Virus record (IMG/VR): IMGVR_UViG_2718218502_000001 | Coordinates: 2,841-66,840 of that record | From: a virus | Reading direction: 5' to 3' (one strand) | Length of the DNA: 64,000 nt | Shown here: piece after piece, positions 1 through 64,000 of the stretch | Position numbering within the stretch: the first letter of the stretch is position 1 | Layout: each line of letters starts with the position of its first letter | The notes under the pieces: generated by a model | Databases searched by the model: none | The model's input: only the letters and a program-made list of their open reading frames with translations | What the model was told of the DNA's origin: nothing | Translations under genes and position numbers: made by a program

Positions 1-44
1 GTACATATATCAATTTCATTAATTTTAATAATCTTTTCAGTCAT
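1..44 (-). CDS. 5' end of a host gene running off the window, probably an alpha/beta hydrolase
   Basis: RBS GAGGAG then ATG at 44 giving MTEKIIKINEIDIC..., which resembles remembered B. cereus alpha/beta hydrolase N-termini; only 14 codons visible. Confidence 0.5.
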   Translation of the reverse strand, partial: MTEKIIKINEIDIC

Positions 45-571
45 GATTAACTCCTCATTTCATTCGTATTTAGTTAATAAAAAAGACACAATCAAATAAA
101 CCCACATATTTTTTTGAAAAAATAGTTAGGCATAACGAATTGTGTTTAAAATTAACGTAAACGAATGAACTTGATAATCATGTTAAACACTCTCCTATAA
201 AAAGGGAATAAGGGTAAAACCCTTATTTTGATTATAACATAGCTCTATCAGTATTAATATAGGTTCACTTTTTCTTATTTTATAATTTTAAAAATAATTC
301 CTATTGTATGAATCTGCACTCTTAGTTGAAGAAAAGACGATGTATACAATATCCAAACCTAATTAACATAACGTCTCATTATCGACAGAAAGGAACCTTC
401 TATTTTGTTCTATGGATCTATGCATTTTTTATACATTCCTATCCTAGCGCGATTTTAGGATTATTGTTTGTTACTGGATTAGCCAAAAAACTGTATAAAA
501 CCTTGCATACTTTTAACGTGTTTTTTCAAAAATACTACGATACCCCTAGATTTAAAAGAAATAAGCAATGC

Positions 572-1114
572 TTAGATTTTAAACCTAGTCATTGCTTTAT
601 CCATTGCATCTTGATTTACACCTATATAACGTAACGTGACCTTCTCTGACGAGTGATTAAATATCTCCATGAGTAATGCTATGTTTTTTGTTTGCATGTA
701 CATGTGATACCCGTATGTTTTTCTTAACGTATGTGTTCCTATTTCATCCAACCCGAACTCTGACGCTGCTCCGCTTAATATCTTATATGCCATGCTACGA
801 CCAATAGGACGATTCTTACCTTGTCTGCTTTGCAATAAATACTCATTGTCTTCCCTTTCTTCAATAAACCATTTCAGTTCTCTTTTCAGTGCTGCAGTAA
901 TTTGTATTCGTTTCTGTTTCCCTGTTTTCTTTTCTCTCATAGATATATGACTGCCCTTGACATCTCCTACCTTCAGTTTCAAAATATCCGAGATTCTAAG
1001 ACCTGTATTAATGCCCATAATGAAGAGAATGTAATTACGTAAGCTCTTTTCCTTAAAATACTCTTTAAGCTGCTGTATTTGCTCTGGATCACGTATTGGT
1101 TGAACGAAATTCAT
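572..1114 (-). CDS. Minimal tyrosine recombinase (180 aa, catalytic domain only)
   Basis: GLRISD (R), HTLRKT (HxxR), NHSS (H), LRYIG (Y) catalytic residues; no N-terminal arm-binding domain. Confidence 0.92.
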   Translation of the reverse strand: MNFVQPIRDPEQIQQLKEYFKEKSLRNYILFIMGINTGLRISDILKLKVGDVKGSHISMREKKTGKQKRIQITAALKRELKWFIEEREDNEYLLQSRQGKNRPIGRSMAYKILSGAASEFGLDEIGTHTLRKTYGYHMYMQTKNIALLMEIFNHSSEKVTLRYIGVNQDAMDKAMTRFKI

Positions 1115-1596
1115 TATTCATTACCTCCCGTTTCTTCTGTCTCGTAAACTTCTAATCCGAGCGCAAAAGCAAGTTTATAAAAAGCTTTAGATTTCCAACG
1201 TCGATAAGTACGCTCTGACATCCCTATTTCGTTATAAACCATATAATCACACACGTCCTCATCTTCTAAATAACGTTTATAAATAATATCTCTCTGAATA
1301 CTTCCTGCACGTTCGTTTCCTAATCGATTTAAAAACTGATCAATACGTACCGACATTATTTCAAGCCACTCTTCTCGTTTGCTTTGTTGAATATTTACTA
1401 TAGCAACATCTTCTAACGGTTTACCAACAGCATGTGTAGGACCGTGCTCACGTATTTCATAAGAAGGAGTGACTTTCATTTCTTTACGCATCATCCCAAA
1501 TTGTCTATGTATACGTACACTTTCCAAAACACCTTCTAATTCTTCGTGTGTCGCTATTCTGTCAATTTTTGGTAAAAAAGATAATTGTTTAGTCAT
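1114..1596 (-). CDS. ArpU-family phage transcriptional regulator
   Basis: C-terminal HTH IGMSERTYRRWKSKAFYKLAFAL typical of ArpU/RinA-like late activators; overlaps the recombinase start. Confidence 0.85.
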   Translation of the reverse strand: MTKQLSFLPKIDRIATHEELEGVLESVRIHRQFGMMRKEMKVTPSYEIREHGPTHAVGKPLEDVAIVNIQQSKREEWLEIMSVRIDQFLNRLGNERAGSIQRDIIYKRYLEDEDVCDYMVYNEIGMSERTYRRWKSKAFYKLAFALGLEVYETEETGGNE

Positions 1597-1622
1597 GTAA
1601 GACCACTCCTTTTATTTTTAGA

Positions 1623-1793
1623 TTACTTTTGTCTTATTGCTCCACGTCTTCGTTCATAACAAGGTCTATGCATCCCCATTAAATCCTCAATTTCACGAGT
1701 ACTTAATTTCTCTTTTGGTTTTGTCTTATTTTTCTTCTTTCCTTGCTTGGATTGACTTTTCCATTCATGTAACTAATCCTTTAACACCCTCAT
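1623..1793 (-). pseudogene. Small basic phage protein with in-frame stop at codon 7
   Basis: Reads MRVLKD*LHEWKSQSKQGKKKNKTKPKEKLSTREIEDLMGMHRPCYERRRGAIRQK after an RBS. Confidence 0.7.
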
Positions 1794-1909
1794 TTCCCCA
1801 TCTTCCTTTTCAAAATAAAAAGGACACCAATTCCTAAAACAGCTTTCATTGCTGCTTTAATGAATTGGCGTCCTCTAGTTTTCTAGCCGGACTATATTCG
1901 AATGTTATT

Positions 1910-2138
1910 TTATATATCCCAATAGTCATTATTAACATCATTAGTATATTTGCTGATTTCCTTCTCTTTCCCACACTTTTCACATTTATAATAACTAATA
2001 ACTAATAACTAATAACTAATAACTAATAACTATCCCCATCTTACCAGTTTTAAAATTTTCATTGTCATGACTTTTAATAAGTTTATATCTATGTATACAT
2101 TTAGGTTCTTTTAATTTATCAAACCAATTTCCTAACAT
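1910..2138 (-). pseudogene. Small Cys/His phage protein disrupted by heptamer-repeat expansion
   Basis: RBS GAGGAAAGGG; MLGNWFDKLKEPKCIHRY...GIVISY*; removing 4 of 6 AGTTATT units restores ...ISYYKCEKCGKEKEISKY...WDI. Confidence 0.7.
1990..2031 (+). repeat. Perfect (AATAACT)x6 tandem repeat
   Basis: Six exact 7-bp units read directly. Confidence 0.98.
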
Positions 2139-2262
2139 AAATTAATCCCTTTCCTCTCGAAGATATTCTTTTTATTCCCATCCTCTTAAGAATACCTTAG
2201 AAAAGATTCCCAATCAATGAAACGTGGTAGCTTGTTTTTCTATAAACAAAAGGATTATTTTG

Positions 2263-2523
2263 TTAAGAATTGATGATTTCTTTAATTCTATTAGGCTTGT
2301 CTAAGTTGTTATCGTTTGGTATATCCAATTTGACCACATTATCACTTAATGCATCAGCTAATTCATGAGCACTATTCATATCATGTGTATGAAATCTAAA
2401 TTCTTTACCATTAGAAAGTTACATAAACACTCCTTGCGATGAGTTAGTTCCAAATGTCCCAATCCGAACTCTGCACCAAAAGCATTTATCTTTATCTATA
2501 TGGCATGTACATGCATTACCCAT
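2263..2523 (-). pseudogene. Small phage/cassette gene with one internal TAA
   Basis: RBS GGGGATAGAG; MGNACTCHIDKDKCFWCRV...VFM*LSNGK...IINS; terminal stop abuts the 16-bp site at 2249-2264. Confidence 0.55.
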
Positions 2524-2538
2524 TTCGCTCTATCCCCT

Positions 2539-2640
2539 GAATAAAATTCAATATTCCGTCCATACTATAAATGCACTTGAGTTCTGAACTTCCTTCTTAA
2601 CGTTTTTCTGGAGAGCAGTTAGCTTTTGCTAGCTGCTCTT
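2539..2640 (+). ncRNA. Candidate sRNA cassette, SigG-type promoter
   Basis: GAATA(2539)-N17-CATACTA(2561); CTTCCTTC; terminator GAGCAGTTAGC/GCTAGCTGCTC; no ORF. Confidence 0.5.
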
Positions 2641-2788
2641 ATTTTCTGTAATTGGTTTCATTTACCTGATGTTTTCAACGTAATATTACGTTACGATATA
2701 AAAGGATAAAATATATTTGGCTGTTATATCATTACCCTAGGGAACTAGGTTTTTTTTACACAAAATGAAATTTTTATTTAACTTTCTT

Positions 2789-2910
2789 GCATAGCATTTT
2801 CGCTTCTGCGAATACTATGGTTGTAATTTGCAATTACACAATTAACATTTAATAAGCACCGTTTTCTTTTTTTACCAGAACAGCTAGCTAATCACGCTAG
2901 CTGTTTTATT
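2789..2910 (+). ncRNA. Candidate sRNA cassette, SigG-type; family with 5381 and 51458
   Basis: GCATA(2789)-N17-AATACTA(2811); TGTAAT/ATTACA hairpin; terminator AACAGCTAGC/GCTAGCTGTT. Confidence 0.5.
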
Positions 2911-2940
2911 GTATAAAATGAAGTTTTTATACGATTTTAA

Positions 2941-3035
2941 ACACATTTAAAAATAAATTCATATGATATTACGTATTCCTCTCTTTTACAAAATGGATTT
3001 GGGTCAGAAGAGCACTTTTACGAAGTGCTCTTTTC
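2941..3035 (+). ncRNA. Candidate sRNA cassette, SigK-type
   Basis: ACAC...CATATGATA(2960); ATTCCTCTC; terminator AGAGCACTT/AAGTGCTCT plus T run. Confidence 0.45.
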
Positions 3036-3406
3036 CCATGGAATTAAAGCTCTACTGAATAGCGTTTTTGTTTAGTTTCACTCTAAAAGTAAAATTTTCA
3101 TTTTTTCATTCAACCAAGTTCATAACATATTCTTTTCCCCCGATAAAATAATGATTAAGTGTCCCATGCGCATTTTATCCACTGGAAATAATACCTTTCA
3201 CGTACTTACGTATTAGAAACTTCATTTCTGCTTCTTCTGCAATAGCAATTTTGTTCACTTTTTTGATACATTTATGAAACATTCACATGTTATCTTCAAT
3301 ATGTTCTATTCTTTTTGAAAAACCATGTGAGAATACCAAAACAAGAAGCCCTAGAGCCCTAACTCTAGGGCTTCTTGTTTTCAAATAAGGATTTTGTTAA
3401 AAAACT

Positions 3407-3496
3407 GCACATTTATTAAGAACATGCATAAAATATAATGTGGTATTCTTTTTCAATATTATTGTTTATCCGAGAGCGCCTTGAATGGCGCTCTTT
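3407..3496 (+). ncRNA. Candidate sRNA cassette, SigK-type; family with 5517 and 52980
   Basis: AC(3409)-N16-CATAAAATA(3427); GTATTCTTTTTCA core; terminator AGAGCGCC/GGCGCTCT. Confidence 0.5.
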
Positions 3497-3603
3497 AATT
3501 TTCAAATAATTACGAGAGCGGATTTTATTATGTTGTACAAGCACTACTTCGCTTTATTAAATAGACTATATTGACATCTAAAAGAAGGGAGCTTTAAATT
3601 CAT

Positions 3604-4068
3604 ATGGCTGATTACTTTTATAAAGATGGTAAAAAGTATTATAAAAACCAAGCGCATTCGGACCCTCAAAAAAATAACTGTTTTGTTGAGACTCATACAA
3701 TTGGTGGTTCAGGAGTAAATTTAAATGGAAATATACCTATATCTATCGACCTCCTAGATACCACTCCACAAACAGTATTTGAAGATTTCACCAACAATCA
3801 CAATAAAACATTAATTCAGTTATTTGTTGTCGGCATGAGTGCCCCCGTTCAAGTAACTATTCTAACAAGAAGATCTAGCCTACCAATTACTACTACATTA
3901 CAACCCGTTCAAACAAAAATATTTCAAGTTGAAGATTTTCAAAGTCTTACTTTTACAAAGCAGGAAGGTCCTGCTAGTGTAGTTAGTTTATTTATTCAAA
4001 AAACATTTTGTATCTGCTGTAACGATAATAACGATTCATGTAATGAATATTACCACGAGTGCAATTAA
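3604..4068 (+). CDS. exsD: Exosporium protein D-like
   Basis: MADYFYKDGKKYYKNQ...KTFCICC matches my recollection of B. cereus ExsD; RBS AAGGGAG; terminator AGAACTCTTT/AAAGGGTTCT downstream. Confidence 0.75.
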   Translation: MADYFYKDGKKYYKNQAHSDPQKNNCFVETHTIGGSGVNLNGNIPISIDLLDTTPQTVFEDFTNNHNKTLIQLFVVGMSAPVQVTILTRRSSLPITTTLQPVQTKIFQVEDFQSLTFTKQEGPASVVSLFIQKTFCICCNDNNDSCNEYYHECN

Positions 4069-4171
4069 TAGATTAAATTGCCAGAAGAACTCTTTATATA
4101 AAGGGTTCTTTTCTTTTCACTCCCCTCATTTCCCCGTTTTTTATTAAAATAACTATTTTGTTATATTCCTT

Positions 4172-4270
4172 GCACTTTTAAATGAGACAAGCATATGTTG
4201 TAGTATAATGTTTCATCACTTATTTACACTTCCTTTTTTCAAGAGTACATATTCGATATGTACTCTTTTT
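4172..4270 (+). ncRNA. Candidate sRNA cassette, SigK-type; paralog of 5758-5860
   Basis: AC(4174)-N16-CATATGTT(4192); ACACTTCCTTTTT; terminator AGAGTACATAT/ATATGTACTCT; bounded by sites 4147 and 4282 (135-bp unit). Confidence 0.55.
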
Positions 4271-4496
4271 ATATCACTATAAAATAACGCTTTTATTTAT
4301 TTTTTAATACGCTTTTCCCAAAAAACATGCACTACCCCATCACCATCAAATTAAAATCTAATAGATTCCCAGAACGAAAATTTTAACTTTCTTGTAACAA
4401 CGAAGCTCTGTTATCGTTTTTGGAATACTTCATAACCTTAGCTTGATAGGCATAGGGCAAGACCCCTAATTTAGTAATTTACGTAGTACATGCCGT

Positions 4497-4525
4497 AACC
4501 AAATCTATTAATCTAACATATTGTA
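4497..4525 (+). promoter_or_regulatory. SigK-type promoter of the 128-aa gene
   Basis: AACC-N16-CATATTGTA matches the B. subtilis SigK consensus mACm-N16-CATAnnnTA. Confidence 0.6.
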
Positions 4526-4575
4526 TAAAAGTGACTTTAAACCTATAAAAAAGTTGCTAAGGAGGTTAATATAAA

Positions 4576-4962
4576 ATGGCATCATTTGAAATTGGAGCAA
4601 GATCTCTTTTCAATTTTCGAAACGAACGCTTTTTCTTATTAGTTGAAGATGAAATTACAATTCCAGATAAAGGTGTAGAAATTGATCCAGTTAATATCTA
4701 CGAAATTGATCAGCAAACTTTCAATTTTATCAGAGATGAAGGAGATACACCTGTAATTGAACCAGTTGATACACTTCCAACTGTACCACCTGGATTTAAA
4801 TTAGAACGAAAATGTATTTTCACAGTCGACAATTCATACTTTGTAATATACGATTTAGAAGATGGAACTGATAACAACGTCCTATTAAGAATCAGTGCAG
4901 CATTATTTAATTCATTAAGAAATTCTGGTGTTCGTGAATGTTTTCCTCAAAATTTCATTTAA
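4576..4962 (+). CDS. Hypothetical protein with two-fold internal repeat, probably mother-cell expressed
   Basis: RBS AAGGAGG; acidic 128-aa ORF; two similar halves; SigK-type promoter. Confidence 0.8.
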   Translation: MASFEIGARSLFNFRNERFFLLVEDEITIPDKGVEIDPVNIYEIDQQTFNFIRDEGDTPVIEPVDTLPTVPPGFKLERKCIFTVDNSYFVIYDLEDGTDNNVLLRISAALFNSLRNSGVRECFPQNFI

Positions 4963-5112
4963 GAACTTAAATTAATTAGACCTCAAATGGAATACTCTTT
5001 GAACAATTTAACCCCTCGTAGTTTTCTACAAAGGATTAAATTGTTATGTAAAAAGTTTTTTTAATTAAATGGAGCAGTTAATGCAAATGACTGCTCTATT
5101 TTAATTTTCATT

Positions 5113-5236
5113 ACATAAACTTGATATTTTTGTCCATACTATACAAAACTCACGAAATATTTATACTCCTTAAATTCGTGAATGTAATGTTCTTATAGCA
5201 GTTAGCCTATGCTAGCTATGCTAGCTGCTCTCTTTT
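5113..5236 (+). ncRNA. Candidate sRNA cassette, SigG-type
   Basis: ACATA(5113)-N17-CATACTA(5135); TCACGAA/TTCGTGA hairpin with ATACTCCTT in the loop; GCAGTTAGC-family terminator. Confidence 0.5.
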
Positions 5237-5261
5237 GCATTTAGTTAAAAATAAGTTTTAG

Positions 5262-5360
5262 GTCTTATTCCTTTTCTATAACATATACTTTTAACCTAAC
5301 CGTTCAGCTCAAAGTGTTACCTCCTATCTTAAAGAGCACTTATGCATGGTGCTCTTTTTT
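5262..5360 (+). ncRNA. Candidate sRNA cassette, near-identical to 51311-51409
   Basis: CATATACT -10-like element; TTACCTCCTATC anti-SD; terminator AGAGCAC/GTGCTCT plus T6; 95/99 identical to the prophage copy. Confidence 0.55.
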
Positions 5361-5380
5361 ATTTTATTTTTTTCATCTCT

Positions 5381-5497
5381 GTATAACATTTTCAACCCTG
5401 TTCATACTATTTTTGTAACTTAAAGTTACAAACTATTTCTGTAAGCGGAGCGTTTCTTTTGTACAACAAGCAGTTAGTTTTATTAACTAGCTGCTTT
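5381..5497 (+). ncRNA. Candidate sRNA cassette, SigG-type
   Basis: GTATA(5381)-N17-CATACTA(5403); TTGTAACT/AGTTACAA hairpin; AAGCAGTTAG/CTAGCTGCTT terminator. Confidence 0.55.
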
Positions 5498-5516
5498 GTT
5501 GTCCAAAAGAAAGATC

Positions 5517-5608
5517 TGCACATGTATTAAGAACATACATAAAATATCATGTGGTATTCTTTTTCAATTTTAGTTTTGGTCATGGAGCGCCTTAAAAAGC
5601 GCTCTTTA
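5517..5608 (+). ncRNA. Candidate sRNA cassette, SigK-type; paralog of 3407-3496
   Basis: CTGCACAT(G/T)TATTAAGAACAT(A/G)CATAAAATAT shared with the 3407 unit; GAGCGC/GCGCTC terminator. Confidence 0.5.
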
Positions 5609-5641
5609 TATTTGCAAATAACCATTTCGTTCAAACATACA

Positions 5642-5726
5642 CACGATTTATATAAACTAAGCATATATTTACATAGACAAGACATAGCTTTTACTATACA
5701 TGCACAATTTTTGTGCATGTTTTTTT
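5642..5726 (+). ncRNA. Candidate sRNA cassette, SigK-type; family with 53086
   Basis: AC(5643)-N17-CATATATT(5662); AGACAAGACATAG core; ACATGCACAA/TTGTGCATGT terminator; bounded by sites 5616 and 5735. Confidence 0.5.
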
Positions 5727-5757
5727 GTTCAACACAATAACTATTTTGTACATTCCT

Positions 5758-5860
5758 TGCACCTTTAAATGAGGCAATCATATGTTGTAGTATTATGTTT
5801 CATCGCTTATAGGAGCCTCCTTTTTTTCAAGAGTACATATTTGATATGTGCTCTTTTTTC
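5758..5860 (+). ncRNA. Candidate sRNA cassette, SigK-type; paralog of 4172-4270
   Basis: GCAC-CTTTAAATGAGGCAAT-CATATGTT; GCCTCCTTTT; AGAGTACATAT/ATATGTGCTCT terminator. Confidence 0.55.
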
Positions 5861-5872
5861 ATTCTCCTATAC

Positions 5873-6005
5873 GAATAATCTTTTTTACATTACACAAACT
5901 ATCCTCAAGTCAACTTCCCATGACTACACTCTTTAAAAATGGAGCTTTACCCCTCCGGACTTTTTAGGCACACGGCAGGTAACTTAGTCAATTACCTGCC
6001 ATTTT
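5873..6005 (+). ncRNA. Candidate sRNA cassette, SigG-like
   Basis: GAATA(5873)-N17-CAAACTA(5895); TTACCCCTCC; GGCAGGTAA/TTACCTGCC terminator. Confidence 0.45.
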
Positions 6006-6094
6006 CTATTCAAATAACGCATTTGTTTAATGAAAATCAATTAACTATAATTTGAAAAATCGGAAACATTTACTCAATGATTTTTCTGAATACT

Positions 6095-6190
6095 CATACT
6101 ATTATTTATGTGCTGATGTTCACCATCCCAAGAACTCAGTAATATCATCCACAGGCTCCACTCTCACCCTTTTGAGAGTGGAGCCTTTAT
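6095..6190 (+). ncRNA. Candidate sRNA cassette (only the -10 element recognised)
   Basis: CATACTA at 6095; 12-bp stem GGCTCCACTCTC/GAGAGTGGAGCC. Confidence 0.35.
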
Positions 6191-6239
6191 TTATAAGGAT
6201 TATCCTCAATATTTATTTTTATAAAATTCAAATTTGGTC

Positions 6240-6749
6240 TTAATATCCGTTATCTTGGCGCTGGTGGTTCACTTCATTCTTTTTGTAATAACCTTGCTCA
6301 ATCTCTTCAAATGTGATTCCTAATTTCTTACCTAAACCTAAGAACGAGTACAATAATTCCTCATAAAGCTCAATGTCTTGAGTTGCACGAAATTCCGATA
6401 CAGCTTCATATACATTGTTAAATTGATTTACTAGCTTACTTGCGGTATAGACGTTTGCATTATGTTCTAATAACTTCAGGCTATATTCATTAGGATTAAA
6501 TCCGATGCCATTCCCTAATGAAGATATAAAATGAAATCCATCTACATACTCCATTAAAATAACTTCTTTTTCACTAGGTCCTTTATTGCTCCAATGCTTA
6601 AAGCATCTTGTTTCATTTGCAAGTTCTCCAATTTCAACCTGTAATGCAAGAATCATATTGTAAAATAAATTTTGCCCTTCTAATCCATGCTCCTCAATGA
6701 TTCTTGTATCTAACACCTTTTGCATTCTGAATATTTTAGTTAAATTCAT
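6240..6749 (-). CDS. dut: Dimeric (all-alpha) dUTPase
   Basis: EIGELANETRCFKHWS, EYVDGFHF, KKNEVNHQRQDNGY motifs of the dUTPase_2 family. Confidence 0.88.
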   Translation of the reverse strand: MNLTKIFRMQKVLDTRIIEEHGLEGQNLFYNMILALQVEIGELANETRCFKHWSNKGPSEKEVILMEYVDGFHFISSLGNGIGFNPNEYSLKLLEHNANVYTASKLVNQFNNVYEAVSEFRATQDIELYEELLYSFLGLGKKLGITFEEIEQGYYKKNEVNHQRQDNGY

Positions 6750-6768
6750 TTTGCTTTCCCCTTCCTAT

Positions 6769-7020
6769 TTAGCAAATCCCTAATCCTATCGGACGATTTT
6801 TAATTAAATACTTATCAGCCTGATCTATTACAAGGATAGCAACCTCAGCTTGATGTCTCCTTAACGCTTTTGCCATCTTTGGTAAACTCATGCCTTGACT
6901 CCACATTTCACGAAAACGAATTACATCTCTTTCATCCCAAATGAAGTTAGCTTCTTCTAAAGCGATGTATACCTTCAACCGTGATTCCTTCATCGCTTCA
7001 TGATTTCTCGCTACACTCAT
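6769..7020 (-). CDS. Conserved phage hypothetical protein (HTH-like)
   Basis: 83-aa ORF with RBS; REMWSQGMSLPKMAKALRR typical of B. cereus phage proteins. Confidence 0.75.
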   Translation of the reverse strand: MSVARNHEAMKESRLKVYIALEEANFIWDERDVIRFREMWSQGMSLPKMAKALRRHQAEVAILVIDQADKYLIKNRPIGLGIC

Positions 7021-7045
7021 AAGCGAACCTACTTTCTTAAAATGA

Positions 7046-7213
7046 TTATTTTATCTTTTCAGTAAACTTAGTATCTACACGATCAACTTTACCGTTTATC
7101 CAAACAGCAACTTGCTCACCAAAACCACTCTCCGGTGGATTGAATGCTGTAACATTTCCATCCTTTACTATTAAAAGCTTGTTATTACTAACATCAATTT
7201 CTACTTTTTTCAT
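7046..7213 (-). CDS. Small phage protein (DUF3954-like, 55 aa)
   Basis: Own translation MKKVEIDVSNNKLLIVKDGNVTAFNPPESGFGEQVAVWINGKVDRVDTKFTEKIK; stop lies inside a 16-bp site (7040-7055). Confidence 0.75.
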   Translation of the reverse strand: MKKVEIDVSNNKLLIVKDGNVTAFNPPESGFGEQVAVWINGKVDRVDTKFTEKIK

Positions 7214-7231
7214 ATGTCCATCTCCCTTTTA

Positions 7232-7591
7232 CTACCTCATGTACTCAACAACATCAGGTTTAAAACCACTTCCTAAATAAACCCTTATCGGAATTATTTC
7301 TTTTTTATCCCTTGCTTCCTTACACAATTCTTCAGCTGTATCCCAATTAAAAAACTTATCTACAGCCCGTTGAAATCTCCAAATTGCCATTACATATTGT
7401 TCAAAGATGTCATAACGATCATCTTGCTTAGTTGTGCGTGGTAACTCATCCGTACTCTTTGCATTCTTTGGGACTTGGACTCGTACATCAGCGTATGTAT
7501 TGCGCCCAGTTCCTTTCTTAATATTGGCTTTCATTACATCGAATTCACAAATTGCTGGCTCTACATCGAAAATATTTAGTTGCTTAGGCAT
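7232..7591 (-). CDS. Conserved phage hypothetical protein (MPKQLNIF...)
   Basis: Probable start is ATG 7591, overlapping the upstream AbrB-like stop. Confidence 0.75.
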   Translation of the reverse strand: MPKQLNIFDVEPAICEFDVMKANIKKGTGRNTYADVRVQVPKNAKSTDELPRTTKQDDRYDIFEQYVMAIWRFQRAVDKFFNWDTAEELCKEARDKKEIIPIRVYLGSGFKPDVVEYMR

Positions 7592-7861
7592 GTGCCATCC
7601 CACTCTTCTGAATAAGATCCAGTAATTCAATTGCCCCTTCCTTGCTTAAAAACATTCGGCCACCTAGCAACTCTATGTTGGTTTCAGAAACTTCACCCGT
7701 CACAAAGCATGAGTTTTCATATTTTCTTAGAACAATGTTTTCACCCTCGACATGAAAATCTATTGTCGTTCCTTCGACAATCCCTAAAGTTCTGCGTAAC
7801 TCTACTGGAATTACTACACACCTAGCTCGTCCACTTTTCTTGCAACGCCTGTGTTTTTCAT
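7584..7861 (-). pseudogene. AbrB/MazE/SpoVT-family regulator, 1-bp frameshift
   Basis: MKNTGVARKVDELG/frameshift/VVIPVELRRTLGIVEG...; 278 bp. Confidence 0.85.
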
Positions 7862-7864
7862 ACC

Positions 7865-8290
7865 TTACTCTCCTTTAGTATTTTTATATTTATTTAGAAT
7901 CTCATCCAAACGTTTCTTATTATCTTCAAGATCATCGCTTTGAGTTTGCTGTGGCTGCTGTATTGGCTCTTGTTCTTCTTGTTTGCGTAACCAATCCGGT
8001 ACAACTTCCGTTCGTTTGGAATAACCTTTACCAGTACGTTTGTTATTTTTCTTACTCATTTCAAATCGAGTATCTAAAGCAGCGACATCATTTAATGTTT
8101 TTACTTTTTCCTTTTCCCAACTACTTAAAATACTGCGAATATATCTCCACTTTGGTACATTTTCATCAATTGCTTTATTAACAGCGTGAATAACTAATTC
8201 ATTACCGAATCTATCGCAAAACTCACCTAATTCTTGAATTGCAATTTCACTTAAAAGAACGATGCCCTCCGCTTGATCCTATTTTTCTCG
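7865..8290 (-). pseudogene. DnaD-domain phage replication protein remnant
   Basis: ELVIHAVNKAIDENVPKWRYIRSILSSWEKEKVKTLNDV DnaD motif; 5' part missing or broken. Confidence 0.75.
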
Positions 8291-8538
8291 ATTCTTCATC
8301 CAGACGCACAATACTTTGTAGTTTTTCAGCTCCTTCACCACAAGTCAGCGCATCTCCTTTACATCGATGACTTCAAAAAATGACATTTGATTCATACGAT
8401 ACGGTTCCCCCTCCGTTCAATCTATGTATTTATCAATGGAGTATTTTGTTGAGTTCCAATATGTAATATTGCATATTTCGCACTTTTAATTTTCGCACAT
8501 GCGATAATTTATTTATAAAAATATAATTATTAATAAGG

Positions 8539-8760
8539 GTGATTTATATGAGCAAGTTCCGAGAGAAGATGATTAAATATTTGCAAACATTTTGGGGATG
8601 CTTAGCATTTGGTGTATTAATGTTTGCTATCTTCTTAATTACGGATTTAACAGATGCATCTTTAAATACATTAGGCTGGAGAGACTGGCTAGGTTCTGTA
8701 GCAGGCGCAACCATTTTATCTGTTGGGATGTTTACTTTAAATAAATTGAATTTAAAATAA
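8539..8760 (+). CDS. Small 2-TM membrane protein (moron)
   Basis: Two hydrophobic segments in 73 aa; opposite to phage genes. Confidence 0.6.
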   Translation: MIYMSKFREKMIKYLQTFWGCLAFGVLMFAIFLITDLTDASLNTLGWRDWLGSVAGATILSVGMFTLNKLNLK

Positions 8761-8866
8761 ATATTCGGTCAATACTGTATGTAGGCTGTATGCCAACATT
8801 CATTTAAAGTAGTCTTCTCTGTATCTCCTTGTATTGAGCAGTTAGCTTTTGCTAGCCGCTCTTTTA
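8748..8866 (+). ncRNA. Candidate sRNA cassette, SigG-like; family with 50923
   Basis: ATATTCGGTC-AATACTGT; TATCTCCTTG; GAGCAGTTAGC/GCTAGCCGCTC terminator. Confidence 0.4.
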
Positions 8867-8945
8867 TTTTGTTCCGGTTCTTGCCCTATCTACTTTCCCC
8901 CAATAAGTACACATATCTATTCCCCATTGCTACAAAATGAAATCT

Positions 8946-9090
8946 TTATTTTGTTTTACGGATCGCTTCTTCAATTAGCCAAGATACAATATTAAAATCA
9001 TTAGCTTCACCCTTTAAAGATGTTCCCTTCCAAAAGTATTCTTTCATCACTTCAAATAATTCTTCAACAGCTTCAATTCATCTCATATTC
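8946..9090 (-). pseudogene. Small gene cassette between sites 8935 and 9107, internal TGA
   Basis: RBS GAAAGGGAAA directly after site 9107; MNMR*IEAVEELFEVMKEY...RKTK; stop overlaps site 8935. Confidence 0.5.
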
Positions 9091-9184
9091 ATTTTCCCTT
9101 TCTCCCAAATAACTATTTTGTTTTACTAATTAGCTGATTAATTTCACAAACACCTTTTAAACATTCCATGTTTCTTCACCTCTT

Positions 9185-9296
9185 GAATATTTTTCAAACA
9201 AAAATACATACTATTTTCAAGCCGCCGTTTCCACGGCTAATACCTCTTTCTTTTGTTACAGCAAAAGCAGGTAGGTTCTTCACTTATCTGCTTTCT
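9185..9296 (+). ncRNA. Candidate sRNA cassette, SigG-type
   Basis: GAATA(9185)-N17-CATACTA(9207); AGCCG/CGGCT hairpin; ATACCTCTTTC; AAAGCAGGTAG/TTATCTGCTTT terminator. Confidence 0.5.
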
Positions 9297-9645
9297 CTGT
9301 ATATTTTTTAAGAAATCGAAAATAATACCAACAAGCTGTTTGAACTAGCAGCTTCACTCTTCTCGCAATGGGGATGCAAATTATCACAATTAGCTAACTC
9401 ATTGAACTCACTGGCAGACAACCAAAATCGTTGTCTGCTTTTTGTATGAGATTTTTCGTTTTACATATACTACTTTTGAACCTGCAGACCAATACGAGCC
9501 ATTTTGGTGCTTGGGATTTCCCTTCCGGGGATAAGTATTTTTTACTTATCCCTTTTTTGTATAGACACGTATATTTAGGGTAAAACTAATTACAAGCAGA
9601 TTTTCTGTTTATGCGTAGTTCTAAACAAGATTACTTTTTCTCCTA

Positions 9646-10200
9646 TTAAAGGACGGCAGGTACGACTGCTAGTCCTTTTTTCTTATTTCGCATGCTGTCC
9701 CTTCTGGTAACTTCATTCTTCATTACCTTCATCATCATAGTAAGCAATTTACTAATAAGGATGGCAGTTGTGCCTCTTGAGTTCCCCATCGAACAAAAAG
9801 AACAAATTATTTTTCCAGTTTCCAACGATCGTACCCCAATACGAGTTAAATTCTTCATAAACTTCTCTTGTCCCCTTTCGATAATTGCGGAACGTGTAAT
9901 GAAAATACTCGCTCACTTTAATACCTTTTCTTTCAACCAAAGTGTTCTGCCGAAATAATAGACATAATAAGTTCCGTTCTCTTTTGCTACTGCATAACAT
10001 TCCCGTACCGTTTGAATATGTTACAAATTGCTTTCTCTCGATTTTTCCGCTTAAATATTTTTCATGCATAAGTTGCACTTGTTCTTGAATTGCGACATGG
10101 TAGTAATACCCTTGCTCTACTGGTTTTGGACTATAAAATTTCCTTTATAAATTTCAAATACGGTGAATGAAATTTTTGTTTTTTCTTGCCATCATCCTTG
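9646..10200 (-). pseudogene. Heavily degraded phage regulator remnant (possibly AimR-like plus peptide)
   Basis: Fragmented frames; ends with an MRNKKKGLAVVPAVL signal-peptide-like mini-ORF; family assignment weak. Confidence 0.3.
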
Positions 10201-10259
10201 TTGTATACAAACAAAAAAAGAGCCACAATATTTTGCGACTCTTTTACAATTATAACTAT

Positions 10260-11636
10260 TTAACGGCCACGTCTTTGCTGACCTTGCTTTGTACTACCTT
10301 TTTTATTACTTGGCTTATTAAATGATCGGTTATTTTCATTTCTAGAACTATTTCTCGAACTATTTCTTGAATCACTTCTCGAGCTATTTCTCGAATCACG
10401 TCTTGATTCACTTCTTGAACCTTCGCGGCTATCTCTTTGACGATTTTGACCTGATTTCTTTGGAGCCGGCTTTGGTACCGGTTTTCCATTTTCATCTACA
10501 CGTTTTATCTTCGGTTGTTCGATTATTTCTCTTTGTATTGGTGCACCAAGCGTTTTTTCAATTTCTTCTAAATGTTTTTCATCTTTCGCTGCAACGAACG
10601 TAATTGCAAGACCTGATCCACCTGCACGTCCTGTTCGGCCAATGCGGTGAATGTAACTTTCTACATCTTCAGGGATATCAAAATTAAATACGTGCGTTAC
10701 ACCATCTACATCAAGTCCACGAGCTGCTACATCCGTTGCAATTAAGTACTGAATTTTAGCTTCGCGGAAACTCTTCATAACTCTTTCACGTTTCGCTTGA
10801 GGTATATCACCATGAAGTTCAGCACAATTATAACCTAGTCCTTTTAAATTATCATAAAGCTTACTTGCTCTAACCTTTGTACGACAGAAAATAACTGCTA
10901 AAAACGGCTGATCACGATCCATAACAAAACGAAGTGCATCTGGCTTTGCACGATCTGTCGTCTCAATGACACGCTGTTCAATTGTATCTACCGTTACTTC
11001 TTCACTTTGTACTTGAATCATTTGCGGCTCATCCATATAACGCTTCGCTAATTTTTTAATATCTTTTGGCATCGTTGCTGAGAATAACATCGTTTGTTTA
11101 CTACCAGGTGTCTCATCTAAAATATCTTCAATATCATATAAGAAACCAAAATAAAGCATTTGATCCGCTTCATCTAATACAATCGTTGAAAGATTACTTA
11201 AATCAATTGTTTCACGGCGTATATGATCTAATAATCGTCCCGGTGTCGCTACAACAATATGTGTATTACCTTTTAATTTTCTCAACTGTTGTGCGACATC
11301 TTGCCCGCCATATATCGCTAGTACATTAATATCTTCTCTTTGAACAAGCATTTTTTTAATTTCAGTTGTAATTTGCAGGGCTAGTTCCCTTGTTGGCGCA
11401 ACGATTAAAGCCTGAACATCACTACACTCTGGATCGATTTTTTCTAAAATCGGTAACACGAATGCTAACGTTTTACCCGTTCCTGTTTTCGCCTGCCCAA
11501 TAATATCTTTACCTGACATAATAACTGGAATTGCCTTCTCTTGAATTGGTGTTGCTTCTGTAATTCCATTTTCACGTAATGTATGATTAAAAGTTTCACT
11601 AATTCCTAATTCTAAAAAGTTTTTCAAATAGACCAC
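10260..11636 (-). CDS. cshE: DEAD-box RNA helicase (CshE-like) with RS/N-rich C-terminal tail
   Basis: Q motif [41 protein letters not shown]; 458-aa length fits my recollection of CshE. Confidence 0.9.
10343..10420 (-). repeat. Degenerate 12-bp coding tandem repeat ([12 protein letters not shown])
   Basis: tttctcgaacta/tttcttgaatca/cttctcgagcta units in the helicase tail. Confidence 0.7.
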
Positions 11637-11709
11637 TTCTTTTCCTTATTTTTCACATTAGCTTTCATTGTACCATTTGTTTCGCTAAATATGAAAAATA
11701 AAAAAATTC

Positions 11710-11922
11710 TTATCTTCTTTTTTTATATTCATCCTGTACTAGATGGACAAATTCTTTTTGTTTTTTCTCAGATTTTATTAATGCTTGCATATTAGTAGAA
11801 GATAGAATGAACTTTTTAATTTTTCTATTACTCCAAATTAATCTTGTATACTTTGTATCTTCGTGTAGCCTTCGAAACCACTCAAATTCACTTAATTTTG
11901 CGATATGGTGTTTCAATTTCAT
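11710..11922 (-). CDS. Hypothetical protein
   Basis: 70-aa ORF, host-like context. Confidence 0.6.
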   Translation of the reverse strand: MKLKHHIAKLSEFEWFRRLHEDTKYTRLIWSNRKIKKFILSSTNMQALIKSEKKQKEFVHLVQDEYKKRR

Positions 11923-12137
11923 GTCATTTCGAGGATAAAATAAAATAACATTTGCTATTACATCAAATCACGAACCCATCTTTTCCCCCTATACCCTTGC
12001 TCAAATTATATATATTCTTCTTTGCATATATATTTCAATTTTACCGAAATATAATGTTACTGATTTGGTTGAAATCGCAAAATATATGAACTAAAAAACC
12101 GATCTTTTCGATTTAGGAAAGACCGGTTTTCATTAGT

Positions 12138-12824
12138 TTATACAGTAAGCTTTCCTCCATGATAGCAATAATACTGCGCTGCTTTAAGACTTTTAATCTT
12201 ATTTAATGACTCTTTTGCTTTTTCTATATCCAAACAAAAATTCGGATTAGCTATAACTAACTCTCGATTCTCTTGAACCGCTGCGTCTCCTGTAATTACA
12301 CAGTCTAAATTCGGAAAATATAATGAAATATGCCCCGAAGTATGTCCTGGCGTCGCTACTATTTGACATTCATTATTCAAAATCATTTGACCATCATGTA
12401 CTTTTTCATCGACGGAAATATGTTTTATATTTTTTAACTGTTGTATAAACCATTTACCAAATTCTTTTTCTTCATTTGGCATACGTTCTAGCATTTTTTC
12501 AGCTTGAGCCAACCTCTCTGATTTTATATCACCACTAATATAGTTAGATTCAATTTCACTAGCAATAATATTAATTTGAGGATATTTCAATTTGAAATCA
12601 TATAAAGCCCCTAGATGATCATCATCATAATGGGTAATAATTATATTCTTTAAGTTTTTCATCTCATATCCATGTTTTAACATTGCATTTTCAATTAAAG
12701 GTAAAAAGCTTGGATATCCTGTATCGACTAACGTTAATTCATTATGTACTATAATTAAACTTGGATAAATACATTGTTTTTGCCCATTAAATTCGAATTC
12801 AATTGGTAGTTCTATTATTTTCAT
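12138..12824 (-). CDS. Metallo-beta-lactamase-fold hydrolase
   Basis: THYDDDHLG, TPGHTSGH, TGDA, YHGG metal-binding motifs. Confidence 0.9.
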   Translation of the reverse strand: MKIIELPIEFEFNGQKQCIYPSLIIVHNELTLVDTGYPSFLPLIENAMLKHGYEMKNLKNIIITHYDDDHLGALYDFKLKYPQINIIASEIESNYISGDIKSERLAQAEKMLERMPNEEKEFGKWFIQQLKNIKHISVDEKVHDGQMILNNECQIVATPGHTSGHISLYFPNLDCVITGDAAVQENRELVIANPNFCLDIEKAKESLNKIKSLKAAQYYCYHGGKLTV

Positions 12825-13071
12825 TTCCCTTCCCCCATACCGCTTATAAAATGCATAATAATAACTAAATCACCCACATACATCTTACAATATATATACT
12901 ATGTAACGGAACACTGTGAATCGTTGCATAATCCAAATTATATTATTTTGAACAGGTATTCCCCTATTTTTATGGAAATATATAATTAAGAAAAACAATA
13001 AAATTGATTAATCTCTCACTTCTTTGTCCATCCTTTTAAAAAATCTATGTTTTTGTAAAAGGAGTGTTTAT

Positions 13072-13365
13072 ATGGAGAAACAGACACTTTGGAAAAAGTT
13101 CAAAAAAAGCTCTGTAAACCTCGGTAAATCCAGCGTATATGAAAGTATTATTTTATTCTACACAATGAAAAAGAAAGAATTACCTACTAAAGCGAAATTC
13201 ATAATATTAGCCGCTTTATCTTATTACGTATTAGCAATTGATTTCATTCCAGATATAGCTGCTATTATTGGGATTGGCTTATTAGATGATGTTTTAGCAA
13301 TCGCTGTAGCGCATAAATACGTTATGAGACACGCAGATGCCGACAGCCAATATAGACAAAAATAA
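13072..13365 (+). CDS. YkvA/DUF1232 membrane protein, probably 3'-truncated by prophage insertion
   Basis: AALSYYVLAIDFIPD..GLLDD DUF1232 motif; ends abruptly (HADADSQYRQK) 5 bp from the integrase stop. Confidence 0.8.
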   Translation: MEKQTLWKKFKKSSVNLGKSSVYESIILFYTMKKKELPTKAKFIILAALSYYVLAIDFIPDIAAIIGIGLLDDVLAIAVAHKYVMRHADADSQYRQK

Positions 13366-13370
13366 AACTA

Positions 13371-14834
13371 CTATTCTTCAAATCTATATCGGATATCTAC
13401 CGCCCCATTTTGGCTTATGTCTATTCGTGCAATTAATTTCTTAAAAACCGGATATAGATTTTCAGAATCCTCTAGCAACTTAAATGCATCTTTTACCTTC
13501 TGCTGCTCGACTATCAATGCTTTAACGTCATCCAATTTTAAAATTTCTAACTCTTTTTCTTTTATATTTTTCGCAAAGTTAGCATCTCGTTTGGTAAAAG
13601 TTTCTTTATCGATAGATCCACCATCTAAATACAAATCTAATAAACGCTCTCTTTTTATCTCTAATTCTTTCTTTTCTTTTCTTAATTTCTTCTGCTTTTC
13701 TTGATGTTTATCTTTATCATTCAATTTAAATACTTTTTCCAAATCTCTCTCTTTTTCTTTTAATTTTCGCAACACAAGAGAACGTAATCTTTCATACCTT
13801 AGTCGGGAGTGTTTGACGCAACCACGTCCACCAGTCAACTTATACGTGCCGCACGTTAAATAACCATAATTAAGCTCTTCACCTTCTTTGTTTTTGTATT
13901 TGTAAGTGTGTAGAACAAACGGTGAACCACAATGAATACAACGTGCTATTCCTCTTAATTCATTCGTTACTGCTACACGCCGCTTTATTTTTTTATTTAT
14001 TTTGGGGTTATTTATTTTATCCCATAACGGACGTTCAATTATAGCCGGATGATGATTTTCAAATACTACCCACTTTTCTCTAGGCTCTTGAATCCGCTTT
14101 TTTCTTCCGTCTACTTTTACCTCTGTAGACCTCCCCATTACATAATCACCTTTATACATAGGATTCGTAATTATTAGCTTCACAGCCGAATAAGTCCACA
14201 ATTTCCCAGACCTCTTATACTTACCAACATCATTTAGTGCATTAGAAATTCTCAAATAGCCTAATCCATTGTCATATAATTCATACATTTCCCGAACAAT
14301 TTCAGCTTCTTCCTGATTAATCACATATTTCTTATCTACAATTTTATAGCCATACGGAACTGTTCCACCAGTGTACTCTCCCCTTCTTACCTTAGCCGCT
14401 AGCGCTGCTGATATAGAAACGGATAATGTCTTAGGTAATTGGGATGCAAACATTGCATACATCTCAAACTTCAAATCATTTTTCCCTTCATAATAACTGT
14501 CATAACCTTCTTCAATCGTCACCAATCGGACACCATGCCCTAACAGTATCTCCTTGATTTCTAATGCGTCCCTCAAATCTCTTCCCAGTCGATGAATAGA
14601 TTTAAAAACAACAGTATCTAATTCTTTTTTACGAGCTTTCCCCAAGATCAACTGCATCGCACGTCTTTCTAGCCATGCTGTTCCAGAAACAGCTTCATCT
14701 TTATAAATTGAATTTTCATCCCACTCGAATCCGTTTTTTTCAATCCAGTATCTACAGATTTCAATCTGATTTTGAATCGATGAAACTTGCTCATCTTTAT
14801 CAGTGGATACACGTACATATACAGCATATTTCAA
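13371..14834 (-). CDS. Large serine recombinase (prophage integrase)
   Basis: YVRVSTD catalytic Ser, SIHRLGRD, recombinase domain, CxxC Zn-ribbon (CIHCGS...C...C), coiled coil. Confidence 0.95.
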   Translation of the reverse strand: MKYAVYVRVSTDKDEQVSSIQNQIEICRYWIEKNGFEWDENSIYKDEAVSGTAWLERRAMQLILGKARKKELDTVVFKSIHRLGRDLRDALEIKEILLGHGVRLVTIEEGYDSYYEGKNDLKFEMYAMFASQLPKTLSVSISAALAAKVRRGEYTGGTVPYGYKIVDKKYVINQEEAEIVREMYELYDNGLGYLRISNALNDVGKYKRSGKLWTYSAVKLIITNPMYKGDYVMGRSTEVKVDGRKKRIQEPREKWVVFENHHPAIIERPLWDKINNPKINKKIKRRVAVTNELRGIARCIHCGSPFVLHTYKYKNKEGEELNYGYLTCGTYKLTGGRGCVKHSRLRYERLRSLVLRKLKEKERDLEKVFKLNDKDKHQEKQKKLRKEKKELEIKRERLLDLYLDGGSIDKETFTKRDANFAKNIKEKELEILKLDDVKALIVEQQKVKDAFKLLEDSENLYPVFKKLIARIDISQNGAVDIRYRFEE

Positions 14835-15017
14835 CTAATATCACCCTCCCACATCCATCATGATTATGACACCATTATATAACTCCTGGAGTCATATGGC
14901 AATCTATTACCAAAACAAAAAGACGACTTTCTACAGTCGTCAAAATAAAAATATATAAATCTCAAAAATTTAGGAGGGGGTAAACAATACACAACAACAT
15001 CTAATAAAAACAAAAAA

Positions 15018-15127
15018 GAAAAAGAACCCCCTCTATAAAAAATATACCTTATTTATATAATATAAATATAAAACTAATAATTATATATTATATATAGAGT
15101 ATATTATTAGTAATAGTATATAAGTAT
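15018..15127 (+). repeat. AT-rich element, copy 1 (inverted copy at 45725-45836)
   Basis: GAACCCCC...AAAAAATATACCTTAT...TATATAATATAAATATAAAACTA(A/G)TAATTATATATTATATATA shared with the reverse complement of copy 2. Confidence 0.75.
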
Positions 15128-15237
15128 TATTACTGTTAGGGTTCTAAGTTTTTTTTAGCTGTAGATTCATTTAATTAGGTGTCAGTATTCAATTCTTTTG
15201 TCGATTCATTCATGATAAACCACCTCAATTTTAAGAA

Positions 15238-15858
15238 TTAAACACCTGGAACCACATAAACTTTTGCATATATATCATGTTTAGCTGCAAGTTGCTCCAG
15301 CTTTTTTTGTCTGTATTCTGTCATGGTAAAGAAATGAATAAGCGGTATTTTTCCGTTGTATTTATTTTTGTAGTATAACGAAAATTCCCTATACCTGCTC
15401 ATCTTTTCAGCGTTCACATTCATCATTTGCGTACGATCTATTTCTACAGCATGTAGTGTACCTTCTTCATCCCTGAACTTCACATCAGGAATAATTGTCT
15501 TCTTTTTATCATCTACTTTATAACGTATAGGTGTTTCTATCTGCCAGTCGTCGGGACAAAACAGATAGAGCCATGCTTCATTTCTCATTAAGCTGTGAGC
15601 TAGTCGACTATTTGGTACAATCTTCTCTGTATCATCGAACAGTTCACGGCCTTTTTTATTTAAATAATACACGTACTCTTTTTGGTACACTGTATTATTT
15701 ACATAAGGGCTCAGGTCTTTTAAAATACGATTTGCGTTACGAATCCCTCCCATATCGTGCACCGCCATTAGATGCCTACGTGTTGCGAATTTCAGCTTTC
15801 TAATCGAGGTCAGAATCGTCATCTGACGGTCTATTTTGATATGTGTCTGGATGTTCAT
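15238..15858 (-). CDS. Replication-relaxation family protein
   Basis: wHTH N-terminus, HSLMRNE, IIPD, AVEIDRT (PD-(D/E)xK-like). Confidence 0.85.
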   Translation of the reverse strand: MNIQTHIKIDRQMTILTSIRKLKFATRRHLMAVHDMGGIRNANRILKDLSPYVNNTVYQKEYVYYLNKKGRELFDDTEKIVPNSRLAHSLMRNEAWLYLFCPDDWQIETPIRYKVDDKKKTIIPDVKFRDEEGTLHAVEIDRTQMMNVNAEKMSRYREFSLYYKNKYNGKIPLIHFFTMTEYRQKKLEQLAAKHDIYAKVYVVPGV

Positions 15859-16984
15859 CTTTCTTCACCTCGTATTGTTTTAGATGTTTCCACATCAATT
15901 TATCGCTGATAAAGGGTACCTGCAGTTCAATTAGTCGATCTGTTTTATAAATAGCCCTACCAGGTAAGGACGGCAATGTTTCTAGCCCCGATTCATCAAG
16001 GACAACCTCAGATGCCTTATATGTCGGTAGCCGAAATCCTAACTTCGCATCGGACATCTGTTTTACTACTGATGGGATTGACGTAACGGTCGGATATTGT
16101 GTAGCCAGAATCAAACGAAATCCTAAGCCGCCCGATACAGTCGCTATATAACTAAGCATGTACTGACACTCTTCTCGAATTTTATTAATGGGACGTGGTA
16201 ATCCTTTGGCCGGAGCAAGTACGGCACCCTCATCAACAATAACGAAATACCGATCTTTTTCTTTTGTTTCAACAATATTTTTGTAACCATTTTCCTTCAT
16301 GAATTTTCCACGCTCTTCGATTTTTTTCATTATTTGTTTTAGTACATGATGTGCTTTTTCTACAGAATCAGCCACTTCTTCCACCTGTTTTAAGCCGCTG
16401 AACTCGCTAAATTCCAATCCCTTTTCCTTTAAATCAATTAAATATACGTAAGCATTTTCAGGATTCGCCTCAATCAAAGTAGTAAGTAGTACTTTCATAA
16501 ATACTGTTTTCCCCATTCGTGTAAGACCACCTAGTACCATATGAGGAGTTTTATCAAAGTCATGATAAATTAACTTCTCGAGGCTTTGCCCCATCGGTAC
16601 TTGCCATTCACCTTTTTTTACTAGCCCTTCATTCCAACACCACTTTTGTGGGATACGTTTACTGAATACCCGAATCATTATCTTGTAGTTATCGTATTTG
16701 ATACGTACAGGCTTATTTAATCCTTCACTTACAACATCCTCAACCTTTTGTATTAATTTAGATGGCATCCCTAACGGAAGTTTATATACATAAGTCGTAC
16801 TACGATCATCTTCTTTTCTTTCGAGAAAAACCGGATAATGTAATTTTTCATCCTTCCTAATTGCAATCCCACTTACTTCAAAGAATACTTGTATTTTCTT
16901 TCTATCATCCTCTTTACCTTTTAAACTATCATTTAGTAAAGCGTACCCGAGCGAAACTGCAGGTATTAATAACAATTCAAGCAT
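15800..16984 (-). CDS. FtsK/SpoIIIE-family ATPase
   Basis: PHMVLGGLTRMGKT Walker A, IVDEG Walker B, LILATQYP. Confidence 0.92.
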   Translation of the reverse strand: MLELLLIPAVSLGYALLNDSLKGKEDDRKKIQVFFEVSGIAIRKDEKLHYPVFLERKEDDRSTTYVYKLPLGMPSKLIQKVEDVVSEGLNKPVRIKYDNYKIMIRVFSKRIPQKWCWNEGLVKKGEWQVPMGQSLEKLIYHDFDKTPHMVLGGLTRMGKTVFMKVLLTTLIEANPENAYVYLIDLKEKGLEFSEFSGLKQVEEVADSVEKAHHVLKQIMKKIEERGKFMKENGYKNIVETKEKDRYFVIVDEGAVLAPAKGLPRPINKIREECQYMLSYIATVSGGLGFRLILATQYPTVTSIPSVVKQMSDAKLGFRLPTYKASEVVLDESGLETLPSLPGRAIYKTDRLIELQVPFISDKLMWKHLKQYEVKKDEHPDTYQNRPSDDDSDLD

Positions 16985-17099
16985 AGGGGTTCACTCCTTA
17001 TATATCCTTAAAGGATATAGTTGCTCTTTACTGGAAGATTTACATACAAGTTGTTTTTCTTATATAACAAAGTGTCCCATGATTCCAGGTTCTATGCCT

Positions 17100-17282
17100 T
17101 CAAAGAAACACCATTAGCACATAACGTAGAAGATACAAAAACGAGCCGGTAAGAGTTGTATACATCGTCATACGTGGAAGCCAATGTGGAACACTCATCC
17201 CCATTTTCTCAGCTGCCTTCATCGCCACTACAGACAATCCTGTCGCTGTCCAAATTACTACAGCTTCCCCAGCAAGTGTCAT
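17100..17282 (-). CDS. Small membrane protein of the FtsK module
   Basis: 60 aa, two hydrophobic helices. Confidence 0.75.
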   Translation of the reverse strand: MTLAGEAVVIWTATGLSVVAMKAAEKMGMSVPHWLPRMTMYTTLTGSFLYLLRYVLMVFL

Positions 17283-17581
17283 ATCGAATCCCTCTTTCTT
17301 TTTAGTTGTAATCCTTTTGACGTGAGAATCGGTTGATACTGATTAACCATTTCATCCCATTCAAGAATTTCTTCCTCTTCCCCGTATAGATCTTCCATAA
17401 TATCGTTAGATAAGCTGTAGTAACCGCGGTACTCTTTGTTGTTAGATACCTCGTGTCTTTCCATATGTTTTAGAATAGAGTTTACTTCACCTTTACCTCT
17501 GGACTCTTTATACATGTTTCTCAGTTCTTTAGAAGGATACAGATACGGCGTGTCATTCAAGTAATCATATTGCCACCTCAT
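17279..17581 (-). CDS. Hypothetical protein (paralog of 17578-17847)
   Basis: LYPSKELRNMY motif; ATGA overlaps. Confidence 0.75.
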   Translation of the reverse strand: MRWQYDYLNDTPYLYPSKELRNMYKESRGKGEVNSILKHMERHEVSNNKEYRGYYSLSNDIMEDLYGEEEEILEWDEMVNQYQPILTSKGLQLKRKRDSI

Positions 17582-17847
17582 CGCTCATCCCTCCACTGTT
17601 TACAGTCCTCTAAGTATGCATCAATCCTTTTTTGAATCCCTATTTCGTTATACGGACCATAAGGCTCTTCTCCCCCTAACAAATCAACGATATCGATGTA
17701 ATTTGAATTTTGTAGCATATCGTGTTTTGCAATGTGATCGTACACACAACGCACTTCATTTTCGTCGTCCGCTTCTGTGTACATGTTAAACAAGGTTTGT
17801 GACGGATACAGCTGCATACGAGGTAAATACTTATATCCAGGTCTCAT
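17578..17847 (-). CDS. Hypothetical protein (paralog of 17279-17581)
   Basis: LYPSQTLFNMY motif; RBS AGGTGAGG. Confidence 0.75.
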   Translation of the reverse strand: MRPGYKYLPRMQLYPSQTLFNMYTEADDENEVRCVYDHIAKHDMLQNSNYIDIVDLLGGEEPYGPYNEIGIQKRIDAYLEDCKQWRDER

Positions 17848-18026
17848 TATTCCTCACCTTTCCCCTCTTGATGTCCTTAGTTCCACTTGGTATTCCTCGT
17901 GGTCTTAATATAGGTATATGACCTAGAGAACTATTTTTGCACGTCCACACCAATTTTTTTCTTTTTAGCCTGTACTATTTATAAAGGAGTTTATTTCTGC
18001 ATATAGAAAGTAAATTCTTGAGGTGA

Positions 18027-18233
18027 GTGTATATGAAGTTTAAATGTAGACTTAAAGTAATCTTTGCAGAACTTGATATTAAACAGAGTGATTTTGCAAA
18101 ACGTATTGGAGTTGACGACTCTACTCTTAGTGCAATTGTTCGTAATCGTACTAAACCTCGTTTTGATACGGCCTATCTAATCTGCAAAGAACTCGGTAAA
18201 CCAATTGAGGAGATCTGGACCATCGAGGAATAA
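18027..18233 (+). CDS. XRE/Cro HTH regulator
   Basis: IKQSDFAKRIGVDDSTLSAIVRN HTH; divergent from the FtsK operon. Confidence 0.88.
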   Translation: MYMKFKCRLKVIFAELDIKQSDFAKRIGVDDSTLSAIVRNRTKPRFDTAYLICKELGKPIEEIWTIEE

Positions 18234-18289
18234 TTCCTCCCCCTCCAGCCTTAATAAGTTTTTATTTTTATTTTCTTTTTACACTTGAC

Positions 18290-18840
18290 TTGTGCTTTCG
18301 ACTGACAATCATGGGATGAGGGTACAGGACAACGGCTAGGGCAGAGAATGACTACCTTACAACGCTTCAAAAATAAAAAGCGTTGTAAAGTAGACGTTCT
18401 GTCAATCATGGTCTATCGGGTTAAGGAATCCGTATAGTAACACCCTGTTTAAACGCTGTAATCTCTTACACAGCTGACTTTTTACAGATAAAGCTTGTCC
18501 TATCTGCAGAAAGAATCAGGAAAGGAAATGCACTACTGGCGTATCCTTCATTACTCGTAACCTATAATTCTTTCATTATCAGCTGCTACCCGTGCCGTAA
18601 CACGCCAAGCAACCGCCGTACCGTTAATGGCCGTACTCGCCTAGACTCCTAACAACGTAAACAAGGAAACGCTATTCGTTAGGACGCTTAACTTTCTGAC
18701 GTTGGCTTAGCTAACCTGTTCAAGTTTAACGAGTGTTAGGTCATTCCTCGTGTGGATCCTCCTCTTAGTTACCTAAAAAAGACAATAGGAAACTAGACCT
18801 CGTGTATATCTGTTTTTTCAAATGAAGATACTCACGAGGC
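18290..18840. other. ORF-free, GC-enriched, hairpin-rich region (ncRNA or single-strand origin candidate)
   Basis: Stems CTACCTTACAACGCTT/AAGCGTTGTAAAGTAG, CAGATA/TATCTG, CCTAAC/GTTAGG, CCTCGTG/CACGAGG. Confidence 0.5.
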
Positions 18841-19150
18841 TGGAGGTTGTCCGATATTTAGTTAAAGAAAGAGCTTATAGAACATGAGCTATAAGCATAT
18901 TGATAATGAATAAAACCGAAGCTACAGTATAAAAACCATAAAACCAAATACAATCAGATTTTGTTTCTAAACCGAAGTAATCGCTTATTTTTTGCATATA
19001 TACCGTTCCACCCTTCTCGTTTCATAAAAGTATGACTCTAGAAGTAAAACTTTGTTAGTGTTAATATATAACTCTAGGAGTCATACGTCAATAGTCTTTC
19101 GAAAAAAGTTTTACTTTGATATGTAAATTGTGTAAAATGTAAAGTAATAA

Positions 19151-19417
19151 ATGATCGGAATGAACGGAGGTATTACCATGAGTTCTATGGTATTCACTTT
19201 AGGAGAAACAATGGAGGAAATTGGGATTACCAAAAACAAGTTAGCAGTCGAATCAAAAGTTCGTCCAGCCACTATTAGTAATCTAGTTAATGGTGAGGTT
19301 GGTCTTGTACGTTTTGACACATTAAAGTCAATCCTGGATGCTTTAAATCAATTAGCTGAAGAAAACGGTGTTGATAAAACATACCGTATTGAAGACGTTG
19401 TACAGTACATAAAATAA
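19151..19417 (+). CDS. XRE HTH regulator
   Basis: ITKNKLAVESKVRPATISNLVNG HTH; probable start at the MSSMV ATG after RBS GGAGG. Confidence 0.85.
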   Translation: MIGMNGGITMSSMVFTLGETMEEIGITKNKLAVESKVRPATISNLVNGEVGLVRFDTLKSILDALNQLAEENGVDKTYRIEDVVQYIK

Positions 19418-19456
19418 ATGTACTGTTTTTGTTTATAGAAATATTTCTTAATACTC

Positions 19457-19465
19457 TGATATAAT
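19457..19465 (+). promoter_or_regulatory. Extended -10 SigA-type promoter for the 19494-21407 operon
   Basis: TGATATAAT. Confidence 0.5.
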
Positions 19466-19493
19466 TATTTAAAAATGGTAAAGGAGGAGAAAT

Positions 19494-19823
19494 ATGGAGA
19501 CAAAAACAACGGCAGACGGTAATACGTTTATCATTGAAGTGGATCAAAAAAATAGTTCCAGAAAAGAAAAATTCGCCCGTAAAACTTCATTGGTTTTCGG
19601 TATTTTTGGTATCATTTTTTCTGTTATTTTAGGTATCACAATAGTCGGGTTATTTTTCGCTATCCCACTGTTTCTTTTTGCATTAGGCCTTATATATGCA
19701 GCATTTGAAAAACAAGAAATACAGTGCCCTAACTGTAATCACAAACAAAGAATTACAAAAGGAAATGGGTATTTCGATTGTGGGAGCTGCAAGAAACGTA
19801 CTTTAGTAGAATGGAAAAATTAG
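19494..19823 (+). CDS. 2-TM membrane protein with C-terminal Zn ribbon
   Basis: Hydrophobic hairpin then CPNC...CGSC; RBS AAAGGAGG. Confidence 0.85.
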   Translation: METKTTADGNTFIIEVDQKNSSRKEKFARKTSLVFGIFGIIFSVILGITIVGLFFAIPLFLFALGLIYAAFEKQEIQCPNCNHKQRITKGNGYFDCGSCKKRTLVEWKN

Positions 19824-19855
19824 AAGTTTATAAACATGTTTAAAGGAGTGTACAT

Positions 19856-20053
19856 ATGACTTTAGATGTATTTTTATGGTCAGTAATAGCCAGCATAGTA
19901 GCCGCAGTTATTTTTGGAGGGGCTGCTACTTATAAGATTACAAATAGAAATAAAACAAAGAAAAAAATTAATCAAAAAGGAAATAACAATACAGCTTATA
20001 TGGATTCTACAGTCAATATAAACTCTGATAACAAGAACAAGGATGATAAATAG
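19856..20053 (+). CDS. Small single-TM protein with C-terminal curli-like motif
   Basis: N-terminal TM helix, basic linker, INQKGNNNTAYMDSTVNI; RBS AAAGGAG. Confidence 0.75.
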   Translation: MTLDVFLWSVIASIVAAVIFGGAATYKITNRNKTKKKINQKGNNNTAYMDSTVNINSDNKNKDDK

Positions 20054-21407
20054 TATGTTTGATAAAAGAGATACAATAGAACAATCAGGTAATAAAAACC
20101 TTGCTATTCAAAATTCACAAATAAATGTCGTTATTTCTATTTATGATGAAATAGATCGATTGATACGAAACGGAAAATTCATTGAAGTTGCAGAGCTTAT
20201 GAAACAAGTAAATAGTTTTATTGGAACTAAGCACCCTTTTTATCCACATTATCGTTATAAACCTGTTCAATTTGGGGACATAGTTATTTATGAACATGAA
20301 CCACTTACTTCCGAAGCTAAAGAAAAATATCCTTTATCTTTGAAGGGAACATTTAAAATCCCTAAAGAGAAATTAGATGGATATAACACTTTAGATGAAT
20401 TACTCGAGGATGCGTACTTTAAACAAGAGGAAATTGAAATAAATATGACTTCCTTAGCCACTTGGCTAGGTGATACCCTTGTTGAAACGCCGAATTTAGA
20501 TGCTTCTTTATCAAGCGCAAAGGCTAAATGGGTTATTTCACCAAAACCACTACCTGAACCGTTAAAGTTAAGTTTATATTTTAAAGGTAAAACAGATATC
20601 ACTATAATAGACTACTTAGAAATGGGTATTAGCGGTAAAGAGGACAATAAATTTATTCTCATTGATAACAGTAAACAAAAAAATACTAAGCTACTAGTAT
20701 CTCTTGTATTACCAATTAATTCAAATTCCGAAGGTGAATACATATCAATCCATGGTGCTACAATAAACTTGAAAATAAAAAGTGAGTTTCGAGGCAATGT
20801 GGAAGCACTGCGAAGCTTGCTTTATTTCTTTAAGCTAACCTCAGATAAAAGTAAAAAGCTTGCACTTAAAAACCTTCCAGAAAATAACGATTTTCTAATA
20901 GTATCGAGCGTTAGTTTTAACGGCGACATTACTGAAGTGGAAAAAGACTATCACTTTTTTGAGAGACTTTTTAAAGTAGAAAAGTACTATAATATTACTT
21001 TCACCGTACCAGAAATATTAAATCCAAACGATTGGGAAGCATTAGAAATACTAGAACATTCCATGGAAAACAAACCGATTATAAAGAAACTCAAAAAATT
21101 CACAGTAACATTCACAGAAAAAGAATCAGTCCAAAATATACTTAGCGTTTTCGATTCGGAAAAAATCGTCAAAAAGTTAATGTTTACAACGTCAGGACCT
21201 GAAGCTCGAATAGAATTTTTTAATGCAGTGATTCCAATAGAGAAAGTAGAAAATATATACAATAGTGTACAAATTGTTGATTTAGATCGGTTACATGGCA
21301 AATTGGAGTACATGGATGAAGGCGAAAGCATTAAGATAGTCTTTGTCCCCGGCGAAGACCCTGAATTTAAACAGTTGTATTATTTTAAAACTGCATCCGA
21401 AATTTAG
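20043..21407 (+). CDS. Hypothetical 454-aa protein with N-terminal curli-like motif; candidate anti-phage protein
   Basis: Overlaps the upstream stop; IEQSGNKNLAIQNSQINV; C-terminal part loosely recalls AbiGii_2-type proteins (unverified). Confidence 0.8.
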   Translation: MINSMFDKRDTIEQSGNKNLAIQNSQINVVISIYDEIDRLIRNGKFIEVAELMKQVNSFIGTKHPFYPHYRYKPVQFGDIVIYEHEPLTSEAKEKYPLSLKGTFKIPKEKLDGYNTLDELLEDAYFKQEEIEINMTSLATWLGDTLVETPNLDASLSSAKAKWVISPKPLPEPLKLSLYFKGKTDITIIDYLEMGISGKEDNKFILIDNSKQKNTKLLVSLVLPINSNSEGEYISIHGATINLKIKSEFRGNVEALRSLLYFFKLTSDKSKKLALKNLPENNDFLIVSSVSFNGDITEVEKDYHFFERLFKVEKYYNITFTVPEILNPNDWEALEILEHSMENKPIIKKLKKFTVTFTEKESVQNILSVFDSEKIVKKLMFTTSGPEARIEFFNAVIPIEKVENIYNSVQIVDLDRLHGKLEYMDEGESIKIVFVPGEDPEFKQLYYFKTASEI

Positions 21408-21480
21408 GAACATTTTCTATTTTATAAAACGATAAAATAACACTTCATATAATATGAGGTGTTATTTTCAAACTTTTAAA

Positions 21481-21494
21481 AGAACACTCGTTCG
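21481..21494 (+). promoter_or_regulatory. LexA (SOS/Cheo) box upstream of the yolD-like gene
   Basis: aGAACactcGTTCg versus consensus CGAAC-N4-GTTCG. Confidence 0.7.
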
Positions 21495-21532
21495 TATATA
21501 ATAGATATAAATTATACGAATCGGGGAACATC

Positions 21533-21886
21533 ATGGAAAAGCATAACTGGGGAACACCAAAATTACGCGGGAGAGGTATGGTGAAGTGGCAGCCTTTTGC
21601 CTCATTACCAGAACAGTTCGAAGGAATTAGAGAAATACTGAATGACTTGAATAAAGTGCCAAAACCAATTGTTACTGAGGATATGAAAGAACAACTGCAA
21701 ATCGGACTACTGCATTCTTTACAAAATAAAGAAGAAATACACATCTATTACTATCGTGACGGAATGGTGCACGACATGTACATAAATGTATTACATATCG
21801 AACCGATGACAAGAACTGTATATTGTACAGATGCGTTTGGTTCGAATACGGAGTTTAGGTTTGATGAATTGGTGAATATAAATTAA
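21533..21886 (+). CDS. YolD-like protein
   Basis: RGRGMVKWQPFASLPEQ YolD signature. Confidence 0.9.
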   Translation: MEKHNWGTPKLRGRGMVKWQPFASLPEQFEGIREILNDLNKVPKPIVTEDMKEQLQIGLLHSLQNKEEIHIYYYRDGMVHDMYINVLHIEPMTRTVYCTDAFGSNTEFRFDELVNIN

Positions 21887-21993
21887 ACAGTCCGCAATTT
21901 ATATAGTACGAGAAAATCACCTTACATTTCTCTCCTTTAATTGGTATGATTTTCTTAACGTACTAGAAGTCTTAAAGAGAAGGAGAATATTCA

Positions 21994-22212
21994 ATGTCTA
22001 TAAAAAAACAAGCAAACAAATTGCAGGACCGTCAATTGAAATATGTACTTACTAAATATATTATTCCTAATAAAGGATTGGATTTTAATGAAATTAGAAC
22101 TGAAGAAGAGTGGAATGATATTCAGGAAGGGTTGAAAAAATATCATAATCTTTCTGAAGATGAGCACATGGAATTATCCCTTTCAATTAAAAATGGTACT
22201 TACGAACTATAA
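21994..22212 (+). CDS. Hypothetical protein (moron)
   Basis: RBS AAGGAG; terminator GCCGCCC/GGACGGC follows. Confidence 0.7.
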   Translation: MSIKKQANKLQDRQLKYVLTKYIIPNKGLDFNEIRTEEEWNDIQEGLKKYHNLSEDEHMELSLSIKNGTYEL

Positions 22213-22269
22213 ACAAATAAGCCGCCCAACAGGACGGCTCTTATTTATGTTCATCAAACGATTCTTTTA

Positions 22270-23058
22270 TTAAGCTTGCACTTGATAAACTTCGCAATAC
22301 CAATCTTTATAATCTTTGAAATACCATGTGATAGCACCTAATTTATTACGGTCATCAACAGGCTCACATTGTAGATAGAAAATACCGTCTCCTTCATAAA
22401 CTAAGTTACCCTTCACTTTGAATTCAGCGAGTTTATCCATAATCTCTTGAGCTAAATTAATTCCTAATCCACCTGATTTCATTGTCCATTTCATTCTTTC
22501 TCCTCCTGTCGGTGGTGTGCTTGGTACTGATTGAATTGATTTACCGGTAATTACTTCAGCTACAGCTTTAGCAGCCTTATCAAAGTTGGCACGATATTTT
22601 TGCATATCTGTTTCATTATCAATAAAACAAATTTCAGGTAATAAACCAGTCTTTGTTTTATTAATCCAACCTAAATCTGTTGTTAATTTAATACCTCGGT
22701 CTCTCAATCCAAAAGCATCAGCCATTGCTTTTGAAATCTTTGCTGCTAATTCTCTATTCCCGTATGATGGGTGCAACCAAACTTCACAGCCCGTACCACC
22801 TGGAGAAGCATTTAAATGAAATTGTAAATCTACATCACTATCTTTCACTCGTAAGTGGTTATTTGCTGCATTGCTCCAAACAGCGGTTTGCGTTGTACCA
22901 ACTTCATCAGAACAATTCACATACTTCCATCCAGCTGCTTGTACATATTTTGCAACTGCATCAAGGAACTTTCTATCCTCCACATGCTCTTTCCCATAAA
23001 CACTATTTGCGCCTTGTACAATACTATTGTGGCCACCTGAACCTGCAAAACAACCCAT
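22270..23058 (-). CDS. Endolysin, N-acetylmuramoyl-L-alanine amidase (Amidase_3) plus cell-wall-binding domain
   Basis: GGHN, KEH, FHLNA, PEICF Zn/catalytic residues; follows the holin. Confidence 0.9.
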   Translation of the reverse strand: MGCFAGSGGHNSIVQGANSVYGKEHVEDRKFLDAVAKYVQAAGWKYVNCSDEVGTTQTAVWSNAANNHLRVKDSDVDLQFHLNASPGGTGCEVWLHPSYGNRELAAKISKAMADAFGLRDRGIKLTTDLGWINKTKTGLLPEICFIDNETDMQKYRANFDKAAKAVAEVITGKSIQSVPSTPPTGGERMKWTMKSGGLGINLAQEIMDKLAEFKVKGNLVYEGDGIFYLQCEPVDDRNKLGAITWYFKDYKDWYCEVYQVQA

Positions 23059-23074
23059 TACTCAACATCTCCTT

Positions 23075-23323
23075 TTAGTGTAAGTTATTTTTTTCTAATA
23101 CATCTTTTTGTTGTAATCCTTTGTTGCTCAAATAGTTGTTCTTCCAAGCCATATACAAAGTAAATGCTCCTGTAATTACGGCTACTAAATCGTTTGTAAT
23201 TTTGTCATCAATCGTTTGGTATCCAATCAGATTTAAGACACTATTAATCACAGCAATTACTAATACGACATAACGACTAATTGAAGCTGCATCAAAGTTC
23301 CCCATGCTCTCACCCCCTCTCAT
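23075..23323 (-). CDS. Holin (SPP1 family)
   Basis: ASISRYVVLVIAVIN...WKNN motif. Confidence 0.88.
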   Translation of the reverse strand: MRGGESMGNFDAASISRYVVLVIAVINSVLNLIGYQTIDDKITNDLVAVITGAFTLYMAWKNNYLSNKGLQQKDVLEKNNLH

Positions 23324-23613
23324 TTAAAGAAATTTAAAATATTAAATAATAAAAGGACTGCCAATGACAGTCCTGAAATCCACATCGATATATGTGCTTT
23401 TTTGTTACTTTCCAACTTTTCTTGCGCTAGTTTTAAGTCTCGTATTTCTCGATCACGGAATTTGAACATTTCATCAACTTCAGTCCTTTGCATATAATTT
23501 TTTTGATTGTAGTCTAGCTTTTCCTCGATTCGTTTAACTGCGGCGTTCATTGTTTGAAGATGCACTTCTAATTTCGCAATACGTTCGTACTCTTTTTGCT
23601 CCACCGCCATCAC
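23320..23613 (-). CDS. XhlA/BhlA-like lysis-associated membrane protein
   Basis: Coiled coil plus C-terminal TM; position before the holin. Confidence 0.75.
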   Translation of the reverse strand: MMAVEQKEYERIAKLEVHLQTMNAAVKRIEEKLDYNQKNYMQRTEVDEMFKFRDREIRDLKLAQEKLESNKKAHISMWISGLSLAVLLLFNILNFFK

Positions 23614-23642
23614 CCCTTTTTAGACAATAAAAAAAGACCAAC

Positions 23643-26600
23643 TTATCGCTGCTCTGGTTTTTCATTTATTAACTTTTGAACTATATCTTTCAGCTCAGCT
23701 ATATTGGTTTCGAGCGTTTCGATCCTTCTTTTTGATTGTGCGCTTTCTTCTTTCAATAACTTATACTCATCGTAAAACTGTTGGAAAGCTGCGATAAAAA
23801 GAGAAACAGTATTATATAAATTAATAGCGCGCTTCTCTTTATCGGTAAATACATCGTCCGTATCATCTGCTATCATACCGAAATAAGTTTCGATATCTTT
23901 TGTTGTATATGGTTCTGTTTGTTCTTCCGGCTTGTTCACACGCATTTGATACAGATCATACATGTCGTCCTTGAAGTTGTACTGTTTGATAGCTAAATTC
24001 ATGATTTTATCAAGAGCCGAGAAAGGAATATCTTTTATATTCTCTTTCATATTTCTAGCTGACGTAGGATTAAATGCTTTCGCCCACATTTGACCATTGG
24101 CATTTACATTTTCATTCGCTCGTAGCGTTCTTAATTCTATATCTCGCCATCCATTACCATACGTATCTTTAATTTGCAAACTTGTATCATAGCCTGATAC
24201 AAGACTTGCTCTTATCGTTAATCTTCCCATATTTAAATCGTGATCATTCACGCCATTGAGAAAGTATATACTGTTACCAGTACTTTTTCTATTAAAACGA
24301 AATTCACCATAGTCATTTTTAAAATAATGTGGCTCTGTTGTCGTCACCATAAATTTGCCGTATCCTGGTGCCCATCCCACTGAGTTAAAAACAATGTCAT
24401 TCAAATTATCAAAATATAATCTTCCGTCTGCATATGCATACAGATGTCCACCATCATTTTGCATATTAATATATGATGACCATATATTGGTACCTTCTGC
24501 ATTTTCTCCTTTAGAAACCCCAAATGTTGCATACGCTTTAGAGGGTTGATCAACTCCATTAATTCGCGGCATGACTTGATAAATATAAAATGACCCTGTA
24601 CCAGCGTATTTTCTATTATCAGAACCAAGGACTAATGCAGGTTGAATACTTCCATTATTTGTTTCCATAAATCCTATATAACCACGTGGCGTATCTGCAT
24701 CGAAAATCTTCATGTCTTGCTTATTTATTTCAACAAATCTGCTTCCGCTTGTTTTAAGTGTTACTCCTTCTAAAACTTGTCCTTTAATATGACTTGCTGT
24801 AATAAAACCTTTTAAGTTAATTCTGTTCGCATTCAAAGTAATGTTTTCTTTACTCATATTAAATGCTGCGATTACATCGTTTTCTTTTACAGATATACTA
24901 ACGCCCTTTTCAGTTAACTGAAGACGGGTTTCCATATCTCTTACATAAGAATCTTTTGCAAATTGTCCATTTGCTTGCTCTATTGTATATACTTCTGTCT
25001 TTTTTGCTGCAGCATTGATGCCCAGTTCATTGATAGTGAAACGGTTATCAATTAAAGTCATCTTCTGGTTAAATTGTTCAGTTGCAAGCTTATTAGCTAA
25101 TTCATCTAATAAATCTTGTTTATTTTGATTAACTGTCTGCTTCAACTCTGGAATCTTAAACCCCGCAACATAATCCTCTACTTGTTTAAGCTCAACTTTA
25201 CCTTCAAGTGCTTTCGCAGTATTTTCCCATCCAGCTTTCGCCTCTTGTAATTGTCTTCCTTGTTCTGTCTGCGTATTTTGTATTAAGGATACATTTTGTT
25301 TAATGGTAGTTGCATCTTTTTCTACAGTAGCAACACGCTTATCAAATCCACTTTGATTAGTTTCTACTTTTATTATTGTTTCTTTGATACCATCTACACT
25401 TTTCGTAATTTCATTGGTTTTCTTGGTGAATTCATCTGTTGTTACCTGCTCTTCAGGCGGTGATGTCCAATCCTGCGGCTTATTCCCTTTATACAAGGCA
25501 ACCCATTCCACAATAGATTTCGTAGCACTACTCGGATAGTTATATAAGCTTAACTTTCGTTCATTTCCACTTGTAGCTGCAACAGCTTTGAAGGTTACAT
25601 ACGTTATTCCATTAGCATAAACACTTGTTGCATATCCAACATTGCTAGACCCGCCATTCTGCCAAATTCCAAATTTCTGCCCTTGTGGGACACTCCCTTT
25701 AATTACAAAGGTATATTCCTCACCCGCAAAGAAATTTTCAGTTAGAGAATATTGATTGATTAGATAGTCTGTTTTTTCATATTTAACATTTGATTTTAAT
25801 AAAAGGTTACGTCCACCAGCTTTATCACTATTAACCTTTGTTTCTACACTCGTTAACTTCTCGCTGATTTTCCCAGCTTTTTCTTCTATTTCAGTAGTTG
25901 TTTTCTTTAGTTCACTTGTTGTTTGCTGCACATCAGAAATAGTCTTCTTTGTACCTTCTACAGTTTGTTCGACTGTATTTAATTTATTGCTAATATCATT
26001 ATCTTTTTTTGTTAACGATTCAATAGAAGTTTTAAATCCATTAGAATCCTGTTCAAACTTAGTTACTTTCTTATCAATTTCACCTTGTTTATTTTCGATA
26101 TTAGAAATTGTGCGGTTGACACCTTGTAAACCTTCCTGCACTTCGTTGAACTGTCCTGTCGCTTGATTTTGTGCTTCTTGAACCTTCTTGTTTAATTCTG
26201 TTTTTGTTGATTCAATATCTTTATTTACCTGCTCCAGTGTATCTTTTTTAATTGATTCTACATCAGGAACAACTGATTCCCAAGCTGCGCCTGTCCATAT
26301 TTTCAAAATACCAGGCTTTCCATTACTAATATCACGCCAAAGTGTTTTATAAGGTTTAAGTCCTGTTGTCGGTGGATTCTTAGCTTCAATGATGTCTACC
26401 GTGTTATTTTTAAGATTCTCTTGCACTTTTTCAGCCAATGTTTTCGCTGCTTCGGATTCTTTCTTAGCATTACTAGCTGTTTCATTTGCATCTTTCACTA
26501 ATTTATCTAGCTGATCCAGTATTTCTTGTTTCTCACCGAATTTACTAAGGATTCGATTGTAAATCTTTTTTAATTCCTCGTTTGGATCAGTAAGTTCACG

Positions 26601-27665
26601 ATAATCACCAAACACGTATTTATCTTGTGTAGGATCCGTAAAAGATTCATCACCCGCAATTACACGTGCTTCTAGGTATAACTTAGGAGTGAAGCCTGTA
26701 TCTTTGATTCGGATCGTATCGCCCTCGTTAATTAGTTCATGTGCTAGTCCGAAAATACGTCCAATCGATTGTGCTTCTACTACATAAGAAACGGAAGTAT
26801 TGACTCGTTTCCTTAATTCTGTTTTCATGAGAGTCATAAGCCGCTCTGGAGTCATATCTTGGTCTGATGTTTCTGGTGTATAGAAACCAAATTTATGTTT
26901 CCCGTGCTGATTCCATCGCTGAAATGCGTCATTATCGACGATGTAAGATAGTCCTTTATTTATGCTCTCCACCGTGATAAGTTTGTCACCTTCACCTCGT
27001 ACAAAACCGACAAGTGCTGTGCAAACATCTCTAGAATGTTCAATTCTTCTAACCTCAACTAAATCTTTTCCTAGAGTTACTTCCTTGCCAGTTTCTCGAC
27101 CTCGCTTCTTTATCATATCTACGTACCAGCCAGTAATCTTGGAACCCATTACTTCGACGCGATATTGGATTTCTAACTCAAACAAAGAAGCAATTTTCTT
27201 TAAAAAAGTGAGAGGATCAATAAATTCGTCGATAGTCATAGTGTGGAATGAAGAATAATCCGTTATTCCACGTTGCCATTTTGAACCGGCAAGAGCGATA
27301 TCAATAAACGTATTAACTGTTTCGCTCTCTATACGTTGAGGTTTAATAATCCCATCTTTAGCTATTTGAACCCAGGCACCAGACGAGTGTACAGTTAGTG
27401 ATCTATCATTTGAATCTTTTTCTACTTCATTATTAATAACATACGGAACAATGCGACCATCTCGAACTTCCTTTAAAACTAAGTTCTGTTGCTGCAATGT
27501 AACTGCATGTGGAGTGCCGTCAAAAGTTTTAAATTCTAACATATCAATGTTATTTTTGATTTCCCAATGACGGTTATCAGCCCAGTAGTCCTTTGGTTGA
27601 ATAGCTGCTATAATTTGATCTGTTTTAAAATCAACAACATGAAGTAATCCGCTGGGTGTTCTCAT
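23643..27665 (-). CDS. Tail-associated (Tal/spike) protein with C-terminal intramolecular chaperone (peptidase S74-like)
   Basis: Tail endopeptidase-like N-terminus, coiled coils, GGRNLL sugar-binding insert, SARNMKENIKDI chaperone start. Confidence 0.88.
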   Translation of the reverse strand: MRTPSGLLHVVDFKTDQIIAAIQPKDYWADNRHWEIKNNIDMLEFKTFDGTPHAVTLQQQNLVLKEVRDGRIVPYVINNEVEKDSNDRSLTVHSSGAWVQIAKDGIIKPQRIESETVNTFIDIALAGSKWQRGITDYSSFHTMTIDEFIDPLTFLKKIASLFELEIQYRVEVMGSKITGWYVDMIKKRGRETGKEVTLGKDLVEVRRIEHSRDVCTALVGFVRGEGDKLITVESINKGLSYIVDNDAFQRWNQHGKHKFGFYTPETSDQDMTPERLMTLMKTELRKRVNTSVSYVVEAQSIGRIFGLAHELINEGDTIRIKDTGFTPKLYLEARVIAGDESFTDPTQDKYVFGDYRELTDPNEELKKIYNRILSKFGEKQEILDQLDKLVKDANETASNAKKESEAAKTLAEKVQENLKNNTVDIIEAKNPPTTGLKPYKTLWRDISNGKPGILKIWTGAAWESVVPDVESIKKDTLEQVNKDIESTKTELNKKVQEAQNQATGQFNEVQEGLQGVNRTISNIENKQGEIDKKVTKFEQDSNGFKTSIESLTKKDNDISNKLNTVEQTVEGTKKTISDVQQTTSELKKTTTEIEEKAGKISEKLTSVETKVNSDKAGGRNLLLKSNVKYEKTDYLINQYSLTENFFAGEEYTFVIKGSVPQGQKFGIWQNGGSSNVGYATSVYANGITYVTFKAVAATSGNERKLSLYNYPSSATKSIVEWVALYKGNKPQDWTSPPEEQVTTDEFTKKTNEITKSVDGIKETIIKVETNQSGFDKRVATVEKDATTIKQNVSLIQNTQTEQGRQLQEAKAGWENTAKALEGKVELKQVEDYVAGFKIPELKQTVNQNKQDLLDELANKLATEQFNQKMTLIDNRFTINELGINAAAKKTEVYTIEQANGQFAKDSYVRDMETRLQLTEKGVSISVKENDVIAAFNMSKENITLNANRINLKGFITASHIKGQVLEGVTLKTSGSRFVEINKQDMKIFDADTPRGYIGFMETNNGSIQPALVLGSDNRKYAGTGSFYIYQVMPRINGVDQPSKAYATFGVSKGENAEGTNIWSSYINMQNDGGHLYAYADGRLYFDNLNDIVFNSVGWAPGYGKFMVTTTEPHYFKNDYGEFRFNRKSTGNSIYFLNGVNDHDLNMGRLTIRASLVSGYDTSLQIKDTYGNGWRDIELRTLRANENVNANGQMWAKAFNPTSARNMKENIKDIPFSALDKIMNLAIKQYNFKDDMYDLYQMRVNKPEEQTEPYTTKDIETYFGMIADDTDDVFTDKEKRAINLYNTVSLFIAAFQQFYDEYKLLKEESAQSKRRIETLETNIAELKDIVQKLINEKPEQR

Positions 27666-29158
27666 CTAAAACGCTCCCTATATGTAACCTTTGCTGTTCC
27701 GATATCAGAAGGCATGATTTCTAGTATATTCATACCTTTATTAATGACAGGAAAATTACTGAAAAACTCTTTAATATTAATCGCATTCTTCCCTTCAATT
27801 GTTACATGACTATTTTCTGTATCAATTACAACTTTATCGCCAACATCCACTATATAAGGTGGTGTATTTTGATTATTTAAATTCACTTTCCAAAATTTTA
27901 AATCAGAAACTGTCATCGCTTCTACTGGTGGAACATCTTGCCACTGCATAATGCTAATCTGGATTTGAGCTGCTTTTTCCATATGCTTATTGTCTTTATC
28001 AGTCCATCTCGCAAAGCGCTCTGAATCATCCTTTTCTGTCCCTGGAAGGAATTTTGAAATATAAGCCTCCCATACATTTCCGGTCCTAGCTATCCACAAT
28101 CGACCAAAATACTGATTCCATGTATTCGGATAATCGCCGCTCTCATAGATCAAACCTGTTTTCCCCGGCTTATTATCATATCCAATGACCATTGTTCCAA
28201 AATTTTGCTCAGCTTGCCAATAAAGATCATTCATAGCAATTTTTGAAAGAATTTTGCTGTTTTCATCGAGTATCGCTATCTCAACCCGTCCCATTTCATT
28301 AATCTTTTTACTCTTACATGTAACATAGGCTTGCATAATAAAATCTTGTACTGGGCCACCAGGGATACTTTTTTTAACAGCTGCACCGTGCCATCCTTTT
28401 CCCGTTCCAGTCCCAAAATCAGAACAATAAAATTGATATTTATCTGATTTCATTTCACCAACCGGTTCCCCATCTTCCATTGAACTGACTTTACTCCATC
28501 CGACCGTAGTAGCCATTTCATCCCATAATATACGTTGATTCCTTTCTACAGGCTTTTCTACAGTTTTTAGTGGCATACCGATACGAAAATAATCTCGATC
28601 ACTTAAAGATACCCCGCCGAACCATACATCTAAAAAAGTGTTTGGCTTTGTAATATCAATTTCAATGATAGGGTTAGAATGAACTGTTCCTTTATTTTGG
28701 ATATTAGCAACTAACCCATTAACGTCTTTTTTAAATTCAACGGTTTGCTCTTTTCCTAACTTATACGGCATTGGACATATTAGTGTAATAGTTGCTTGAT
28801 GAATATTAGATTTTTCTAAAGTCTCCGCGACAGATTCTTTAATCCCGTAATACACAATATCTGGTTCGTCTGTGAAGGTAATTTTTACAGGTTCGTCTGT
28901 ATTTAATAAACCATTTAATTCATCTATCCGTTTCCTTAGTTCAAAAAGAGAGACTCCCTTAAGAGAGAAATCTACTTCTAATACTCTCTTGGGAGTCCTT
29001 TTACTTAAAAAATATGAACCTGGGCGGTGAGGTACGATTAACTCATTAATTTCGTCACTTAAAATTCCGCGACCTCTTATATCGTTAACCATAAAAAATC
29101 CTTTTTCGTATTTTTGCTCAAAGTATTCTTCTAAATTAATTTCATTAAAAACTAACAA
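27662..29158 (-). CDS. Distal tail protein (Dit)
   Basis: Follows TMP; MLVFNEI...RGRG N-terminus and YRERF end typical of Bacillus Dit. Confidence 0.85.
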   Translation of the reverse strand: MLVFNEINLEEYFEQKYEKGFFMVNDIRGRGILSDEINELIVPHRPGSYFLSKRTPKRVLEVDFSLKGVSLFELRKRIDELNGLLNTDEPVKITFTDEPDIVYYGIKESVAETLEKSNIHQATITLICPMPYKLGKEQTVEFKKDVNGLVANIQNKGTVHSNPIIEIDITKPNTFLDVWFGGVSLSDRDYFRIGMPLKTVEKPVERNQRILWDEMATTVGWSKVSSMEDGEPVGEMKSDKYQFYCSDFGTGTGKGWHGAAVKKSIPGGPVQDFIMQAYVTCKSKKINEMGRVEIAILDENSKILSKIAMNDLYWQAEQNFGTMVIGYDNKPGKTGLIYESGDYPNTWNQYFGRLWIARTGNVWEAYISKFLPGTEKDDSERFARWTDKDNKHMEKAAQIQISIMQWQDVPPVEAMTVSDLKFWKVNLNNQNTPPYIVDVGDKVVIDTENSHVTIEGKNAINIKEFFSNFPVINKGMNILEIMPSDIGTAKVTYRERFR

Positions 29159-29172
29159 TATACCGCCCTCCT

Positions 29173-32100
29173 TTAAAATACGTCTTTCCGTTTTTTTACA
29201 GCCTCTTGCTCTCCAGTAATATCATCAACGAACCTATTAAACTCTTGTCTACCAAGCTGTATATTAATATACGCAGGTTGTCTTTCACTAGCTGTAGAAT
29301 TTGAAGCAGTTCCGGCATCCGTATTTCCTGAGCTTGCTTGTGGTATAGCTGTCTGGTATGCACCAAGTCCTCTTGGCATTCCGTATACAGTCTCTACTTG
29401 TAAAGCTTCCGGTTTCATCCATTCAGTCATTTGTTCGGTTGTTCTTTGTACAGCGCCTTTCATTGCATCAATACCATTAATCCATCCTTTCATCATATTG
29501 ACACCAATGAAATCCCTGAACCAACGACTCGGTGAGTGAATCGATAAAAGTCCTGAAATTTTATCTTTAATTCCATTTCCGATGTCCGTAATTTTGTCCC
29601 AAATAGCCCCAGCCATAGAACTTATACCGTTTAAAAGCCCCTGCATCATATTTTTCCCTATGCTTCCTAAATCGATTCCGCTTAGGAATGACTTTACATT
29701 GCCAAAAATTTGAGTCACTGTGTTATAGATAGAATTTAGGATGTTAGATGTCGCTGACTTAGCCGCATTCCAAATTGAAGAAATGATGCTACCTGCTGCA
29801 TTCATAACAGATGAAATAACCGAGCCTATCCCCGAGAAAATTGAGCTTACTAGAAAACCTATCGCTGATAGAACACTAGAAAAAATAGATTTTACTAAAT
29901 TTAGCCCACCAGTCACGACCGCGGAAATTAAATTTATTGCCCCTTGGATGATATTTCCGATTAATGACATCACACTAGACGTAATGCCTTTCACCGCGTT
30001 CCACGCCCCACTCCAATCTCCTTTTAAAACTGAAGTGAAAAGCTTTATTATGTTGGTGATTATCCCAATAGCAGAGGTTATTACGCCCATAATAGCGGGG
30101 AAAACCGCCTGGACAATCGACAAAATAAATTGAATCGCCGGAATCACTACACCTTTTATTATTGTTGCTAGACCTTCAAGTATCGCAGTGGCTACGGGAA
30201 TCGCCGCTTGAATTATCGAAACTATTACCGGGAAGACCGCCTGAACGATTTGTAAAATTAAAGGAATAACCGTAGTCGCTATGATTGAGATTACCTGACC
30301 TAATAATTGAATAATCGGAATCGCAACGGAAATCGCAGCAGCAATAATCCCAGCTATTACTGGGAAGACCGCTTGTACCGCCTGGAGAATAATCGGAATT
30401 ACTGATGTCGCTATGATAGATAAAACCTCTCCAAATCCTTGAATCAGCATTCCTGCTATACTAAACACCGTCTGGATTACTTGTAAAATAATAGGGAATG
30501 CCGTTTGAAAAGCTTGAGCGAATATCGGTAAAACTGTAGATGCTAGCTCAGTAAAAATTTGAGCTACTTGTTGTATAGCCTCTGTTATCAATGGCATAAT
30601 TTCTATTGTCGTATCAGCAAACATCTGAATTAATTCAGTAATCATAGGCATTACTTCTTGTATTACTTGCCCAAAAAGTTTAAATAAATCAGACGCTAAA
30701 GGTACTACGGCTTGGATTGTTTCTCCAAACAAACGGAATAAGTCGAGTGCTATCGGTACTACAGCTTGTACTACTTCACTAAACAAACTAGCTATTGTAG
30801 AACCTAGCTCACCAAAGGCCGTACCTAGCTCAGAAAGAGCAGGTCCAAGTGTGGCGAAGCTTTCTGCTATAACTTGTCCTGTTTTCGCAAATTCAGGAGC
30901 AAGTGGTGCAAATGCTTGTGTAATCCCCTGAGCTATTGACTGAACAACCGGCAAAATCGCAGAAATCACAGAACTAAAAATCGATTGTATAGACTGCCAA
31001 GCCGACATAAACGCAGACTTCACTTGATCATTTGTATTTATCAATTTAAATATCGTAGCACCTAAAGAAGCTACAATAGCGATTACCCATCCTACGGGTC
31101 CTGAAACACCTAAAAACGATAAGCCTAAACGAACAATTAATGGTGTTAAAGTAGCTATCGTATTTCCTATTGAAGAGAAAGACATTTTTATAAAGTCAAT
31201 TACTGGAGAAAGAGCTGACCCAATTCCAGCAAATGCTGAACTAAGTCCTGATATTGCTGAACTAAATGCACCACTTATCCCCTGACCAAATTCACTAAAT
31301 TTCGATTTTATTACAGCTAACGAAACCTCTACTGCTGTTGCAAAACCAGAAAACACCTGACCCGCTTTAATTAACCCTGCCTCTAATGCTGCGCTGATTG
31401 CTGTACCCATTGCTGAAAATTTTTCCGGTATTGTCCCAAGATAAGAACCTAAAGAATCAAAAGCAAATTTCATAGCTTCAACTGCCGCTACTGTCCCACT
31501 CTTTATTGATTTCCACGCATTGTTAACAGCATTTCGAAAAGTCTCGTTATGTTTGTAAAGTTGAACTAGCGCTACCCCCACTAAGCTTAGAATCGCAATA
31601 ACCGCACCAACCGGTCCTAACAATAAAGCAAATCCGGCTCTTAATGCTGATAATGCAGCTCGAAGCATTACTGCTGCTTTTGATGTTCCCGACATCCATA
31701 GCATAAGTTTACCGATGGTGATAATCGCACCACCGATTGCATTAATAACAATACCTGCTACCGTTGCTATAACTAAAAAAGCTGTAGTAAATGCTACTAC
31801 GGAAGCAATCACCGTCTGTACAGGAGCTGGTAATTTCATAAACGCGTTTGCCAAGGTTTCAACTACTCCAGCTACGGCCATTAATGCAGGAGCTAATGCA
31901 TCAGTAAATGCACGTGCCGCAGCATCAAGAGAGGATTCCATTTTCGTCAGTGCTCCGGCCCATCCTTCAAGCATGGAGTCCGCAGCTTTTTTAGAAGCAC
32001 CGTCCGAGTTCACTAAAGATTGTGTTAAAGCATCGATCTTTTCAGGTCCTGCTGCTACAAGTGCCATCATACCTGATACAGCTTCTGTACCAAATATTGT

Positions 32101-33096
32101 TGCTAACGCCGCACCTTTTTGTGCACTTGTCATACCTTCCATTCCTGATTTCAACTCACCAATAATTTGAGACAATGGTTTCATATTACCTTGTTGATCC
32201 GTAATAGATACGCCAAGTCGTTTTAACTCATTCGCCGCTGCTTTTGGCGGTTTAACTAAACGTAGTAAAGATGCACGTAATGCTGTACCAGCGGTCTCTC
32301 CTTTAATACCGCTATTTGACATAATACCAACAGAAGCCGCTAGTTCTTCCATCGATATGCCTAATTGAGCTGCAGGACCCGCCGCATATTTAAAAGCGTA
32401 TTGCATATCCCCTACACCTGCAGCCGTTGCGTTTGCGGCTGTTGCTAGAACATCAGCAACATGTGTACTTTGACTTGCCTCCATACCAAATGAGTTTAAA
32501 GCTGACGTAATCGTATCAGCAACCATTCCCAGGTCTTCGCCTGATGCAGCCGCTGCACTCAACACACCAGGTAATGCGGACGTTGCTTGAGCCGAATCGA
32601 AACCTTTCGCACCCATTTCAGCAAAAGCCGCTGCTACCTGCCCTGTTGAATACACAGAATTCTTTGCCATATCAAGAATCGCTTTCTTTACTTGACCGTA
32701 GTCGCCTGCAGTTAAAACTGCCGCTTTACGAGTTTGTGATTCAAATTCTCGTGACTTTTGAATCATACTCCCTAAAGCAAAAGCCGACGCTGCAGCTGCA
32801 GGACCAAATGCATTTTGCATTGTTTGCCCTGTTTGCTGTACACGTCGACCCATTTCAATTGCTTGATTACCTACTTCTTGAAATCTAGCACGCCACCCTG
32901 AATAATCAGGAGGCGGTGGTGCTGGTGGCGCTGGCGGTAATGGTGGAGGTGACGGCGGTTGTGGAGCCGGTGGGATAGGAGGTGGTCTACTAATCTGTTG
33001 AAAAAATGTATTCCATGCTTGTGTAGCTTGTCCAAGGTTACTTATTAAATTAGATATGTCCGCAATCACCTGAGTTTCTACCTTGTTCTGGCTCAT
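29173..33096 (-). CDS. Tape measure protein
   Basis: 1307 aa, TP901-type core, amphipathic Ala/Ile repeats. Confidence 0.92.
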   Translation of the reverse strand: MSQNKVETQVIADISNLISNLGQATQAWNTFFQQISRPPPIPPAPQPPSPPPLPPAPPAPPPPDYSGWRARFQEVGNQAIEMGRRVQQTGQTMQNAFGPAAAASAFALGSMIQKSREFESQTRKAAVLTAGDYGQVKKAILDMAKNSVYSTGQVAAAFAEMGAKGFDSAQATSALPGVLSAAAASGEDLGMVADTITSALNSFGMEASQSTHVADVLATAANATAAGVGDMQYAFKYAAGPAAQLGISMEELAASVGIMSNSGIKGETAGTALRASLLRLVKPPKAAANELKRLGVSITDQQGNMKPLSQIIGELKSGMEGMTSAQKGAALATIFGTEAVSGMMALVAAGPEKIDALTQSLVNSDGASKKAADSMLEGWAGALTKMESSLDAAARAFTDALAPALMAVAGVVETLANAFMKLPAPVQTVIASVVAFTTAFLVIATVAGIVINAIGGAIITIGKLMLWMSGTSKAAVMLRAALSALRAGFALLLGPVGAVIAILSLVGVALVQLYKHNETFRNAVNNAWKSIKSGTVAAVEAMKFAFDSLGSYLGTIPEKFSAMGTAISAALEAGLIKAGQVFSGFATAVEVSLAVIKSKFSEFGQGISGAFSSAISGLSSAFAGIGSALSPVIDFIKMSFSSIGNTIATLTPLIVRLGLSFLGVSGPVGWVIAIVASLGATIFKLINTNDQVKSAFMSAWQSIQSIFSSVISAILPVVQSIAQGITQAFAPLAPEFAKTGQVIAESFATLGPALSELGTAFGELGSTIASLFSEVVQAVVPIALDLFRLFGETIQAVVPLASDLFKLFGQVIQEVMPMITELIQMFADTTIEIMPLITEAIQQVAQIFTELASTVLPIFAQAFQTAFPIILQVIQTVFSIAGMLIQGFGEVLSIIATSVIPIILQAVQAVFPVIAGIIAAAISVAIPIIQLLGQVISIIATTVIPLILQIVQAVFPVIVSIIQAAIPVATAILEGLATIIKGVVIPAIQFILSIVQAVFPAIMGVITSAIGIITNIIKLFTSVLKGDWSGAWNAVKGITSSVMSLIGNIIQGAINLISAVVTGGLNLVKSIFSSVLSAIGFLVSSIFSGIGSVISSVMNAAGSIISSIWNAAKSATSNILNSIYNTVTQIFGNVKSFLSGIDLGSIGKNMMQGLLNGISSMAGAIWDKITDIGNGIKDKISGLLSIHSPSRWFRDFIGVNMMKGWINGIDAMKGAVQRTTEQMTEWMKPEALQVETVYGMPRGLGAYQTAIPQASSGNTDAGTASNSTASERQPAYINIQLGRQEFNRFVDDITGEQEAVKKRKDVF

Positions 33097-33105
33097 TCAC
33101 CTCAC

Positions 33106-33438
33106 CTACCCTTCCTCTTCTTGTATTTGACTTCTAATCATCGATTCTATTTGATCAAAGAACGATTCGTTCCTTTGAATTTTTTCAGCTACTTCCTTCC
33201 GTTCATTTGCTTGTTTTTCAATATAACGAACACTTTCTGGACGTGTATATATATCTGCTAATGACTTGATTTTGTCACTTTGAGCATTTCGATTAAACAA
33301 AGCTTGTACACTTGCAAACTCGTACTTATCAAGTAGTTGTTCCTTATATCCGTTCAACATAAGGTGATATTCCTTGAGACTAATACGCCAAGATTGCAAG
33401 GTGGTCATATTAAAAAAACGAAAACACTCACCTTGCAA
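33106..33438 (-). CDS. Tail assembly chaperone, second frame (gpT-like)
   Basis: -1 frame open back to the slippery site at 33528-33534. Confidence 0.75.
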   Translation of the reverse strand: MQGECFRFFNMTTLQSWRISLKEYHLMLNGYKEQLLDKYEFASVQALFNRNAQSDKIKSLADIYTRPESVRYIEKQANERKEVAEKIQRNESFFDQIESMIRSQIQEEEG

Positions 33439-33449
33439 TTCATCAATAT

Positions 33450-33887
33450 TTATGCGTACAGGTTCTCGAACGATTTCTGTTGTTCCGCTGTCATTGTCCC
33501 TAGAAGTTTCTTCACTGTCTTCTGGAAGAAAAAACTATTTAACACAACTGCTTTGTTGTACTTTAGAATTTCATCAAGGTCTAGTTTTTCTGCATTAAAC
33601 ATATTTTCAATCTCTTTCTGTACAGCTTCATACGTGATTCCCTCATTTGTATGAATCAGTGCGTAATAAACCACATCCGTGAAATTAGTAATTCCGCCCT
33701 GCATAGTTTGAGAAACGAATTGCATTGGCCCACCGTTTTCATCTAATAACCTCAGTGCTTGTAAACAGAATTTCAGTTCTTGTTCTTTACCATTAATTAC
33801 AAAACGCGTATACGATTTTTCAGCCATAATAATTACCTCCAGGTTTTTATTCAAAATAAAAAAGCATTTAAATAAACGCTCATCCAA
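33450..33887 (-). CDS. Tail assembly chaperone (gpG-like)
   Basis: Position upstream of TMP; probable start MAEKSY after RBS GGAGG. Confidence 0.8.
   Translation of the reverse strand: MDERLFKCFFILNKNLEVIIMAEKSYTRFVINGKEQELKFCLQALRLLDENGGPMQFVSQTMQGGITNFTDVVYYALIHTNEGITYEAVQKEIENMFNAEKLDLDEILKYNKAVVLNSFFFQKTVKKLLGTMTAEQQKSFENLYA
33528..33534 (-). other. Programmed -1 ribosomal frameshift site T TTT TTC
   Basis: XXXYYYZ heptamer directly after the last -1-frame stop; the -1 frame joins ORF 33106-33438. Confidence 0.75.
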
Positions 33888-33894
33888 ATTCCTG

Positions 33895-34110
33895 TTATTT
33901 ATTTTCCGTAAATTCGTTAATAGTTTTCTCCAATAAGCTAATCATTGCTTCTCTCTTTTGCTTTGGTGTTGTATTATCTTGCATTTCATTAAATATAGGA
34001 AGTACCCTTTCTAATTTCTGTTTATCGATGCGTTCATTTACAAGATCTTGTCCTAACATTGAAATAAATGTACCAATTGCAACCGCTTGTTCTTGTTTAT
34101 CTAGTTTCAT
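33895..34110 (-). CDS. Hypothetical phage protein
   Basis: 71 aa, RBS GGAGTGAG. Confidence 0.7.
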   Translation of the reverse strand: MKLDKQEQAVAIGTFISMLGQDLVNERIDKQKLERVLPIFNEMQDNTTPKQKREAMISLLEKTINEFTENK

Positions 34111-34456
34111 TTATCTCACTCCCTTTAACTACGCGACCTTGGATTGAATCAGCTGTATGTTCGACAATAGATTTCGCTACAACTCTTCCATCTAATGAAA
34201 CCCCAACTTTACAATCCATTCCTACCGATTTACTATCGTTAATCTTCTTAATTATTTCAGATTGTTTATTTATTAATTGAACATGAGTTATATCCGCTTT
34301 CGTTGCTAATCCCTTTTCTAACATGCTAACCTTTCGACTTAATCCTTCTACACTTGCTGAAACACAATTTAACGTTTGAATTAAACCTTCATTATCTCTT
34401 TGTAGATCGTTAATTCTTTTTTCAAAATCAGCAATTATTTTCGTTATAGACTCCAT
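34097..34456 (-). CDS. Hypothetical coiled-coil protein
   Basis: 119 aa, RBS GGAGGAGG. Confidence 0.7.
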   Translation of the reverse strand: MESITKIIADFEKRINDLQRDNEGLIQTLNCVSASVEGLSRKVSMLEKGLATKADITHVQLINKQSEIIKKINDSKSVGMDCKVGVSLDGRVVAKSIVEHTADSIQGRVVKGSEINETR

Positions 34457-34479
34457 CCTTCACCCTCCTCCAAACATCC

Positions 34480-34986
34480 TTATTCAGTTCCTGGTGTAGC
34501 TACATCACCAGAAGGCGCACCTTCAGGTACTTTATTAAGCGTCCCTTTAGAAATTTTTCCATTTAATTTTAAGCCAATAGAATACTTTGAGTACTCCTCA
34601 TTTTCATGAGAAAGTTCCAAACTATTCAACATGTATGTTCCTGATTTAACTTTAAACTCAGAAGCGGTTGCACTACGTAGGTTAACTTCATGAATTCTTA
34701 CTAAAACTTTATTAAGAATTGCTTCTTCTACATAATCAAGTCCCTCGTCACCTTCAGTACAAATCCCTTCAATGCTAGCTGATTGTGTTACGTCACCGTA
34801 ATCAGATCCACTCTTATCTTTTGTTTTCAACTCGATTTCTCCAGCCTCAATTGATCGTGAACCTGACGTTTGGTTAAAAAATCGAACTGTTTTTGTAGTT
34901 TTCCCATCAGGTTGCGGAATGTCAATCAAGTAAAGCGTTTCGGCACCTTTAAACTCAGGTGCATTACTTTTTTTCACTTCTGCCAT
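34480..34986 (-). CDS. Major tail protein
   Basis: IELKTKD..GSDYG motif of TP901-type tail tube proteins; position. Confidence 0.8.
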   Translation of the reverse strand: MAEVKKSNAPEFKGAETLYLIDIPQPDGKTTKTVRFFNQTSGSRSIEAGEIELKTKDKSGSDYGDVTQSASIEGICTEGDEGLDYVEEAILNKVLVRIHEVNLRSATASEFKVKSGTYMLNSLELSHENEEYSKYSIGLKLNGKISKGTLNKVPEGAPSGDVATPGTE

Positions 34987-34999
34987 TTTTAGTCCCCCT

Positions 35000-35407
35000 C
35001 TAATTTCTGATTGTTATAGTAATAAAATTCAAATGTTTCGCTGTTAAAATCTCAACGTCTTTTTGAGACAGTGGTTCAAAATCCTTTACTTTTGCATTAA
35101 AAAAACCGATTCGTTCTGGATTCTTTTTACTTGTATCGTACAAGTCAATTGAACCCTTTTCGAATCGGTTAATTATTCTATCTTGCAAATCGTTCCTATC
35201 AAAAATTTTATCTGCATACACACCTACTTGTATCAGATGATTACGTGAGAAATTCTCCTTTGAATACCTGCTAATTGTTCCTGACAAATCCTCAATGGTA
35301 ATGAAGGGTTTGTCTTTTCCTGATACAGAAACACCATCGTATATCCATGTAGTAGGTGCAAAAACATCCAGCAATTTTTTTAATGAATACATTACATCAT
35401 TCAACAT
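35000..35407 (-). CDS. Tail terminator/completion protein (probable)
   Basis: Synteny; KPFITI, IQVGVYA. Confidence 0.65.
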   Translation of the reverse strand: MLNDVMYSLKKLLDVFAPTTWIYDGVSVSGKDKPFITIEDLSGTISRYSKENFSRNHLIQVGVYADKIFDRNDLQDRIINRFEKGSIDLYDTSKKNPERIGFFNAKVKDFEPLSQKDVEILTAKHLNFITITIRN

Positions 35408-35409
35408 AA

Positions 35410-35772
35410 TTAATGCCCCTTCGCTACACGTTGAACAGTTTTGTTTATATCCTCAACAAATGGTTGCTCACCTTCAAAAGCTGTTTTACGCATAAAACCT
35501 TTTTTTGTTTTGTGCGTAAATTCTTGTACCGCCGCGTAAATAAGAGGAGATCCATACGTACCAATAATTCTCGCACCGACTACCATCTTTACACTTGCAG
35601 GAATACTTTCAGATAAAGGACCGTGTAATATCGGTGCTCGATTAGAGGCTTGATTAGCTTGTAAGCGTGTATGTTTTTCTACCGTTTGCTCAATTGGTGT
35701 TTTGTATCTATTGGGATTATGTGCTTTTAACACATTTGATTTTCCTTTAACAACAACTCTGATTCTCATCAA
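35410..35772 (-). CDS. HK97 gp10-like tail-completion protein
   Basis: RAPILHGPLSESI, YAAVQEF...GFMRK pattern. Confidence 0.75.
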   Translation of the reverse strand: MMRIRVVVKGKSNVLKAHNPNRYKTPIEQTVEKHTRLQANQASNRAPILHGPLSESIPASVKMVVGARIIGTYGSPLIYAAVQEFTHKTKKGFMRKTAFEGEQPFVEDINKTVQRVAKGH

Positions 35773-36143
35773 ATCACCCTCTTTACAATGACCTCACGAC
35801 GATTTACGCCACCAAGCCCTCGTTCATCGATAAGTTCGATAACGTAAAAAACACCTTTACGTTCAATTTTTTCAATGTTCTCTAAGTCCACATTAAGAGG
35901 AAATGTAACAAGCGCCTCTCCTTTTTTAACATCAAGATCAGCGAACTTCGTCTTTTCCACTGACGTGAATTTCTTCCAAACTAATTGAACAGTTTCTTTT
36001 CGGGGGTCACCTTGGATTTCTTCTCCTGTAATTGGATCCTTTTCAGAAACCCCTTTAATGTATAAAATCACCGGTTCTCTACGTCCCTGCTCAATCATTT
36101 CACGATTTTCTCGAATCTCTTTAATATCATCTTCAGTAAGCAA
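35769..36143 (-). CDS. Head-tail adaptor/closure protein (probable)
   Basis: Synteny; DPITGE motif. Confidence 0.65.
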   Translation of the reverse strand: MLTEDDIKEIRENREMIEQGRREPVILYIKGVSEKDPITGEEIQGDPRKETVQLVWKKFTSVEKTKFADLDVKKGEALVTFPLNVDLENIEKIERKGVFYVIELIDERGLGGVNRREVIVKRVI

Positions 36144-36146
36144 TTG

Positions 36147-37037
36147 CTACACCTCCTCGCTTATTAAGTAGTTCAGCCGTGACGAACATTGTGGATGTGG
36201 GCTTATTAATTGATTCATAAGGCTTTCCGGAATATTTTTCGGATACTTTCCAGCCCCTAAACCGTATGCATCACGTCTCGCTAGCTTGTAACACATATGC
36301 TTTGAGTGGTATCTGTGGCGGTGGCCATTATCAATAATTTGATAACCTGTCACAATTTCACTTTCTAATCCATTCTGTATAGTAGCTGCTCGGTACGTGT
36401 TAGTACTCTCAGAAATTGCTACACGCTCAACCTTCCATTTCTCATTGTCGTGTACTTCCTTTATCTTTTGAGAAATCATTGTAATGCTCTCGCCCCTTAA
36501 TACAGATGGACGAATGACACTACTTAATCGATCTCTCATATCTCCAGACAAATTCCATACACGATCAGACAGAACTAAGCCATCTTCACCAGGTCTTTTT
36601 ATAACCCCTTGAATAATTTGCTTATTTACTGTAGTTATAGATTTCACGTCCAAACCTGCTTCTGATAATTTTGATGTGGTCCATTTCGACGTGTTTTCAA
36701 TCAATGTATGGAATGACCGCTCTGCTTGTTTACGAAATTCTTTTTCGTATAAAGTAAGGTCTCGTAATAACGCATTTAACCTACTGCGCTTCACGATTCC
36801 ATCCTTTTGATAGTCATTCAATAAATCAACTAAAAACAAACGTATTAGGATAATGGCCTTTACAGTATCAGAAACTTGTTTTTCATGCTCCTCTTTAAAT
36901 TCTCCGGAAATGGCATCAAGTACTTCATCCATATCTTTTTGAGAATCGCTCATGTAATCATCTCCCATCTGCTCGCTTAGCAAATGTTTGGTGAGTACCT
37001 TTTCCACGTCTATATTTTCTATATTTTTTAAGCGCAT
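36147..37037 (-). CDS. Minor head protein (SPP1 gp7/Mu F-like)
   Basis: LSDRVW, ERVAISES, PHPQCSSRL; probable start MSDSQK. Confidence 0.8.
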   Translation of the reverse strand: MRLKNIENIDVEKVLTKHLLSEQMGDDYMSDSQKDMDEVLDAISGEFKEEHEKQVSDTVKAIILIRLFLVDLLNDYQKDGIVKRSRLNALLRDLTLYEKEFRKQAERSFHTLIENTSKWTTSKLSEAGLDVKSITTVNKQIIQGVIKRPGEDGLVLSDRVWNLSGDMRDRLSSVIRPSVLRGESITMISQKIKEVHDNEKWKVERVAISESTNTYRAATIQNGLESEIVTGYQIIDNGHRHRYHSKHMCYKLARRDAYGLGAGKYPKNIPESLMNQLISPHPQCSSRLNYLISEEV

Positions 37038-37299
37038 CTACTGATAATTTCTTATAGTTAGCAAAGACCATCGATTTATCAACCGATTCTTCACCATCTG
37101 TATAAGAAAAATAGCGCGCTGCGTCTGCCGCAATCGATTCATAAGCAAATGACAGAGCAAGATAAAAAACAGCATTTGCGTTTAATTCTTCGGTTAATTC
37201 TGACTCAGTTTCGGCTTCAGCTAGCCAATTTCCGATGTCCTCCGGAGTTACTTTTGGAACTTTTGCTAACCGACTCTCCAGCCTTTCCGACACCTTCAT
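36958..37299 (-). CDS. Head-tail connector (probable)
   Basis: YTDGEESVD pattern; synteny. Confidence 0.65.
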   Translation of the reverse strand: MKVSERLESRLAKVPKVTPEDIGNWLAEAETESELTEELNANAVFYLALSFAYESIAADAARYFSYTDGEESVDKSMVFANYKKLSVDALKKYRKYRRGKGTHQTFAKRADGR

Positions 37300-37327
37300 T
37301 TGGCGTCACCTCCGTCACTGTATTTTG

Positions 37328-37570
37328 TTAAGGCATCATGATTCCTGCAGCTTTTAATTTTGCAATAAGTGCATTTAAGTCTTTCACTACACCCGCTACG
37401 TCAGTCGCTGTACTATCTGGTTGTTTATCAACCTTTTTGGGTATTAGAGCTACTTTTTCTTCAAGACCTTTAATAATATTGCCAAGTGATGTGTCTTTCG
37501 CAATCGGCATCGATCTGTTTAAACGTTGTGCTTGATTTTCAGAAATAGACATGCATAAAACTCCTTTCAA
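37328..37570 (-). CDS. Head fiber/decoration-like protein
   Basis: PDSTATDVAGVVKDLNALIAKLKAAG motif; follows the capsid gene. Confidence 0.7.
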   Translation of the reverse strand: MKGVLCMSISENQAQRLNRSMPIAKDTSLGNIIKGLEEKVALIPKKVDKQPDSTATDVAGVVKDLNALIAKLKAAGIMMP

Positions 37571-37575
37571 AATAC

Positions 37576-37603
37576 AAAAAAGGTAGCATATACGCTACCT
37601 TTT
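37576..37603 (-). terminator. Intrinsic terminator after the capsid gene
   Basis: AAAAGGTAGC/GCTACCTTTT inverted repeat. Confidence 0.7.
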
Positions 37604-38726
37604 AAGCCATTGTTTTAGAGATATTTTCAAGAACAGCGATAGACTCTTTCGCATTCTTAACTTCAAATCCAAATTCCCCACGAATGACACGAGAGAAGTA
37701 GTCAGCACCATTTGGTGTAGCATCTTGATCATAAATTGGAGTTAAGTAACGTGCCTTTACTTTTTCTGTATCAAGAAGTAACGCACGATCTTTAGGCATA
37801 TTTAAATCAACTACAACACTAGAAATCGCTCCACCAGGTAAGTCGGAAACAAATGATAAGATTTGGTAACCTGCTGCGGTATCTTGGCGTGTAGTACGAA
37901 TTGTATCCCCACCAAGCTTTGTAATTTGTCGCGCGATATTTGGTCCACATAAAATTGTGTTTGCTGAACCGCCTCGCGTAAACACTTGCTCTACAGCGTC
38001 ATTCAGTGGTTTAGCCGCGATTTCGTTCCCTTTAAAATCTTGCTTATGAGAACCTTCAATACCTGTAAATGCAAATAAACCACCTGTAGTACGCGGTTGT
38101 GTCGGAGAACCGCTATTTCTACGGCCATAAATTAAAGACGTGTTCGCTTCACGAATCATCTCTTGTAAACGCAGATTTACTTGATAATCTAATTCGTTTG
38201 ATACGCCGTATGTGTTCACTTGTTGTTGTGTACGTGAAACAGATGCGTATCTTGAAAAGATTTGTGAGAAGTTATATGACACTAAACGGTCATTGATCTC
38301 ATTCTTACGGAAAGCATCTTCACCCTCTGGTCGAGGTCTTGCAATGACTTTTAACTCACCGCCCGCTGTAATTGCCTCCGCTGTCGTACTATCGTAACCA
38401 CGTTGCACAGTGATTTTATCCGCATTTTCGTCGACACTTACTACTCGTAGCACTTCTAAGCCGTTTTGTACTAGAGCATTTTCAGTGAATTTACGAGCTT
38501 CACCTTTTTCTAAAACTAGGTCCGTAGCCCCAACAGCTGCAGCAGTTTTTACAATACCTGTATCAGAATTTAAATAATCATTCTGCCATTCAAATTTAGT
38601 TTGTGTTAAAGCGTCTCCTACACCAATCAATCCAAAAAGGACAGGTGCTTTCGTGAGAATTAAATCCACATTTGCTTGCATTTGTCTTACTTGTTGTTGA
38701 AATTCGTACGTAGTTGGTACTGGCAT
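37602..38726 (-). CDS. Major capsid protein
   Basis: 374 aa after the scaffold; TKFEWQND, IRGEFG typical of the SU10/DUF5309 type. Confidence 0.88.
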   Translation of the reverse strand: MPVPTTYEFQQQVRQMQANVDLILTKAPVLFGLIGVGDALTQTKFEWQNDYLNSDTGIVKTAAAVGATDLVLEKGEARKFTENALVQNGLEVLRVVSVDENADKITVQRGYDSTTAEAITAGGELKVIARPRPEGEDAFRKNEINDRLVSYNFSQIFSRYASVSRTQQQVNTYGVSNELDYQVNLRLQEMIREANTSLIYGRRNSGSPTQPRTTGGLFAFTGIEGSHKQDFKGNEIAAKPLNDAVEQVFTRGGSANTILCGPNIARQITKLGGDTIRTTRQDTAAGYQILSFVSDLPGGAISSVVVDLNMPKDRALLLDTEKVKARYLTPIYDQDATPNGADYFSRVIRGEFGFEVKNAKESIAVLENISKTMA

Positions 38727-38786
38727 ATTTGTAGCCCCCTCAAATTTTTTAAATTAAAAAACCGCTGACTTTTTGTCAACGATCGA

Positions 38787-39572
38787 TTATTTCTTCGCTT
38801 TTGCTTCTAGTAACTTGTTATAAATACGTGTTACTTCGCCCGCAAACTTTGAATCTTTTAACGCTTTTTCTTTTGCTTCTTCCAGCTCTTTTTCTAAAGC
38901 AAGAATTTCATTCGCTCTCGGATTTGTTCCTGGATTCGCGCCACCAGCTGCATCTGCCCCCACAACTTTCTTGAACATCCAAGGTTTACTTTCCTTTAGC
39001 GCATTAACAGCCTCTTCAACTCCTTGATAATTACCATTCTCATCAAGTTGAATAGTCGACTTATCTAAAAGCGCCAATACGTCACCTGGATCATTCGCAT
39101 CTAAAGTGCGTGCAATACTCCTAATTTCTGTATTAAGAATACGAGTATTCGCTTTTTCTTGTGCTTTTTGTGCTGCTTCAGAAGCTTCTAATGCTTTTTT
39201 ATCCGCTTCTTCTTTCTCAGCTTGCAAACGTTCGACTTCGGTCATTTCTTGTTTTTTACGCTCTTCTTCAGCTTTTTCGTATTCTGCTAATTTCGCTTTC
39301 ACATTATCGTAGTCACCGTATTTCTCAGCGGATTTACTACGTTCACGTTCTAAGCGCTTCTTAACAATTTCATCTAATTCTTCTTGCGTAAAAGTTTTTG
39401 ACGGGTCGTCAGCACCTCCAGGCTTTTTGTCTGGATCATCTCCAGAACCGCCACCATCAGAGAAAAACTGTAGGTCTAATCGAAGTGGGAACTTAGGTGT
39501 TTTTTGTACTTGTTCTACAAAGAATTTTAATGCTGTAGCTTGTTTTGCGTATTCCATTTGCAAATCCTCCAT
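38787..39572 (-). CDS. Capsid scaffolding protein
   Basis: LDLQFFS, KTFTQEELD, charged coiled coil. Confidence 0.85.
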   Translation of the reverse strand: MEDLQMEYAKQATALKFFVEQVQKTPKFPLRLDLQFFSDGGGSGDDPDKKPGGADDPSKTFTQEELDEIVKKRLERERSKSAEKYGDYDNVKAKLAEYEKAEEERKKQEMTEVERLQAEKEEADKKALEASEAAQKAQEKANTRILNTEIRSIARTLDANDPGDVLALLDKSTIQLDENGNYQGVEEAVNALKESKPWMFKKVVGADAAGGANPGTNPRANEILALEKELEEAKEKALKDSKFAGEVTRIYNKLLEAKAKK

Positions 39573-39630
39573 TTTGAGCCTGTCGGCTATAATTTCCGAA
39601 AGTTTATAGCGCCATTTCGTAAGGCAAGTA

Positions 39631-41148
39631 TTACTTTTCGTTATACGGATCCTGAGACTGTCGTTTCAACATCCGCTCTTGCATAATCTCCATAAACTTT
39701 TGTTCCGCATTTTCTTTACCACTTCTCGTAATAGCACCTTTAATTGATTCGATTTCGTTAGAAATTTCATCCCCCAACTGTTCGATAAGTGCTTTTTGAT
39801 CTTGCGGTAACGGTAAACCGAAAATAATCTTACTAGCATAATAGTTATCTACTTTTGCTAACATTTCTTTATCGTATTTGAATTTTGAGTCATCCTGCCT
39901 TGCTTTCATATAACGCAAAATATACTCATTTAAGGTTTGGAGGCGTGATTGCCATATAACCCATGAGCGTTGTGTTTTTGAAATGATATTACTGAATAAA
40001 AGCTGCACGGCCATGTCATTTATACCACCTGTATTCATATCAGCCGTATTCACCATTGGTACTTCTGCTTTTTCATGTAGGCGTTTTTGCAATCGGTCCA
40101 GATACGCTTCAATGGTTTCTTTAAATCGGAATCCACTTTCCAACTTTTTAGCGCTTGGTTCACCTGTATCTTCCGCGCCGTCACCTAAATCCCATTTCGC
40201 ACCTGGTGCAACTTGTAGTGGATTCTTTGGATCCTCGTCTACATTCGTTAGCAACGTAATAGCGAACATTTCAAAACGTAGCGCATCCGAGTAATCAGAC
40301 ATCTTTTTGTCGATTTCATCAGAAAGCTTAATCGTTTTTTCAAGTTCACTATAACCTGTAGTTCGCTTACTGAGCTTTTCAGTTGGCACAGGTACAACGG
40401 GAATAAAATCAATACCCATTGATGAACGCTCAACTCTATCCTCTTGCTTTTCTAAATCGCCATTGTAGACTGCTTCTTCAATTTCACAGTCGTACTCACC
40501 CGCTTCTTCATGCCAAACTAAGTAATATGATAACTTCCACATTTTCGTTTGTTCTTCATCAAGCCATGCAATAAAATGAATCTCTTCCAGCTGATCTATA
40601 TCCCAGTCGCTATACTTTGCGATAACTTCTGTGGATGGATGCCAAATAACCTTAAATTCACCGCGACGTTTATCATAATGAATCCGAGCATACACACCTG
40701 TTTTTGAAATAGCCCTATCTTTTGCTGCTGCTAATAACTTCTCATGCATTCGGTTGTCATCCCAAACCCATGTTAATAACCGTTCCTTTGCTTTCGCTCT
40801 ACTGTTTTCTGCTTGTTGCTCCTCACTAGGTTCATATCCTGATTGAATCATAAGTGCCGGGTCATCTATCACATCAGGAGGAACTGTGACTTTCGGTTCT
40901 TTTTCAAATTGCCACGCTGCAATCATGTTTACGATTTTTTGAGGATAATTAAGTTGTATTTTCGTAGGTTCGTAGTCGAGATTGTCTGGTTTTTTATAAT
41001 CAGACCATACGTTTAAGTCCCCTTCATAACGCTCATACAAGCGAACCTCAGACATAATGCGTGTCCACTCAGAATCGCCGAGTGCGGTACGAACTGGCAT
41101 TACAATTTCCACTGGATTCATAAAATTACGATCACCTTGTACTCTCAT
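39631..41148 (-). CDS. Portal protein (SPP1-like)
   Basis: 505 aa after TerL; LLAAAKDRAISKTG pattern. Confidence 0.88.
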   Translation of the reverse strand: MRVQGDRNFMNPVEIVMPVRTALGDSEWTRIMSEVRLYERYEGDLNVWSDYKKPDNLDYEPTKIQLNYPQKIVNMIAAWQFEKEPKVTVPPDVIDDPALMIQSGYEPSEEQQAENSRAKAKERLLTWVWDDNRMHEKLLAAAKDRAISKTGVYARIHYDKRRGEFKVIWHPSTEVIAKYSDWDIDQLEEIHFIAWLDEEQTKMWKLSYYLVWHEEAGEYDCEIEEAVYNGDLEKQEDRVERSSMGIDFIPVVPVPTEKLSKRTTGYSELEKTIKLSDEIDKKMSDYSDALRFEMFAITLLTNVDEDPKNPLQVAPGAKWDLGDGAEDTGEPSAKKLESGFRFKETIEAYLDRLQKRLHEKAEVPMVNTADMNTGGINDMAVQLLFSNIISKTQRSWVIWQSRLQTLNEYILRYMKARQDDSKFKYDKEMLAKVDNYYASKIIFGLPLPQDQKALIEQLGDEISNEIESIKGAITRSGKENAEQKFMEIMQERMLKRQSQDPYNEK

Positions 41149-41164
41149 TCAAGCCCCTCCTTTC

Positions 41165-42880
41165 TCAATATCTTGAATTTCCTGTAGTTCCCGCTTTACG
41201 TCTTGCACGTTTATATGCAATAGAAAAAGCCATTTGAACTGCATCCGGACCATCATCATGCGGATGCATCGGATACATTTCAAATTGCTCCAATAAAGCA
41301 CGTAAATGTTTCATAAAACGTAATTTACCACTCTGTATATCAGGTAATAATGACTCAATACGTAGTGCTTTTCGTGTACGTTGCTTAATTTGTTTTAAGC
41401 GCGTCGATGAAGGATATCCTTTTTTCTGTAATGCTTCAGCAACCTTCTCCGCGAACCACTCCTGCGCTTGTTGCGCCTCTACTGCAATCGATTCATATTG
41501 ATATGCCAGCGTGTATTCTACAGCCTTTTCTAACAATGTATTTGGATGCACACGCTCCATAAAAATATCGATAATGTAGCACGTGCCTGTTTCCACGTTT
41601 TTCGCAAGTGTAACTACTACGCTGTAGTCACCTTTTTCTTTTCCCATTGCGAAATCAACCGCACCGTAATACAAAAGTTTTTTATCTTTTAAATCATCTT
41701 CAGTACAGTACGTGAAATATTTAGGTTTAAATATCTGTCTTTCCTCATCAGTCGGGTTACATAAATACTCCTGGTTAAACGCTTTGGTACCGTCATCTTC
41801 TCTAATTTCCATCAAATCGATGTAAGGGAAATGTGATGGCCATAACGTTTTTGTACCACGGAGCATTTCTTCTTTGTTCTGCTCATAAAATTGCCGAGCA
41901 CGATCTGCTGAGTCTGGATCATCTACCTGACGAATCTCCCGCCACTCTTGCCATAAATCTTCACGCTCTGACCATTTCAGAATTGCTGGGAATGACCTTG
42001 AGACAAAATCACGACGGTTTTTAATCACGTGATGCAATAAACTGTCGTAACAAACGATGGTACCCATGTAAATACAGGCACCTTCTTGACGACTCAAACC
42101 TGGTAACAACTCTTCCTTGAACCAGCGTTTGTTTTTGGCAATCAAGTCAACCGTCGCTGTATTTTCTTTACTCTCCAAATCATCCAAAATATAGAGCTGA
42201 ACCCTTTTAGAACCGTGGCGTAACCCACGTACCTGGGTCCCTATACCTTTTGCTTCGACTTTCGTGTTTGTTAAAGTCACAAACTCTTTATCGTTATCTA
42301 CTTCATTTCGACTCTTTTGCTCATGCAATAGAATACCAAAATCCTCACGTAGTTTTTCGTTGTACTTTAACTGATCACGTGCCCAAGATATAAAGTCACC
42401 AGCTACATCAGATGTTTCAGAAATCAAAACAATATACTGCTTTAATCGATACACGACTTGATGACACAAATAGCCATTACTCAGATAAGCGGTTTTTGCA
42501 TGACCACGTCCTACACTCCATGCTACTTTTTTCTTTTTCTCCCTACCTGTTGTGATGTCATCTAATAGCCCACATAACGTTTGGTGAAACTCTGCAGCAT
42601 CATCCATCGTTACTCCGGCGGGGATTAAGTTATCCGGATTCCCTGGATTCCCTTCTTCAGAGAAATACTCATACATGAAGTAAAGCATGTCATGTTCTCC
42701 ACGGTGCACCCTTTTTAACTTTTCTAACTCATCGATGTCAGCAAGTAGTGTATCCATGTAATATTCTGTAGCCTCACCAGTTTCGTACAGCTCCTGTAAT
42801 TTCTTCGCTCTTTCTGCTACAAGATTGATACGCTCCTGACGTTCATGACGGGCTAACCATTTACCGTCTATATATGCCAT
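41165..42880 (-). CDS. Terminase large subunit
   Basis: GRGHAKT Walker A, LDDLE, AFNQEY, AVDFA, HDDGPDA nuclease motifs. Confidence 0.93.
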   Translation of the reverse strand: MAYIDGKWLARHERQERINLVAERAKKLQELYETGEATEYYMDTLLADIDELEKLKRVHRGEHDMLYFMYEYFSEEGNPGNPDNLIPAGVTMDDAAEFHQTLCGLLDDITTGREKKKKVAWSVGRGHAKTAYLSNGYLCHQVVYRLKQYIVLISETSDVAGDFISWARDQLKYNEKLREDFGILLHEQKSRNEVDNDKEFVTLTNTKVEAKGIGTQVRGLRHGSKRVQLYILDDLESKENTATVDLIAKNKRWFKEELLPGLSRQEGACIYMGTIVCYDSLLHHVIKNRRDFVSRSFPAILKWSEREDLWQEWREIRQVDDPDSADRARQFYEQNKEEMLRGTKTLWPSHFPYIDLMEIREDDGTKAFNQEYLCNPTDEERQIFKPKYFTYCTEDDLKDKKLLYYGAVDFAMGKEKGDYSVVVTLAKNVETGTCYIIDIFMERVHPNTLLEKAVEYTLAYQYESIAVEAQQAQEWFAEKVAEALQKKGYPSSTRLKQIKQRTRKALRIESLLPDIQSGKLRFMKHLRALLEQFEMYPMHPHDDGPDAVQMAFSIAYKRARRKAGTTGNSRY

Positions 42881-42896
42881 GTAGCCCGCCCTCCTT

Positions 42897-43328
42897 TTAC
42901 TCGCCCGTCAATTTTTTTAATTTCTGAAGCTGTTCTTCGATCTCCGCATTTGTACGGGTCGCATTTCCTAGATCACCCTCGATTACTTTCTTATCAGTCA
43001 GTAAACCAAATCGCTGCATATACAATTGCATAGCTTTTACACTCGGTTGCGGTCCTAAAATTAACTGCATTAACTTGCTGTACACCTGCTCACGCTTCTC
43101 TGCGAGAAAACTATCGGCCACTTCACTCTTGAATGCGATGAAGTCCTGGTTCTTAGTTCGCCACTCCCAAAGCGTTGTCCGATTTATACCCAGCTCGTTC
43201 GCCATTTCGTCCTGCGTCCTTTTTTCCTCGTTATTCGATTCCATCAACTCGTTTTCTACAAGCAAGTACGCCGCTTGTATTTGTTTAGCCGTAAGTTTCT
43301 GTTTTAACTCGTCTAACTTCGCCATCAT
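42897..43328 (-). CDS. Terminase small subunit-like HTH protein (phBC6A51 type)
   Basis: TQDEMANELGINRTTLWEWR HTH; RBS AAGGGGAG before ATG 43328; directly upstream of TerL. Confidence 0.82.
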   Translation of the reverse strand: MMAKLDELKQKLTAKQIQAAYLLVENELMESNNEEKRTQDEMANELGINRTTLWEWRTKNQDFIAFKSEVADSFLAEKREQVYSKLMQLILGPQPSVKAMQLYMQRFGLLTDKKVIEGDLGNATRTNAEIEEQLQKLKKLTGE

Positions 43329-43354
43329 TTCGCTCCCCTTTCTTCGTGAAATAG

Positions 43355-43386
43355 AAAAAGGCAACCGATTTAGTATCGATTGCCTT
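43355..43386 (-). terminator. Terminator-like hairpin immediately upstream of terS
   Basis: AAGGCAATCGAT/ATCGGTTGCCTT plus T run on the - strand. Confidence 0.6.
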
Positions 43387-43476
43387 GAAATTCGTATATT
43401 TAAACTTTTAAATCACTATATTTCCATGGTAAAATTTACTTGTATTTTCATATAAATTTAGAGGTGGTCTATAATC

Positions 43477-44118
43477 ATGAATAGCTTTATTTTCTCAATA
43501 GGTAGACTTATAAATGGTACATATCATGCCGCAGGTACCTGTACTTTAATCAATAGGAAAAACACATTAGTAACAGCAGCACACGTAGTTAATGGCACTG
43601 ATGTAAATCTAGTAATCAAGCTCAATGACAACTTTGACAATGGTTACCAAGATACAACTCTCACCCAATCAAATTTTTATGCTGTTAAAATCGAGCATAT
43701 AGACCCAATAAGAGATGTTTGTATCCTTTCTTTGCAAAGTAAAAATGCCTTCTACTCGCACCTTAAGATTGGAAATTCTGATGAAATAAATCCAGGTGAT
43801 GAAGTTACTATCTTCAGTTTTCCACACTCTGACTTGGGTAGAATCGTCTTGACCCAACAAACTTGTGAAGTTGGCGCCAAAATTCTACTTAGTTCTAAAA
43901 AAATTAAATCCAAACACCTAGTCTTGAACATTCAAGCACGTCCAGGACAATCTGGAGGACCTGTTATTAGAAAATCAGATAATACAATTATTGCTATACT
44001 AATTGGTGCTTACGTTCCCACAATTGGCGGCGGTATTGACCTTGGAGGAATTGACCCTCAAACATTGCACCAAACAACACATGCTGTTTCTACAGAATAC
44101 ATAGAAAGGATGTTATAA
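43477..44118 (+). CDS. Cytoplasmic trypsin-like serine protease
   Basis: TAAHVV (His), RDVCIL (Asp), GQSGGP (Ser); no signal peptide; extended -10 TGGTAAAAT at 43427. Confidence 0.9.
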   Translation: MNSFIFSIGRLINGTYHAAGTCTLINRKNTLVTAAHVVNGTDVNLVIKLNDNFDNGYQDTTLTQSNFYAVKIEHIDPIRDVCILSLQSKNAFYSHLKIGNSDEINPGDEVTIFSFPHSDLGRIVLTQQTCEVGAKILLSSKKIKSKHLVLNIQARPGQSGGPVIRKSDNTIIAILIGAYVPTIGGGIDLGGIDPQTLHQTTHAVSTEYIERML

Positions 44119-44562
44119 ATGACTAATACAAACTCATTTTTCGAAAAACAAAAAGATTCAGAATGGCTTGATGCGTTACCAGATTACCAAAAAAGTATAG
44201 TATCTGAATTACTTGTCTCAAATTCTTATGAAGAAGCTGCATCAGCATGGCTTGAAGCCTCTGTTGATTATACATCTCCTTTCAGTGCGCAACCAAAATC
44301 AGAAAAGAAATTTTTTGATTTACTAAAAAAAGAGGTACAAAAATTACTTTGTGGAAGTCCTGATTATGCCGCTGAGCGAAATGAGTTTACTCAATTAACT
44401 CAATTACCTCAAAATAAAACAGCTATTGTTTCTATGGTATCAGCTTTAATTGGTGCAAAGGTTGGACTAGCAGCTTCTTTTATAGCACCAGCTATTGTTC
44501 TTATTTTCATGACGATCGGAAAAGCTTCGCTTAATGCATGGTGCGAAATGCAAACCAACTAA
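44119..44562 (+). CDS. Hypothetical protein with C-terminal hydrophobic helical hairpin, coupled to the protease
   Basis: Starts at the base after the protease stop (TAAATG); AIVSMVSALIGAKVGLAASFIAPAIVLIFMTIG. Confidence 0.82.
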   Translation: MTNTNSFFEKQKDSEWLDALPDYQKSIVSELLVSNSYEEAASAWLEASVDYTSPFSAQPKSEKKFFDLLKKEVQKLLCGSPDYAAERNEFTQLTQLPQNKTAIVSMVSALIGAKVGLAASFIAPAIVLIFMTIGKASLNAWCEMQTN

Positions 44563-44582
44563 TCTATTGAATAGTATTATTA

Positions 44583-44626
44583 TAAATAAACACACCCACC
44601 AGTTACATAGTAGGTGTGTTTATTTA
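44583..44626. terminator. Bidirectional terminator ending the protease operon
   Basis: Inverted repeat AAATAAACACACC/GGTGTGTTTATTT. Confidence 0.75.
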
Positions 44627-45276
44627 CAAAAACTCGTTCTGTTTAACCCCTCGAGTTTAAAAATTCTGGCCGAACGTTACGAGCGCCTGCCAGCTCCTCA
44701 CCAGATTTGACCTCCCCCGGGGGATTAAAACAAAACCAAATGTTTAATAATCTAAAATGCCTATTTTGAATAACGATGAATATCGTATTAAAAATGACTG
44801 CCTATAACATTGGTTATGTAAACTACACAGAAGCGAAATCCATTGATATCAATGATTCTTTCTTTTTTCAATACGTAACCAATATACAATTATTATACAT
44901 CGTTGTTATATCAACGTTTGTAAGCCATACACACAGCTTCAATCACTTGAATTAATGCATAAGCTTCACCTTATTAACTAACTTAACATTGAATCATGAC
45001 CCCCTGAGTTTCAAAGGGCCGTCTTCTCCAGGAGAGAGCGACTGGTGAAATTACCCTAAGGTTTCTCTTTCACGTTGCCTACAGTTCATAGTATGTTATA
45101 CAGCTTCTCCTATTTCCTACCTACTATATATCCCACAATCAGTCCAATCCAACGGACATAAAAATAGCCATGATACCCTAATGACGGGCCTCATGGCTAT
45201 GCGTATTATTTAGTACTGGAGTAGGACACAATTTCACCATCCTAACATAAATTGTACCTACTATGAACCCACCTTG

Positions 45277-45657
45277 TCAAGCCTCGTACAACTTTTTTAT
45301 TAAACTTCCCATACCTGCCATATCACCGTTAATGGTCATGTGTAATATGTCCACGGCTTGTTTACAGCGTGCGTAATACAATTTTGCAGTGATATTCATA
45401 GTCCGTAATGTATTCCTTCTAGGAATCTTGTACACATACCGAGCAAGCACTATATATTTCATGTTCTTCGGTAATTGTTTAATCGCCTGATCCAGCACAA
45501 TCTTATTCAACCGTCCATCACCTTTCCCATCCAGTGCACCAGGTCCAGTAAAGCTAGGCGGTGCATCAGGGAACCGATCACCTACAGCAAGTGATTCATA
45601 GTTCTCCAGCCATAGTCGTATTGTCTTCCTTGAAACATAGCCATCAATTCTGGGCAT
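45277..45657 (-). CDS. Sigma-70 region 4-like / late transcription regulator
   Basis: AIKQLPKNMKYIVLARY...YYARCKQAVDIL pattern; position before the packaging genes. Confidence 0.7.
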   Translation of the reverse strand: MPRIDGYVSRKTIRLWLENYESLAVGDRFPDAPPSFTGPGALDGKGDGRLNKIVLDQAIKQLPKNMKYIVLARYVYKIPRRNTLRTMNITAKLYYARCKQAVDILHMTINGDMAGMGSLIKKLYEA

Positions 45658-45724
45658 CTCCGAACCTCCTGACTCAGAAAATCAAACCCCTAAAACAAAC
45701 ACCTTAAACCATTAATAGTATTAC

Positions 45725-45836
45725 ATACTATATAACTATTAATAAATAATACTATATATATAATATATAATTACTAGTTTTATATTTATATTATATATAT
45801 ATAAGGTATATTTTTTTAAGGGGGGGTTCTTTTTTA
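45725..45836 (-). repeat. AT-rich element, copy 2 (inverted relative to 15018-15127)
   Basis: Reverse complement aligns with copy 1, including the GAACCCCC, ATACCTTA and AAACTA anchors. Confidence 0.75.
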
Positions 45837-46003
45837 TTTTCTTTTTCTTTTTTAAGTACTGTAGTATATTAGACCCCCACTTAAAGATTTTTCTTTTATA
45901 TATTTTTTCGTTTTATGAACTGTGATTTATCGGCATTTCTCCCAAAGAGTATAACTATATAGCGTTTGAAATTAATTTTTACTTTTAAATCACATGTGGC
46001 ATC

Positions 46004-46549
46004 TTAATTTTTGGTCATTAAGGTGAATGTAACAGGTTTTGGTCTATTTGAATCGTTAAATAGAGTAATAACCCATTGGTGTATTTTTCTATCATAACTC
46101 TCTACCGCAAACACCCTATCATTTGGAGATCCTAATTTCCAACCACCACTTATCACTTTTCTACCAGGCGCCTCTAAAAAGACAACAAAATATTCCTTTG
46201 GATTAACAGTTACAGGTTCCCAAGAAAATGACTTAAATCCATGCCCAAGATCAGTACCTAAATGTTCAGCGGCCGTCAACGTAGTTTGTTGGTCTCTTTC
46301 ATCCCGATAACCATGGACATTACTTTGATTTAAGTCACGAGTGAACTGATACCCCGAATCTTCACTTGAATTTGGATACATCATTTCATAATTCGAATCC
46401 ATACTTGGACCAGCATTTGGATGCGTCATTCTGTAATTCGGATCTTCAATTGGAATATAGTTTGGAGCATGCTGATAATTAGGATTAACACTTGGAATAG
46501 CATTTGGATACATTATGTTTTGATTTGGATTCCAATAATTATTATACAT
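46004..46549 (-). CDS. Hypothetical spore-associated-like protein (N/P/Y-rich N-terminus)
   Basis: Low-complexity YPN repeats; SigK-like GCAC-N16-AATACGAT upstream; RBS GAGGAAG. Confidence 0.7.
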   Translation of the reverse strand: MYNNYWNPNQNIMYPNAIPSVNPNYQHAPNYIPIEDPNYRMTHPNAGPSMDSNYEMMYPNSSEDSGYQFTRDLNQSNVHGYRDERDQQTTLTAAEHLGTDLGHGFKSFSWEPVTVNPKEYFVVFLEAPGRKVISGGWKLGSPNDRVFAVESYDRKIHQWVITLFNDSNRPKPVTFTLMTKN

Positions 46550-46895
46550 AAACCATCACTTCCTCAATGTTATTTACAATGACATCGTATTAAACATTAT
46601 CATTCTAGTGCTTAACCTATATCAAAAGAGGCTTATTTTTAGTATAAAATCCTTACTTCAATCTAAAATCATTTACCTCTCCGAACCTCGAAACACGTGC
46701 CACGCCGCTGTTGTCTCGTAACCACGTAGCACCGATTTTCCAGCTAAGAGAAACTATTCCTCAGTCATTCATATTCCTCCATTATTATTTACAGTTTTCG
46801 TAATGAAAGTCGAAATGAATATATTTTTCACATAACAAAAACATACATTTTTTGATATAATCAGATAAAATACATTCTCTGGGAGGGTTAATTTC

Positions 46896-48101
46896 ATGGG
46901 TTTTACACAATATGCTCATACACTTGGCTACTTAAACGATAAACTAAAATCATTCGCGCACATTTATGGTCCTGTAGAGAATAATAGATTTCTATCACTC
47001 TACAGCAAGATTGCTTCTCCATTAGATGAAATTTTTGGGTTTTTACATTTCAATTTTAATAATTTACTACACCATATGAATAGTAGATTAAACACTAGGC
47101 ACTACACTGCAGATGAAAGCAGATCACTATTTCATTTAATTAATGAATTACGTAATATTCAAGGTACTTTAGCCGGCACTACATTTGATTTTAATGTAGA
47201 TACTTACTACGATGAAGTCCTTGAAAATTGCCTAGCATTTTTGCAAACTAGTGGAGGCAGCACCATCCCCCATGACTTCCAGCGTGTAAAAGTTATTGAG
47301 ATTTCACCTATTTTTACATTAAAAACAGGATTAACAGTCAAAAGATCTGACGGTATTTTAACATTTCCTACAGAGGAAATTGGTGCAGGATCTTACGCCA
47401 CTGTATATAAATTCACAGATCCACTATATAACAAAGAGTTTGCTTATAAGAAAGCACATACTAACTTAGAAGCAGACGAGAAAGAGCGCTTTTATACAGA
47501 ATTTGAGGTAATGAAAGGCTTAAAGTCACCTTTTATCCTGGAAGTTTACACTTTGAATAAAGAACAGAATTATTACGTAATGGAATACGCTGATGAAACC
47601 TTGGAAAATTATATCCAAAAAAACCCTGGCCTTGAGAATGAAAGAGAAAAAGTTTTATTTATTCGTCAAATTTGTTTAGCGTTTAAACGAATACATAGTG
47701 AAGGTGTCTATCATAGAGATATTTCACCAAAAAATATACTCATAAAGCATTTTGACGATACAAAAATGATTAAGATTGCTGACTTCGGTTTGGTGAAGGT
47801 TCCAGAAAGTAACCGTACGCGATTCGGTACAGAACTTAAAGGCTATCTCAATGATCCCCATCTAGGGCTCATAGGGTTTAATAACTATAAAGCGCATCAC
47901 GACATATATGCATTAACAAGGCTCATTTATTACATGTTCACTGGTAAAACAGCCGATGGTATATTTTCAAATCCGCATTTTGAAGGATTCTATAAAAAAG
48001 GGACGCATTTTGAAACCGAGCAAAGATACTCTAATATACAAGAATTAGAGAAAGCATTTTTTCAAAACGTTGCCCCCTCACTTAAGGAATTAGGTGTTTA
48101 G
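46896..48101 (+). CDS. Hanks-type Ser/Thr protein kinase with uncharacterised N-terminal domain
   Basis: GAGSYATV, AYKK, HRDISPKN, DFG; extended -10 TGATATAAT at 46853; opposite to phage genes. Confidence 0.92.
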   Translation: MGFTQYAHTLGYLNDKLKSFAHIYGPVENNRFLSLYSKIASPLDEIFGFLHFNFNNLLHHMNSRLNTRHYTADESRSLFHLINELRNIQGTLAGTTFDFNVDTYYDEVLENCLAFLQTSGGSTIPHDFQRVKVIEISPIFTLKTGLTVKRSDGILTFPTEEIGAGSYATVYKFTDPLYNKEFAYKKAHTNLEADEKERFYTEFEVMKGLKSPFILEVYTLNKEQNYYVMEYADETLENYIQKNPGLENEREKVLFIRQICLAFKRIHSEGVYHRDISPKNILIKHFDDTKMIKIADFGLVKVPESNRTRFGTELKGYLNDPHLGLIGFNNYKAHHDIYALTRLIYYMFTGKTADGIFSNPHFEGFYKKGTHFETEQRYSNIQELEKAFFQNVAPSLKELGV

Positions 48102-48295
48102 TTAATCCCTTTCTTCGTTAAAAACTGCCTTGCGTTATCCGTAAGCCTGTAATAATAAACATGCTTATCATCTTTCGTGACTTGCTCCAGTAGACCTAAC
48201 TGAGAGAGTTGTCCCAGCCACGTATCAAACTGCGTAGCTGGGATTTCTCCTCCTACCTGGTGCATCGCTCGTAAGATTGCTTCGGAACCTTTCAC
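48098..48295 (-). CDS. Small wHTH-like phage protein
   Basis: 65 aa, overlaps neighbours. Confidence 0.7.
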   Translation of the reverse strand: MKGSEAILRAMHQVGGEIPATQFDTWLGQLSQLGLLEQVTKDDKHVYYYRLTDNARQFLTKKGIN

Positions 48296-48489
48296 TCTAT
48301 ACCACGTGATTTTACGATTTCCAGTGCTTGTTGTTCCGTAAAACCTTCGGAAACAAGTGCATCGAAACGCGCCTTATATACTTTAGAAATCTCACGCTGC
48401 ATTCGTATCTGCATCGGTAACGCCTTAACAAAATTGTCCAAAATCATTTCCAGTTCAATATTTGTATATTGCTTATTAGGTTCGCTCAT
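48292..48489 (-). CDS. Hypothetical phage protein
   Basis: YKARFDALVSEGFTEQQALEI motif common in Bacillus phages. Confidence 0.72.
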   Translation of the reverse strand: MSEPNKQYTNIELEMILDNFVKALPMQIRMQREISKVYKARFDALVSEGFTEQQALEIVKSRGIE

Positions 48490-48493
48490 TTTA

Positions 48494-48772
48494 TCACCCC
48501 TTCAAATGCGCTTCAATTTCCGCTAATACCTGATCAATCCCTTCAGGACTTAGTACGAGTTTTCCGCCAGCTAGTTCAATATTTTCTTCTGAAACCTCGC
48601 CTGTAATTTGGCAAGAGTTATTAGGATTATATTTTTGTAGAATAATAGATTCACCATCTACGAAAATCTCCATCGGATCCTTTACCTGGATACCTAATGT
48701 ACGGCGTAATTCCATTGGAACCACAATTCGACCTAATGGATCAATGTTACGAATAATACCTGTTGATTTCAT
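48494..48772 (-). CDS. AbrB/MazE/SpoVT-family DNA-binding protein
   Basis: MKSTGIIRNIDPLGRIVVPMELRRTLGI. Confidence 0.92.
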   Translation of the reverse strand: MKSTGIIRNIDPLGRIVVPMELRRTLGIQVKDPMEIFVDGESIILQKYNPNNSCQITGEVSEENIELAGGKLVLSPEGIDQVLAEIEAHLKG

Positions 48773-48999
48773 TTCCCTTCAGCTCCCTTATCTTTCTCAT
48801 ATTCGAACTTGATCGCAGAAACATGCTGCATATTCACAATTCCCGTAATACGACCGTTATCATCGTAAGTATCTATCGCATTTCCTTCCGCAAATAACTC
48901 CCCTTCTAGCTTTTTGTATCCTTCAAAAATAAAATCGGCTTCCTCTACAGTGTGTACAGAACCGTCAACCGTTTTAATTACCGCTCTCATATCTTCCAT
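48769..48999 (-). CDS. Hypothetical phage protein
   Basis: 76 aa with RBS. Confidence 0.65.
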   Translation of the reverse strand: MEDMRAVIKTVDGSVHTVEEADFIFEGYKKLEGELFAEGNAIDTYDDNGRITGIVNMQHVSAIKFEYEKDKGAEGK

Positions 49000-49009
49000 C
49001 TCCTTTTCC

Positions 49010-49105
49010 TTACTTCTTAATCGTTTCTATAACGCTAGCTAAACCAAAGAATATTACACAGATGAACCATGTTGTCCAAATTGGATATTCGTATATAAGT
49101 TCCAC
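49010..49105 (-). CDS. 31-aa single-TM peptide
   Basis: Own translation after RBS GGAG: (M)ELIYEYPIWTTWFICVIFFGLASVIETIKK. Confidence 0.55.
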   Translation of the reverse strand: MELIYEYPIWTTWFICVIFFGLASVIETIKK

Positions 49106-49115
49106 CCAGTCACTC

Positions 49116-49262
49116 CTAGTCTTTATTAATTAGAATCACAGCCGAACCCTCAACCGTGATACCGGCTACTTCAATCTTTTCATGGGGACCTACTTGCACT
49201 GTTGTGACACCCTCACGTGTCTCCAGCTCTTCACTTAAGCTTTTTGTAGGTATATCCTTCAT
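49116..49262 (-). CDS. BC1881-family protein (48 aa)
   Basis: Own translation MKDIPTKSLSEELETREGVTTVQVGPHEKIEVAGITVEGSAVILINKD. Confidence 0.75.
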   Translation of the reverse strand: MKDIPTKSLSEELETREGVTTVQVGPHEKIEVAGITVEGSAVILINKD

Positions 49263-49264
49263 CT

Positions 49265-50203
49265 CTACTCACCATCCAAAATAACACTGTATTCATCATT
49301 AGCTACGTAAAAATTACCGAATGCATCGCGTTCAGGGAATCCATTTTCCGTTGCCTGTACTATCTTGAGTTTCGCATTACATTTATGACATTTCGTGAAT
49401 TTGTGCTCCTTGTACTCGTATTGATTCCCACGATTCCCGCACATGCAGCACTCATAGCGTGTACGATATCTCGGATTTCCTTCTTCGTCATATTTAATAC
49501 CTGTTTTCCAATGAATCGGATCAGCTTCTTCTTTTTTCGTAATCTTTGCTATCTCTTCAATAGGAAACGAGCTACGATTTACTTCTACGATTGGTAGTTT
49601 ACGAGTTTGCTTTTCAGAAGCCTTTTTAACAGTCCATTCATGAAGCTGTTCACGCGTAATATCGTCTACTGCGTTATGAATCTCCGTTTTTGCCATCGTA
49701 GTTCCTAATGCTGAGACATCCACTTCTGGTGGGTGTTGATTAATAGTTTCTACTAGTTCTGTTGCTGTGTTGATAAAGGAAAGTTCATCTATTTCTTTTT
49801 TTAATCTTGGATTGGCAGGTTCCGCATCAGAGTCATAAAATTCTACACTTGTTTTTTCTGGACGTTTAAGTAATAAATACTGATCCCCTACAAAACTGGA
49901 GATACCACCACGAATATTATTTTTAATAAAGTCGAAAAAGACTGTAGTTAATGCGTTTACGTTTGCTTCTTTATTTAAACGATCTAGTCCGTATTCATAA
50001 AGCATTGCGTGAATAGCCTCATGAAGTACGTTTTTCATTTGCCCTTCATGCTTCGCTACATTGTCCGAAATTTTGATTTGTTGTTCGTGATACGTTACTT
50101 CAGCAATTCTTACTTCTCCATTTTCTCTTTCTTCAAGCCATCCTTTTACGACTTCCACATCGTACGGTACACTACCAATCATCAGTTGTTTAGGTATGTT
50201 CAT
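49265..50203 (-). CDS. HExxH metallopeptidase-like N-terminal domain fused to a C-terminal Zn ribbon
   Basis: VLHEAIHAMLYE; CCMCG...CHKC. Confidence 0.75.
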   Translation of the reverse strand: MNIPKQLMIGSVPYDVEVVKGWLEERENGEVRIAEVTYHEQQIKISDNVAKHEGQMKNVLHEAIHAMLYEYGLDRLNKEANVNALTTVFFDFIKNNIRGGISSFVGDQYLLLKRPEKTSVEFYDSDAEPANPRLKKEIDELSFINTATELVETINQHPPEVDVSALGTTMAKTEIHNAVDDITREQLHEWTVKKASEKQTRKLPIVEVNRSSFPIEEIAKITKKEEADPIHWKTGIKYDEEGNPRYRTRYECCMCGNRGNQYEYKEHKFTKCHKCNAKLKIVQATENGFPERDAFGNFYVANDEYSVILDGE

Positions 50204-50219
50204 ATAACTTTATCCCCCT

Positions 50220-50537
50220 TTAAATTGGTAAATTATTTTCAATTTCCGTTCGTAATTTATCTCGTAGCCACTTAAACTCTAAATCTTTTTTATCGATTTT
50301 CGCTTGGATCACTTTCGCTTGATCCTTCGTATAACATTTACGGAAACCGTTGTATAATTTCGAAATTTCTTTCTGCAGCTGTCTCATTTCACGGTTCGAA
50401 TAATAACTTACAAATTCCGTTTTACAACTGGAACAAATGAAATAGTGCTTGTCCACACGGTTTGATAATCGTGCTGTGAGCATCTGGACACGAAACACGT
50501 GCTCACATACTTCACATTTCGCTTTTACGGGTTTCAT
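50220..50537 (-). CDS. Zn-finger phage protein
   Basis: CEVC...CSSC plus coiled coil. Confidence 0.75.
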   Translation of the reverse strand: MKPVKAKCEVCEHVFRVQMLTARLSNRVDKHYFICSSCKTEFVSYYSNREMRQLQKEISKLYNGFRKCYTKDQAKVIQAKIDKKDLEFKWLRDKLRTEIENNLPI

Positions 50538-50681
50538 TGTTTTGGATGCTCCTTTCTTTCAAAGGATTTTTTTGTTTGGTTTCTAACAAACTTCATCTTT
50601 AATTTTTCTGGTTCTAATGAACCTCTAGACGAATACACCATATACTAATTTAAATACGTTCTAGGAAAGCAGGTGTGTACT

Positions 50682-50897
50682 ATGCCTTCTGTCGTTGGAA
50701 ATCTTGTCGTTCAAAACAGTAATGGTGCTTTCAATTTAGGGGATTTTTATAACGTATCTCCAAAAGAGAATACAAAATCTTATAATGGTTCAGGGGCATC
50801 AAATGTTTCTTTTGTTGTTAATACCTTTAACGGTGTTAGTGCAACGAATACATTTGATTCTGATGTTGCTGATCAAGACCAAGTTGTATCAAGTTAA
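50682..50897 (+). CDS. gerPF: Spore germination protein, GerPA/GerPF family
   Basis: MPSVVGNLVVQNSNGAFNLGDFYNVSPKENTK...SATNTFDSDVADQ; SigK-like CATATACTA at 50639. Confidence 0.88.
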   Translation: MPSVVGNLVVQNSNGAFNLGDFYNVSPKENTKSYNGSGASNVSFVVNTFNGVSATNTFDSDVADQDQVVSS

Positions 50898-50922
50898 AAT
50901 TATTTATTTCCCTCTCCCCCTT

Positions 50923-51043
50923 GAATAAAACTCGATATTCCGTCAATACTGTGCATAGGCGATAGCCAAAACTCATATTAATGAACCTCTATCAGCAGTA
51001 GTTCCCTGACCTGAGCCAGTTAGCTTTTGCTAGCTGCTCTTTT
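50923..51043 (+). ncRNA. Candidate sRNA cassette, SigG-like
   Basis: GAATA-N17-AATACTG; promoter region nearly matches the 2539 unit; CAGTTAGC/GCTAGCTG terminator. Confidence 0.45.
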
Positions 51044-51048
51044 AATTA

Positions 51049-51166
51049 CACATTTTTGTCTTAACACTCATATAATATTGTGAATTTAAAAATCATTTCA
51101 TGTTTAAAGGAAAAGTATTCTTTTTCATTACTCCACTCCCTCTTTAAATAAGGTTTTTAAAGAGGG
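51049..51166 (+). ncRNA. Candidate sRNA cassette, SigK-type
   Basis: CACA-N16-CATATAATA(51069); GTATTCTTTTTCATTACTCCACTCCCTC; CCCTCTTTAAA/TTTAAAGAGGG stem. Confidence 0.55.
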
Positions 51167-51287
51167 AATACATTAAAAAAATCTTGGTTACACTGTAAAC
51201 AGGCTCGTGAATAGCCAAATTTACTAATACCCACTCTATGTCTATTACCTTGGGCCGAGCAATTAGCAAAAGCTAATTGCTCTTTTA
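51166..51287 (+). ncRNA. Candidate sRNA cassette (promoter weak)
   Basis: GGCT/AGCC hairpin; GAGCAATTAGC/GCTAATTGCTC terminator; no ORF. Confidence 0.35.
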
Positions 51288-51310
51288 TATTGAGTTAATA
51301 ATAAAATTTA

Positions 51311-51409
51311 GTCTTATTCCTTTTCTACATCATATACTTTTAACCTAACCATCCAGCTCAAAGTGTTACCTCCTATCTTAAAGAGCACTTATGCATGGTG
51401 CTCTTTTTT
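51311..51409 (+). ncRNA. Candidate sRNA cassette, near-identical to 5262-5360
   Basis: 95/99 identity; TTACCTCCTATC anti-SD; AGAGCAC/GTGCTCT terminator. Confidence 0.55.
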
Positions 51410-51457
51410 AGTTTCCTTATTTCTACAAAATGAAATTTTTGTTTAGTTTTCTTACCT

Positions 51458-51580
51458 GCATAATATTTTGATATTTGTTTATACTATAGTTGTAACTTTT
51501 TGTTACAACATATATCCGTATCGATTGTAACTTCTAAAATTGTACAACGGAGCAGTTAGCTATTTCGGCTAGCTGCTTTG
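51458..51580 (+). ncRNA. Candidate sRNA cassette, SigG-type; family with 2789 and 5381
   Basis: GCATA-N17-TATACTA(51480); GTTGTAAC/GTTACAAC hairpin; GCAGTTAGC/GCTAGCTGC terminator; bounded by sites 51428 and 51588. Confidence 0.55.
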
Positions 51581-51814
51581 TTGTTTAAAATGAAGTTTTT
51601 ATTTAGTTTCACTGGTATTGTTCACACTAGGACTAGTACCGCCAAAACATTAGAACAACTGACATAAACGTCACATTTTTGCCAAATTTTATAATTTATT
51701 TTCAGAATCTACAAAATATTGCATTTTTCTCTTTTTTCTATTGGTATAATCGGGCTGTCTATCAAAGTTATAGAAAAATTGATAGAAAATTACTAATAGA
51801 ATGGAGATGTTTTT

Positions 51815-52066
51815 ATGTTTAAAAAATTAACTATTGGAACATTTGCAATTGGTATTATGTTCTCCGGTGTTACTGGTGTATCTGCGGCACAAATAAATGA
51901 TGCACCGCTCAAAGCTTCTGATAACAAATGTGCACAAAAAAAGCATAAATTTTCTCAGTTGTTTAATTCTCCAAAGGTCCCAGAAAATTATACAAAGAAT
52001 GGCGTTACAGGAAAGTTAGTTTGTACTTATGAGGGGCCAGTAGGTTGGATTGGTTACTATAATTAA
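51815..52066 (+). CDS. Secreted peptide, LCI-fold antimicrobial-like
   Basis: Sec signal peptide MFKKLTIG...VSA; C-terminal GWIGYY resembling LCI WVGIY; two Cys. Confidence 0.6.
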   Translation: MFKKLTIGTFAIGIMFSGVTGVSAAQINDAPLKASDNKCAQKKHKFSQLFNSPKVPENYTKNGVTGKLVCTYEGPVGWIGYYN

Positions 52067-52092
52067 TAAGTAACCTATCAATACAAGTTGGC

Positions 52093-52302
52093 TCACATCT
52101 CTCCCTCGCTTTTTTCATAATAGGCGAGGGATTTTATTTCAGATGTACTTATGCTTATAAAACCAACATCTTCACTTTCTACTAAAATAGCTTTTTTGTT
52201 TAAATCCACTTTTTTTAACTGTGGCTTTACTAATACTTTTGTGCTAAAATCCACTAGGATATTTATTTTAAAATTATTTTTGGAGGCTTTATGAATAATC
52301 AA
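52093..52302 (-). CDS. Hypothetical or 3' fragment of a phage gene
   Basis: No clear RBS; overlaps the start of the + strand ORF. Confidence 0.35.
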   Translation of the reverse strand: MIIHKASKNNFKINILVDFSTKVLVKPQLKKVDLNKKAILVESEDVGFISISTSEIKSLAYYEKSEGEM

Positions 52303-52755
52303 AACAACAATGAAACAAACAACAGCAATAGACTATTGGCAATTTTTCTAATAGTATCACCACTATTAATACCTATCGTGCTCCCTACAGCCATAATTGT
52401 AGGAATGAAACAATGGATGCCTGATGATGTTGAATACCCAAGTATAATGTCACTATTGACCTTATGTATTGGATTTTTCATAGTTGGGATCATTTTCTCT
52501 TTCGTATTACGGGTATTTAAATTATCTGAAGAAAAGCTAAAAGAATTAGGTTTCTTAGGATTTACAATTTCAATTGTTAGTACCTTTTTGACAATGTATG
52601 TCGGATATTTTGGGCTAGCAAAACTTAATTTCACAGCAGTGCAATTATCACCACATGCTGTATTAATCTTTGCGATTTTATCTACAATTCTTTTAGAAGC
52701 AATATTTAAGTTGATTGATAAATTTGATACACCTGATACAAAAGAAACACTTTAA
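52291..52755 (+). CDS. 4-TM membrane protein
   Basis: Four hydrophobic segments; RBS GGAGG; AGAGCACAT/ATGTGCTCT terminator. Confidence 0.8.
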   Translation: MNNQNNNETNNSNRLLAIFLIVSPLLIPIVLPTAIIVGMKQWMPDDVEYPSIMSLLTLCIGFFIVGIIFSFVLRVFKLSEEKLKELGFLGFTISIVSTFLTMYVGYFGLAKLNFTAVQLSPHAVLIFAILSTILLEAIFKLIDKFDTPDTKETL

Positions 52756-52841
52756 TAGATATTAAAATGATTATCTTAGAGCACATATCAACATGTGCTC
52801 TTTTTTCTTTTAACCAAATAACGATTTTATCTAAATCCATT

Positions 52842-52950
52842 CACTAATCTCAGACTTTGACATACAATAATAGTGCCTTTCTATATAATGTGAGTTCGTC
52901 ACTGTCGTTATAATGAGGTATAAGGAGCGCTCTCGATTAGCGCTCTTTTT
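52842..52950 (+). ncRNA. Candidate sRNA cassette, SigK/SigE-type
   Basis: CAC-N16-CATACAAT(52861); GAGCGC/GCGCTC terminator; bounded by sites 52816 and 52955 (139-bp unit). Confidence 0.55.
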
Positions 52951-52979
52951 ATTTAAATAAAGATTTCATTTTAAAATTA

Positions 52980-53068
52980 CACCTATCTAAAAAACATCCA
53001 TATAATATCTTGGGTGTTCTTTTTCAACCTTATTTTTAGTCAGAGAGCACTTTTAAAAGTGCTCTTTT
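52980..53068 (+). ncRNA. Candidate sRNA cassette, SigK-type; family with 3407 and 5517
   Basis: AC(52981)-N16-CATATAATA; GTGTTCTTTTTCA core; AGAGCACTTT/AAAGTGCTCT terminator. Confidence 0.5.
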
Positions 53069-53085
53069 AATTTATTTAGATGTAT

Positions 53086-53175
53086 CACGTTTTACATACA
53101 ATAAACATAAAATGCAAAGAGCAGACAAGACATAGTTTTTATATAATCGTGTACATTTTTTGTACGCGATTTTTT
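53086..53175 (+). ncRNA. Candidate sRNA cassette, SigK-type; family with 5642
   Basis: AC(53087)-N17-CATAAAAT; AGACAAGACATAG core; ATCGTGTACA/TGTACGCGAT terminator. Confidence 0.5.
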
Positions 53176-53194
53176 AATTAAATAAGAATTTTGT

Positions 53195-54175
53195 TTAAAA
53201 ATGATTTATTAATTCCAACTGAACATTATTTAGTAATCTATCAGATATCTCTATATAACCAGGATTTAATTCAATACCAATAAAATTCCTATTATGCTTT
53301 GCAGCGACACGACCAACTGTACCTGAACCGAAGAATGGATCCATAACAATTCCTTCAGCTGGCGCCCCAGCTAATATGCAAGGTTCAATTAATGCTTCCG
53401 GAAATGTAGCAAAATGTGCTTCCTTCAATGGTTTTGTTGATACTGTCCAAACCGACCTTTTATTTCTTTTATCCCGAATCGCTCTAAATGCTTCATGGCC
53501 ATATTTACCGTTAAAGGAGCCTTTCTCTTTGCTTGTTCTTTTTGCTCTTTGTGGCGGACCAAATGCACCTTCCGAACCTCGAACATCTTGTTGGCCATAA
53601 ACTGCTGGCTCTTTAATACTTTCGTGATCGTAATAGTATTTAGGTGACTTACTTAATAAGAAAATATATTCATGTGACTTAGTAGGTCTATCCCTTACAC
53701 TCTCTGGCATTGCATTTGGCTTGTTCCAAATGATATCTTGTCTTAAATACCAACCATCTTGCTGTAAAGCGAAAGCTACTCGCCAAGGTAAACCGATTAG
53801 ATCCTTTGGTTTTAATCCATCTACTGATTTTGTGATTGAAACAATTCCGGTAACTTGGCCAACACTTTGAAAATGATTGTTACCTGGATTCCCTTTTCCA
53901 TCTGCATTTCTTCCACGTCCACTTCCAGCATATGCATCACCTAGATTTAGCCAAAGTGTTCCGTCATCCCTTAGTACACGCTTTACTTCCCGAAAAACTG
54001 ATACAAGGTTGTCCACATATTCATCAACTGTATTTTCTAATCCAATCTGTCCATCTACCCCGTAATCACGTAATCCCCAATATGGAGGACTCGTGACCAC
54101 AGTACTCACAAAATTATCCGGAAAAGCTTTTAGTACGTCTAAACAATGTCCTGGGTAAACTTTATTTAGTTCCAT
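53195..54175 (-). CDS. Orphan DNA methyltransferase, beta class (N4-C or N6-A)
   Basis: VTSPPY (motif IV) near N-terminus, DPFFGSGT (motif I) near C-terminus; bounded by sites 53180 and 54199. Confidence 0.93.
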   Translation of the reverse strand: MELNKVYPGHCLDVLKAFPDNFVSTVVTSPPYWGLRDYGVDGQIGLENTVDEYVDNLVSVFREVKRVLRDDGTLWLNLGDAYAGSGRGRNADGKGNPGNNHFQSVGQVTGIVSITKSVDGLKPKDLIGLPWRVAFALQQDGWYLRQDIIWNKPNAMPESVRDRPTKSHEYIFLLSKSPKYYYDHESIKEPAVYGQQDVRGSEGAFGPPQRAKRTSKEKGSFNGKYGHEAFRAIRDKRNKRSVWTVSTKPLKEAHFATFPEALIEPCILAGAPAEGIVMDPFFGSGTVGRVAAKHNRNFIGIELNPGYIEISDRLLNNVQLELINHF

Positions 54176-54345
54176 TCCTATCCTCCCCTTTTCGATTAAA
54201 ATAACTATTTTATTAAAAATCTTTAATGAGCTAATCCTTACAATTTTGTAATACTAATGTCACTGAAATCAATTTTTTCACTATAAACTCTTTACTATAA
54301 TTTTCCTTATAAAGTTATAAACACACAGTAAGGAGCGGCTTAAAA

Positions 54346-54945
54346 ATGTCTTTTTCTCAATTAAATATTGATGCTTTTCGAGCAATCAATGATTTAGGGA
54401 AGTCATATTCATCCCTAAACTCAACTATGGTATTTGTGGCGGAATATATGGTGTATTTTTTAGGTTTAATTATTATGGCTTATTGGTTTACTCAATCTAG
54501 AAAAAACAAAATGATGATTATTCAAGCGATGGTCGCTTTCGTAACTGCTGAAATAATCGGAAAATTAGCAGGGAATTTGCATTTGAATTATCAACCATTT
54601 GCAGTATTACCTAATGTTAATAAACTTGTCGATCATGCAGTAGATAATTCATTTCCTAGCGACCATACGATTCTATTTTTTTCAATTTGTTTTTCATTCT
54701 GGCTTATTCGTAAAAAGGCTAGATGGTTATGGCTTGTACTTGCATTCTGCGTAGCTATTTCTCGTATTTGGGTAGGAGTTCATTATCCTTTCGATGTAAT
54801 AACAGGAGCTTTAATAGGAATTATTTCAGCGCTATTTTCATATTGGTTAACACCGAAAATTACATTCATCAAACAATTGCTTAATCTTTACGAAAAAATA
54901 GAACAAAATGTAATACCATCCAAAAACAAGTCAAAAAACTTTTGA
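54346..54945 (+). CDS. bcrC: Undecaprenyl-pyrophosphate phosphatase, PAP2/BcrC-like
   Basis: SFPSDH, SRIWVGVHYPFD PAP2 motifs; several TMs; bounded by sites 54199 and 55042. Confidence 0.9.
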   Translation: MSFSQLNIDAFRAINDLGKSYSSLNSTMVFVAEYMVYFLGLIIMAYWFTQSRKNKMMIIQAMVAFVTAEIIGKLAGNLHLNYQPFAVLPNVNKLVDHAVDNSFPSDHTILFFSICFSFWLIRKKARWLWLVLAFCVAISRIWVGVHYPFDVITGALIGIISALFSYWLTPKITFIKQLLNLYEKIEQNVIPSKNKSKNF

Positions 54946-55114
54946 TTAATCTCACAAAGCTAAAAAGATTACATATATTACCGAGTATTTTTCAATATTG
55001 TCTTGATCAAAGAGCGCTCCCCTGGGTGCTCTTTAATTTTAAAATAACGCTTTTATTAAAAAACGAACATTCAACTTAAATCGCAGCTGACAATCCAATC
55101 CAAATTCCGAACAT

Positions 55115-64000: not shown

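Follow-up and report, generated by a model that had tools for sequence, protein, structure and literature searches.

What marks the joints of the short units that make up the accessory regions of Bacillus cereus-group phages, and how are these units exchanged? In the window, by which we mean the whole 64-kb stretch of phage DNA analysed here, one chain of such units (array 1) lies between a dimeric dUTPase gene and an ArpU late-activator gene, and there is a second one (array 2). The first-pass annotation had proposed integron-like capture of cassettes by a neighbouring tyrosine recombinase acting on quasi-palindromic sites. As set out below, this interpretation is partly supported, and its integron-like part is not. 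The features that frame the question are as follows.

572-1114 (- strand): tyrosine recombinase of 180 amino acids, catalytic domain only; downstream of arpU, with one base shared.
1114-1596 (- strand): ArpU-family late transcriptional activator (TIGR01637, 75.5 bits against a cut-off of 43.1).
1900-6240 (+ strand): accessory array 1, a short-unit chain transcribed mostly opposite to the flanking phage genes.
3604-4068 (+ strand): cargo ORF of 154 amino acids, phrog_26176, with no assigned function.
4576-4962 (+ strand): cargo ORF of 128 amino acids, without a match in a family search.
6240-6749 (- strand): dimeric dUTPase (dUTPase_2), the conserved gene at the array border.
50560-55100 (+ strand): accessory array 2, downstream of a second dUTPase gene.

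An oriented AT-rich motif of 16-20 bases is confirmed at unit joints in the accessory regions of these phages. We defined its strict form as AAATRA-N3-TTTYRTY. AAATRANNNTTTYRTY has 18 matches in the window, where dinucleotide shuffles lead one to expect 0.44 +/- 0.57; for the relaxed AAYRA-N5-TYRTT, the figures are 21 found and 4.9 expected. The first-pass annotation had counted 14 strict copies, all on the + strand. Of the 18 matches, 15 are on the + strand and 3 on the - strand, each - match overlapping or adjoining a + reading (2764 with 2763, 8936 with 8935, and 2245 with 2249). Its five named strict copies in array 1 are all found by the strict pattern, and its four near copies are present with position weight matrix (PWM) scores of 10-20. 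The copies in and around array 1 are these.

2249-2264 (+ strand): near copy, PWM 15.2, with a better - strand reading at 2245-2260, PWM 18.5.
2763-2778 (+ strand): junction motif AAATGAAATTTTTATT, terminator before and + strand unit after; PWM 21.5.
2916-2931 (+ strand): near copy preceded by a terminator; PWM 13.2.
3383-3398 (+ strand): junction motif between terminator 3354-3373 and the promoter-like site of unit 3399-3502; PWM 25.1.
3672-3687 (+ strand): copy within ORF 3604-4068, not at a joint, kept along with the ORF in phage PHBA67-J.
4147-4162 (+ strand): junction motif with the 154-amino-acid ORF unit on one side and an ORF-less unit on the other; PWM 23.4.
4282-4297 (+ strand): junction motif 3' of terminator 4241-4267; PWM 23.0.
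5616-5631 (+ strand): junction motif, strict match, 3' of terminator 5584-5605.
5735-5750 (+ strand): degenerate junction motif preceding the second copy of the 4157-type unit; PWM 10.2.
6012-6027 (+ strand): near copy, PWM 19.8, whose flanks are found separately in loci L003, L011 and L013.
7040-7055 (+ strand): strict match between two - strand genes, sharing bases with the 7046-7213 stop codon and a short way upstream of the ribosome-binding site that serves - strand gene 6769-7020.
9107-9122 (+ strand): copy beside the ribosome-binding site of a - strand gene; PWM 23.9.

In array 2, the strict copies are again all on the + strand (51428, 51588, 52816, 52955, 53180, 54199 and 55042), with a near copy at 52185. 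Between 9122 and 51428, a span that includes the structural module, the pattern scan of the window found no strict copy, as the first reading by eye had suggested for that module.

The enrichment extends to relatives. Across 56 related IMG/VR loci, anchored on the neighbouring dUTPase gene, 201 motif copies lie on the strand opposite the dUTPase and 11 on the same strand, against 7 for a reversed control; the PWM scan for enrichment and strand bias that the annotation had proposed gave, at a threshold of 12, 503, 41 and 8 (shuffled), respectively. Two whole Bacillus chromosomes of about 5.4 Mb each carry 64 and 62 copies, with 51 and 42 for the reversed control; the excess sits in prophage clusters and the motif is at background level outside them, so the enrichment is not simply a product of AT-rich background.

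The units themselves look self-contained. Where 3.3 intrinsic-terminator-like sites were expected in a scan of 8 kb, 20 were found, and the + strand has 18 of these; two units have no ORF at all.

3399-3502 (+ strand): ORF-less unit with a promoter-like site, a short predicted transcript and a terminator; second copy at 5510-5613, 83% identical.
4157-4270 (+ strand): ORF-less unit whose -35, -10 and terminator are conserved across 13 distinct homologues; second copy at 5744-5858, 83-90% identical.

These copies bear out two of the three recurring pairs noted earlier (3407/5517 and 4172/5758); the third, 2789/5381, was not recovered in the repeat comparison, and a sigG/F-type promoter is found at 5381 and not in the 2789 unit. 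The picture of a chain of short units with the oriented motif at their joints is supported. With about 160 distinct upstream and 158 distinct downstream flanks, the motif is not part of one repeated unit.

Related units in different neighbourhoods, together with terminator-like hairpins adjoining the motif, could suggest that the units are miniature transposable elements with the motif as their end or target site. Copy number largely refutes this: there are 0-4 unit copies per 5.5-Mb genome, and the matches checked against known coordinates lie within motif clusters. The units also lack terminal inverted repeats and target duplications, the hairpins are very diverse and no transposase is associated with the arrays, which makes transposition a most improbable account.

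Sorting 270 strict copies by joint, we find 135 after a + strand terminator and 69 between two opposite-strand ORFs; the remainder include convergent and divergent joints, and the orientation is the same at every joint type. Between opposite-strand genes, the motif falls between stop codon and ribosome-binding site; read along the main strand, it precedes ribosome-binding sites by 3-6 nt and often overlaps the stop codon before it. In + strand units it occupies -60 to -42, upstream of the -35 element. The sigA-like -35 elements show a clear peak at a start 5-9 nt past the motif (16 of 265 distinct contexts), and a sigG/F-like -35 begins 4-23 nt past it in 25 cases.

Such positions invite a primarily regulatory or processing role, as an UP-like element, a + unit insulator, a target for some DNA- or RNA-binding protein of phage or host, or a place where mRNA is processed between main-strand genes, with breakpoints falling in the motif only because it is the sole conserved island. 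The placement ahead of both kinds of -35 element, the half of the copies directly 3' of a terminator and the spacing to ribosome-binding sites all argue for such a role, as does the composition of an A-run facing a T-run, which we take to resemble UP elements (Estrem consensus). However, the 158 distinct downstream contexts hold no conserved fixed-distance signal past +23, a strong in-register sigA-type promoter follows in only about 6% of contexts, and the same orientation at main-strand gene joints misfits a + strand promoter role. Furthermore, the phage types are heteroimmune with no regulator in common, and the host chromosome does not use the motif. We regard a primarily regulatory motif as possible, at perhaps one chance in a handful; it is compatible with the motif being a boundary sequence and does not exclude it.

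Comparison of related phages shows what happens at the joints. Breaks in homology are 7-13 times as frequent at the motif as at random positions, the pairs and alignment segments in these counts being non-independent events. In anchored comparisons, pairs sharing the downstream flank alone (181-190) stop being homologous at motif positions -4 to 0, and those sharing the upstream flank alone (116-122) at positions 12-19. Unanchored BLAST alignments start at the left edge of the motif in 14-21% of cases (1.4-2.9% at random positions) and end at its right edge in 21-32% (1.6-3.2%). Individual cases agree: PHBA67-J joins the same upstream flank of motif 4147 to a different downstream flank, and locus L030 differs from array 2 by a clean 287-nt indel with a motif copy at each end and a single copy at the empty site. 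Homology ends at motif edges nevertheless make up no more than roughly a fifth to a third of all ends; when alignments were crudely chained, 12 of 29 indels and many replacements have the motif at neither end, and some array indels are bounded by unrelated microhomology. Thus, of the expectation that breakpoints between orthologous arrays would fall in the site, the reshuffling of units at the motif holds, but most homology ends lie elsewhere.

Within the motif, positions 4-8 are identical in both kinds of recombinant pair (0.84-1.00 at 4, 6 and 8; 0.59-0.76 at 7; background 0.29-0.59), whereas position -1 tracks the upstream flank only and positions 13 onward track the downstream flank only. 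This linkage profile places the exchange inside identical motif copies, within positions 0-12. A tyrosine recombinase with an overlap region would also need identical spacers, so the profile does not separate homology-dependent from site-specific exchange.

Could the motif then be a true site-specific recombination site, served by the 180-amino-acid recombinase (in cis, or in trans where another prophage supplies it) or by some recombinase of host or phage that has gone unrecognised? Its copies are oriented, direct and exactly at unit joints, the exchange is restricted to positions 0-12, the spacer is identical in recombinants, and the spacer classes are discrete. By eye, an HxxR and a C-terminal Tyr are among the protein's candidate active-site residues, and the protein can be aligned with the catalytic domain of XerC/XerA structures. 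In most dUTPase- or ArpU-anchored loci, recombinase and array occur together, a co-occurrence biased by locus choice. WBeta-like phages, moreover, offer no Erf/RecT as an alternative enzyme: no such gene was found in WBeta, J5a, McSteamy or the present record, Erf occurring in phi4B1 only.

On the other side, WBeta, J5a and McSteamy, whose genomes are complete, have 4, 6 and 4 oriented motif copies and no Phage_integrase-family (PF00589) gene, which runs counter to capture by the 572-1114 recombinase; array exchange is independent of a tyrosine recombinase encoded in cis. The recombinase family, encoded by 211 Firmicutes phage records (Streptococcus, Clostridium, Listeria and others), adjoins late-activator genes in those phage genomes that were checked for their annotation; phi105 and phi3626 encode it but lack an array, and in BtCS33 it goes with one strict motif copy. 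The only protein families common to all five array-bearing phage types are tail proteins. No attI-like copy lies next to the recombinase gene, the closest reading (2245-2264) being about 1.1 kb off and the closest strict + copy about 1.65 kb.

The motif architecture points the same way. The joint consensus of about 20 bp reads Y-A, AAATRA, three variable bases (commonly CGA), TTTYRTT, then W-A-R. The supposed inverted arms are merely an A-run facing a T-run without real dyad symmetry, and no covariation of the variable arm positions was found (among 53 copies that have G at position 4, 2 show the G-C pair, Fisher p = 0.37; at positions 3/13, T-G is the most frequent pair). The motif was accordingly rejected as an attC or as a core site with 9-13 bp arms, the site being 16-21 bp and dyad covariation absent. 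Together with the many breakpoints elsewhere, this leaves site-specific recombination unlikely in our judgement. Like integrons with attC/attI and IntI, the arrays are same-orientation series of small units delimited by a recurring site. Unlike them, they have no IntI-type integrase (the recombinase scores 30.7 bits against the integron-integrase model, cut-off 265), no attC inverted-repeat architecture, units with their own predicted promoters and terminators, many boundaries off the site and, in some genomes, no tyrosine recombinase at all.

Other short intergenic sites also invite comparison. Stoperators and start-associated sequences are tied to one phage's repressor or translation starts and spread genome-wide. 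They were reportedly described in cluster A and cluster K mycobacteriophages, respectively (by Brown et al. in 1997 and Pope et al. in 2011), and share with our motif the short, asymmetric, one-orientation sites in short intergenic gaps near stop or start codons, whereas the Bacillus motif is common to heteroimmune phages without a shared regulator and confined to the accessory array.

T4-type phages have elements in their hyperplastic regions that the junction motif resembles, the PeSL (promoter-early stem-loop) cassettes described by Arbiol et al. (2010, PMC2839356) and Comeau et al. (2014, PMC4122927). PeSL and motif alike recur as short intergenic sequences concentrated in a variable, ORFan-rich genome part, placed between terminator hairpin and promoter with an AT-rich stretch often over the upstream stop codon, and both are exchange points between otherwise unrelated sequences in related phages. 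That PeSLs, too, have an AT-rich part upstream of the -35 element also favours a regulatory role. The Bacillus arrays differ in belonging to temperate phages of Gram-positive hosts, in conserving only the 16-21 bp AT-rich part while promoter and stem-loop vary widely, in having most units antisense to the phage's main transcription, and in carrying the motif also at promoterless joints between main-strand genes. Mini-circles, too, are so far a point of difference between the two.

We consider it somewhat probable that the motif is a conserved boundary (linker) sequence at which modules swap by homology-dependent recombination. The modular theory of phage evolution holds that short conserved boundary sequences lie at module junctions, although they are described as undetectable at most mosaic boundaries (PMC3029335); phage recombinases provide a precedent for relaxed recombination (PMC3945230). 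Common to both is that recombination brings unrelated neighbours together at a short sequence conserved where modules meet; the difference is that here one oriented consensus has hundreds of uses across 62 loci and several phage lineages of one host group. Of the motif copies, 84% carry one of eight spacer variants, a pattern that fits copying by descent. Counting against homology dependence, 16-20 bp is short for RecA-type recombination; and a boundary sequence alone leaves the strong conservation at main-strand gene joints unexplained, an UP-like role being senseless there.

From these patterns we infer that the region from dUTPase to late activator in B. cereus-group temperate phages is a hyperplastic array of short self-contained units, most of them on the + strand, with a promoter and a terminator and, in between, either a small ORF or a transcript without one; small main-strand genes are interspersed. 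Two arrays would meet during co-infection, or when an infecting phage encounters a resident prophage, and identical joint copies would offer whichever enzymes perform the exchange a short stretch of homology for crossover. If arrays that are fixed relative to essential flanking genes exchange units in register, their descendants would all carry the motif in a single orientation. In + strand units, a second role as an UP-like promoter element may help to conserve the motif. Direct copies recombining within one genome would delete the units between them, and two joint crossovers would swap, insert or delete a unit; a crossover within a joint would leave promoters, terminators and ORFs undamaged.

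The provirus record that contains the window is 74.7 kb long and has its main phage genes on the - strand, with replication and lysogeny genes flanking the structural module on both sides. The two accessory arrays and the features that frame them are as follows.

Features of the window referred to in the text
572-1114, - strand: 180-aa tyrosine-recombinase gene, next after the ArpU-family gene
1114-1596, - strand: ArpU-family late-activator gene, one border of array 1 (1900-6240)
6240-6749, - strand: dimeric dUTPase gene, the other border of array 1
3399-3502, 5510-5613 and about 52990-53070: recurrent ORF-less unit
4157-4270 and 5744-5858: recurrent ORF-less unit
2539-2567, 5381-5409, 9185-9213 and 51458-51486: sigG/sigF-like promoter matches
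23-43 kb, - strand: structural genes
46896-48101: Ser/Thr protein kinase gene, in the surroundings of array 2
About 50.6-55.1 kb: array 2, adjoining a second dUTPase gene
50673-50897: GerPA/GerPF gene
52291-52755: Yip1-like gene
54346-54945: PAP2 (undecaprenyl-diphosphatase-like) gene

Array 1 holds only two sizeable ORFs, 3604-4068 and 4576-4962, both on the + strand, and an 8-kb scan covering it returned 20 intrinsic-terminator-like sites against 3.3 expected in shuffles, 18 of the 20 on the + strand. The cargo of array 2 includes a GerPA/GerPF spore-germination protein, a Yip1-like membrane protein and a PAP2 phosphatase, together with a DNA methylase on the opposite strand. Some related units do recur in different neighbourhoods, as the first-pass annotation had described: the pairs 3399-3502/5510-5613 and 4157-4270/5744-5858 are both ORF-less, and each family is about 100 nt long and has a terminator as well as conserved -35 and -10 elements. 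The predicted transcripts, of about 60-75 nt, include a stretch rich in C and U with the potential to base-pair with ribosome-binding sites, and the units look like phage-borne small RNA genes. Small-RNA and RNA-seq runs exist that contain parts of this DNA. At gathering thresholds Rfam matched no family across the whole window, ORF-less units included; the only hits seen in the array were two miRNA matches at chance level. A 7-nt unit (TAACTAA-like) is repeated in tandem about six times at 1985-2034, between the ArpU side and the first copy of the boundary motif described below.

In this provirus record (G000, window 1-64000), two dUTPase genes, two late-regulator regions and two arrays are found. 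Of the two regions, one resembles WBeta and carries serine integrase, FtsK-like and replication-initiator genes; the other encodes a DNA polymerase and a primase-helicase of its own. Possibly two phage genomes, adjacent or fused, make up the record.

The joints between units carry an oriented AT-rich motif whose extended consensus reads Y-A, AAATRA, three bases mostly C-G-A, TTTYRTT and then W-A-R-W-T-T-T; the site measures 16-21 bp. The pattern AAATRANNNTTTYRTY has 18 matches in the window against 0.44 expected, 15 of them on the + strand, and each of the three - strand matches overlaps or adjoins a + strand reading of the motif. The structural module has no strict copy; the claimed enrichment in accessory regions and absence from the structural genes are both upheld. 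With ArpU as anchor, 16 genomic loci show the same pattern; so do 56 IMG/VR loci with dUTPase as anchor, which contain 201 copies opposite to the phage-gene strand and 11 on the same strand, while the control gives 7. A position weight matrix scan, proposed earlier as a check on enrichment and strand bias, bears out both: at threshold 12 it finds 503 sites, whereas the opposite strand yields 41 and shuffled sequence 8. Within arrays the mean spacing of copies is about 520 bp. Roughly 500 joints in 62 loci bear a single oriented consensus, and these loci come from several phage lineages of one host group.

An exact 19-mer scan over one genome per prokaryotic species yielded 25 loci, among them 11 records with B. 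cereus-group names. Nine of these 11 were scored as Bacillus (including B. cytotoxicus and B. pseudomycoides) and have the seed plus one to six further same-strand copies, whereas the seed is solitary in 14 other loci, a provisional split for which two Bacillus-titled loci (L084 and L106) were labelled by hand. Two whole Bacillus chromosomes carry about 60 copies each, a frequency not above that of the reversed control, on which a host regulon was rejected; the chromosomal excess sits in clusters, one of them within a prophage locus. We know of no Bacillus site among the CodY box, the Fur/PerR/Zur boxes, the ComK AT-box, dif, IHF and AbrB sites that convincingly resembles the motif, and a literature search found no earlier description of it among searchable papers.

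The motif occurs at every joint type, always in the same orientation. It lies immediately 3' of the T-tract of a + strand terminator in 135 of 270 strict copies and between two main-strand genes in 69 of 270, and it is also found immediately 5' of + strand promoters. At main-strand joints, which account for the majority of copies in the comparison phages J5a and phi4B1, it frequently overlaps the upstream stop codon and ends 3-6 nt short of the ribosome-binding site. As expected of a boundary sequence, one short motif joins many unrelated neighbours, about 160 distinct ones on the left and 158 on the right, and these flanks recombine combinatorially. Eight spacer variants make up 84% of copies. 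At 3503-3528, after the terminator at 3472-3495, the halves AAATAA and ATTTTATT stand about 12 extra bases apart, an arrangement that resembles a copy interrupted by a short insert.

Comparisons anchored on the motif place the loss of homology at its edges: at motif positions -4 to 0 where two copies have nothing but the right flank in common, and at positions 12-19 where they have nothing but the left flank in common. In an unanchored test, alignment boundaries from an all-against-all BLAST were compared with random positions; 14-21% of alignment starts fall at the left motif edge (random, 1.4-2.9%) and 21-32% of ends at the right edge (random, 1.6-3.2%), a 7-13-fold enrichment. All these breakpoint figures count pairs and alignment segments rather than independent events. 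Base -1 tracks the left flank only and bases 13 onward the right flank only, whereas copies in recombinant pairs of either kind agree at the variable bases 4-8 (identity 0.84-1.00 at positions 4, 6 and 8, 0.59-0.76 at position 7) against a background identity of 0.29-0.59. By this position-by-position linkage, exchange took place inside identical copies, within positions 0-12. In the related locus L030, a 287-nt unit lies between two motif copies, and the matching empty site in array 2 has a single copy.

The expectation that breakpoints in the arrays fall in the site therefore holds in part: the motif is a breakpoint hot spot, but other breakpoints exist too. Many replacements have no motif at either end, as do 12 of 29 crude indels within arrays, and one 99-nt indel is flanked by a 7-nt direct repeat. 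Indel chaining is noisy because repeated units give false indels, and we relied on it only for one clean example and for the existence of breakpoints outside the motif. We lean towards reading the motif as an oriented, conserved boundary sequence that serves temperate phages of the B. cereus group as a place to exchange accessory units; the exchange would most probably rest on homology-dependent recombination of identical copies.

Among known systems, the nearest is the PeSL cassette of T4-type hyperplastic regions, which has a strong promoter and a stem-loop terminator within the motif itself and gives rise to mini-circles through recombination of neighbouring copies (PMC2839356, PMC4122927). 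As in that system, a repeated intergenic motif is concentrated in a hyperplastic region and the homology breakpoints of related phages fall within it. The Bacillus motif, however, conserves only an AT-rich core and neither promoter nor terminator: according to sequence predictions, a terminator lies directly upstream of half of the strict copies (135/270) and a promoter is in register in a minority. Furthermore, most Bacillus units are antisense to main phage transcription, and the phages are temperate and Gram-positive.

Integrons carry an IntI-type tyrosine recombinase gene beside the array, their attC sites are imperfect inverted repeats of 57-141 bp, one ending each cassette, and their cassettes are promoterless and expressed from a common promoter. 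The first-pass annotation had proposed an integron-like system driven by the 572-1114 recombinase, and the comparison does not support this. The 180-aa protein is a tyrosine recombinase consisting of the catalytic domain only, with candidate active-site residues recognized by eye, including HxxR and a C-terminal Tyr, and its score of 30.7 bits is far short of the cut-off of 265 for the integron-integrase model TIGR02249. The complete genomes of WBeta, J5a and McSteamy encode no Phage_integrase-family (PF00589) protein and have 4, 6 and 4 oriented copies in the expected place, and phi4B1 has 5 copies without the small recombinase. Conversely, the recombinase is encoded in phi105 and phi3626, which lack an array, and in BtCS33, where a single strict copy occurs. 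Members of the family are encoded in 211 records of phages from Streptococcus, Clostridium, Listeria, Staphylococcus and Bacillus; in the genomes viewed with annotation, the gene adjoins that of the late activator, and its role appears unrelated to the arrays. Promoterless cassettes were rejected on the excess of terminator-like sites (20 against 3.3 expected) and on the units with conserved -35/-10 elements.

Nor is the site the one with inverted arms that had been described. Its arms amount to 5-bp A runs facing T runs. Covariation is absent from the variable arm positions, and positions 3/13 are most often occupied by T-G; this excludes a palindrome or hairpin and, together with the length of 16-21 bp, identity with attC. 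Tyrosine-recombinase core sites have inverted binding arms of about 9-13 bp around an overlap of 6-8 bp, which these arms do not provide; exchange within positions 0-12 between identical spacers is compatible with such a site and not specific to one. A dedicated cassette-exchange system of the B. cereus group, with the motif as recognition site, the spacer variants as lox-like compatibility classes and an enzyme supplied either in trans by co-resident prophages (the 180-aa recombinase) or by a host or phage protein unrecognizable by sequence, would fit the identical-spacer rule; with the proposed recombinase decoupled from the arrays, we nevertheless consider such a system improbable. Across five array-bearing phage types, tail proteins are the only families common to all and no shared phage-encoded binder or recombinase was found; among WBeta, J5a, McSteamy, this record and phi4B1, RecT occurs in none and Erf in phi4B1 only. 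An operator or stoperator array was rejected on the five-type comparison, which revealed no cognate regulator in every carrier.

The motif may have a second function upstream of promoters. The position of strong sigA-type promoters peaks clearly at a -35 that begins 5-9 nt past the motif, although just 16 of the 265 distinct contexts have one there. In one family of ORF-less units the motif sits at about -60 to -44, and the -35, -10 and terminator are conserved across 13 distinct homologues. Promoters so placed suggest that the motif could serve + strand units as an UP-like element, possibly alongside its boundary role; such a role cannot explain the same-orientation copies at main-strand gene joints. 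A general promoter part at fixed distance was rejected, since 158 distinct contexts have no information content beyond position +23, and a reading of the motif as -10 or -35, whichever the strand, was discarded on inspection by eye: it lies too close to the ribosome-binding site and lacks a conserved partner element. MITEs and IS-derived elements have numerous dispersed copies with terminal repeats or target duplications; the units are not of this kind, given their copy number of 0-4 per genome and the location, inside motif clusters, of those matches that known coordinates could place.

Forespore-type promoters (G-H-A-T-R, 17-18 nt, Y-A-T-N-H-T-A) number 77 on the + strand of the arrays, those of related loci included, and 17 on the - strand, with about 16 per shuffle, and often lie directly 3' of a motif. 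Phages of the B. cereus group are reported, in a source that cites the Fah study, to have a sigF-like factor (PMC4113786), and on that report sporulation may be a stage at which some of the cargo is expressed.

It is an old question whether conserved linkers or illegitimate recombination give rise to phage mosaicism, and linkers are usually called undetectable at most module boundaries (PMC3029335). The Bacillus consensus measurably concentrates homology breakpoints and offers a tractable Gram-positive counterpart of the T4-type PeSL system, as well as a practical marker for delimiting accessory cassettes in the annotation of B. cereus-group phages. The cargo of the arrays, including GerPA/GerPF, PAP2 phosphatase, membrane proteins, ORF-less transcription units and sporulation-type promoters, is that of lysogenic conversion, and the motif may thus be a route by which spore- and envelope-related accessory genes move among phages of B. 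anthracis, B. cereus and B. thuringiensis.

Follow-up and report, generated by a model that had tools for sequence, protein, structure and literature searches.

What might explain a stack of short units, each running from promoter to terminator, that lies opposite the genes of the phage carrying it? The window, the whole stretch of DNA analysed (64,000 nucleotides), has about 14 such units on the plus strand between 2539 and 6190. An earlier note, made from the sequence alone, had counted about 13 and had called them antisense to phage transcription, and this largely holds up: between 1500 and 7500 there are 14 intrinsic-terminator-like sites on the plus strand, compared with 2.0 +/- 1.6 in shuffles, and one weak site on the minus strand, a second, independent terminator scan is concordant, and the phage genes on either side run on the minus strand. 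Its description of the stretch as ORF-free was wrong, as two plus-strand genes and a minus-strand ORF lie inside. The setting is as follows.

572-1114, minus strand: flanking phage gene for a 180-aa tyrosine recombinase
1114-1596, minus strand: flanking phage gene, ArpU
3175-3282, minus (phage) strand: conserved 35-aa ORF (MFHKCIKKVNK...), from tblastn against the fetched loci
3604-4068, plus strand: exsD-like gene with RBS, 154 aa
4576-4962, plus strand: 128-aa gene with RBS AAGGAGG
6240-6749, minus strand: flanking phage gene, dUTPase
8740-9560, plus strand: mini-array, with a family-A unit at 8740-8870 and more units with terminators at 9413-9439 and 9527-9553
50682-50897, plus strand: gerPA/PF-family gene (Pfam E = 2e-23), immediately 5' of array 2
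50921-53182 (about 50,900-53,200), plus strand: array 2 in a second prophage, with family A, B and other units interspersed with plus-strand genes

The same-strand neighbours are spore-related, the gerPA/PF-family gene by Pfam and the other two by the names in plasmid records. The exsD-like gene has its own terminator (4083-4112), and its plasmid match is annotated 'exosporium protein D'; the 128-aa gene is preceded by a promoter-like site, AC-N17-CATATTGTA, at 4498 (plus strand), is followed by a terminator at 5067-5101, and is a 'spore coat protein' in plasmid match H42. The 154-aa protein has no match in Pfam or NCBIfam and the 128-aa protein none in Pfam. An in-frame stop precedes the 35-aa ORF, and neighbouring phage genes are partly decayed. 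We give about even chances to the reading that a Wbeta/Gamma-like prophage from the Bacillus cereus group has its lysogen-side cargo ('moron') region in 2539-6190, with some 14 independent, sporulation-timed small-RNA genes of 50-100 nt. On this reading each gene is transcribed against the phage operon from a promoter of its own to its own intrinsic terminator, and the products probably base-pair. The units and related elements are the following.

2539-2648, plus strand: U1, family A; -35 GAATA at 2539, -10 CATACTA at 2561-2567, body containing GAACTTCCTTCTTAAC, constant terminator 2611-2640, then a T-run
2660-2757, plus strand: U1b, conserved short unit; terminator 2736-2749, then T8
2789-2912, plus strand: U2, family A1; GCATA-N17-GAATACTA, 5' hairpin TTGTAAT..ATTACA, terminator 2881-2906
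2941-3040, plus strand: U3, mother-cell-type; AC-N17-CATATGAT, body ATTCCTCTCTTTT, terminator 3008-3034
3354-3380, plus strand: orphan terminator GAGCCCTAACTCTAGGGCTT with a T-rich tail, from the terminator scan
3383-3398, plus strand: 16-nt junction motif AAATAAVNMTTTYRTY, also at 4147, 4282 and 5616 (plus), 2764 (minus) and 8936 (minus), with further copies at 9107, 52816, 52955, 53180, 54199 and 55042
3409-3502, plus strand: U5, family B; AC-N16-CATAAAAT, 13-nt core GTATTCTTTTTCA at 3443, terminator 3472-3495
4174-4273, plus strand: U7, family C; AC-N16-CATATGTT, body ACACTTCCTTTTTTC, terminator 4241-4267
5113-5236, plus strand: U9, family A; ACATA-N17-CATACTA, UACUCCU-loop hairpin, terminator 5197-5230
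5263-5363, plus strand: U10, mother-cell-type; TCTTATT...CATATACT, unpaired GTGTTACCTCCTATCTT, terminator 5331-5357
5381-5506, plus strand: U11, family A1; GTATA-N17-CATACTA, 5' hairpin TGTAAC..GTTACA, long terminator stem 5462-5500
5520-5612, plus strand: U12, family B; U5 core repeated at 5554, terminator 5584-5605
5643-5727, plus strand: U13; AC-N17-CATATATT, terminator 5698-5720
5761-5861, plus strand: U14, family C; AC-N16-CATATGTT, body GGAGCCTCCTTTTTTTC, terminator 5829-5855
5873-6006, plus strand: U15, family A; GAATA-N17-CACAAACTA, terminator 5974-6000
6094-6192, plus strand: U16; -10-like CATACTA at 6094-6100, body with CCAUCCCA, strong terminator 6153-6186

The family A units (U1, U2, U9, U11 and U15) appear to be read from a forespore-type sigma-G/sigma-F promoter, TGAATA-N17-CATACTA or AATACTG, and to share one nearly constant terminator hairpin behind a body exchanged among many types. 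The SigG pattern GHATR-N17-CATACTA, which had been proposed for five sites, is exact at 2539 and 5381 only; the sites at 2789, 5113 and 5873 have GAATACTA, an ACATA -35 and CACAAACTA, respectively, the last of these replacing the CACATACTA of the homologues of U15, which number ten. The promoters of U3, U5, U7, U10 and U12-U14 look like the mother-cell type (sigma-K/sigma-E, AC-N16/17-CATAnnnT). There are seven SigK-type sites on the plus strand of the array and none on the minus strand (shuffle mean 0.94), and 12 of the 18 plus-strand sites in the whole 64 kb fall within the two arrays; the SigK-type motif that the earlier note had seen is real, although the note overlooked the sites at 2941 and 5520 and placed at 5759 one that starts at 5761. 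In the mother-cell-type units AC and CATA are exactly the invariant columns, as in the 19 homologues of U5, and SigA-like hexamers are not kept.

We compared the units with about 240 fetched loci. Every array unit has homologues elsewhere in B. cereus-group prophages, and conservation, greatest in promoter hexamers and terminators, extends beyond the terminators to hairpin pairing. U1 has 42 unique homologues at full length, U1b 10 (75-98% identity), U3 8 and U16 5; counterparts of U2 in phages Gamma, Wbeta, Cherry and Fah (about 88% identity) carry no annotation there, and Wbeta also has a homologue of U5 (L002:4381-4484). Within the array U12 is 83% identical to U5, as is U14 to U7, and U13 is related to a unit at 53087-53177. 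The forespore-type family comprises about 312 unique units in prophages and genomes of the B. cereus group, with a near-constant promoter (TGAATA-N17-CATACTA or AATACTG) and terminator and a spacer of variable sequence (17 nt in 269 units, 18 nt in 43); a conserved G three bases ahead of the -10 likens these promoters to forespore promoters. Between the constant signals lie hypervariable bodies of 25-100 nt, of at least 79 types on one scaffold, usually a 5' hairpin with exposed C/U-rich loops (61 of the 79 types start with a hairpin). Units occur in 2-9 copies per genome across the whole group and in viable isolated phages, where 36 records carry one and none of the 36 annotates an RNA. Of 143 family promoter matches, 118 have a terminator within 150 nt downstream (median 71 nt), and just 3 lead to an RBS and ORF, each time behind a terminator about 60 nt from the promoter.

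Selection acts on the structure of the plus-strand RNA. Unit bodies contain indels whose lengths are not divisible by three and conserve neither an ORF nor an RBS, and their hairpins stay paired through double changes and G-U pairs compatible only with plus-strand RNA, since each of the frequent A-U/G-U alternations would give an A-C mismatch in RNA from the opposite strand. Covariation across homologues was found in U11, where 97% of alignment cells are paired and 15 show double changes, compared with 5.2 +/- 1.8 in shuffles (none of 500 as high). Bodies fold with a median z of -1.05 on the plus strand and -0.55 on the minus strand; single units reach -3.7 (U1), -4.9 (U3), -5.9 (U7) and -7.9 (U16), and U1b, with a perfect palindrome AACGTAATATTACGTT at 2677-2692, only -0.3 for the whole RNA. 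The TGTAAC-N6-GTTACA 5' hairpin hardly varies at all, so it may serve as an operator in the DNA instead of a stem in the RNA. Homologues of every unit, frame-breaking indels, plus-strand pairing and the short distance from promoter to terminator give good comparative support to the view, already advanced in the earlier note, that the units are genes for small non-coding RNAs under sporulation-type promoters and travel as shuffled modules.

What would such RNAs do? Most likely they base-pair: the C/U-rich loops or tails that they expose are similar to the 16S rRNA 3' end and, in sporulating cells, may pair with the ribosome-binding sites of mRNAs from host or phage. The CU-rich stretches TTACCTCCT (5317), ATACTCCTT (5163), GCCTCCTT (5815), ACTTCCTT (2588 and 4228) and ACCCCTCC (5949) are where the earlier note had put them and are predicted to be unpaired; U15 has two hairpins with the C-rich loops CUUCCCA and UUUACCCC. 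Among family bodies, 31% contain a stretch of at least 6 nt that matches the 16S 3' end exactly, compared with 7% for the antisense strand and 11% for shuffles, and such stretches have a predicted mean unpaired probability of 0.68. Within this array CU-rich words show only a modest strand bias (CTCC 7 plus, 9 minus; TCCC 10 and 2), and their enrichment is clear only family-wide. For the most RBS-like body, the complementary sequence was found nowhere but in the unit itself, and 2 Mb of related DNA held no antisense match to the units of at least 18 nt.

That fruitless search for trans targets fits a different, unlikely but substantial, reading in which the units are genuinely transcribed from the plus strand and their sequence is nearly irrelevant. 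Convergent sporulation-timed promoters between the dUTPase-side early genes and the late activator ArpU would act on the phage's minus-strand transcript by collision or by pairing, keeping the lytic programme off in forespore and mother cell and the prophage safely packaged in the spore. Seen in the direction in which the phage is transcribed, arrays lie directly upstream of arpU and the recombinase gene (about 50 of the 240 loci include this pair, and 94% of units are on the opposite strand), and many family-A promoters adjoin the RBS of the next minus-strand gene. Constant promoters and terminators around hypervariable bodies are also expected if antisense transcription alone matters. However, bodies are constrained, with 5' hairpins, C-rich loops and better folding than shuffles, and seed-like segments are nearly invariant in U1, in the family-B core and in U10, where TTACCTCC persists in 17 homologues despite a variable 5' body. 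Some units are without a following minus-strand gene, such as that beside the plus-strand gerPF-like gene at 50,921, and the opposite orientation is needed regardless because terminators would otherwise halt phage transcription.

The mobile library envisaged in the earlier note is borne out by the many body types on a single scaffold and by homology that breaks at unit boundaries. It is improbable that this reflects a site-specific cassette system, in which the junction motif bounds units and the adjacent recombinase shuffles them; this concerns how the array was built and fits either RNA function. The motif has 12 matches (0.14 expected), exclusively within arrays at unit boundaries; homology breakpoints in other strains coincide with it (5725 fused to 4146/4148; loose ends at 3384, 3398, 4294 and 6024); U10 has a near-identical copy in the second prophage (51311-51409), with identity lost beyond the unit; and the recombinase gene is often close by. 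However, the recombinase scores 30.7 bits against an integron-integrase cut-off of 265, Wbeta has units with no recombinase neighbour in the 8 kb viewed, and the units, unlike integron cassettes, bear their own promoters. The motif lies 8-12 nt before the mother-cell-type -35 and so could be an activator or UP-like site, and homologous recombination at short conserved flanks accounts for the mosaicism equally well.

Could the units be inert debris, either moron cassettes that have lost their content or intergenic DNA in decay, with promoter- and terminator-like signals left over? The decay of nearby phage genes and the weakened -10 of the present U15 point that way, but multiple copies group-wide and in viable phages, a promoter that almost never drives an ORF, and compensatory changes with G-U pairs pointing to selection make it very improbable. 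Scarcely credible, finally, are micro-ORFs or type I toxin-antitoxin pairs, with CU-rich stretches as complements of the Shine-Dalgarno sequences of tiny minus-strand genes or units as antitoxin RNAs opposite small toxin genes: minus-strand RBS-plus-ATG patterns occur in 22% of bodies and 8% of shuffles (for example AAGGAGAAAG-N7-ATGGGTTGTCTACAGTATTGA, and a 7-11 codon frame facing the unit at 51,085), but this is a minority of bodies, the frames (1-14 codons) shift in length and phase among close homologues, the plus-strand frame of U5/U12 (MWYSFSIL...) is destroyed in homologues by 1-nt indels and absent start codons, and no hydrophobic peptide gene overlapping the units was found.

For the small-RNA genes that we favour, sporulation control is supported indirectly, by the close match of the promoters to the consensus, by conservation of the exact consensus positions and by the spore-related neighbours. 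RNA-library contigs and a few raw reads, possibly of DNA, gave neither discrete ends nor a strand bias at the units; the simple sigma pattern, run as a positive control on one B. thuringiensis genome, missed real SASP-gene promoters. Many B. subtilis sRNAs need sporulation sigma factors (PMC12456014), and Wbeta lysogens of B. anthracis sporulated in conditions where the parent failed (PMC2716549). We found no description of the family in databases or the literature. Temperate phages of the B. cereus group, among them phages related to the anthrax-typing Wbeta and Gamma, look like carriers of a previously undescribed family of candidate small-RNA genes.

Are the short units stacked at 2539-6190 (array 1, units U1-U16) genes, and if so, what do they encode? 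We consider it probable that they are real small-RNA genes read from the plus strand, whatever their mode of action; the full statement, which adds sporulation control and pairing through C/U-rich loops, has even chances of being correct. The window is Bacillus cereus-group DNA from a record that is a 74.6-kb provirus, and the prophage with array 1 is related to PHBA67-J and partly to Wbeta, Gamma, Cherry, and Fah. There is a second prophage in the window with a similar array at about 50,900-53,200 (array 2), and a mini-array lies at 8,740-9,560. Each unit consists of a promoter, a short body and an intrinsic terminator, and the phage genes run on the minus strand. The genes flanking or carried with the arrays are:

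572-1114, minus: tyrosine recombinase of 180 aa, flanking array 1
1114-1596, minus: ArpU-family late regulator, flanking array 1
Within array 1, plus: exsD-like gene, 154 aa, called exosporium protein D in plasmid records
Within array 1, plus: 128-aa gene with a strong RBS and AC-N17-CATATTGTA at 4498, called spore coat protein in a plasmid record
6240-6749, minus: dUTPase, flanking array 1
50682-50897, plus: gerPA/PF-family gene (Pfam E = 2e-23), preceded by AC-N16-CATATACTA, array 2 cargo
51815-52066: 83-aa gene for a candidate secreted protein, judged by eye, array 2 cargo
52291-52755: 154-aa gene with a weak, sub-threshold Yip1 match, array 2 cargo
53195-54175, minus (the phage strand): N6/N4 DNA methyltransferase, array 2 cargo
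54346-54945: PAP2 phosphatase resembling undecaprenyl-diphosphatase, array 2 cargo

The stacking of short units proposed in the earlier note is real: 14 plus-strand terminators fall within 1500-7500, compared with 2.0 +/- 1.6 in dinucleotide shuffles, and in a scan of the whole window plus-strand terminators concentrate in the arrays. The SigK-type motif AC-N16/17-CATAnnnT was found seven times on the plus strand of array 1 and never on the minus strand (shuffle mean 0.94), and the CU-rich words are located where they had been claimed and are predicted to be single-stranded. The SigG assignments held in part, the pattern being exact at 2539 and 5381, one mismatch away at both 2789 and 5113, and poor at 5873 in the window copy. 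The description of the stretch as ORF-free has to be abandoned, because it carries the 154-aa gene, the 128-aa gene, and a conserved 35-aa minus-strand ORF. In array 1, a promoter-like site can be assigned to 14 units; a further conserved unit (U1b) has none, and one terminator is an orphan. In the region 3175-3384 (minus), the 35-aa ORF (MFHKCIKKVNK...) directly follows an in-frame stop, and the 33 codons upstream are also kept in the loci L018 and L193; the region is either a small gene that has been split or a leader that is conserved. Within the promoter-less-looking U1b there is a perfect 16-bp palindrome, AACGTAATATTACGTT (2677-2692), that looks like an operator. At 1989-2037, in or adjoining a small minus-strand ORF, a heptamer is repeated in tandem about 6-7 times, (TAATAAC)n, and slippage of this repeat could shift the reading frame.

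The units with a forespore-type promoter (family A: U1, U2, U9, U11, and U15) belong to a large family. It was collected by scanning viral contigs for the U1/U9 hairpin (119 stretches) and genomes for the exact 24-nt form of that hairpin (120 further stretches); the genome titles were all Bacillus (B. cereus-group species) except for one Bacillaceae bacterium and one labelled Paenibacillus, with 2-9 clustered copies per genome. Comparison of these loci gave a scaffold common to about 312 unique units. Its promoter has a -35 TGAATA, a -10 CATACTA or AATACTG, a conserved G three bases before the -10, and a spacer of 17 nt (269 units) or 18 nt (43 units); the body is 25-100 nt long and of at least 79 unrelated types; and the terminator is the hairpin GAGCAGTTAGC-TTTT-GCTAGCTGCTC and then a T-run, which follows the exact hairpin in 130 of 140 cases. 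A terminator lies no more than 150 nt from the family promoter in 118 of 143 matches (median 71 nt), with almost no ORF driven, and this promoter is dedicated to short units. The remaining array 1 units have 4-20 distinct homologues each. Conservation, which in the refuting case would be limited to terminators, extends to promoter hexamers and short body segments; in every unit family, conservation is highest at the -35 and -10 columns, and a Rho-independent terminator stands 40-120 nt downstream on the same strand, the arrangement by which sRNA genes are recognized.

Wbeta carries two units of array 1 families, and for one of the two there are matches in Gamma, Cherry, and Fah as well; all are unannotated. 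Family-A units occur in 36 isolated phage records, none of which annotates an RNA there. The literature searched contained no published description of the family or of its terminator sequence. The family-A unit of "Staphylococcus phage SpaA1" (HE614281.1 / NC_018277.1) equals that of Bacillus phage BceA1 in identity and span, which suggests that the real host range of SpaA1 is in the B. cereus group. The constant family-A hairpin also closes a plus-strand protein gene at L001:5293 (1164 nt in PHBA67-J) and at similar places in other loci, e.g., L132:6866, L176:504, and L182:4683; the hairpin is therefore a shared module and not exclusive to RNA units.

The folding of the units speaks to both their nature and their strand. 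Across 26 aligned U11/U2-type units, pairing in the 5' hairpin and the terminator stem reaches 97%, and 15 double-change cells were counted, shuffles giving 5.2 +/- 1.8. A-U and G-U replace each other at many positions, or the pair is U-G, which on the other strand would appear as A-C mismatches, and the constant family hairpin holds a conserved U-G pair; because of these G-U pairs, the stem is specific to the plus strand. Body folding relative to shuffles has a median z of -1.05 on the plus strand and -0.55 on the minus strand, and a 5' hairpin opens the body in 61 of the 79 types, in keeping with what RNAs with 5'-end protection should show. Sequence comparison points to the plus strand as the functional one. 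Public RNA libraries hold contigs over parts of the array that are devoid of end or strand information, and raw reads number 5 and 64 per run, with an even strand split in the deeper run. A 1086-nt contig in RNA-library run X25 has a depth of 896 (8-134 for the other contigs of the run) and includes a U11-type unit with 10 differences (window 5398-5508); one candidate reading is a strongly expressed paralogue from a different strain.

What might the variable bodies do? Family-wide, stretches of at least 6 nt identical to the 16S 3' end are found in 31% of bodies, whereas the complementary strand gives 7% and shuffles give 11%; in array 1 taken alone, the C/U-rich motif signal is weak. In predicted folds, C-rich 4-mers are unpaired with a mean probability of 0.68, and bodies are most often built as a hairpin, UCUCC-(U/A)UUCCCCCUU-GGAGA, whose loop carries the C-run. 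U10 has a segment, UUACCUCCUAUCUU, that agrees with the 16S tail (ACCUCCUUUCU) in 10 of 11 positions and is almost invariant in a body that is otherwise variable. The predicted unit anatomy is that of Firmicute C-rich-motif sRNAs that block ribosome-binding sites. No extended complement of the bodies was found in five genomes or 2 Mb of loci, the 51,085 unit, searched by its RBS-plus-start-like complement, had no match other than itself in another genome, and BLAST of the bodies against the loci returned only other units. With no specific target found, the main rival to pairing in trans is that the units may act in cis on the phage's own operon upstream of arpU, either by transcription that converges with it or by antisense pairing.

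Sporulation control would be read from the promoters. The B. subtilis forespore (sigma-G/sigma-F) consensus is TGAATA or GHATR, 17-18 nt, CATACTA; the family-A promoter fits it, and the same positions are conserved over about 300 units. The mother-cell-type promoters, those of families B (U5, U12) and C (U7, U14) and of U3, U10, and U13, follow the sigma-K/sigma-E pattern AC, 16-17 nt, CATAnnnTA, in which AC and CATA are invariant among 19-20 homologues. These promoters may instead be recognized by SigA, but their SigA-like hexamers are not the conserved positions. No Sigma70_r2 or r4 domain was detected in the 74.6-kb record, and so host sigma factors are the likely readers. Spore-related genes lie on the unit strand, namely the gerPA/PF-family gene, the exsD-like gene, and the 128-aa gene. 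The SASP-gene promoters of one B. thuringiensis genome, intended as a positive control, were not picked up by a simple forespore pattern. The circumstantial case, built on sequence, that sporulation sigma factors control the units is strong. In U15, positions 5895-5903 read CACAAACTA, compared with CACATACTA in ten homologues, and the -10 of the window copy may be weakened.

The arrays also share a 16-nt motif, AAATAAVNMTTTYRTY, with 12 copies compared with 0.14 expected, confined to the arrays and mostly placed just past a terminator:

Plus strand: 3383-3398, 4147-4162, 4282-4297, 5616-5631, 9107-9122
Plus strand: 52816-52831, 52955-52970, 53180-53195, 54199-54214, 55042-55057
Minus strand: 2764-2779, 8936-8951

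It lies 8-12 nt upstream of the -35 in mother-cell-type promoters and is missing from several family-A boundaries; it could be a recombination site or an activator- or UP-like promoter-upstream element. Homology breakpoints of other strains fall at this motif (e.g., the U13 end at 5725 is joined to 4146/4148 before U7), and U10 is common to both prophages and nearly unchanged; the units thus move as modules. The 180-aa tyrosine recombinase may shuffle them, but it scores 30.7 bits against an integron-integrase cut-off of 265, and the Wbeta units have no such recombinase nearby. It is an improbable extension that family A is an exchangeable phage library of programmable RNAs, shuffled at the 16-nt site by the minimal recombinase, in which the forespore promoter and the 3' hairpin (the latter a possible protein handle) would stay fixed and frame a swappable 25-100-nt "guide": an integron with small-RNA cassettes, serving temperate phages to reprogram, or shelter in, the developing spore.

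Coding by the units is unlikely from homologue comparison, which revealed no conserved ORF or RBS on either strand of the bodies: indel lengths are not divisible by three, homologues lack start codons, the MWYSFSIL frame of U5/U12 is lost in relatives, and the RBS-plus-ATG combinations on the minus strand of 22% of bodies open frames of 1-14 codons that shift between close copies. Micro-ORFs on both strands were rejected, the frames being unconserved and the lengths inconsistent. A role for U5 as transcription-attenuator leader of the exsD-like gene was rejected, since U12 and the unit at 52,981, both siblings of U5, have no following genes.

How do the units compare with known systems? Rfam gave no match at the gathering threshold over the whole window, and E <= 1 yielded only two chance microRNA matches, on a terminator hairpin. 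LhrC1-5 of Listeria monocytogenes are chromosomal, LisRK-controlled, near-identical tandem copies with CU-rich/UCCC motifs. Like them, the window units are sibling genes of ~100 nt in head-to-tail order that have individual promoters and terminators and exposed, here putative, C/U-rich RBS-pairing loops; unlike them, the units are phage-borne, have sporulation-type promoters and bodies wholly different between copies, and share no sequence similarity with LhrC. RsaE/RoxS are C-rich-motif sRNAs of Bacillales, RoxS being one conserved gene of the core genome. RsaE/RoxS and the window units have in common a 5' hairpin, C-rich motifs that are unpaired, an intrinsic terminator, and presumed Shine-Dalgarno action; the window units differ in lacking homology (Rfam), in their regulators, and in being a variable phage family.

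In timing, the likeness is to SurA, SurC, and CsfG, sporulation-controlled sRNAs of B. subtilis. To our knowledge, most sporulation-controlled Bacillus sRNAs are single chromosomal genes without a known target. Bvs196 of B. velezensis is reported to be sporulation-controlled (PMC9147052), and sigma-E/F/G/K-dependent Bacillus sRNAs have been summarized (PMC12456014). The window units resemble these small non-coding genes in their forespore and mother-cell sigma promoters, predicted for the window, and differ in forming dozens of types on one scaffold, arrayed, in temperate phages, and in the B. cereus group only.

In carriage, the likeness is to the enterobacterial prophage sRNAs DicF, IpeX, and the EHEC anti-sRNAs AgvB/AsxR, which are Gram-negative, Hfq-dependent, and vegetative. 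These are regulatory RNAs too, lysogenic-conversion cargo with many variants at conserved lambdoid-prophage positions; we know of no sporulation link or constant-scaffold architecture described for them. Integron cassettes are promoterless ORFs. Integron arrays are similar in having stacked modules, a recurrent short imperfect palindrome between them, and an adjoining tyrosine recombinase gene; the window units, in contrast, have their own promoter and encode RNA, the site is 16 nt and not attC-like, and the recombinase is a minimal 180 aa, far below the IntI threshold. RatA, SR4, SR5, and SR6 of B. subtilis prophages, reported as the antisense RNAs of type I toxin-antitoxin systems (PMC5848175), are likewise short RNAs carried by prophages that have a promoter and terminator of their own and lie antisense to transcripts nearby, but no small hydrophobic toxin ORF overlapped by a unit RNA was found at the window units. 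The closest analogues are LhrC and RsaE/RoxS in anatomy and presumed action, the Bacillus sporulation sRNAs in timing, and the enterobacterial prophage sRNAs in carriage; none of these is homologous to the units, and none is at once carried by phages, driven by sporulation-type promoters, and built on a constant scaffold that holds dozens of body types.

A constant promoter and terminator around a variable body is unusual, and the strongly conserved, predicted forespore and mother-cell promoters could be used as compact genetic parts. Wbeta lysogens of B. anthracis sporulated under conditions in which the parent strain did not (PMC2716549). If the units do yield RNAs, B. cereus-group temperate phages, among them relatives of the classical anthrax-typing phages Wbeta and Gamma, carry dozens of sporulation-timed riboregulators, a large sRNA family in a bacterial group with few known sRNAs. 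These riboregulators would adjoin spore-related cargo, the gerP-family gene and the annotated exosporium and spore-coat genes, and would offer a testable route by which lysogeny alters sporulation, and one by which a prophage stays silent while sealed into the spore.

Follow-up and report, generated by a model that had tools for sequence, protein, structure and literature searches.

Amyloid signalling in bacteria is known chiefly from filamentous Actinobacteria and Cyanobacteria; a single E. coli system has been proven by experiment, and to our knowledge the effectors described so far are Bell-domain proteins paired with NLR or TPR-GreAB-PIN sensors. The reported trigger of AbiG, an abortive-infection system of Lactococcus, is the phage major tail protein, and we know of no description of an N-terminal tag that AbiGii has in common with its partner. 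Filamentous Actinobacteria, Cyanobacteria and fungi account for most Bell/NLR-type systems; Firmicutes are reported to have few or none (Dyrka et al., bioRxiv 10.1101/2020.01.06.895854). For the Bab/Agp pair of E. coli ECOR25 (BASS11), amyloid formation and defence have both been demonstrated, and its motif has Gly residues as breakers and an Asn that is critical for function (Ibarlosa et al., bioRxiv 10.1101/2024.11.07.622273). AbiGii is described as being without a recognisable fold (review PMC13064643).

Here, we analysed a 64,000-nucleotide stretch of viral DNA (the window) and found in it a two-gene cassette of a Bacillus prophage, in which the gene for a 65-aa single-TM peptide is followed by an AbiGii-like gene. 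Judged from its sequence, this cassette has the layout of amyloid-signalling cell-death pairs; it is built from new components and belongs to a bacterial group new to such pairs. The features of such pairs that were found are adjacent collinear genes with the effector first, a common motif of about 20 residues and matched motif families; neither an NLR or TPR-GreAB-PIN sensor nor a Bell, HeLo, Hell, TIR or CHAT effector was found. Like Bab/Agp, it is a prophage or defence-island pair of adjacent collinear genes with the small membrane-targeting protein first, and a motif of ~20-25 residues at the C terminus of the small protein recurs at the extreme N terminus of the large cytoplasmic sensor. 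Unlike Bab, which has a folded 'Babybell' helical domain, the proposed effector consists of one TM helix and a basic linker; its tag belongs to another sequence family, its host is a member of the Bacillota rather than the Enterobacteria, and its amyloid formation and defence role are putative. The location of the common motif at the effector C terminus and the sensor N terminus is also that of the Bell/NLR systems (BASS1-10; bioRxiv 10.1101/2020.01.06.895854) and of HET-S/NWD2. With Bell/NLR, the cassette further shares collinear genes with gaps of <= 10 bp or an overlap, several motif families that are matched within their own pairs, and fused effector domains that fill the N-terminal position of the sensor in paralogues. 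In contrast to both, it contains no NB-ARC/NACHT NTPase and no Bell/HeLo domain. Like AbiG (AbiGi and AbiGii, Lactococcus plasmid pCI750), it is a two-gene cassette of the phage-defence type on a mobile element, with a large protein of the AbiGii family whose fold is unrecognisable in both; unlike AbiG, no AbiGi was found, and the upstream gene encodes the 65-aa TM peptide. Our literature search found no paper describing the pairing of a membrane peptide with an AbiGii-like protein.

Organisation of the locus and its two proteins

All elements of the transcription unit lie on the plus strand. Its 5' boundary is a terminator-like hairpin at 19402..19426 (9-bp stem followed by a T-run), which ends the upstream HTH gene, and its 3' boundary is an intrinsic terminator at 21434..21473, with a 16-bp stem (21434-21468) and a U-run (RNA fold -18.2 kcal/mol, z = -6.2; equally stable shuffles 0/200). 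A sigma-A-type promoter with an extended -10 (TAGAAA-18-TG-TATAAT; 10/12 matches, TG present) was located at 19436..19465 as a consensus match only, promoter-like sites in the region not being enriched relative to shuffles. The first-pass annotation had set this promoter directly before the pair; the promoter exists, but it lies 5' of a 109-aa gene and would serve a three-gene unit. This additional gene (19494..19823) encodes a TM and zinc-ribbon protein (phrog_10121; PHROG 2.8e-47; weak Zn-ribbon/DUF5362 Pfam matches) and is probably co-transcribed with the pair. As a phage backbone gene that is not conserved together with the pair, it was rejected as a third component. The same gene is present in phBC6A51, where it is followed by a SIR2 gene and not by the pair, and it is missing from most other pair loci.

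An RBS (AAAGGAG) can be read at 19842..19848, 7 nt 5' of the ATG of the small gene (19856..20053). The large gene extends over 20055..21407. Both ORFs and both motif-bearing peptide stretches occupy exactly the positions first given for them, and the genes are indeed neighbours, but the overlap that had been claimed is improbable. All homologues of the large protein begin with MFDK.., which corresponds to the ATG at 20055, 1 nt past the TAG of the small ORF; only the alternative upstream ATG at 20043, giving a 454-aa ORF, would create an 11-nt overlap. Since 20055 is the likely start, the two genes are probably adjacent and do not overlap.

The product of the small gene, the proposed effector, is a 65-aa single-pass membrane peptide comprising a TM helix (aa 5-26, 19868-19933), a basic linker (KITNRNKTKKK, net +6, 19934-19966), the shared motif INQKGNNNTAYMDSTVNIN (aa 38-56, 19967..20023) and a charged tail. 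Of its 19-residue windows, aa 5-23 has the highest hydropathy (mean KD 2.29), and the +6 flank on the C-side of the helix implies a predicted N-out/C-in topology. The peptide family has 36 members; in alignment A2, M1, A12, Q40, G42, A47 and S51 are invariant. Searches of the 65-aa peptide revealed no Pfam domain above cut-off and no Bell, HeLo, Hell, TIR or CHAT domain. In size (~60 aa), in its one N-terminal TM helix and in its charged C-terminal tail, it resembles small single-TM toxins such as type I toxin-antitoxin and holin-like peptides, and by analogy with these it could plausibly kill by membrane perturbation; unlike them, it bears in its tail a conserved tag that is matched to a protein partner. 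Membership of the type I toxins was rejected (NCBIfam CD_typeI_toxin, 16.6 bits vs a cut-off of 60), and no Rfam family that might represent an antisense RNA antitoxin was found in 18800-22300.

The large gene encodes the proposed sensor, a 450-aa distant relative of AbiGii (Pfam AbiGii_2, PF16873, 31.6 bits with a cut-off of 25; PADLOC AbiGii 4.7e-11 over aa 97-420). NCBI names its homologue P0020 as AbiGii family, and the window protein itself had no NCBIfam match. AbiGii_2 was the only domain found; there was no NTPase (NB-ARC/NACHT), TPR or PIN domain. We identified 23 close homologues and 404 relatives at E <= 1e-3. In the AF2 model (pLDDT 82), aa 1-25 are disordered (pLDDT < 50), and this segment includes the N-terminal shared motif IEQSGNKNLAIQNSQINV (aa 8-25 of the 450-aa form, 20076..20129), in which Q10, G12 and A17 are invariant and I8, N15 and S21 are >= 90% conserved (alignment A1). 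It is followed by an AbiGii-like globular module of mixed alpha/beta structure (aa ~29-445, 20139..21389) with strongly conserved His, Tyr and Glu positions (HP-YPHY-YK, EHEP). Foldseek found no PDB match to the module and thus no solved structural relative, and VIA-align returned mostly Hcp, tail-tube and baseplate rows at Z <= 4.4, below the level that the tool regards as meaningful, so that these rows serve as a lead at most. No match to AbiGi (PF10899) was obtained in the 74.7-kb provirus, though control genomes gave none either, and AbiGi was not called in any neighbouring gene of the pair loci fetched.

Pairing and co-variation of the shared motif

Within the window, the best local alignment of the two proteins joins aa 38-55 of the small one with aa 8-25 of the large one, with 8/18 identical residues and a BLOSUM62 score of 45. 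In composition-preserving shuffles, the match of the peptide tail to the head of the large protein had p = 1.5e-4, and that of the whole small to the whole large protein had p = 0.015. Of the 60 window ORFs of >= 100 aa, none matched the peptide tail better than the large protein. The motif that the first-pass annotation had picked out is real. Because only 30/54 nt of the tag coding stretches are identical and the same codon is used at 4/8 shared residues, the match is kept at the protein level and does not stem from a recent DNA duplication. The label 'curli-like' that the motif had been given holds at the level of the regular expression only: the tag fits Q-x-G-x2-N-x-A, but Pfam Curlin_rpt did not match it even at E <= 10. 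Membership of the curli subunits was rejected, given the missing Curlin_rpt match and a tag that is single-copy and on the cytoplasmic side of the TM helix, not secreted and tandem.

In each of the roughly 30 related loci whose upstream DNA could be read, the same kind of small TM peptide is encoded directly upstream of the large gene. These partners are single-TM peptides of 52-86 aa that end 0-7 nt before the large gene or slightly overlap it, with a 1-nt gap or a small overlap in most loci. When 401 Bacillales genomes were searched with an HMM of the peptide, matches were confined to genomes with the large gene, and no orphan peptide was found among them. A 517-aa gene (P0016) considered as a fusion of the two was rejected as an over-extended ORF, the small gene being intact in another frame. 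In addition, the small-peptide HMM matches the tag region of a large-protein homologue (E 2e-5), and conservation of the tag in both proteins extends to relatives of as little as 37% identity, even though the monomer model has it disordered.

When 17 family-1 pairs were aligned, Q, G, N/P, A and S occupied fixed positions without exception in both partners, the family pattern being I-x-Q-x-G-x2-N-x-A-x3-S-x-I-N-I. Overall, there are at least three motif families and a weak fourth, each common only to its own pairs, matching insertions included. Family 2 departs from this pattern in both partners alike: the stretch from Q to G is longer by one residue, N-x-A is replaced by Q-[IV]-A, and S is followed by an insertion of two residues. 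The members of the L039 pair have VTI[ND]QSNN in common and score 61, vs a maximum of 34 with any other partner, and those of the weak L031 pair have G-x-I-x-QD in common; a search of viral contigs for further motif classes gave this one weak locus, and alignment A6 gave none. Changes within a family are likewise matched in both partners (Pro in L010, GDGN in L008 and NVA..TT in L035). In an alignment-free test of 27 pairs, the mean score was 52.4 for cognate, 49.1 for same-family non-cognate and 28.6 for cross-family combinations, and in 100,000 permutations the observed cognate score was never reached (p < 1e-5), the co-variation representing roughly 6-8 independent events rather than 27 independent pairs. 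Cognate specificity within families is small (52.4 vs 49.1), and family 2 showed none (8.6 vs 9.65 identities). That the two motifs should co-occur and co-vary in homologous pairs had been put forward as the check on the initial reading, and this prediction was borne out, in about 30 loci and with matched families. Both partners carry the same tag and not complementary ones, which is what in-register stacking predicts.

Exchangeable N-terminal domains and genomic context

Relatives of the large protein carry other domains where the tag or TM helix would sit. In AFDB cluster matches down to E 1e-28, the module aligns with the C-terminal part of entries that are, by their AFDB names, Mrr, DUF4365, SIR2 and HD-CE proteins, the Mrr, DUF4365 and HD(-CE) fusions being identified by entry name. 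A DUF1016_N domain (P0175) and a SIR2_2 domain (L040) are fused N-terminal to the AbiGii-like module, and in P0132 and P0179 a TM helix and basic linker are themselves fused directly in this position. Since relatives fuse N-terminal effectors or a TM helix to it, the module looks like the sensor, and the peptide like a detachable membrane effector; with exchangeable effectors at the N terminus of the module, the TM peptide would therefore sit in the effector position. Relatives of ~570-600 aa have a helical N-domain of ~170 aa that is folded at pLDDT 83 and has no consistent Pfam, PDB or Atlas match. An Atlas feature hint for this domain to NACHT N-terminal helical domains (0.88) is noted as a lead only.

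The cassette occupies a prophage slot adjoining the lysis genes in several prophages, and in phBC6A51 the same slot is occupied by a SIR2 gene. The product of the latter, BC1912, was rejected as an effector-swapped sibling because it is a SIR2_2 protein without the AbiGii-like module (hhalign probability 0.8%). Elsewhere, the neighbours of the pair are type I restriction-modification, KAP NTPase and plasmid genes, and the cassette is also found on plasmids and chromosomal islands beside restriction-modification genes, away from lysis genes. This context is typical of defence cargo.

Candidate mechanism and alternative explanations

The best reading of these data, which we regard as evenly poised between right and wrong, is that amyloid-like templating from the sensor to the membrane peptide causes abortive infection. 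A phage product, possibly a tail protein by analogy with lactococcal AbiG, would activate the cytoplasmic AbiGii-like sensor. Activated sensors would oligomerise and bring their N-terminal tags together, the tags would take up an in-register cross-beta fold, and this fold would template the same tag on the cytoplasmic C termini of the membrane peptides. The clustered TM helices would then damage or depolarise the membrane, so that the infected cell would die ahead of phage release. The sequences show the anatomy of the locus, the AbiGii homology, the strict pairing, the conservation and co-variation of the tag, and the effector swapping and TM fusions in relatives; the steps themselves, from sensing, oligomerisation and cross-beta templating to membrane damage and the defence phenotype, are inferred. 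As a weaker possibility, parts of the module may be mimics of tail-tube or Hcp folds that co-assemble with the major tail protein of the phage. The amyloid-signalling defence system proposed by the first-pass annotation is thereby supported in part: the co-occurrence and co-variation of the motifs, the AbiGii homology, the effector swapping and TM fusions, and the prophage, plasmid and restriction-modification contexts all point towards it, but the overlap is improbable, the curli likeness does not go beyond the regular expression, and the promoter serves a three-gene unit.

The tag is single-copy, short and polar, and it could equally make a stoichiometric beta-strand contact. On this basis, the AbiGii-like protein might itself be the toxic effector, with the peptide in the place of AbiGi; a non-amyloid pairing of beta-strands between the two tags would keep the toxin silent at the membrane until infection breaks or remodels the contact. 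We consider this unlikely, yet it is the strongest competitor: Pfam calls AbiGii a putative toxin and AbiGi an antitoxin, no AbiGi was found here, the order of the genes, with the small one first and apparently coupled in translation to the large one, is that of many toxin-antitoxin operons, and the conserved His, Tyr and Glu (HP-YPHY-YK, EHEP) could form an active site. However, SIR2, nuclease or TM fusions N-terminal to the module are hard to reconcile with the module as the killer, no catalytic fold is recognised in it (cf. review PMC13064643), and a heterotypic interface is expected to be complementary, whereas here the same residues occupy the same positions in both partners.

Tag sharing alone says nothing of direction, and the signal might run the opposite way, with the peptide sensing holin action, DNA injection or depolarisation, for example, and activating an AbiGii-like executor through the tag. 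The membrane is the site of early and late phage events, which suits a peptide located there, but with a helix of 22 residues and a stub of just 4 on the outside, the peptide has little surface for sensing. Moreover, all characterised amyloid-signalling pairs have the N-terminal motif on the sensor and the C-terminal one on the effector, and the relatives carry enzymatic effectors where the tag or TM helix sits, so this direction is improbable. We give slightly less weight still to the idea that both tags are addressed to the same third party, be it a host protease, a chaperone or a membrane site, or that the phage itself benefits from the cassette, for instance through lysis timing or superinfection exclusion at the membrane, instead of abortive infection. 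Its place beside the lysis module in several prophages would fit a service to the phage, but its presence near restriction-modification genes on plasmids and chromosomal islands, away from lysis genes, does not, and tag families that differ in length yet always match their own partner argue against a conserved receptor. Finally, chance likeness of two Asn-rich stretches in an AT-rich phage, or a decaying functionless duplication, for which one could cite the N/K-rich composition of both proteins and the p = 0.015 of the single-pair whole-protein test, is refuted by the tail-against-head shuffles (p = 1.5e-4), the differing codons at shared residues, the Q, G, N, A and S residues that do not vary among the 17 aligned family-1 pairs and the pairing kept in about 30 loci.

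Returning to amyloid-like templating, a more general form of it can be proposed tentatively, with somewhat less confidence than the templating itself: the module may be a general phage-sensing domain wired to interchangeable killers, either fused enzymes (SIR2, PD-(D/E)XK nucleases, HD) or a bare TM peptide controlled by prion-like templating of the tag. The peptide would then be the smallest known amyloid-controlled cell-death executioner and the system the first of its kind in Bacillota, and a role would be assigned to the so far function-less AbiGii fold. If the templating reading is true, the natural motif families would provide ready-made orthogonal tag pairs for swap tests of tag-specified signalling. 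It would also mean that the amyloid-signalling principle reaches the phages and plasmids of Bacillota, that an effector can be reduced to a single TM helix and a tag, and that AbiGii, a classic but mechanistically opaque abortive-infection family, may be recast as a modular sensor.

Transcription unit and gene products

The window belongs to a Bacillus cereus-group provirus of 74.7 kb in IMG/VR; among phage records, Bacillus phage PHBA67-T comes closest, with 90.5% identity across 19400-21600. Three genes, all on the + strand, form a transcription unit that is limited on the 5' side by a terminator-like hairpin (19402-19426) and an extended -10 promoter (19436-19465) and on the 3' side by a strong terminator (21434-21468; -18.2 kcal/mol, z -6.2). 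The promoter proposed in the first-pass annotation is indeed present, but the first gene behind it encodes a 109-aa protein (19494-19823, +; phrog_10121), and the pair lies downstream within the unit. This protein possesses a TM segment and, at the C terminus, a zinc ribbon (CxxC...CxxC) and is conserved in B. cereus-group phages; its gene is apparently the first of the cargo transcript.

The small gene (19856-20053, +), which has a good ribosome-binding site (AAAGGAG, 7-nt spacer), encodes a 65-aa peptide composed of a 4-residue outside stub, a hydrophobic helix (aa 5-26), a linker (KITNRNKTKKK, net +6), the motif INQKGNNNTAYMDSTVNIN and, as the rest, a charged tail. From the layout of stub, helix, linker and motif, an N-out/C-in topology with a cytoplasmic motif is predicted. 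The large ORF (+) is open from the ATG at 20043 (454 aa) to 21407, and its likely start is the ATG at 20055. The two ORFs are neighbours, as first annotated, but their overlap is improbable: the start equivalent to ATG 20055 (MFDK...), 1 nt past the TAG of the small ORF, was found in 23/23 close homologues, and the genes are therefore probably adjacent.

In the AlphaFold2 model (mean pLDDT 82), the large protein is a compact alpha/beta structure apart from its disordered residues 1-25. The protein matches Pfam AbiGii_2 at 31.6 bits (gathering cut-off 25) and, over aa 97-420, the PADLOC AbiGii model at 4.7e-11; in addition, one homologue carries the NCBI name AbiGii-family protein. No solved structural relative was found with Foldseek, and VIA-align returned weak rows only (Z <= 4.4), among which Hcp, tail-tube and baseplate proteins were frequent. 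Rows with Z of 3-4.4, mostly Hcp, phage tail-tube, Dit and baseplate proteins, fell on aa 169-294 and 345-446 of the model. Because the trigger of lactococcal AbiG was recently reported to be the phage major tail protein (PMC13064643), tail-tube mimicry by the AbiGii-like module may be worth considering, as a lead only.

The shared motif and its co-variation in relatives

The large protein begins with MFDKRDT-IEQSGNKNLAIQNSQINV. The motif sharing noted in the first-pass annotation was borne out: the peptide motif and this N-terminal motif are identical at 8/18 positions, an alignment exceeding composition-preserving shuffles of peptide tail against protein head (p = 1.5e-4), and among 60 long ORFs of the window the top match of the peptide tail was this same motif. 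The DNA of the two stretches is identical at 30/54 positions, with different codons at half of the common residues; the likeness is therefore kept by protein-level selection and not by recent duplication.

Loci of homologues from 99% to about 25% identity were taken from phages in IMG/VR and GenBank, from isolate genomes and metagenomes, and from 401 sampled genomes of the order. A single-TM peptide of 52-86 aa was present directly upstream in every locus with readable upstream DNA, typically after a gap of 1 nt. The only seeming exception, P0016, owes its length of 517 aa to an over-extended gene call, and in a different frame its peptide gene is undamaged. A peptide profile recovered 36 family members, all placeable ones upstream of an AbiGii-like gene. 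Across the 401 genomes its matches were confined to genomes also having the large gene, and in one of them it matched the large protein's own N-terminus (E 2e-5). Prevalence is low, with 5 strong matches among the 401 Bacillales species genomes.

The two motifs also change together within loci. In family 1 (17 pairs), I-x-Q-x-G-x2-N-x-A-x3-S-x-[IV]-x-[IV] is kept in both partners, and rare variants are shared by the peptide and large protein of a locus: an N-to-P change in L010, GDGN in L008, x-T-N in L002 and NVA...TT in L035. A second subfamily, from Peribacillus, Lysinibacillus and metagenomes, has a longer motif, I-x-Q-x-x-G-x2-Q-[IV]-A-[LM]-x2-S-x2-N-x-[IV]-x-I, whose added residues occur in both partners alike. 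In a distant relative, L039, VTI[ND]QSNN is common to the protein and its own peptide (score 61, vs <= 34 with other partners). The IMG/VR contig L031 (Pfam AbiGii_2 27 bits) shows a weak match (p about 0.03), in which G-x-I-x-QD occurs twice in a 94-aa TM protein (2121-2405) and once in its AbiGii-like partner (2417-3709), recalling the two repeats of HET-s and the single repeat of NWD2.

In an alignment-free comparison of 27 pairs, the mean score was 52.4 for cognate pairs, 49.1 for non-cognate pairs of the same motif family, a small specificity, and 28.6 across families. The observed cognate sum was reached in 0/100,000 permutations, with perhaps six to eight, not 27, independent correlated events behind the co-variation. 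Co-inheritance alone is insufficient for this excess, because independent drift would equalise cognate and non-cognate similarity.

Genomic context of the pair

The pair occupies a variable cargo slot with backbone genes on one side and endolysin and holin genes on the other. In the Bacillus prophage phBC6A51, the slot holding the pair and a YolD gene in the window (equivalent to ~19850-21900) is occupied by BC1912 (L041:3494-5110), a 538-aa SIR2_2-domain protein without the AbiGii-like module. Variable defence cargo appears to be accommodated between the 109-aa gene and the endolysin. A 72-aa ORF (21994-22212, +), flanked by the YolD-like gene and the endolysin, weakly matches SNaCT7, a short NACHT-associated C-terminal domain (E 0.005, 17 bits vs a cut-off of 27). 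Upstream of the cargo region, a large serine integrase (13371-14834, -; phrog_95) and an FtsK/SpoIIIE-like protein (15800-16984, -; phrog_1358) are consistent with a serine-integrase prophage. The pair again lies downstream of holin and endolysin in a Virgibacillus prophage; in other loci it adjoins type I restriction-modification genes or KAP NTPases, or is on a ParA/RepA plasmid.

Candidate mechanism and known systems

With moderate confidence, we favour amyloid-like homotypic templating: the AbiGii-like protein would be a sensor whose tag templates the same tag on the TM peptide, and the latter, as a minimal effector in the membrane, would bring about abortive infection. In this proposed working the cassette resembles Bab/Agp and the Bell/NLR BASS pairs, but it belongs to neither, since its sensor and effector domains differ. 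Nor is it curli; the curli-like label first given to the motif applies at pattern level only. In lactococcal AbiG, abortive infection depends on two genes, AbiGi and AbiGii, whose proteins have no recognisable fold (PMC13064643). The large protein is an AbiGii relative, but the cassette is not an AbiG system, as no AbiGi was found: PF10899 had no match in the provirus (control genomes were likewise without a match) and none adjoining homologues in the fetched loci. Such amyloid-signalling systems were described as rare or absent in Firmicutes (bioRxiv 10.1101/2020.01.06.895854), and Bacillus and AbiG both go unmentioned in the preprint on Bab/Agp (bioRxiv 10.1101/2024.11.07.622273). No published description of a TM-peptide/AbiGii-like pairing was found in the literature searched.

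An exhaustive profile search yielded 404 relatives of the AbiGii-like module, which differ at the N terminus. Those of ~430-460 aa carry short N/Q/G-rich segments of several kinds. Those of ~570-600 aa (P0130-P0207), the commonest long form, carry an all-helical domain of ~170 aa (pLDDT 83) without a match in Pfam, PDB or Atlas; a search by Atlas features gave a hint, as a lead only, of NACHT N-terminal helical domains (0.88). Individual fusions involve DUF1016_N (P0175) and SIR2_2 (L040), and in AFDB fold clusters the module corresponds to the C-terminal part of entries that bear the names Mrr, DUF4365, SIR2 and HD-CE, with E down to 1e-18. In P0132 and P0179, an N-terminal TM helix and basic linker are joined to the module in one polypeptide. 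The main rival makes the AbiGii-like protein the toxin, held in a stoichiometric tether or antitoxin arrangement. It seems less likely to us, as these effector swaps and TM fusions, together with tags that are identical and not complementary, argue against it, though not decisively. Reverse signalling, a tag serving as a third-party address and chance resemblance of the tags are less likely still. The fused domains and TM helices indicate that the N-terminal slot of the module is probably an effector slot, which in the large protein of the window appears reduced to a tag matching a TM helix encoded by its own gene; reasoning of this kind revealed the fungal and bacterial amyloid-signalling pairs (bioRxiv 10.1101/2020.01.06.895854, 10.1101/2024.11.07.622273).
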